The notes under the pieces are model-generated. The model searched no databases. It saw nothing but the letters and a program-made list of their open reading frames with translations, and was not told the DNA's origin. The position numbers were made by a program, and so were the translations under genes. A DNA stretch of 29,040 nucleotides from Macrostomum lignano (Eukaryota): assembly GCA_002269645.1 (NCBI GenBank), contig NIVC01004068.1, positions 1 to 29,040 on the forward strand, written 5' to 3'. The first letter of the stretch is position 1, and each line of letters opens with the position of its first letter. Positions 1 to 29,040 of this stretch are shown here, in pieces.

Positions 1-273
1 GTGAACTGAAGCAATCCCAGGATCGTGGGCTGAAAGAGTCTGTTGGAACTCTAGATCCGGCCAAGTCACTACACTATGTTGAAATGCTCGATCAAGCACA
101 CACATCACCCCCACTTGCACTGTCAACTGACCAAATATATTGAGTAGACAAGGCAAAACAGTGGCCACCATTTTCCGCGCGCAAGCGTAGACTTTACATA
201 AATAGTCATAAATATTTGTTACTACATCGACTATTCCTTTTTTCTATAATAGCTAAAACAAAGTCGAACTCAC

Positions 274-666
274 GCAAAGGTTTTCCGTAAGCCTCGAACT
301 CGCAGATCGTCAGCTGAGGCAGGTAACTTTTCACCATGATCTCATGTCCGTATCCGTCGCATTTCAGAGTCTTATAGGCGAATTGTGTCGAATCTTTGTA
401 CCGATTGCACACATTCTTATCGTCGATGATCACTTCGAAGTCTGTCAGTCTCTCCCTCAGCATGTCGCGGTTGTAGATTTTGACGTACATGAAGAGCATG
501 GGATTATCAGTCTTCGCCTTCCACCAGGTGTTTTGTTTGCCCGTGTGAGCGCAGTTTAATAGATACCCTATATCTGAATCCAGTTTGCCATCATAAGCCT
601 TGTTGCACATGTAATTTGTGTCATCCTGGTTCGAGCCCTGGCTGCAGCTGACGAATTTGAATTTTG
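274..666 (-). CDS. F-type (fucolectin/FTP) lectin domain exon, copy 1; internal phase 1-1 exon of 393 nt
   Basis: Translation KFKFVSCSQGS..CNKAYDG..CAHT..WWKA..VKIYNRDMLRERL..C..C..LTICEFEAYG matches the F-type lectin pattern (DG Ca site, His..Arg..Arg triad, C-terminal CE.E.YG). Minus-strand acceptor (..ctctccattcaatgcag) at 667 and GTGAGT donor at 273-268. An in-frame stop lies just upstream of the acceptor, so the ORF-track start and tail are artefacts. Confidence 0.85.
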
Positions 667-905
667 CTGCATTGAATGGAGAGTGGCAGTTGAAATTTCA
701 GATGTACACCGAAACACAAATATATTTACGGTATGAATAGCTGTTCGACGGACCAATCAGAAACTTTGTATGGGTGTGTATGTCTACTCGTATATGCTAA
801 AATAGCACGTTTACTGCGAATGGATAGTCACTGCTGCTAGTAAACACTATTAACAAGTTGAGCGGTTTTTTGGCAGTTAATCTCTAGTAAAACTGCATTT
901 TTCAG

Positions 906-1442
906 GGGGGTCTTTCTCGAAAGCAACTTACAATCGACCATAGACGTAAGTTGGGTAAGCTACACTTACGGGTTGCTCGAAGGGCTCGCAAGTTAGCTAT
1001 GCGTAAGATTGATCGCAACTTTACGAGTTCGTAACTTTGCGCAAAAGACTGTTTCTCGAAGCGTTCGTATGTCTATGGTCTTTCGTAAGGTTGATCTTGA
1101 TTCTTAACCCTACGACAGCTCGGTATCAGTCGTAAGACGCACTTAAGCACTAATCGCATAGTACGTGGTGAAGCTTTAGTCAAGCCAAGTCAAGTTAAAC
1201 TTTATCGAAGGTGAGTCTTTCTCGAAAGCAACTTACGATAGACTAAAGTAAAGATATTTGCAGATTTATGACCATAGACATGCAACTTTTCGTTTCAGAT
1301 ACGACTTACGAACAGCGTAAGCCACGCAAAGTCTAAGTGAGTTTTGAGAAAGCGTCTTACGAGCAAACTTACGCTACACGTAAATTTCTTTCTTACGATC
1401 TAACTTACCATAGAACTTACGTGAGTTTCGAGAAACACCCCC
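906..1442. mobile_element. PIF/Harbinger-type MITE (537 bp)
   Basis: 17-bp TIRs GGGGGT(C/G)TTTCTCGAAA with one mismatch, a 3-bp CAG TSD (903-905 and 1443-1445), many internal ACTTACG/CGTAAG motifs and no coding capacity. Confidence 0.85.
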
Positions 1443-2013
1443 CAGACCGAAATTTTTATGAAATGCTACCTAAGACTGGCAAGCAAGCAAAGTTCTTACG
1501 AAATTTCTGCCGCTCTAGTCTCCCTGGCTTATTTTTTCTGGAATGATTTTTGTGGAATTTTCTGGTCATTGTTAAAACCCTAATTTATCGCTATGCAGAA
1601 ATGCATTATACAGAAATCCATTTAAAAGAAACGACTGTCTTTGTCGGGGGTCGGTGCTGGTTTGAGGTGGTAGGCCTCACCCACCCACTGTGTTCTAAGG
1701 GCTACCTTGTGAACCGCTGGTGCCTATTTCGCTGCGGTTGATTAAATTCTTAATAATATATAATTTATAAAATAATAATATAATGTAACGATATATACAG
1801 ATTTTTTTCGGCAGCTAATTGCTGCCGTTAAAGAATCTGTCTATGTCGTTATTGTGCTTTTTTGAATGAAACTGATTATTAACGATAGATTTTATACCTT
1901 TCGGTAGTATATTCAGCGATGCAGGATGTTATTACAACTCTGGGACACATGTATTGTTATGTCTTCAGGTTACTTAAAGTCTTCAATATACTTAAGGCAT
2001 TAATTATTAGTGC

Positions 2014-2205
2014 TGATATCCTAGCAGACGTTTCCGCGGCTCCAAGGTTCTTAGTCTTGCTCTTATTTCTCTTTATTCCACATTCTCACAGCGGGATTTT
2101 AACCCAAGCCTGTTTTGCAGCTTCATTTAGTCCATAGATAAAACAAAACGCGTCAAACTGCATATGCAATTAAAATAATATCAATATTATAGTCGCGTCA
2201 TATCA
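2014..2205 (-). mobile_element. 3' LTR (192 bp) of a Ty3/Gypsy retrotransposon
   Basis: On the minus strand it begins TGATAT directly after a polypurine tract (AGAAAGAGGGA, 2216-2206) that follows the integrase stop. It ends ATATCA (6-bp terminal inverted repeat) and contains AATAAA (2077-2072). Confidence 0.75.
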
Positions 2206-2216
2206 TCCCTCTTTCT

Positions 2217-2800
2217 TCAAGATGATTGGTACCTGTCCAATGCTCTCCGGATCCGCACTGGGTACCTGGACTCCGAAGGTTGAATTGAACTTGGTTCTTC
2301 ATCGTCCTGGATAGGCTTGTGGGTTTCAGCCTCGGCTCTGTCTCTGACATGGTTCCGGTGCACCACCAGATCTCGTCCTCTATGGTCCTGTACTCGTCTC
2401 AGCTGTTCTCCAACCGCTTCTTGAAGTACTCCCTCCCTCCACTCCTTGTTGAAGGGATCTTGGACCCAAACAGGACTGTGAATTTGATCTGTTTTCTTGT
2501 GCTGGAACGACCGACGATGTAGCAGTGACAGTCTAGTATTAAACTGGCGCCCAAACATTTCTCGACACGGAGCGACACCGTTGGCTCTTGGGCAGACTCG
2601 AATGGCGTACAAAGTTTGTTGCATTCGAACTTCCGGGTCTGGATCGTTTAGCTGTTTTAGCTTGGTCTTCAGCCTTTTCACTGCTACCTCGACTACTCCA
2701 TTCGAAGCGGGAAGGTATCTGGGTGACTTGAGGTGTAGCACTCCCATTCGCTTCAACCAGGCTTCTGTTGAAGCTTGGAAACAGAAGCATTCAGTGTGAT
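2217..2800 (-). pseudogene. Ty3/Gypsy integrase C-terminal remnant, 5' truncated
   Basis: SPRYLPASNGVVEVAVKRLK (SPxYxPxSNG.xE motif), P..MFGR, VWVQ..W..G.L....G, VVHRNHVRDR and RYPVRIRR..DRY. The upstream DN(G/A) catalytic motif is not intact and a stop lies at ~2802-2804. Confidence 0.85.
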
Positions 2801-3946
2801 GTCATTCTCTTGCAGCCTTTCTTACAGAGGGGGTTGTGAGGGTTTGACTCTGACTATATATGAAAGTGTGTTTGGCAATCAGATCTCACTTCTGTTTTTC
2901 CGTCCCCGGTTTTGATTTTTGTCCCGGCTTTCCGGCCGCTTGCCATTGTTTTGGTTCGCGCTTTGAGGCGCTTGAGTTCATCACCCCCGGTCCATATTTT
3001 TGTCCCCTGCCGACCGCTTCAGTCTTGTAGCGTAACGTATACGGCAGATTCCTGTCTGAAGTCGTCGCTATCAAGCGCGGTTAGATAGAGACTGTCGGAT
3101 TTGACCAAGTACGTGGCCTCGACCCAGAGGGCCTCGATCAGTGTCACACTGAAGGGCAGTGCTGATAGAATTTAGTCAGTGCTCCGTTGAACGGTCAATT
3201 CGGCAGGGCTCTCGTTTGAGTGTAGGTTCTGGTTTAGGCCAGGGGTTAGGAGTCTTCTCCGTTGGTCGTGTTCGGTTTTTCTTCTTCAAGCTGAGATCTG
3301 CTTGCCATTGCGTAACTAAGTTATTATTAATCGTTTGTCTCGATATCATTTTCCGCTATTATCAGTTCGAAATTATCTGCGCCGCGAATTGCATTGAAGC
3401 TTGTAACTTGAAGTAATCAAATTAAATCGTCTAGCCAATTATCAGTCTGTATCATATAGGATTATCACTCTCTAAATCTATTCGGTTCGTGTTCATCGGC
3501 ATTCTTCCTTTTCTTGTACCGTACTGTGACTATTGGAGAAAGACTGGTAGGACTCGCCGACCGGCGATAGGCGATTAGCTTTAAAATCTCCGAACGCTCC
3601 AAGTAGGTTTGTCTAGGGCCTAAATAATTGCTTATCGTGCATGCAATATATATTCATATTGTATTCATCACATCGGCTAAATTTTCCCGGGTTTTTTTTC
3701 ACAGACTAGAATGTCGTCATTCTTACAGCATACTAAAACATACTACGCACTACACCTTTTTCCATTCTATTTTGGCAAACATCTAGAACATCAACATCTA
3801 GAACATACTACGCGCTAAAGTCTCTGTTTTCGTGCGGCCATTCAGCGGCAAATGGAATCCCCGTCCGTCGATCGCTAGGTAAACATCATTAGCGGAGAAT
3901 CATTCAAGCGTTGTAATGGAGCTCTTGTCGGAACTCATTTGTGACA

Positions 3947-6356
3947 CAAGGACAACTTAAGTAGTTACGTTATATATAGGACGCGACACTCAGCTTTCGT
4001 GGAAATTTTTTTGGAGGCCCGTAAGCCGTATAAAGTTCTACGTACATAAGCCTAGGATTCGACCGCTACATAGAGCACAGGACTGTGTGTGTTGTAATAA
4101 ACCATTCAGGTTTTCATTTCTTACTAAACTTGATAAGCTGACTTCACCTATTAATTAAAATAATTATATCACGTTCCTTAATGGCCAATAACAATATGCA
4201 TTTTTTAATTTGGATTTGTGAAATAGCTACTGGTTTTCTTGTTTTCTTTTTTGCTGACAAACATGGTTTCTTTATATCACAATTGTCAACAAGAGACCAT
4301 GTTTACAAAGCATTTTTTTATAGTTATTATAGCTCTAGGTTGCAAATACCATTGCATCTAAAATTAAATTTTGTTTTCTGAAAAATAACATATAGAACAT
4401 CATATTTGATATGAAAAAATGGTCTAGGAATCTTCCATCATGAAAGCTTGGCTTGTTTATAGTTGACTGGGTGTGTTCTCCTATTATATTCTAATATAAG
4501 TCAAGAAAATAGTGACAATTTTTCCAAAGTCACTTTTTGCCTTTTTGGGTTTCTCAAATTTTTACACTCTAGAAATTGACATTAAAATGGAAGCTTTTTT
4601 TCTATGTATTTCTATGTATTTCTATGTCATGTCTGTTAGGCCCATTGTAGTTGAAACTGAAATATTTCTATTAGTAAAAACCTTATTTATGTTAATGACT
4701 ACCCCTAGTAGTTAGAAAGTTTTAAAGCCATGTTTTTCATTAAATAGCTTGTTTATTAACTAACACTAGGAATTAATTTGAAACTTGTAATGTGCTAAAT
4801 AGTATAAACACTAATAGGCCTACAGCTATTATAAGTAAAACCTATAAGAAATCTTTGACCAATAACATTTCATTTATATAGGTTATTAAGTGATAAACAA
4901 GGTTCATAAACATATAAATGTGCAATTTAAAATACTTTTTTACTTTATATCATTCGAGAATGTCACCAAACACATGGGAAATGCAAAAAGCATTGGCCAA
5001 AGGATGCAAGGCTTACAAAAATCAAGCGATATTTTCAACCTATTGACCCACCATCTGTCTTTATGTGCCCACCTAGCTCACTCTATGCGGCAAACATTTG
5101 CAGGTACATTTTTGCCAAAGTTCTTTAAATAATGCTTTCAATATAAGTCAGCGCTGTCACTCAATTGCATTATTTCAGTGTCATCTAGAAATGTGACTGA
5201 ACGTTGTATTCTGGCGTCACATTGTCAACAAATGCCTGATGAACTACAGGACTTTAATACAAAGGATAGAATTGGAGGCTGGGAGAACTTTGCATCCGCT
5301 GTGGTAGACAAGCCAGCCTGGATGTCAAGTTGGTTGGTCCAACGCGAGGAGGGTTGCTTCGGAAACCCGCGAGCAGCTTGTTGCGATGGTGAGCTGTCGG
5401 ACGACGAACTTGCACATCTCAATGATCTAGTTTCGACTTCGAAAGACAGCGCTGAATCCTCCATACCCACTGATGAAGAACAGTTGGCACTGTACTATGT
5501 ATGCGGATATGTAGCTCGCAAGGAGCAGATCCCAGTTTCAGAAGACAGTGGCCAAGCTGATTCAAATTCTCCAATTCAGTTGCCCGCTGATTGTGAGTTC
5601 ACGCGTTTACTATCGAGAGGCAAGCTGCGCAAGCCTCCAGAGTGGCTCCTGGTTTTTGCCGCACTGTGCTACCGACTGTTCTCATCACTGCGACCGTGTT
5701 GCTCAACTCGATTGGCTCGGATGTTTGTGTTTGTTTTTGAATCAGCCATCACTTAAATTTTGACTAAACCTGTGGATTTTTGGAACAGTTTTGCTGCTCA
5801 GGGCTGCTCAGTTTTAGTGTTGAAAAAAAGCCAAATCTAGGTCAGGATCCAGATCCAGGTCCTGGTCCTTCGGGTAAATTTCTGCTTCGTCGCAGATGCT
5901 TTGTCGAGTTTGTTTTCCGTTTTGTCTCACTCTAACGCAGGCCACAAATTTATTAACTTTTTTGATACTCGTAATAAATAAACCAATGGCATTTGACAGT
6001 GATATTTTCTATAATACATAAACTGTTTTATTTTACACTTGCTTAATGAGATTATTAGTTTACAAACTAAAAACTCGTTTTCGCTATTGAGTATTGACTA
6101 GGAATTGTGACAGACTGACAAATTTCTAAAGAAAATTTGGCGTATTTTACACAAAATTGCACGAAATTGGGTTGTTTTCACTGTACTTAACTGTACGCTG
6201 CTTATAAATGTAGTCTACTATTTTATCACTGACATTTTAACGAAAAAAAAATTTCTGGACCTAACACCGAAAGAATCAGCTTTCTACGTGCAACTAGTCG
6301 AAAATTACATGTATGTTAAGACCAGGCCTCCAATAAAAATTACACGATACGCGAGT
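3947..6356 (+). mobile_element. THAP/P-element-like DNA transposon, internally deleted, right TIR truncated (copy A)
   Basis: Left end CAAGGACAAC fits the P superfamily CANRG terminus and is shared with the inverted copy at 10873, where flanks diverge. The left 3985-4019 and right 6325-6356 regions are imperfect inverted repeats (..TCGTG.AATTTTT.TTGGAGGCC). The element encodes THAP and P-transposase C-terminal motifs. Confidence 0.7.
4959..5756 (+). pseudogene. THAP-domain / P-type transposase deletion derivative lacking the catalytic core
   Basis: A frame not in the ORF track (~4959-5103) reads CKKHWPKDARLTKIKRYFQPIDPPSVF (THAP C-H-P-F). A possible intron at 5104-5188 joins it to ..MPDELQDFNTKDRI..EEQLALYYVCGYVARK..SRGKLRKP, resembling the P/THAP9 C-terminus. 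No DDE/RNase H core lies between them. Confidence 0.65.
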
Positions 6357-6387
6357 AGGACGCAACACTCGCGTATCGTGTAATTTT
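6336..6387. other. Perfect 21-bp inverted repeat with 10-nt loop at the element/duplication junction
   Basis: AAAATTACACGATACGCGAGT (6336-6356), loop AGGACGCAAC, ACTCGCGTATCGTGTAATTTT (6367-6387). Confidence 0.95.
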
Positions 6388-6588
6388 CGATCCGGCCAAG
6401 TCACGATCAAGCACACACATCACCCCCACTTGCACTGTCAACTGACCAAATATATTGAGTAGACAAGGCAAAACAGTGGCCACCATTTTCCGCGCGCAAG
6501 CGTAGACTTTACATAAATAGTCATAAATATTTGTTACTACATCGACTATTCCTTTTTTCTATAATAGCTAAAACAAAGTCGAACTCAC

Positions 6589-6981
6589 GCAAAGGTTTTC
6601 CGTAAGCCTCGAACTCGCAGATCGTCAGCTGAGGCAGGTAACTTTTCACCATGATCTCATGTCCGTATCCGTCGCATTTCAGAGTCTTATAGGCGAATTG
6701 TGTCGAATCTTTGTACCGATTGCACACATTCTTATCGTCGATGATCACTTCGAAGTCTGTCAGTCTCTCCCTCAGCATGTCGCGGTTGTAGATTTTGACG
6801 TACATGAAGAGCATGGGATTATCAGTCTTCGCCTTCCACCAGGTGTTTTGTTTGCCCGTGTGAGCGCAGTTTAATAGATACCCTATATCTGAATCCAGTT
6901 TGCCATCATAAGCCTTGTTGCACATGTAATTTGTGTCATCCTGGTTCGAGCCCTGGCTGCAGCTGACGAATTTGAATTTTG
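6589..6981 (-). CDS. F-type lectin domain exon, copy 2 (same protein as 274-666)
   Basis: Same translation and same acceptor (6982) and GTGAGT donor (6588) as copy 1. Confidence 0.8.
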
Positions 6982-7220
6982 CTGCATTGAATGGAGAGTG
7001 GCAGTTGAAATTTCAGATGTACACCGAAACACAAATATATTTACGGTATGAATAGCTGTTCGACGGACCAATCAGAAACTTTGTATGGGTGTGTATGTCT
7101 ACTCGTATATGCTAAAATAGCACGTTTACTGCGAATGGATAGTCACTGCTGCTAGTAAACACTATTAACAAGTTGAGCGGTTTTTTGGCAGTTAATCTCT
7201 AGTAAAACTGCATTTTTCAG

Positions 7221-7757
7221 GGGGGTCTTTCTCGAAAGCAACTTACAATCGACCATAGACGTAAGTTGGGTAAGCTACACTTACGGGTTGCTCGAAGGGC
7301 TCGCAAGTTAGCTATGCGTAAGATTGATCGCAACTTTACGAGTTCGTAACTTTGCGCAAAAGACTGTTTCTCGAAGCGTTCGTATGTCTATGGTCTTTCG
7401 TAAGGTTGATCTTGATTCTTAACCCTACGACAGCTCGGTATCAGTCGTAAGACGCACTTAAGCACTAATCGCATAGTACGTGGTGAAGCTTTAGTCAAGC
7501 CAAGTCAAGTTAAACTTTATCGAAGGTGAGTCTTTCTCGAAAGCAACTTACGATAGACTAAAGTAAAGATATTTGCAGATTTATGACCATAGACATGCAA
7601 CTTTTCGTTTCAGATACGACTTACGAACAGCGTAAGCCACGCAAAGTCTAAGTGAGTTTTGAGAAAGCGTCTTACGAGCAAACTTACGCTACACGTAAAT
7701 TTCTTTCTTACGATCTAACTTACCATAGAACTTACGTGAGTTTCGAGAAACACCCCC
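7221..7757. mobile_element. Harbinger-type MITE, duplicated copy
   Basis: Same TIRs and CAG TSD (7218-7220, 7758-7760) as 906-1442. Confidence 0.85.
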
Positions 7758-8328
7758 CAGACCGAAATTTTTATGAAATGCTACCTAAGACTGGCAAGCA
7801 AGCAAAGTTCTTACGAAATTTCTGCCGCTCTAGTCTCCCTGGCTTATTTTTTCTGGAATGATTTTTGTGGAATTTTCTGGTCATTGTTAAAACCCTAATT
7901 TATCGCTATGCAGAAATGCATTATACAGAAATCCATTTAAAAGAAACGACTGTCTTTGTCGGGGGTCGGTGCTGGTTTGAGGTGGTAGGCCTCACCCACC
8001 CACTGTGTTCTAAGGGCTACCTTGTGAACCGCTGGTGCCTATTTCGCTGCGGTTGATTAAATTCTTAATAATATATAATTTATAAAATAATAATATAATG
8101 TAACGATATATACAGATTTTTTTCGGCAGCTAATTGCTGCCGTTAAAGAATCTGTCTATGTCGTTATTGTGCTTTTTTGAATGAAACTGATTATTAACGA
8201 TAGATTTTATACCTTTCGGTAGTATATTCAGCGATGCAGGATGTTATTACAACTCTGGGACACATGTATTGTTATGTCTTCAGGTTACTTAAAGTCTTCA
8301 ATATACTTAAGGCATTAATTATTAGTGC

Positions 8329-9116
8329 TGATATCCTAGCAGACGTTTCCGCGGCTCCAAGGTTCTTAGTCTTGCTCTTATTTCTCTTTATTCCACATTC
8401 TCACAGCGGGATTTTAACCCAAGCCTGTTTTGCAGCTTCATTTAGTCCATAGATAAAACAAAACGCGTCAAACTGCATATGCAATTAAAATAATATCAAT
8501 ATTATAGTCGCGTCATATCATCCCTCTTTCCTTCAAGATGATTGGTACCTGTCCAATGCTCTCCGGATCCGCACTGGGTACCTGGACTCCGAAGGTTGAA
8601 TTGAACTTGGTTCTTCATCGTCCTGGATAGGCTTGTGGGTTTCAGCCTCGGCTCTGTCTCTGACATGGTTCCGGTGCACCACCAGATCTCGTCCTCTATG
8701 GTCCTGTACTCGTCTCAGCTGTTCTCCAACCGCTTCTTGAAGTACTCCCTCCCTCCACTCCTTGTTGAAGGGATCTTGGACCCAAACAGGACTGTGAATT
8801 TGATCTGTTTTCTTGTGCTGGAACGACCGACGATGTAGCAGTGACAGTCTAGTATTAAACTGGCGCCCAAACATTTCTCGACACGGAGCGACACCGTTGG
8901 CTCTTGGGCAGACTCGAATGGCGTACAAAGTTTGTTGCATTCGAACTTCCGGGTCTGGATCGTTTAGCTGTTTTAGCTTGGTCTTCAGCCTTTTCACTGC
9001 TACCTCGACTACTCCATTCGAAGCGGGAAGGTATCTGGGTGACTTGAGGTGTAGCACTCCCATTCGCTTCAACCAGGCTTCTGTTGAAGCTTGGAAACAG
9101 AAGCATTCAGTGTGAT
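8329..9116 (-). mobile_element. Duplicated Gypsy remnant (LTR 8329-8520, PPT, integrase 8533-~9116)
   Basis: Same sequence as 2014-2800 apart from a 1-nt insertion at the PPT edge. Confidence 0.82.
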
Positions 9117-9850
9117 GTCATTCTCTTGCAGCCTTTCTTACAGAGGGGGGTTGTGAGGGTTTGACTCTGACTATATATGAAAGTGTGTTTGGCAATCAGA
9201 TCTCACTTCTGTTTTTCCGTCCCCGGTTTTGATTTTTGTCCCGGCTTTCCGGCCGCTTGCCATTGTTTTGGTTCGCGCTTTGAGGCGCTTGAGTTCATCA
9301 CCCCCGGTCCATATTTTTGTCCCCTGCCCGACTGCTTCAGTCTTGTAGCGTAACGTATACGGCAGATTCCTGTCTGAAGTCGTCGCTATCAAGCGCGGTT
9401 AGATAGAGACTGTCGGATTTGACCAAGTACGTGGCCTCGACCCAGAGGGCCTCGATCAGTGTCACACTGAAGGGCAGTGCTGATAGAATTTAGTCAGTGC
9501 TCCGTTGAACGGTCAATTCGGCAGGGCTCTCGTTTGAGTGTAGGTTCTGGTTTAGGCCAGGGGTTAGGAGTCTTCTCCGTTGGTCGTGTTCGGTTTTTCT
9601 TCTTCAAGCTGAGATCTGCTTGCCATTGCGTAACTAAGTTATTATTAATCGTTTGTCTCGATATCATTTTCCGCTATTATCAGTTCGAAATTATCTGCGC
9701 CGCGAATTGCATTGAAGCTTGTAACTTGAAGTAATCAAATTAAATCGTCTAGCCAATTATCAGTCTGTATCATATAGGATTATCACTCTCTAAATCTATT
9801 CGGTTCGTGTTCATCTGCATTCTTCCTTTTCTTGTACCGTACTGTGACTA

Positions 9851-10873
9851 CACTCGCGTATCGTGTAATTTTTATTGGAGGCCTGGTCTTAACATACATG
9901 TAATTCTCGACTAGTTGCACGTAGAAAGCTAATTCTTTCGGCGTTAGGTCCAGAATTTTGTTTTTCGTTAAAATGTCAGTGATAAAATAGTAGACTACAT
10001 TTATAAGCAGCGTACAGTTAAGTACAGTGAAAACAACCCAATTTCGTGCAATTTTGTGTAAAATACGCCAAATTTTCTTTAGAAATTTGTCAGTCTGTCA
10101 CAATTCCTAGTCAATACTCAATAGCGAAAACGAGTTTTTAGTTTGTAAACTAATAATCTCATTAAGCAAGTGTAAAATAAAACAGTTTATGTATTAAAGA
10201 AAATATCACTGTCAAATGCCAAATCACTGTCGGCTTTTATTTTAATGTCAATTTCTAGAGTGTAAACCCAAAAAGGCAAAAAGTGACTTTGGAAAAATTG
10301 TCACTATTTTCTTGACTTATATTAGAATATAATAGGAGAACACACCCAGTCAACTATAAACAAGCCAAGCTTTCATGATGGAAGTTTCCTAGACCATTTT
10401 TTCATATCAAATATGATGTTCTATATGTTATTTTTCAGAAATTAAAATTTAATTTTAGATGCAATGGTATTTGCAACCTAGAGCTATAATAACTATAAAA
10501 AAATTGCTTTGTAAACATGGTCTCTTGTTGACAATTGTGATATAAAGAAACCATGTTTGTCAGCAAAAAAGAAAACAAGAAAACCAGTAGCTATTTCACA
10601 AATCCAAATTAAAAAATGCATATTGTTATTGGCCATTAAGGGAACGTGATATAATTATTTTAATTAATAGGTGAAGTCAGCTTATCAAGTTTAGTAAGAA
10701 ATGAAAACCTGAATGGTTTATTACAACACACACAGTCCTGTGCTCTAGCTATTTGTAGCGGTCGAATCCTTGGCTTATGTACGTAGAACTTTATACGGCT
10801 TACGGGCCTCCAAAAAATTTCCACGAAAGCTGAGTGTCGCGTCCTATATATAACGTAACTTCAGTTGTCCTTG
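9851..10873 (-). mobile_element. Inverted non-coding deletion derivative of the same P-like family (copy B)
   Basis: 9852-10221 is the reverse complement of ~5987-6356, and ~10232-10873 is the reverse complement of 3947-~4595. Several small indels and substitutions relative to copy A. Ends GTTGTCCTTG at 10873. Confidence 0.85.
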
Positions 10874-12001
10874 TTGTAACAGAGAAAAAAACTACTGCTT
10901 AGTAGTTTTTGTTGTTTTGTGTCGTTGTCATGTTTTGATTTTTTCTATAGCCAAATTCCTTTGTTAATTTTCCAGCAACAATCTAAAACAGCCAGCAAAC
11001 AATTGAAATGTTTCCGACAGGCTTACAGCCGAAAATCGTAGACAAAATGGTACAATTATTCTTATTATTGCTGAACACCGCTAACTCAGACAAATGTAGC
11101 TCTGACGGATGTGCTTCGCACCGTAAATGCGCTACGTGAGAAACTACTAGTACTTGAATTTCAGCGCAAGTGAACAAAGCAGAACTTCTTTAGCGTCTGA
11201 TAGCGTATTTTAAAAGAGTCGCTCCTGGTATTGGACTCGATTTGTAGCTTGTCAGCCATGTCTCAGCTTCCCGAGGTAGCAAGTCGACAGGATATTGACA
11301 GAAAACTGGCAAATCACTCTGATTGCAGAAATAAAAGCTGGAGACGACAGAATCAGAAGCTACCATCAAAAAGGAAAGAACACCCAACTGATCCTCAGCC
11401 TTTGCGGCGACATCAGGTAGCAGGCAAACCTGTGCTCAGATAATGCGGATGCTGTGCTGCAAGAGCCCACTGTAGAGGTCGGCAAAGTGCAACGAATCTG
11501 CGGATTGCATCAAATAGCCGAAGCAGCAATTCGCAGGAGTTACCCAGTCAGGTGACATTAAGCAGAGTTGAAAATGAATGAGGTTGCTGTTGATTCGCTA
11601 GCGTGTGGAGACTGGATCTATGCGAATGTTATGTTTCTTCTGAAGTTGCTAGATGACGAAGTCTAATAAGGAGTGGTCCAGATGTCCTGTTAGATGTCTC
11701 GGAGCTGCCTTACCACCTGCGCTACACAGTGCGGTGCGCATTGGCGAGCTGTTTGACCTCCGGTTCGACAGAGCTCGTGTCAAGAGGTTTGATCATGAGC
11801 GCAGATCTGATCGAAGACGGGTTGCCACGTACCTGATGGCGCAGATGCAACGGCCTGTCTCCAAAGTGCTGACGCAGAGGGATAAAAGTGCAGAGGCTAG
11901 CCGGTCACTGCTTTGACTAAAGTGCGGAATCTGTTTTAAATTCCCCATTCTTATTTAAAAATTTGCGGCTGTATTTAAGCATACCGGTAGATGCTTTGGA
12001 G

Positions 12002-12930
12002 CTCGATGACTTCACGCCTGCGAGAAAGAAGTTCATTCTGGATGACTTTGCTGAAGGTTTTCGCATAACGTTCAGTCAGCTTTGCTGAGGGCAGTTGAGG
12101 TCAGCAGCTACCAGCCGTCTTAAATGAACTATGACGTGGTTGAGTTGCATATTTTAAAAGAAATTTAACTGGATTGCGGCCGGACGCGCGGAAGGACGGA
12201 GTGACGGAGTGACGGACGGTGGCGGCGCGGATGATCTGCGCTCGTGGAGACTTGGAACAGTCGTGTGCACCCGATCCATGACTGTAGTTGCATTTAATCG
12301 ATTGCGCATGGGTGAATTCAAGATTGGAGAGCAAGGAGAATCTGCGGTTCTCGTGTGTCGAAAAATTTGCGCGGAAGCTGACAAAAGGCTGCTTCGAGAC
12401 CAAGGTTGACCTGAGCTAAGCATACGGCTCTTGTGGCGTGCATCCTGATTACTTTGTCAACACTGGCTTAAGTTCAAGTTTTGTGGTTCATTTAACGTGA
12501 TAATTAAATTCCCTATGGTGCGGCGGCTTCAGTCACTTGCTTTTATAATGCTGACTCATCTAATTTTGGCACGGATGTCATCTCTAGGCATTGAGTTCGA
12601 CATTGTGCAAGGAATCAAAGAGCTGCCCGGGGACAAAGCGAGGAAGCTAATTCAGCTGATTTTGGAGAAGCCGGTCAAGGTCAGTTTGAGTCAGTGGGTG
12701 CTCAAGCAGCTCATTGGTAAGCTTGAATGGGCGTTGCAAGTCATCACCTGCTGCAAAACCTTTCCTCATGAAGTAATTGAGCGATACGACACCTTACACA
12801 ATCGAATCTCAACAAAGCTCCCCGTGAGTTTTGAAATCTCAGCAGCTCTCACCGTGAGTCATAACAATTCCGCGTCAGAATGAAATGTTTGTGACGGAAT
12901 TGTACTCGTATGCCAGCTGGTTCTACATTG
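12002..12930 (+). pseudogene. Ngaro/DIRS (tyrosine-recombinase retrotransposon) RT-RNase H remnant
   Basis: Fragments across frames: FILDDFAEGFRI; GCFETKVDLS*AY..VHPD; KFKFCGSFNVIIKFPM; LGIEFDI..LPGDKARKLIQLI; LKQLIGKLEWALQV. These match the DIRS/Ngaro RT motif order. The YLDD region appears deleted. Confidence 0.7.
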
Positions 12931-13453
12931 AAATTTAGCGCAATTAGCGCCGCTAGTTTTGAAATGCGCTAACTAATTAATATATTTATTATAAACTGCC
13001 GTTTCACACGGATTTATGTGTTTTTGCACATTTTTGACTCACAAGTTTTAAATAAATAAGCTAATAATGCTATTGCTAATAATTTGTTTTTATTAGCAAT
13101 CCATTGTCACAGACATCAGTGTCAAACTGAGACTTGACAAGGCAAGTGCAAGTTGATAAATGAAATTAAAGTAATTAACAACTTTTTGGCAATGAACTAG
13201 AAGAAGTAAAAAAACCTTAAAAGTAGTGACAAAAAACAGGATTAATTGCTGATTACGAAAAGCGAAAAATGATATTAAAATTTCGTTTCACATTTCTAAG
13301 AAAATCTGAAACATTTACGTAATCGTTAACCTATTACTCAAACTAGGTTCTCATTTTCAGCCTTTGAACACAACTTTGTTATTTACCATATTTATATTTA
13401 CTATTTGCATGACTTCACCTCTTTAACAAAAAGTGAAACAAAGACGGACTCAC

Positions 13454-13849
13454 GTATCGGTTTTCCGAAAGCCTCGACCTCGCAGATCGTCAGCTGAGGC
13501 AGGCGACTTTTCACCATGATCTCCTGTCCGTATCCGACGCATGGCAGAGTCTTGTAGGCGAATTGCTCCGAATTCTTGTACCGATTGCACACCTTATTCT
13601 CATCGATGATAATCACTTCGAAGTCGGTCAGTCTCTCCCTCAGAGTCGCGCGGTTGAAGATGCGGACGCGCTGAAACCGGACGAAATGCTCGGATTTCGC
13701 CTTCCACCAGGTGTTTTCGTTGCCCGTGTGAGCGCAGTTTAATAGACCCCCTGTATCTGTATCCAGTTTGCCATTATAAGCCTTGTTGCACAAGTGATTT
13801 GTGCCATCCCAGTTCGAGCCCTGGCTGCAGCTGACGAACTTGAGTTTTT
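13454..13849 (-). CDS. F-type lectin domain exon, diverged paralog; phase 1-1, 396 nt
   Basis: About 73% amino-acid identity by hand count to 274-666, with a conserved acceptor (..catgcag at 13850) and GTGAGT donor (13453-13448). Confidence 0.85.
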
Positions 13850-14540
13850 CTGCATGGGTTGAGAGTGGCAGTTGAAATTTCAGATATTTTTTCTAGCGGC
13901 CGTTTTTTTCAGAAAAAAATTTCAGCAAATAATTTGACTCTTCCAGTTTGTTAGTTAAGATTCCCCAATATCGCAGCTTCTTAATAACTTTTTAATTCCA
14001 GGTGAAGCAAGTATGTCTTTTGTAAGTGCGTTCTTACGTTCGGTAAATTGTTTTTTTTCATGAAATACTACCTGATACCGGTGAGGATGCTAAGTTTTGG
14101 CAAAATTTCTGCTGCTTTTGCCTGTTTTGTGTACGCTCGCATTTCCAAGAAGAACTATTGTGGATTTCTCCGGTGACGGGAAGTCTTTGAGTGATTTTTA
14201 AGACTATTTGGTTCACCCGTAGAAGCCATCCTGCGCCTGTCACTCTGATTACAGTAGCGAACGGGATCACTCCTATAGCTTGAGGTAGCAATCTCGGACA
14301 TGGTACTTCAATACGCGTAGAATTCAAAAGTCAAGAATGTGATTTATTGTAAAGTTAGTGCTAAAGCATTAAAAACTGCCTAAGCCAGTTATGCATTTGC
14401 ACCAAAAACCGGCCTCTAGTAGGCCTGGCACGATTTGCAACTTTGGCGTCCACCGTTTACTGTAGTTTTTTATGATGAGACTATGCATAGGAGTAAGCGA
14501 GCAGAAATCAACAAATAGTAGGATGATATGATCTAAACCG

Positions 14541-14733
14541 CAACAACAACAAAAGCAACAACAACAACGACAACAACGGCAACAATAACAGCAGTAACAG
14601 CAACAGCAGCAACAACAACAATAACAGCAACGGCAGCAACAGCGACAACAGCAACAACAACAACAACAACAACAGCAACAATAACAACAATATCGGCAAC
14701 GGCTACAACAACGACAACAACGGCAACTACAAC
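14541..14733 (+). repeat. Degenerate (CAA/CAG/CAR)n trinucleotide tract
   Basis: About 64 triplets based on CAA with CAG, CGG, CGA and TAA variants. Confidence 0.95.
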
Positions 14734-14807
14734 TTCCCGCAGCTTTTCCCGCAGCGAGGTTTCTCCGCTGAAGGTTTTCCCGCCGAGCTTTTCTCGCGGC
14801 CGCCGCC

Positions 14808-15835
14808 TGGATGTCCAGGTTGCCGAACTCCAAGTTTCAAGAAATCAATCGTGCCAAAGAGAAGCACTCCGTCTCATCTCTGCTCTCCCAAAGTTGGAGG
14901 TGGTTTATCGCGAGTCTCTATGTATACCAGCAGTCAGCGTCGAAGCCAAGCGGAAAGCCCTCATCGCGGTGGAGAAGGCCCTTAGAAAGCCAACTGGCGA
15001 CCCATGGAGAGAGCTCTGCTAGCGCTGATCGGTACCGCAGCTCAAAGCCAACAAGGGCCCCCGAGAGCAAGCCCGCTCCGTGCTCAACCAACTCCTACCG
15101 ATGCGACGCCTACAAAATGCCTAGGTCCGTCCCTCTCCGTGGGAGTTCCTGACTAACTCAGATTGCTTGCACCTCTTCCCGGAGCTTCTCCGATGCTACC
15201 TGAAAGAAGCGGCTGCGAGTGACCTGCTACTTCGCTACTTTAATGACATCGAGCAAGTTGTGGTTTTCTCTGGTATGACGGCAGCAGAAAGGTGGTGCAG
15301 CTCATTTGAGACTGAGCTCCGGGCTCTCAGCCTTGCTCTCGAGGACATCATCAACACGTGCCCACCCACCGCTGCCACTATCACTGACAGTCAGTCTGCT
15401 ATTCGAGCACTCCAGGCTGACCGACCCACGACCAAATTTCTCCTCGAGCAACTCAGGGACCTCGTTCGGCTCGTGGATAGGGAAGCCAAGAAAGACGCCG
15501 ACCTGCCGCAACAACACGTTGCCGTTGACTGCCAGGAGATTTCTCCAGCGCTCCATAGCCTACAGGCCGCACCTCAAGGACGTCTATGCCAGTCCGATCA
15601 CCTTCACCGGCGACACACGCCACCAGCAGGTTCTTATCGCCCCCCTATGCCTACTACAAGAAGCGCATCGGCCTTTCGGACTCTGAAATCTGCCGTCGCT
15701 GCGGAGGCGAGGTTCTATCTGGTAGTGCTGGTGGTGCGACTCCTCGGTGCCCTTAACTGGGTCTCAGCCTAAGGAGTCGCCATCCGAAGTCAACAACGGC
15801 AACCACAACAACATTGACAACAACAACAACAATAA
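14808..15835 (+). mobile_element. 5'-truncated, decayed non-LTR retrotransposon with RNase H and CCHC knuckle (I/LOA/R1-group-like), with CAA tail
   Basis: RT thumb region (REALRLISALPK..ALIAVEKALRKP..DPW), RNase H (FETELRALSLAL..ITDSQSAIRAL), C-terminal AYYKKRIGLSDSEICRRCG..CP (15649 onward) and a (CAA)n tail at ~15791-15832. Stops, frameshifts and deletions are present. Confidence 0.8.
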
Positions 15836-16803
15836 AGCCACGAGCGGCGCCACAGAGGGGAAGGTATCAGAGCGCAAGCCTTTGGGCCGCACTACTTAAA
15901 ATTTCAGCTCCCAAGTCAGAGTCAGAACGGGGGCTTTTGCATTTCTGCGCGTCGTTCGCCCTTGGCTTCTCATTCAACCGACTAAAGACTTTTAAAGTCA
16001 AATTCAAGTAAAGGAAGCTTTACTTTTTTACTTATCGATATTTCTATTTCAGCTTAGCTTTACAACCTTTACTAATAAAAGAAAAGAGAGCATTGTGACT
16101 GACGTACTCTTGAAACGTAGCTGAGGTAATTCTATATTAAGATACTCACCAGCATAAGTTCGTTCATTACCGTAGACCGCAAGGGCCACAGCAACGAGAA
16201 GCGACCCAAGCAATTTCGTCATTCGATTTACTAATTTAGAATAAGGAGTGGCTTCGAGATTTCTTCTTCTGAGTCAAAAAGCTTTTCCTAAAGATTTTGA
16301 AAAAACAAAGTTTCTAGAATTTTTTTTAACTTTTTAGAAACGGAATTTTTATAGATACAGAGAAATTTAAGCAAGCATTTTGATCGAATATTTTCTAGTC
16401 AAATCGCTTAATAAAGTGACTTCTTGCTTCTTTCTTTCATTTTTTACTTCTCTTGAAATTCCTTTAAAAATTGCTGCGCAAATAATGATCCCGAATGCTC
16501 TCGATGCAAGGCTTTTCTTAGGCTGCTTCAATGAAAATATGTTGCAGAAGTTATTTTTCAATAATTTTGCTTAGCGTCCTCATCAGCGACTTTCGTTTAA
16601 TGGCAAGGTATTGTCAAGACTTTCCACATATCTTTTTCTGACGGTTGCATCACAGTTTTTTCTTGATTTTTTTTCTGCTAGTGATTAAAAATGTTTGTAG
16701 AGGACGCGAACATTGGCCGACGATAATTGACAATTGAGAAATTTTTCTGCTTGATCATCTTAGTCATGCACTTACGTCTGTCCGACGTTACCGACCTCTA
16801 TTG

Positions 16804-16907
16804 ACGTCGATGACTAAAGTGTACTTTTACGTTACATCGACGGATAACGACGTTAGTCGTCGTCTTAACATCGGTGTAATGTAAAAGTACATATTTGTCA
16901 TCGACGT
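16804..16907 (+). other. 104-nt foldback with 37-bp arms
   Basis: 16804-16840 pairs with 16871-16907: 32 Watson-Crick pairs, 3 G-U and 2 mismatches. The 30-nt loop has an inner stem (ACGAC-GTTA-GTCGT). Confidence 0.8.
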
Positions 16908-17424
16908 TGGATTGCTGCACGGACGACAAGCAGATCATTGCAGAAAGATTCAAATGTCGATATTTTAGCGTGGCTTCTACGAATAATAATTCCCACCTCG
17001 AAAGCTTCTTTTAAAAATTGAAACGACAGATTCGGTCGAGTTTTTTAATTTCTAAGTTTTTAGAAGTTGGAAATGTAAACTCTTTTACTGGTACTATTAA
17101 GATTACTTTCAGACCGGTTGACCATGTCTAATGTAGTAAGCGACTGGATTATCTTTTAGGTGTCTACTCTAGTCAGCAGCCTCTCATGCCCTCGTTCTTG
17201 CCATGTCGCCTGCCGCTGGGCCTTTTCTGCCTGTCTGCCCGTCTGCCCTGCGTGGTGCTTGTATGCAGCCCCTGCCCGCCTCCCTTGCACTGCGCTGTCT
17301 GCCTCCTACCTGCCTCACGGGCTCTTTGTTCTCTGCTTGCAGCCACTTTTGGTTCACCCTGTCTATCCGTCGCTGGCGGTTTTACTAGCGACTCATCCCT
17401 TGTCAACAATTGACAAGTTGCTGT

Positions 17425-17985
17425 CAAAAAGCGCGCGCAAGCGCAGATTTGCGTAGAGCAGCGAGACCGCGAGTGTCAGAAATCTCAGCTTCTCTTAGAA
17501 GCAGGTCGAAAAAACGCTGACTTCTCGCTGAACCAAGCCGCCGCGGCACTTAAAGGGATAGCAGCAGTACATCCTGCAGCGGCTCAGAGCATGCAGTACT
17601 GCTCTGCTCGGATGACGTGGCCAACAAGCTGTAGGCGCCGGATGCGCAGCAGCTGGCTGCATGGGTCGGCAGAGCTGGGCCCGACGGAATAGCTCGTCAT
17701 TGCTGGTGTTGGTGGTGGCGGTCGGCAATTAGTGGACACCGAAAGTGGCTCGCAGAAGTGCAGCCTGAGCGGCGTTGAGTTGCCGCGCTCCTGCGGGCCG
17801 GTCAGTGTCCACAATTCAGCATTGAAAAGAAGGACGCGGTTTCTATGACTGCCTGGAAAAGCCGCCCTCTCAGCCGATACGGCAGCCTGGGGCACTGCAG
17901 GACAGTCCGCACGGTGTGGAAGGCGCCCTAGGCAAGCGCCCTGCGCTGTGTCATGTCGTCTGTGATGCTTGGCCCTTGACAATTT
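17425..17985 (-). pseudogene. RTE-type LINE RT C-terminal remnant
   Basis: RRALA*GAFHTVRTVLQ..RLFQAVIET/VLLFNAELWTLT..LLRIRRLQLVGHVIRAEQYC; same family as 25530-26884. Confidence 0.8.
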
Positions 17986-18880
17986 GATCTAGTCTGCAGT
18001 GCTGTAAACATGTTGGCCCGTCGTGTTTATGGCAGAGCTCGCGTGCTTCTGCGCCTTTGCCTTTTTATGACAAGTAATTGACGTCAGTTGCTAGAAATAG
18101 GGACAATAGTCTATAAATACGGATCCCATTAGCATTGTTACTAGAGTCTGCTTTTAGGCTAACACCGTCCTCCCAACCACCCCCGCTGAGCCCGGCAGAA
18201 TCTGCTGACTAGGTCGTTGGGGTCACAAATCGTCACAGCGTGCAGAGTTCGCTCGTCTTGTTTATTTCTTCGTTCCAACGGGTCCCTCACTTCACCGAAG
18301 ACTGAGGCCTGAAGGAGCTGGTGGCAGCACAACTATCGTACGCTACTATCGAAGGCTTTAGATTAAAGCCAACTCACCCAGCGGATGCAAGTTAGCTAGC
18401 GGACGACCAGAGGAACAACACTAAAGGTCCTCATAAAAGGACAATCACAGAGAGACAACCTGTGGAAAAATTTGGCTAACCATTTCCCAGTTCACTCATT
18501 TTATCTCCTAATCAATTCGGCCTTCGGTTCTGGTGGCACGCGTGTATACTCAGCAACATCGAAAAGTTGCCATCAAAGAAGATTCTGCCTGTGGTCGTCA
18601 CTTTTCAGAGTGCAGGGAAAGTCTCTCAATCTTTTATGGGTCTTGCCGTTGATACTAATGCGCTAGGAAAGAGAAGAGATTTATGGAACGAATAAAATAT
18701 TTTTTTAATTCACTTAATTAGTAAGGCTTGACTTGTTTTTTTCCCAACAAAGTGGTAGGGGAATTGCTGTAGCTAAAATTCACACCATGATGACCACGTA
18801 CTCTCAAGGCAACAGAGAGTGCACCTTGTGTGATCCTTGTACTTACATGTATATATGTAAATGTACTCATGTGCTTGCTA

Positions 18881-19216
18881 TTGTATTTGGGTGGGATGCT
18901 TGCTATCTTGGGGGATGCTGCTATTTTTGGGGATGCTTGCTGTCTTGCGGATGCTTGCTGTTTTAGGGATGTTTTCTATTTAATGGGAACGTCTGTTATC
19001 TTTGTGAATGCTTTATTTCGTTGTCTTTTTGTTACTTTTAGAAGAAAGAGATTCATAGCAAACATCTTTGTCGGTGAAAATTTTACTCATATAAAATGAT
19101 TTATAAAACTGAAGAAGGAATTGATTCTTAAGAAAATGTGCTTGTTAATGTATTTGCATGAATAATTTTTGCTCTTTGCTAATTGAGCACCCCGAAGGGG
19201 GGCACTAGATTTCTAG
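18881..19216 (+). mobile_element. Non-autonomous Helitron-like element 3' part with ~20-bp minisatellite, copy 1 (5' end undefined)
   Basis: GGGATGCTTGCTAT..-type units, GC hairpin GCACCCC-GAA-GGGGGGC (19187-19203), then terminal CTAG (19213-19216) followed by T. Confidence 0.6.
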
Positions 19217-19924
19217 TTACACGACTAAATGTACAAATGAATCAAATTTGATGTAAAAATTGTGTGATAAAATGTTGGTCTTATTTTAAGCCGAATGTGT
19301 TTATCATAAAAGATTTGTCTCAAATCGCAGAAAAATTCATAGCCTATTAAGCTTCATTGGCTTTAGTCTTAACCATCGTCATTTATTTATTAAGAAACTA
19401 TTTATTACTCTGAAATCTACCACAAATAGAATTTGTGTAGCATTTGAATACAAAAAAACAAATTTTAAATTTACGAGCTCCAAATGCAGATCGAAACGGA
19501 TGCTGACGCAATAGCTAAAAATGAAAATGTTTGCTTGGCAAGGCTCGGGTCACAATATTGCAATATTTTAGTTGCAGCGGTAAGAACAGAGTTTGTTACT
19601 GCATTAGCTTGTGTAAATACAATTATTTGTTGTGCATACCAATGCCACATGCACCATAGCTGTATGAGATGCACAATATGTCTTTACCGTATGAAAGGGC
19701 ATTGCGAAGGGCCAGCATTTTCTGGACCCACTGAGAGATCGATTTTTTGACTTGATGAGTAATTAAGGACTATTGCACTAGATGAGAAAAAATTATTTCA
19801 CTAGCTGAGAAGCAGATTATTGCGCTGTCTAAAAAAGAGTTTCTGCGCTATAGCTGAGACGTGGATTTTTGCACAACGTGAGAAAGCGATTATTGCATTA
19901 GTGAAGGTAACGCTTGCACTAGCT

Positions 19925-20243
19925 ACTTGCTGTCTGGTTGATGCTTGCTCTCGAGGGGGGCGGGTAATTGCTATTTGGGAGAGGGGAGGTACTGGCTACA
20001 TTTATGGGATTCTTTCTATACAGGGATGCTTGCTATCTGGGTAGATGCTTCTACAATATCTGGGGGATGCTTGCTATTTGCAGGATGCTTGCTATCTGGG
20101 TGGATGCTTTTATCTGGGGGATGCTTTGGAACCAAGAAGGAATTGCTTCTTAAGAAAATGTGCTTTTTTAATTGTTTTTCATGAACTATTTAATGCTCCT
20201 TGTTTATTGAGCGCCCCGAAGGGGGGCCGCACTAGATTGCTAG
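19925..20243 (+). mobile_element. Non-autonomous Helitron-like element 3' part, copy 2 (5' end undefined)
   Basis: Same minisatellite and shared ~95-bp tail (AAGGAATTG.TTCTTAAGAAAATGTGCTT..), hairpin GCGCCCC-GAA-GGGGGGC and CTAG (20240-20243) followed by T. Confidence 0.6.
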
Positions 20244-20549
20244 TCAGTGCCATAGAAATGAAGACTTTTGCATAGGTGGATCTTTTAGCTGGTGAGCGGT
20301 TTTAGACTACAATTCCCTCCTAAGCTCTGGATCCCAAGGGTGGATTATAGGTACCACCATTTTATGTCTTTCCTCCTAGATGGATTCGATGCGGAAGGGG
20401 ATGTGGAAGTACAGGTCCCAGAGCTCTCTCGTCGTGCACATCTCACTGGGAGTTATCTAGAAGTATTCGGTTAAATTCGGCTCATACTCGGTGATCATCC
20501 ACTCTGTTCCTCAGCTTCCATTACATGCCCTGCGACAGGCGCACTCACT

Positions 20550-20775
20550 ACACCTTTTCACGTTCAATTTTGAACAAAGTCCAGTTCTAAAAAAACTAGC
20601 GGAAATTCAATTCAGACAATTCAGACTGGGGACAATTTTGTCTATGGCTAAACCTCGCTTCCGTAGCAGAATGTTTTGAACTGGGGTTTGTTGCCCCAGT
20701 CTGAATTGTCTGAATTGAATTTCCGCTAGTTTTTTTAGAACTGGACTTTGTTCAAAATTGAACGTGAAAAGGTGT
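20550..20775. mobile_element. Foldback MITE with perfect 82-83 bp TIRs
   Basis: 20549-20631 is the exact reverse complement of 20694-20776, with a 62-bp spacer. Flanked by the direct repeat ACTCACT (20543-20549, 20776-20782); alternatively a TA TSD with CAC..GTG ends. Confidence 0.85.
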
Positions 20776-21527
20776 ACTCACTTCATACCACGACTGATAG
20801 AATTGCTGGCCCTAAACTTGGTGGAATAAGTGGAATAGGTTACGACAGAGTATTAGATGGTGAGCAATGGTGGCGAGGAGACCAGGCTAATGCGACCCAA
20901 TGGGCAGCACAACAGAGGAAAAATACCTTAACAGACGCGGCCGACGGGCAGGTGGTTGTCGGATGGTCGCGGCGGCTGCAGTCTCGGATCGGGGTGTGTG
21001 TTAGGACAATTAGTGGATGCTAATTGGGAAGATCCTGAGGATCAGGAGCAATCAAGTATTGGGGCGCGAGAGAGTCGGTCCAACTCGAAATTTCACGTCG
21101 AAAGCATCTTCCTTTACTAAGTCGAAATTTTCCGATTGCAAAATTTCGATCTTGTGAAAGTGGCTGCTATGAACTTTCGATGTGAAATTTTGACCTTATG
21201 AAGTACCTTGCTAGAAGTTTCGAAGTTGTGAAATTTCGACCCTGTGAAAGCCAGAGAAAGTTGAGAAGAGTTTCCGATTCGGGTGCTGAGTTTCTGAGGG
21301 AAGGTTCGGTCTCGCGAGAAAACAGAACAACACAAGAGACCGAAGCCCAGAGAACAGCAAAACAAAGTAAAGGTAAATGATAAGGTAAAAGTTTCCGCTC
21401 ACGGCTCAAAACAGGCTCCTATTTTTAGCCCTGATATCACGCGTCACGCGATAACGTTAGCGTGATGCGTGACATTGAAGGACAGGCTGTGGCCCGTCCT
21501 TGGACCTCCGTTACCAAACAACCCTAA

Positions 21528-21627
21528 TGACGTCACCCGCCAGCCGCGCTGTGATTGGACGAGAAATTGAGGTGGGGCACAGTGGAGAGAAATGATTAAT
21601 GGTGGGGGTATTACGTAACAGGCGGGG
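21528..21627. promoter_or_regulatory. Cluster of promoter-like motifs
   Basis: TGACGTCA (21528-21535), ATTGG (21554-21558), TTACGTAA (21611-21618) and GGCGGGG (21621-21627) within 100 bp. Motif presence only. Confidence 0.25.
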
Positions 21628-22005
21628 AAAAGCTTGGGGATAGAGGGGTCGTAATGCTGTCTAACTCGTGATTGATTTCGAACAACAGAAAGGAGTTAGG
21701 GGTTGGTGCGCGGGTAGTGGCGTATATTCCTGTATACGCGCTTGTATACGGTGTAATTCTTTTATAAGATCAGTTTTCCAATATTGGATGATTTACAAAA
21801 TTAAGCTTGTCGTTTCTAATCCTTCGATTGTAGCTTATCGACCGCAGACGCAGAAGCGAACTCAATCCTGACAGGGACGATCGCTGCGGCGGGTATAATA
21901 TGTTTTTCGTGAGACCGATGAATTGAAACAATATGATAAATTTATACCAGCTTAGCAGTGATAGTCGATAAAAAATTAAATAAACTGATTGAAAGAATGA
22001 CTTAC

Positions 22006-22188
22006 GTTTGTGTCCAGAAGTTCCTGTATTTTTTGGCCAAGCTCTATGTGATTTTGTATGATCAACTTTGTTCCTGTGAATAAGCTGCACTAGCACATTG
22101 GTGTCCGTGCAAAACTCAACAATCATCAGCAGTTCCAACAAGTCTGCCGAGTCGGCTACTAAGGTTTCGTTAAACCACGCGTTCGAGT
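22006..22188 (-). CDS. Candidate internal exon (183 nt, phase 1-1) of unknown product
   Basis: Acceptor gtcattttacag and donor GTAAGT bound an open frame SNAWFNETLVADSADLLELLMIVEFCTDTNVLVQLIHRNKVDHTKSHRAWPKNTGTSGHK. No domain recognised. Confidence 0.45.
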
Positions 22189-22532
22189 CTGTAAAATGAC
22201 TATTGACGTTCAGCTCTATGTTCAGACACTTGAACAGAACGTCGGAGTTCAGATAGTACCAATTTATAAGTACAAAAAGCTAACAGGAAAGTGTTTGGCC
22301 ACGGCCTTAGGCAGAAATTTGAGTTCCAGAGGTGAGTCGTGTTCATGCGCGTGGTTTACTAGTTTAGTAAGTGGTTTAGTAGTTATAGTTTACTATAACT
22401 ACTAAACTTCCAAGCCGAGTCACTTTCTTGTATTTGCTGCCAGAAAAATTCAGGACAATGCTTTATTTCTTGCGAGTCACGCATTGGCTTGAACTGAATT
22501 CCTTTGCTCGAGGTCTTTGATTCCTCGAAGAA

Positions 22533-23478
22533 TCAAGAGCTAGCCTGTCTATCGGCTTCGAGGTTGCCGAGCTTAAAATGCACCATGGCAACTAAGCACT
22601 GTCGGGCAGAGAAGGCACAATTCGGAATTCGTGAGGCGTCATTTAGGAATGACAGCAGCTTGTCACCAACACTGATCATCGCTGCACAATCTCAGCAATA
22701 GGCTGCGAATCGCGTCATACAGATCGTGGGACTGAAGGTTGCCCCAGTGGATTTCCAGTGCTATACTCGCCTTCATCACTGCATGACTGCATAAGGAACG
22801 GATAAAAATGGAAGTTTGCATCTTTTGTGATTGGTTGCAGTTGAGCCTTGAACTTTTGAACAATGTTCAGGATATCTTCGATACTTCATGAAGAACAGTC
22901 GCAATGCGTTGCTTCCCACTGTTCCTTTTTTGAGATATATATCCAAGCATTTCACAGGGAAAAATGCCTCATTAGCTTATTCTCGTCGCTTGACTCACGG
23001 ACTATAGCAATTGTAGAGCTTACACAATGCCAGCCTTGTCAGGTAAATCAAGTTTTGTGGCATCCAATCCTTAGATGGTGTTTCGTCCACCAGATAGAAC
23101 ACTATGCTCTTGGCGTGATAAGTTTTCAACCCTTTAACTTGCAGTGGAGAGATACTGGCTGTCGCACTCGCAAGTCCCATTGAAGTGAACTATGCGATTT
23201 CTGTCAATAAAGGTGATGTCGATTTCAGAGTCCTGCTCTGTCCGGCCGTCCAGTCGCACCAGACTGCTTGACCAGCCCTCGGGGAAGCTGCCAACGAAGT
23301 GATTGTCGTGCTCTGCGAACTCGCCGAAGTTTGCAGCCGTCGCCTCACTATGGACTGTGTGACTTCGGCGAGTGCGCTTTGCATTCTGGCTCTTTCTTGT
23401 TGGGTGAAGCCGGCTGAGTTTAATGCCGAGTGCAGATCACTGCTCAATGCGGCTTCATCGGTTGTGTCAATATGGTCT
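22533..23478 (-). pseudogene. Mab-21 / cGAS-like receptor (cGLR) nucleotidyltransferase region, frameshifted and internally deleted
   Basis: VGSFPEGWSSSLVRLDGRTEQDSEIDITF (GS..acidic-h-D signature, 23295-23218), then GLKTYHAKSIVFYLVDETPSKDWMPQNL, LMRHF and LQPITKDANFHFYPFL. These are Mab-21 N- and C-terminal motifs spread over several frames. Confidence 0.75.
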
Positions 23479-23915
23479 CTGATTCAATGGAAAGAGCACG
23501 GTACTGTATGTAATGAGTGTACATTCAAAACTCTTTTACAAAAAATGATTCGGAATCGACCGAGTATCTATATCAGATTGCTCACTAAGCATCTCTCGCA
23601 ATCGATCAACAGAAGGACTGTTTGCGCAATCTGGAAGCTGATTGACATTTGGGTCGAGTCACATCAGTTGAATCAGAGCAAAAATCATATATACACAAGA
23701 TGGGCCACTCATTAACCGCTTATGAGGCCATAAAAGCTATTGTAAAAAAATTGTGTTTCGCGACAGCGCGAAAATCAACTACTAAACTCAATTTCGTCAG
23801 TAGTGTCTGCAGTAAATTCATCATTCTTAGTTCAATTGAGTAGCTGTTTATCGAAAAAATGAGAATATAAGATCTACGAGCTATGAATCAAAGTACCGCA
23901 CTGACCATGCATACC

Positions 23916-24665
23916 ATTGCAGCAGGCGTTAAAAGCCAGCAGAATTTTTTACAACCGGGTCGCATTCTTCGCTAATCAGTGGTCGATGACAGCAGCTCTG
24001 CCCGCGCACGCAGCCGGGTGAAGCGCGCGCTGACTCTAGCTATGCATGACGGAGCTGTGCTTTCGGGTCGGTGCCAGCTAGCGTGAATTAGCTCAGCTAT
24101 ACAGACTGACGCGCCGCTGTAGGCAGCTGCATGAGGAGGCGTCGTCCCTCGATTATCTTGGAAATTCGGATCCGCCATTGCCATTCGAAAGCATGGCCTG
24201 GAGTAATCTGACGTCTCCACTCTGAGCCACCAGGTGCATTTGTGATGAAATCTTTTCTTTGAAGGTTGCTGTCTGCCCCAGATAAGATCATTAGTCTAAG
24301 AGACTTTGAGAGCCTTCTCAAATCCATTCTCAGCTGCGATGTGCAAGGCAGTAGCTCCAAAAGATCGTTTGATATTTGTATCGGCGCCGGTTTTAGTCAG
24401 CCATCTCTACTACAATAACTGAATGGTCATGCCAAGAGGCCAGATACAAGGGGAGTTTGTCCATCATCAGCCTGAGAATCCACACGCGCCATCCATTTGA
24501 TAAGCAGTCTAACGGCCTTCCTGACCACGCTCTGAAACGAAGTGAATCGCCGTGCGACCAAATGAATCCTTGGAATCAGGATCGGCGCCCAATTGAAGAA
24601 GCTCCTCTATTTTTTGCACCTTTCCATCAGTGGCTGCATCAGTGGCTGCGCAAATTAATTTCAAT
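23916..24665 (-). pseudogene. Ankyrin-repeat exon (~6-7 repeats), frameshifted; probable 5' part of the cGLR gene
   Basis: LLQLGADPDSKDSFGRTAIHF, VRLLIK..DDGQTPLYLASWHDH, GADTNIKRSFGATALHIAAENGF, GADSNLQ, ADPNFQDNRGTTPPHAAAYSG. Putative acceptor before 24665 and GTATGC donor after 23916. A 12-nt tandem duplication (GCAGCCACTGAT) is present. Confidence 0.85.
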
Positions 24666-24730
24666 CTACACAGAGCACCAGCACGAAGATAAGTTTACAT
24701 GAACGTGGTGCAGCGAAATACTAAACAGCG

Positions 24731-25463
24731 ACTGTTAACCAATTTTATTTTTGCAATTTACCATCTGAAATCTGCGTTTATATAAAAAATCAGCTTCACA
24801 GACCTTACTGTTGCTTTAGTGCAGGTCTCCAATCTTGCCTAGCGTGATGTTGAAACGTCAGTAACTGTACGATGTCGCATACAGGCTAAATAAATCTACC
24901 CCTAGAACTACGAAATACCCAACAACAACTGATAACCAATTTTATTTTTGCAATTTACCATCTGAAATCTGCGTTTATATAAAAAATCAGCTTCACAGAC
25001 CTTACTGTTGCTTTAGTGCAGGTCTCCAATCTTGCCTAGCGTGATGTTGAAACGTCAGTAACTGTACGATGTCGCATACAGGCTAAATAAATCTACCCCT
25101 AGAACTACGAAATACCCAACAACAACTGATAACCAGTTTTATTTTTGCAATTTACCATCTGAAATCTGCGTTTATATAAAAAATCAGCTTCACAGACCTT
25201 ACTGTTGCTTCAGTGCAGGTCTCCAATCTTGCCTAGCGTGATGTTGAAACGTCAGTAACTGTACGATGTCGCATACAGGCTAAATAAATCTACCCCTAGA
25301 ACTACGAAATACCCAACAACAACTGATAACCAATTTTATTTTTGCAATTTACCATCTGAAATCTGCGTTTATATAAAAAATCAGCTTCACAGACCTTACT
25401 GTTGCTTCAGTGCAGGTCTTAAATCTTGCATAGCGTGATGTTGAAACGTCAGAAATGTACGAT
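24731..25463. repeat. Tandem array of 197-bp unit, ~3.7 copies
   Basis: TAACCA anchor at 24736, 24933, 25130 and 25327; units almost identical. Confidence 0.97.
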
Positions 25464-25529
25464 TTCGTAACTAAGGGTTTGTAACTTTGAATTTGTAAAA
25501 TAACCAGCTTATACTCGTCGGTAATTATA

Positions 25530-26884
25530 GAACAACAGCGCCAGCAGGCGAATAATCAATTGTCTGGCCCATTGATCGACAATGTCGGGCGCCCCAACGT
25601 TGCTCAGGATGCAGTCCACGTATCTCCGTGTCCTCGGTCGCTTGAGCCCGCCTGAACTGTTCTAGCAAAGTGAGCGGCAGGATGCCCTGGACAGGCTAGG
25701 GCAATCGCCCGGATCACGTAGCGCCTGTCAGTTGGAGTCGCCGTCTCGCTGCAGGATGGTACATCCTTGGACAGGACGCTTTTGTCAGCCTGAACGCATG
25801 GAGCAGCCCCGCGGCCGAGTGATCCAATTGTTTATTTAGCTGTTGCTCCAGCGTGGCCGTTAACATCGGGACGCTAGAATTCGTGCGACTGGATTTCGCG
25901 CGATCTGGCATTCGAGCGACTGCATTTGCGCGACTGGAAATCGAACGACCTGGAATTAAAGGGCGCGGCTTCTTTCTAGCGACTGGATTTCACACGACTG
26001 GATTTAAATCCAGTCGATCTAAATCCGGTTGCGCGAAATTCAGTCGCGCGAAATCTAGTCGCTTGAAGTACATGTACGTCGCGAGAAATGATGCAGTCGA
26101 ATTCAATTTCAAGTCGCCTAAAATCATCCGATTCGCGCAAAATCCTGGTGCGCAGAAGACAATTAGCGCAAAATCCAGTAGCGCGAATTCTAGCATCCCT
26201 TGAACATCCACGTCTCTGCAGCGTTGTCGAGCAACACGGTCTCAACAGCCGAGCCCTCTGACGATCGGGCAGCGCTTTGGACTGAAGGATGGCGCGAATC
26301 GACCGGTAGGCCGTCCAGGCAAGTCCTCTCGATCTAGATCTGCGTCGCCGAATTTTGTCCTCAACGTTGGGCATCAGACCGTTGAGGTGAACCGCTGACA
26401 GCGCGCGAGGTTGGTCGTCTGCCCGTCTGCGCCGCGGCATTACGCTGTGGTGACGGCAGACGGCTTGTCTGACCTGTTTGAAACTTCGTTTAGGAGTGCT
26501 ACACAGAGCGACACATTCTAGCGCCGTTCCTCTTCGTGCTGCTCCTGGCATGGATTGTGCAGCTTCGGAACGGACCCCCTTCAGCAGGCGACGGCGCTTC
26601 CTGCTGCGCAGACACATCGGTCGCCGCCACAACGAGAAGCGCCTGAGCGGTTCTGGGCTACGCCGACGACCTCACACTCCTGTCCTCAACTGTTGATGGC
26701 GCACAGCGCTAGATTAAGGTTGGTCGAGGTGGCATCAAAGCGTCGGCCTATTTGTCGACACGCTGAAAGACCGAGGCGCTGGCATGACCAGCGAGCCGAT
26801 ATCCCAGCGGAGCTGACATATCACCATACAGCGATATGATGGCGTCAACTAGCTGCTGGGGACTCGACAGGTTCGTAGTAGGAC
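25530..26884 (-). mobile_element. 5'-truncated RTE-type LINE remnant, interrupted by a MITE and containing an internal inversion
   Basis: Minus strand: PQQLVDAIISLYGD (26860-26820), then CRGADG..GLAWTAYRSIRAILQSKALPDRQRARL and LTATLEQQL..RRRLQLTG. Plus strand 26441-26819: VVTADGLSDLFETS..APFLFVLLL..LGYADDLTLLSST..ADIPAELT. Confidence 0.85.
25868..26199. mobile_element. MITE, possibly Mutator-like (332 bp), nested in the RTE remnant
   Basis: About 34-bp imperfect TIRs GGGA(C/T)GCTAGAATTCG.GC.ACTGGATTT, internal GCGACTGGATTT repeats and 9-bp flanks GTTAACATC / TTGAACATC (7/9 identical). It splits the ETW.LT motif. Confidence 0.75.
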
Positions 26885-26956
26885 AAAAGAAAGTGTTACT
26901 CTTAGCACTGAATCAAATGCCATAATAATTAAAAACCCTAAAAAATGCCGAGTAAA

Positions 26957-26994
26957 GGCCGAGACCTTTCACAGAGTCGTGAAAGGTCTTGGCC
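26957..26994. other. Stable hairpin (16-bp stem, one G-T pair, 6-nt loop)
   Basis: GGCCGAGACCTTTCAC-AGAGTC-GTGAAAGGTCTTGGCC. Confidence 0.8.
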
Positions 26995-29040
26995 CCTCGG
27001 AGTTGTAACTCCTTTAATTTCCTATTTTTCCGAGGTTCATGCTGGCGCGTACAGACTGAATTCATATGCAATTGCTTCCAGCTTGTACTTTGTTTCATTT
27101 TACGAAATTGTACCTTTAAATGCATAATCACATGCAAGGGCCCGAGTCACCACGCGGGACAGGGGCTGACATCGGGACAACTGTGCAATGTCCCCCCCCC
27201 CTGGTCTGAGTGAAAGCTATGAAAAAGCGAACAAAATGAGTGTCTGTTTGGCAATAAAATTGAGTGTTAAAAACACCGATATAAAAAATAATGTAGGAAT
27301 TTCATCACTTAGAATTCTTGACTTTGTCCCGATCCCCACACCATAAAATCCATAGCGACGCGCTCACGCCCTGATCACATGCAAGTTAAGAATTACATCT
27401 AATTGTGCAACATATTTACACATGTTTAATATTTGATCAATTAGATTTGTAAGGTCTATAGAGAAATCACAATTCATCAATTCAAGGTGCACTGTTGGAT
27501 TAATTTACGTATTGACTGTATTAAGTTATTGATAGAATTTTTACGACAATTACATGCATTCTTCTGGAGAAGTAACATCATAATCTTATAAATTACATGT
27601 ATCCTATCTTATATTTTTATCTCAATATTTTTATTTCATATGTAATATTCAAAACCCATGTTTTATAAGGACCTTTAACTTTTACGAATTTTTTAGCGTC
27701 AATTGAAACCATTATTTGAATTGCTATTAGTTAATTTATTAATTTACCACAATATTTTTGAGTTCAAAGTAATTGTAGTTAACTTAATTGTAGTTAACTA
27801 CTGTCTTTATCGAGTGTAAAAAGAACGAAACATTTTTTATAAATGTCTACTAGTTTCTTTGCTTATTCATTCTACATATTAATTTTTAATTTTTATCATA
27901 TTTAGAAGAGTTCTTACTTCATATTGTTATCGTCACATTATCACATACAACGATAATGATAGATCGAGCTGACTCCGAGATCGAACCGTGGTTTTTTGAA
28001 TATTCGTCTCCATAATAGTACTTGTTTCTACCAAAAAATATAAATAAAACGAGAAAACGTTTGAATAATATTGTATTTTATTCATTTTTTAAAATATTAA
28101 TGTCAACTTTAAACTTAAAGCAGTAAACATTTGTTTTAATATGTATTGTAACATATTCCGTTACGGCGGGATTTTAAAGTACGATTTGGGAACTGGAACT
28201 GACGAAAACGGTTTTCCAAAATACTAGGTATTTTATATACAATACTCGTACTTAGCCTTATAATATTATTAAATGCACCGAACTATACAGGCCAAACAGG
28301 CTTTTTGCCTGAGCTATACTTACTACTACGTTGGTTTAAACCAAACACTCTAACACAAAATTTATATTAGCTAGGCCTAGCTCAGTTCAGGTGTAGATAC
28401 TTTACAAATTCGCAACAACAGGCCAAGCAAAAATCGAAAAATGCCAAATGGTGACGCTTTATATAAAAAATATTATATTATAGACATTTATAGACAAAGG
28501 CTGAATTTGTGCCCCCTTGTTGCCACCATTGTTCATACTCTAGGCCTACCCTTTGTGACTATTGTTCTTATATATAATGTTGCATTTGCATATGCTATGC
28601 TATAAAAGGCTGAACTTCATATCAGAAGTATGCTGAACTCTGAAATTTTGTATGAAATGTCTTCTGTTCACTTTATTTGCTGAGAACATCTAAGTTTTGA
28701 AACCAACTTGATTTTAAATTGTGCCAATTTAATTTGATTGCTATCTACTTACTAACACTAACTAAACTACATTAGCATTAGGGCAGGGCCTATCTATATT
28801 ATTAATATTAGCCGCAAGCAAGAATATTTATTTATTAATAAATAAAAATATTTTATTTTTACACCTAGTCTAATTTTGTAAATAGTATAAAATATTAGGC
28901 CTAGGCATAAACCTAGCCTATCTATATTATAAGCCATAAATTAAGATTTAGAATTAAGTTATGTCTATTTTATAATGTACTAAACCAAACCAACTAGTCT
29001 AAATCTAATTCAAAGTCCATATACTAAAAATGGTAATGCT

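Follow-up and report, generated by a model that had tools for sequence, protein, structure and literature searches.

A probable unprocessed pseudogene of the ankyrin-repeat/cGAS-like receptor family in the flatworm Macrostomum lignano

Results

The window, a stretch of 29,040 nucleotides from Macrostomum lignano (contig NIVC01004068.1, assembly GCA_002269645.1), carries on its minus strand a single collinear and heavily decayed gene that runs from 24664 down to about 22000, as seen in frameshift-aware alignments to M. lignano proteins. Over this interval (22000-24664) the DNA is collinear with full-length ankyrin-repeat/cGAS-like receptor (ANK-cGLR) proteins of the same species (P0006, P0018, PAA86972.1 and a composite of P0002 and P0001), which bears out the decayed ANK-cGLR gene proposed by a first-pass annotation. 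From 5′ to 3′, seven ankyrin repeats are followed by a linker, an intron of 61 nt and the N-terminal part of a nucleotidyltransferase (NTase-N), and then, after a gap of ~130 codons, by a Mab-21_C-like lobe and a C-terminal domain of ~260 aa; all of the features described below lie on the minus strand. In a three-frame translation of 22300-24800, the ankyrin-like and nucleotidyltransferase-like peptides are spread across all three frames. The ankyrin and enzyme blocks, previously described as lying ~440 bp apart, belong to one continuous coding region with the linker, a 215-bp insertion and the intron between them, and the gene extends ~530 bp past the earlier 3′ boundary of 22533, to ~22000.

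Alignments to full-length P0006 and P0018 (~40% identity) are collinear from 24664 to ~22062-22075 and continue as fainter similarity to ~22000, with the 3′ end of the pseudogene fixed only to ~50 bp. Against the P0002+P0001 composite, positions 24628-23163 are collinear at 65% identity over 388 aligned codons. When 68 family proteins served as tblastn queries, their matches in the window were confined to 22000-24664. Using a frameshift-tolerant protein-to-DNA aligner written for this analysis, we obtained a score of 745 for the real locus, while the null scores from reversed DNA, the other strand, other regions of the window and a shuffled protein were 3 to 5 times lower (145-233).

The ankyrin repeats occupy 23980-24664. 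Where about six or seven had been counted before, the frameshift-aware alignment to P0002+P0001 resolves seven, from 24664 to ~23980. Despite the frameshifts, a single-frame translation of 22300-24800 still matches Ank_4 (E=2.4e-12), Ank_2 (E=2.7e-11) and Ank (E=4.7e-5). This block contains ~10 frameshifts and one in-frame stop at 24038, and the codon at 24664 that aligns to Met1 of P0006 reads TTG in place of ATG.

Between the repeats and the enzyme domain lies the linker (23540-23979, aligned to P0002), which is uninterrupted coding sequence in the paralogs (GQCETLVQLMRHSSTVNQLPDY...). Here it is split by a 215-bp insertion at 23669-23883, recognised by reading the sequence and as a gap in the P0002+P0001 alignment. 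The insertion is edged by a 10-bp direct repeat, CTTTGATTCA (23893-23884) and CTCTGATTCA (23678-23669), which looks like a target-site duplication. A second copy of the insertion was not found by blastn elsewhere in the window or in the paralog locus L001. We also considered the insertion as an intron and rejected this reading for lack of usable GT/AG boundaries. A GT...AG intron of 61 nt is retained at 23479-23539, at the conserved site where, in intact paralogs, the ankyrin/linker exon gives way to the NTase-N exon. It lies 10 residues ahead of the ‘LS’ motif, as it does in P0065, and its excision fuses two reading frames into the open sequence IDTRSIPNHFLDHIDTTDEAALSSDLHS.

The NTase-N exon remnant (23163-23478) matches P0001 by tblastn with 63% identity (E=1e-30). 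It contains the spine helix, the G-S motif (23292-23287), the E-I-D metal-binding motif (23226-23218) and H...CEC, and carries one frameshift at ~23331. A nucleotidyltransferase with GS..DSEID on the same strand as the ankyrin repeats had been noted before, and we read ‘FVGSFPEGW’ and ‘DSEIDI’ in the correct order and spacing, aligned with the family sequence ‘VVGSFSEGW...SDIDV’. The window copy thus retains a pol-beta-type nucleotidyltransferase core with G-S and [D/E]-h-[D/E] metal-binding motifs.

The missing middle of the enzyme, also reported earlier, is a deletion. At the junction (23142-23162), gaps in the alignments to P0018 (residues ~645-783), P0006 and PAA86972.1 show the loss of ~130 codons from between ‘CEC(D)’ (23163) and ‘VKGLKTYHAK’ (23141). 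The deletion takes out the ‘RPAVDxV’ strand with the third catalytic Asp, the ‘CHVVHAAPPG...LRVSTTFLE’ segment, the second conserved intron and half of the central sheet. With the third catalytic Asp deleted, the window copy is catalytically dead.

Downstream of the junction, the remnant of a Mab-21_C-like helical lobe (22870-23141; VKGLKTYHAKSIVFYLVDETPSKDW...FFPVKCLDIYLKK...) can be aligned to PAA86972.1 across several frameshifts and two in-frame stops. Its match to Mab-21_C (PF20266) improves from E=0.28 for a single frame to E=0.026 after stitching, where its 15.1 bits are still below the 24.1-bit cut-off. The remaining 22000-22869 is a remnant of the family-specific C-terminal domain, aligned to P0006, P0018 and PAA86972.1 and again interrupted by frameshifts and stops. 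Recognisable motifs are ‘NFHFYPFL’, HDLYDAIRSLLLRL, ASRIPNCAFSARQCLVAM, ‘DSAWKF’, WYYLNSDVLFKCL and LELLMIVEFCTDTNVLVQLIHR, and a 34-nt palindrome lies within it at 22374-22407.

Altogether, the damage amounts to at least 20 frameshifts, in-frame stops, the 215-bp insertion, the ~130-codon deletion and the lost ATG. Frameshifts had been noted in both the ankyrin and the enzyme block, and we find ~14 of them plus one stop in the ankyrin/linker/NTase-N part down to 23163 (P0002+P0001 alignment), ~8 with one or two in-frame stops in 23138-22586 (PAA86972.1 alignment) and ~5 more down to 22062 (P0006/P0018 alignments). These counts rest on relatives that are 40-65% identical, and where conservation is poor the alignment may have called some frameshifts wrongly; we therefore take at least 20 as the safe figure.

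To place the gene within its family, we searched for relatives of the enzyme part. Word-indexed protein searches, one of them with the stitched enzyme part, returned only two fragments from M. lignano, P0001 and P0002, in which ankyrin repeats, the linker and FVGSFPEGWSSSLVRLDGRT...SDIDV share one reading frame. A profile built by aligning exact pieces of P0001 and P0002 with the window, and searched against 1.84 billion representative proteins, gave 61 matches at E≤0.001, which supports its membership of a large expanded family. Twenty of these matches were looked up and comprised 17 named as M. lignano proteins, one unnamed MetaClust entry and two repeat-protein artefacts. The relatives are nearly all from M. 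lignano and form ~59 clusters at 50% identity, several of them named ‘Mab-21 domain-containing’ or ‘Mab-21-like HhH/H2TH-like domain-containing’ in UniProt. Neither the parental gene nor the closest intact one was among those recovered, and P0001 and P0002 are fragments.

Although the enzyme part had been called Mab-21-type, the Mab-21 profile PF03281 matched neither the window nor intact family members: searches of the stitched window sequence, P0001 and P0002 stayed empty at a threshold of E≤10, as did those of seven longer family members at E≤1. A phmmer comparison between the stitched NTase parts and the sequences of the PDB was also without a match, even at E≤10. For Mab-21_C, two paralogs exceed the Pfam cut-off (P0004 with 26.2 bits, P0014 with 27.1 bits) and four more reach 21-22.5 bits, and the G-S...D-x-D stretch of the family gives weak matches to MTPAP-like_central and NTP_transf_2. 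Without a PF03281 match, the family assignment rests on the paralogs, the predicted structure and the literature.

Four intact paralog loci (L001-L004) could be placed in GCA_002269645.1, in line with the earlier expectation of intact copies elsewhere, and we read the intron positions of P0018, P0065, P0063 and P0070. The ankyrin exon is joined to the enzyme exon in all four annotated gene models, as had been predicted. These genes have three or four exons: the ankyrin/linker part takes up one or more of them and is followed by an NTase-N exon of ~103-122 aa and by a large exon at the 3′ end. All four share two conserved introns, one just 5′ of the ‘LS..LH.AL’ helix and the other past ‘Y.NGH...G’; the 61-nt intron of the window is at the first of these positions.

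We modelled the intact paralog P0012 with AlphaFold, using a family alignment of 66 sequences (pLDDT 86.6, pTM 0.88). In a Foldseek search of the PDB with this model, all 42 matches at E≤0.001 were to cGAS, Cv-cGLR1 (8gjw), Sp-cGLR1 (8gjy), MAB21L1, MB21D2 or bacterial CD-NTase, with 4k97_A as the best match (E=6.7e-9) and target-normalised TM-scores of 0.54-0.56. A bilobal cGAS-like fold is therefore confidently predicted for P0012, a statement that applies to this intact paralog and not to the window copy. The catalytic residues are nearly invariant in the family: G in 65/65 sequences, S in 64/65, the two Asp of the metal-binding motif in 65/65 and 64/65, and the third Asp (‘RPAVDxV’, position 121 of P0012) in 50/54. 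Modelled alone, the C-terminal domain (P0012 residues 325-590, ~260 aa) also gave a confident prediction (pLDDT 86.4), for which we found no Pfam family and no fold match in the PDB (best E=0.5). The family alignment also contains an invariant H-x4-C-x-C...G-H motif past the D-x-D strand, which may bind a metal.

Lectin exons near the gene had led the first-pass annotation to suggest a mixed innate-receptor cluster. The lectins themselves are real: F-type lectin domains (FBP32, PDB 3cqo, E=1.5e-9) are encoded by three ORFs of 130-134 aa (206-610, 6521-6925 and 13401-13793). They lie >8 kb from the pseudogene, however, in a separate repeat array with a unit of ~6.3-6.9 kb, and at none of the four intact paralog loci did tblastn find an F-type lectin or another cGLR within 10 kb; the annotated neighbours of these loci are unrelated (kinase, VWA, ribosomal S30, Tim10, ADH, M28 peptidase and a CH-domain gene). 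On these grounds we rejected a cGLR-lectin cluster. The 5′ end of the pseudogene adjoins a 197-bp tandem repeat of 3.8 copies (24714-25467). Elsewhere in the window, the duplicated 6.3-kb units are 98-100% identical over the compared segments, with start-to-start spacings of 6315 to 6318 bp. No Rfam families or tRNAs were found anywhere in the window, and the larger flanking ORFs had no Pfam matches; our impression is that 15167-15772 and 17584-17982 are candidate retroelement fragments.

Discussion

Our comparison of the locus with its paralogs documents its anatomy, its decay and its family relationship, and the model of one intact paralog, P0012, predicts a cGAS-like fold. We conclude, with a probability of about 90%, that the region is an unprocessed pseudogene, derived by DNA duplication, of the ankyrin-repeat/cGAS-like receptor family of M. 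lignano. It is an ordinary duplicated-gene pseudogene, and the family to which it belongs has already been catalogued.

The mode of origin can be read from the retained intron. A processed pseudogene retrotransposed from an mRNA would fit the contiguity of the ankyrin, linker and enzyme parts as well as the repeat-rich surroundings. However, the 61-nt GT-AG intron is kept at a conserved family site and its removal restores the frame, which argues for genomic duplication and not retroposition; nor did we note a poly(A) tail at the 3′ end. Because the second intron site falls inside the deletion, it is uninformative on this question. Taken together, we consider retroposition exceedingly improbable. 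Nor do we give more than minimal credence to the idea that the gene is a functional ANK-cGLR and that its apparent frameshifts stem from indel errors in a long-read assembly. The available M. lignano assemblies are based on long reads, and most of the disruptions are indeed shifts of 1-2 nt. Such errors would, however, have to occur about once per 100 bp, whereas the 6.3-kb units in the same window are near-identical and show scarcely any indel drift in their spacing, which makes it unlikely that so many indels are sequencing noise. Moreover, the damage includes large indels and stop codons, namely the ~130-codon deletion of the catalytic strand, the 215-bp insertion with its direct repeats, in-frame stops and the lost ATG, and assembly noise is an improbable cause of these.

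Granted that the locus is a pseudogene produced by duplication, it could since have acquired another role, such as that of a non-coding transcript or a source of small RNAs that regulate the intact paralogs. We regard this as very unlikely: the window contains no Rfam family or tRNA and no conserved element besides the decayed coding homology, and the pattern of decay looks neutral. A further question concerns the family as a whole, which, and with it the relic, might represent not a signalling cGLR but a non-enzymatic Mab-21-like scaffold of the kind of MAB21L1 or MiD49/51. The P0012 model also matches the folds of MAB21L1 and MiD51, and Li et al. 2023 (PMC9980059) state that most flatworms possess only Mab21-like proteins. 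The 140 cGLRs cloned in that study include five M. lignano proteins with the motifs of this family (Table S3, rows 89-93), none of which its main text names as active. Against a scaffold role, the G-S/D-x-D/D residues are nearly invariant over more than 50 divergent paralogs, and Li et al. (PMC9980059) count these very proteins as predicted cGLRs; Table S2 of that study also contains PAA-prefixed accessions carrying Ank_2 domains. We therefore consider a scaffold family unlikely. From the predicted fold, the active-site residues and the listing by Li et al., we assign the family to a known clade of predicted cGLRs. The phylum of M. lignano is said to have mostly lost cGLRs.

Compared with its M. 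lignano paralogs, which include PAA61028.1 (P0018), PAA87500.1 (P0065), PAA55030.1 (P0063), A0A1I8FWU9 (P0006) and the fragments P0001 and P0002, the window copy has the same domain order of ankyrin repeats, linker, NTase, Mab-21_C lobe and C-terminal domain, the same first intron position and the common motifs VGSxxEGW...LDGRT..SDIDV, LKTYHAK, DSAWKF and YVNFDAL. Unlike them it is dead, having acquired frameshifts, stops, the insertion and the deletion of the third Asp, and having lost its ATG. At a larger distance, the metazoan cGLRs of Li et al. 2023 also include ANK-cGLR fusions, e.g. in Stylophora pistillata, and the flatworm paralog resembles metazoan cGLRs in its predicted bilobal cGAS-like fold and its G-S/D-x-D/D residues. 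The flatworm family differs from the solved cGAS and cGLR structures in that it shares just 13-16% sequence identity with them and has no PF03281 match, and from metazoan cGLRs in its additional C-terminal domain of ~260 aa without a PDB or Pfam match. MAB21L1, MB21D2 and MiD49-MiD51, for which cyclase activity is unproven, fall into the fold class of the P0012 model (E=2e-5 to 5e-3) but rank below cGAS and the cGLRs, and in contrast to them the flatworm family has a complete catalytic triad as well as the ankyrin and C-terminal appendages.

The ancestral gene would have encoded seven N-terminal ankyrin repeats, presumably a protein- or ligand-interaction module, followed by a nucleotidyltransferase of the cGAS/Mab-21 fold with a G-S, D-x-D, D active site and by a C-terminal domain of ~260 aa to which no fold class could be assigned. 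By homology, the enzyme would have made a nucleotide second messenger upon activation. After a genomic duplication, the change of the start codon to TTG, at least 20 frameshifts, stop codons, the arrival of the 215-bp element and the loss of ~130 codons would have left a copy from which the protein can no longer be made. Intact family members are probably active enzymes and may have a role in immunity. A more far-reaching reading is that M. lignano has dozens of catalytically intact ANK-cGLR genes, that their C-terminal domain adds a regulatory or effector module new to cGLR signalling and that the pseudogene documents rapid gene turnover in a lineage-specific family of immune receptors; we consider this combination possible but rather doubtful.

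In genome annotations, the locus is best entered as an ANK-cGLR pseudogene at ~22000-24664 on the minus strand rather than as scattered ORF fragments. No function is expected of the pseudogene itself. It provides one data point of gene death in a large Macrostomum-specific expansion of cGAS-like receptors and is consistent with the birth-and-death evolution that is typical of immune receptor families. The family is more interesting than the relic, and its catalytic triad, intact in more than 50 paralogs, its H-x4-C-x-C motif and its unclassified C-terminal domain may merit study.

Conserved elements of the ANK-cGLR family

In the ANK-cGLRs of M. lignano, the D-x-D strand is immediately followed by an H-x4-C-x-C...G-H motif, which is nearly invariant in our 66-sequence family alignment A2 (65/66, 65/66 and 59/60; positions 76, 81, 83 and 96-97 of the intact paralog P0012) and which may be a zinc site. 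The decayed copy in the window retains this motif as H...CEC (23190-23163). The family also carries a C-terminal domain of ~260 aa (P0012 residues 325-590; window ~22000-22869), for which the structure is confidently predicted (pLDDT 86.4). A Pfam search assigned this domain to no family, and a Foldseek comparison with the PDB yielded no fold match (best E=0.5). The family profile search returned two non-flatworm proteins, a Methanimicrococcus InlB B-repeat protein (P0003) and a sugar lactone lactonase (P0058). Both are multi-repeat proteins that were matched via many short stretches (19 and 5, respectively), and we consider them artefacts rather than homologs.

Repeats in and around the pseudogene

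The pseudogene itself shows an in-frame tandem duplication of 12 nt (24625-24649) close to its N-terminus, read as AATD-AATD, and its C-terminal portion contains a palindrome of 34 nt (22374-22407). Directly upstream, a 197-bp tandem repeat (24714-25467; 3.8 copies, 97% match) adjoins its 5′ end. The two arms of a perfect 83-nt inverted repeat (20549-20631 / 20694-20776) are separated by 62 nt; this may be a hairpin or some MITE-like element. A CAA/CAG-rich tract with 9-nt periodicity is located at 14522-14748 and reads on the minus strand as a poly-Cys ORF (14369-14833).

The lectin repeat array

Positions 1-13900 comprise three copies of a ~6.3-6.9-kb unit, each with one ORF of 130-134 aa. 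Two of these ORFs are identical to each other (206-610 and 6521-6925), and the DNA of the third (13401-13793) is ~85% identical to them. What the ORF encodes is a fucose-binding lectin domain of the F-type: it matches FBP32 in the PDB (3cqo, E=1.5e-9), and Pfam gave only a weak F5_F8_type_C_2 match. The duplicated unit additionally contains identical 179-aa ORFs (2217-2756 and 8533-9072), whose resemblance by eye to a retroelement integrase C-terminus we treat as a mere lead, since Pfam returned no match for them at E≤0.01. Large inverted duplications with 95-100% complementarity are also found within the array (4004-4552 versus 10264-10820, and 5987-6356 versus 9852-10221), and these suggest a rearranged or palindromic segment.
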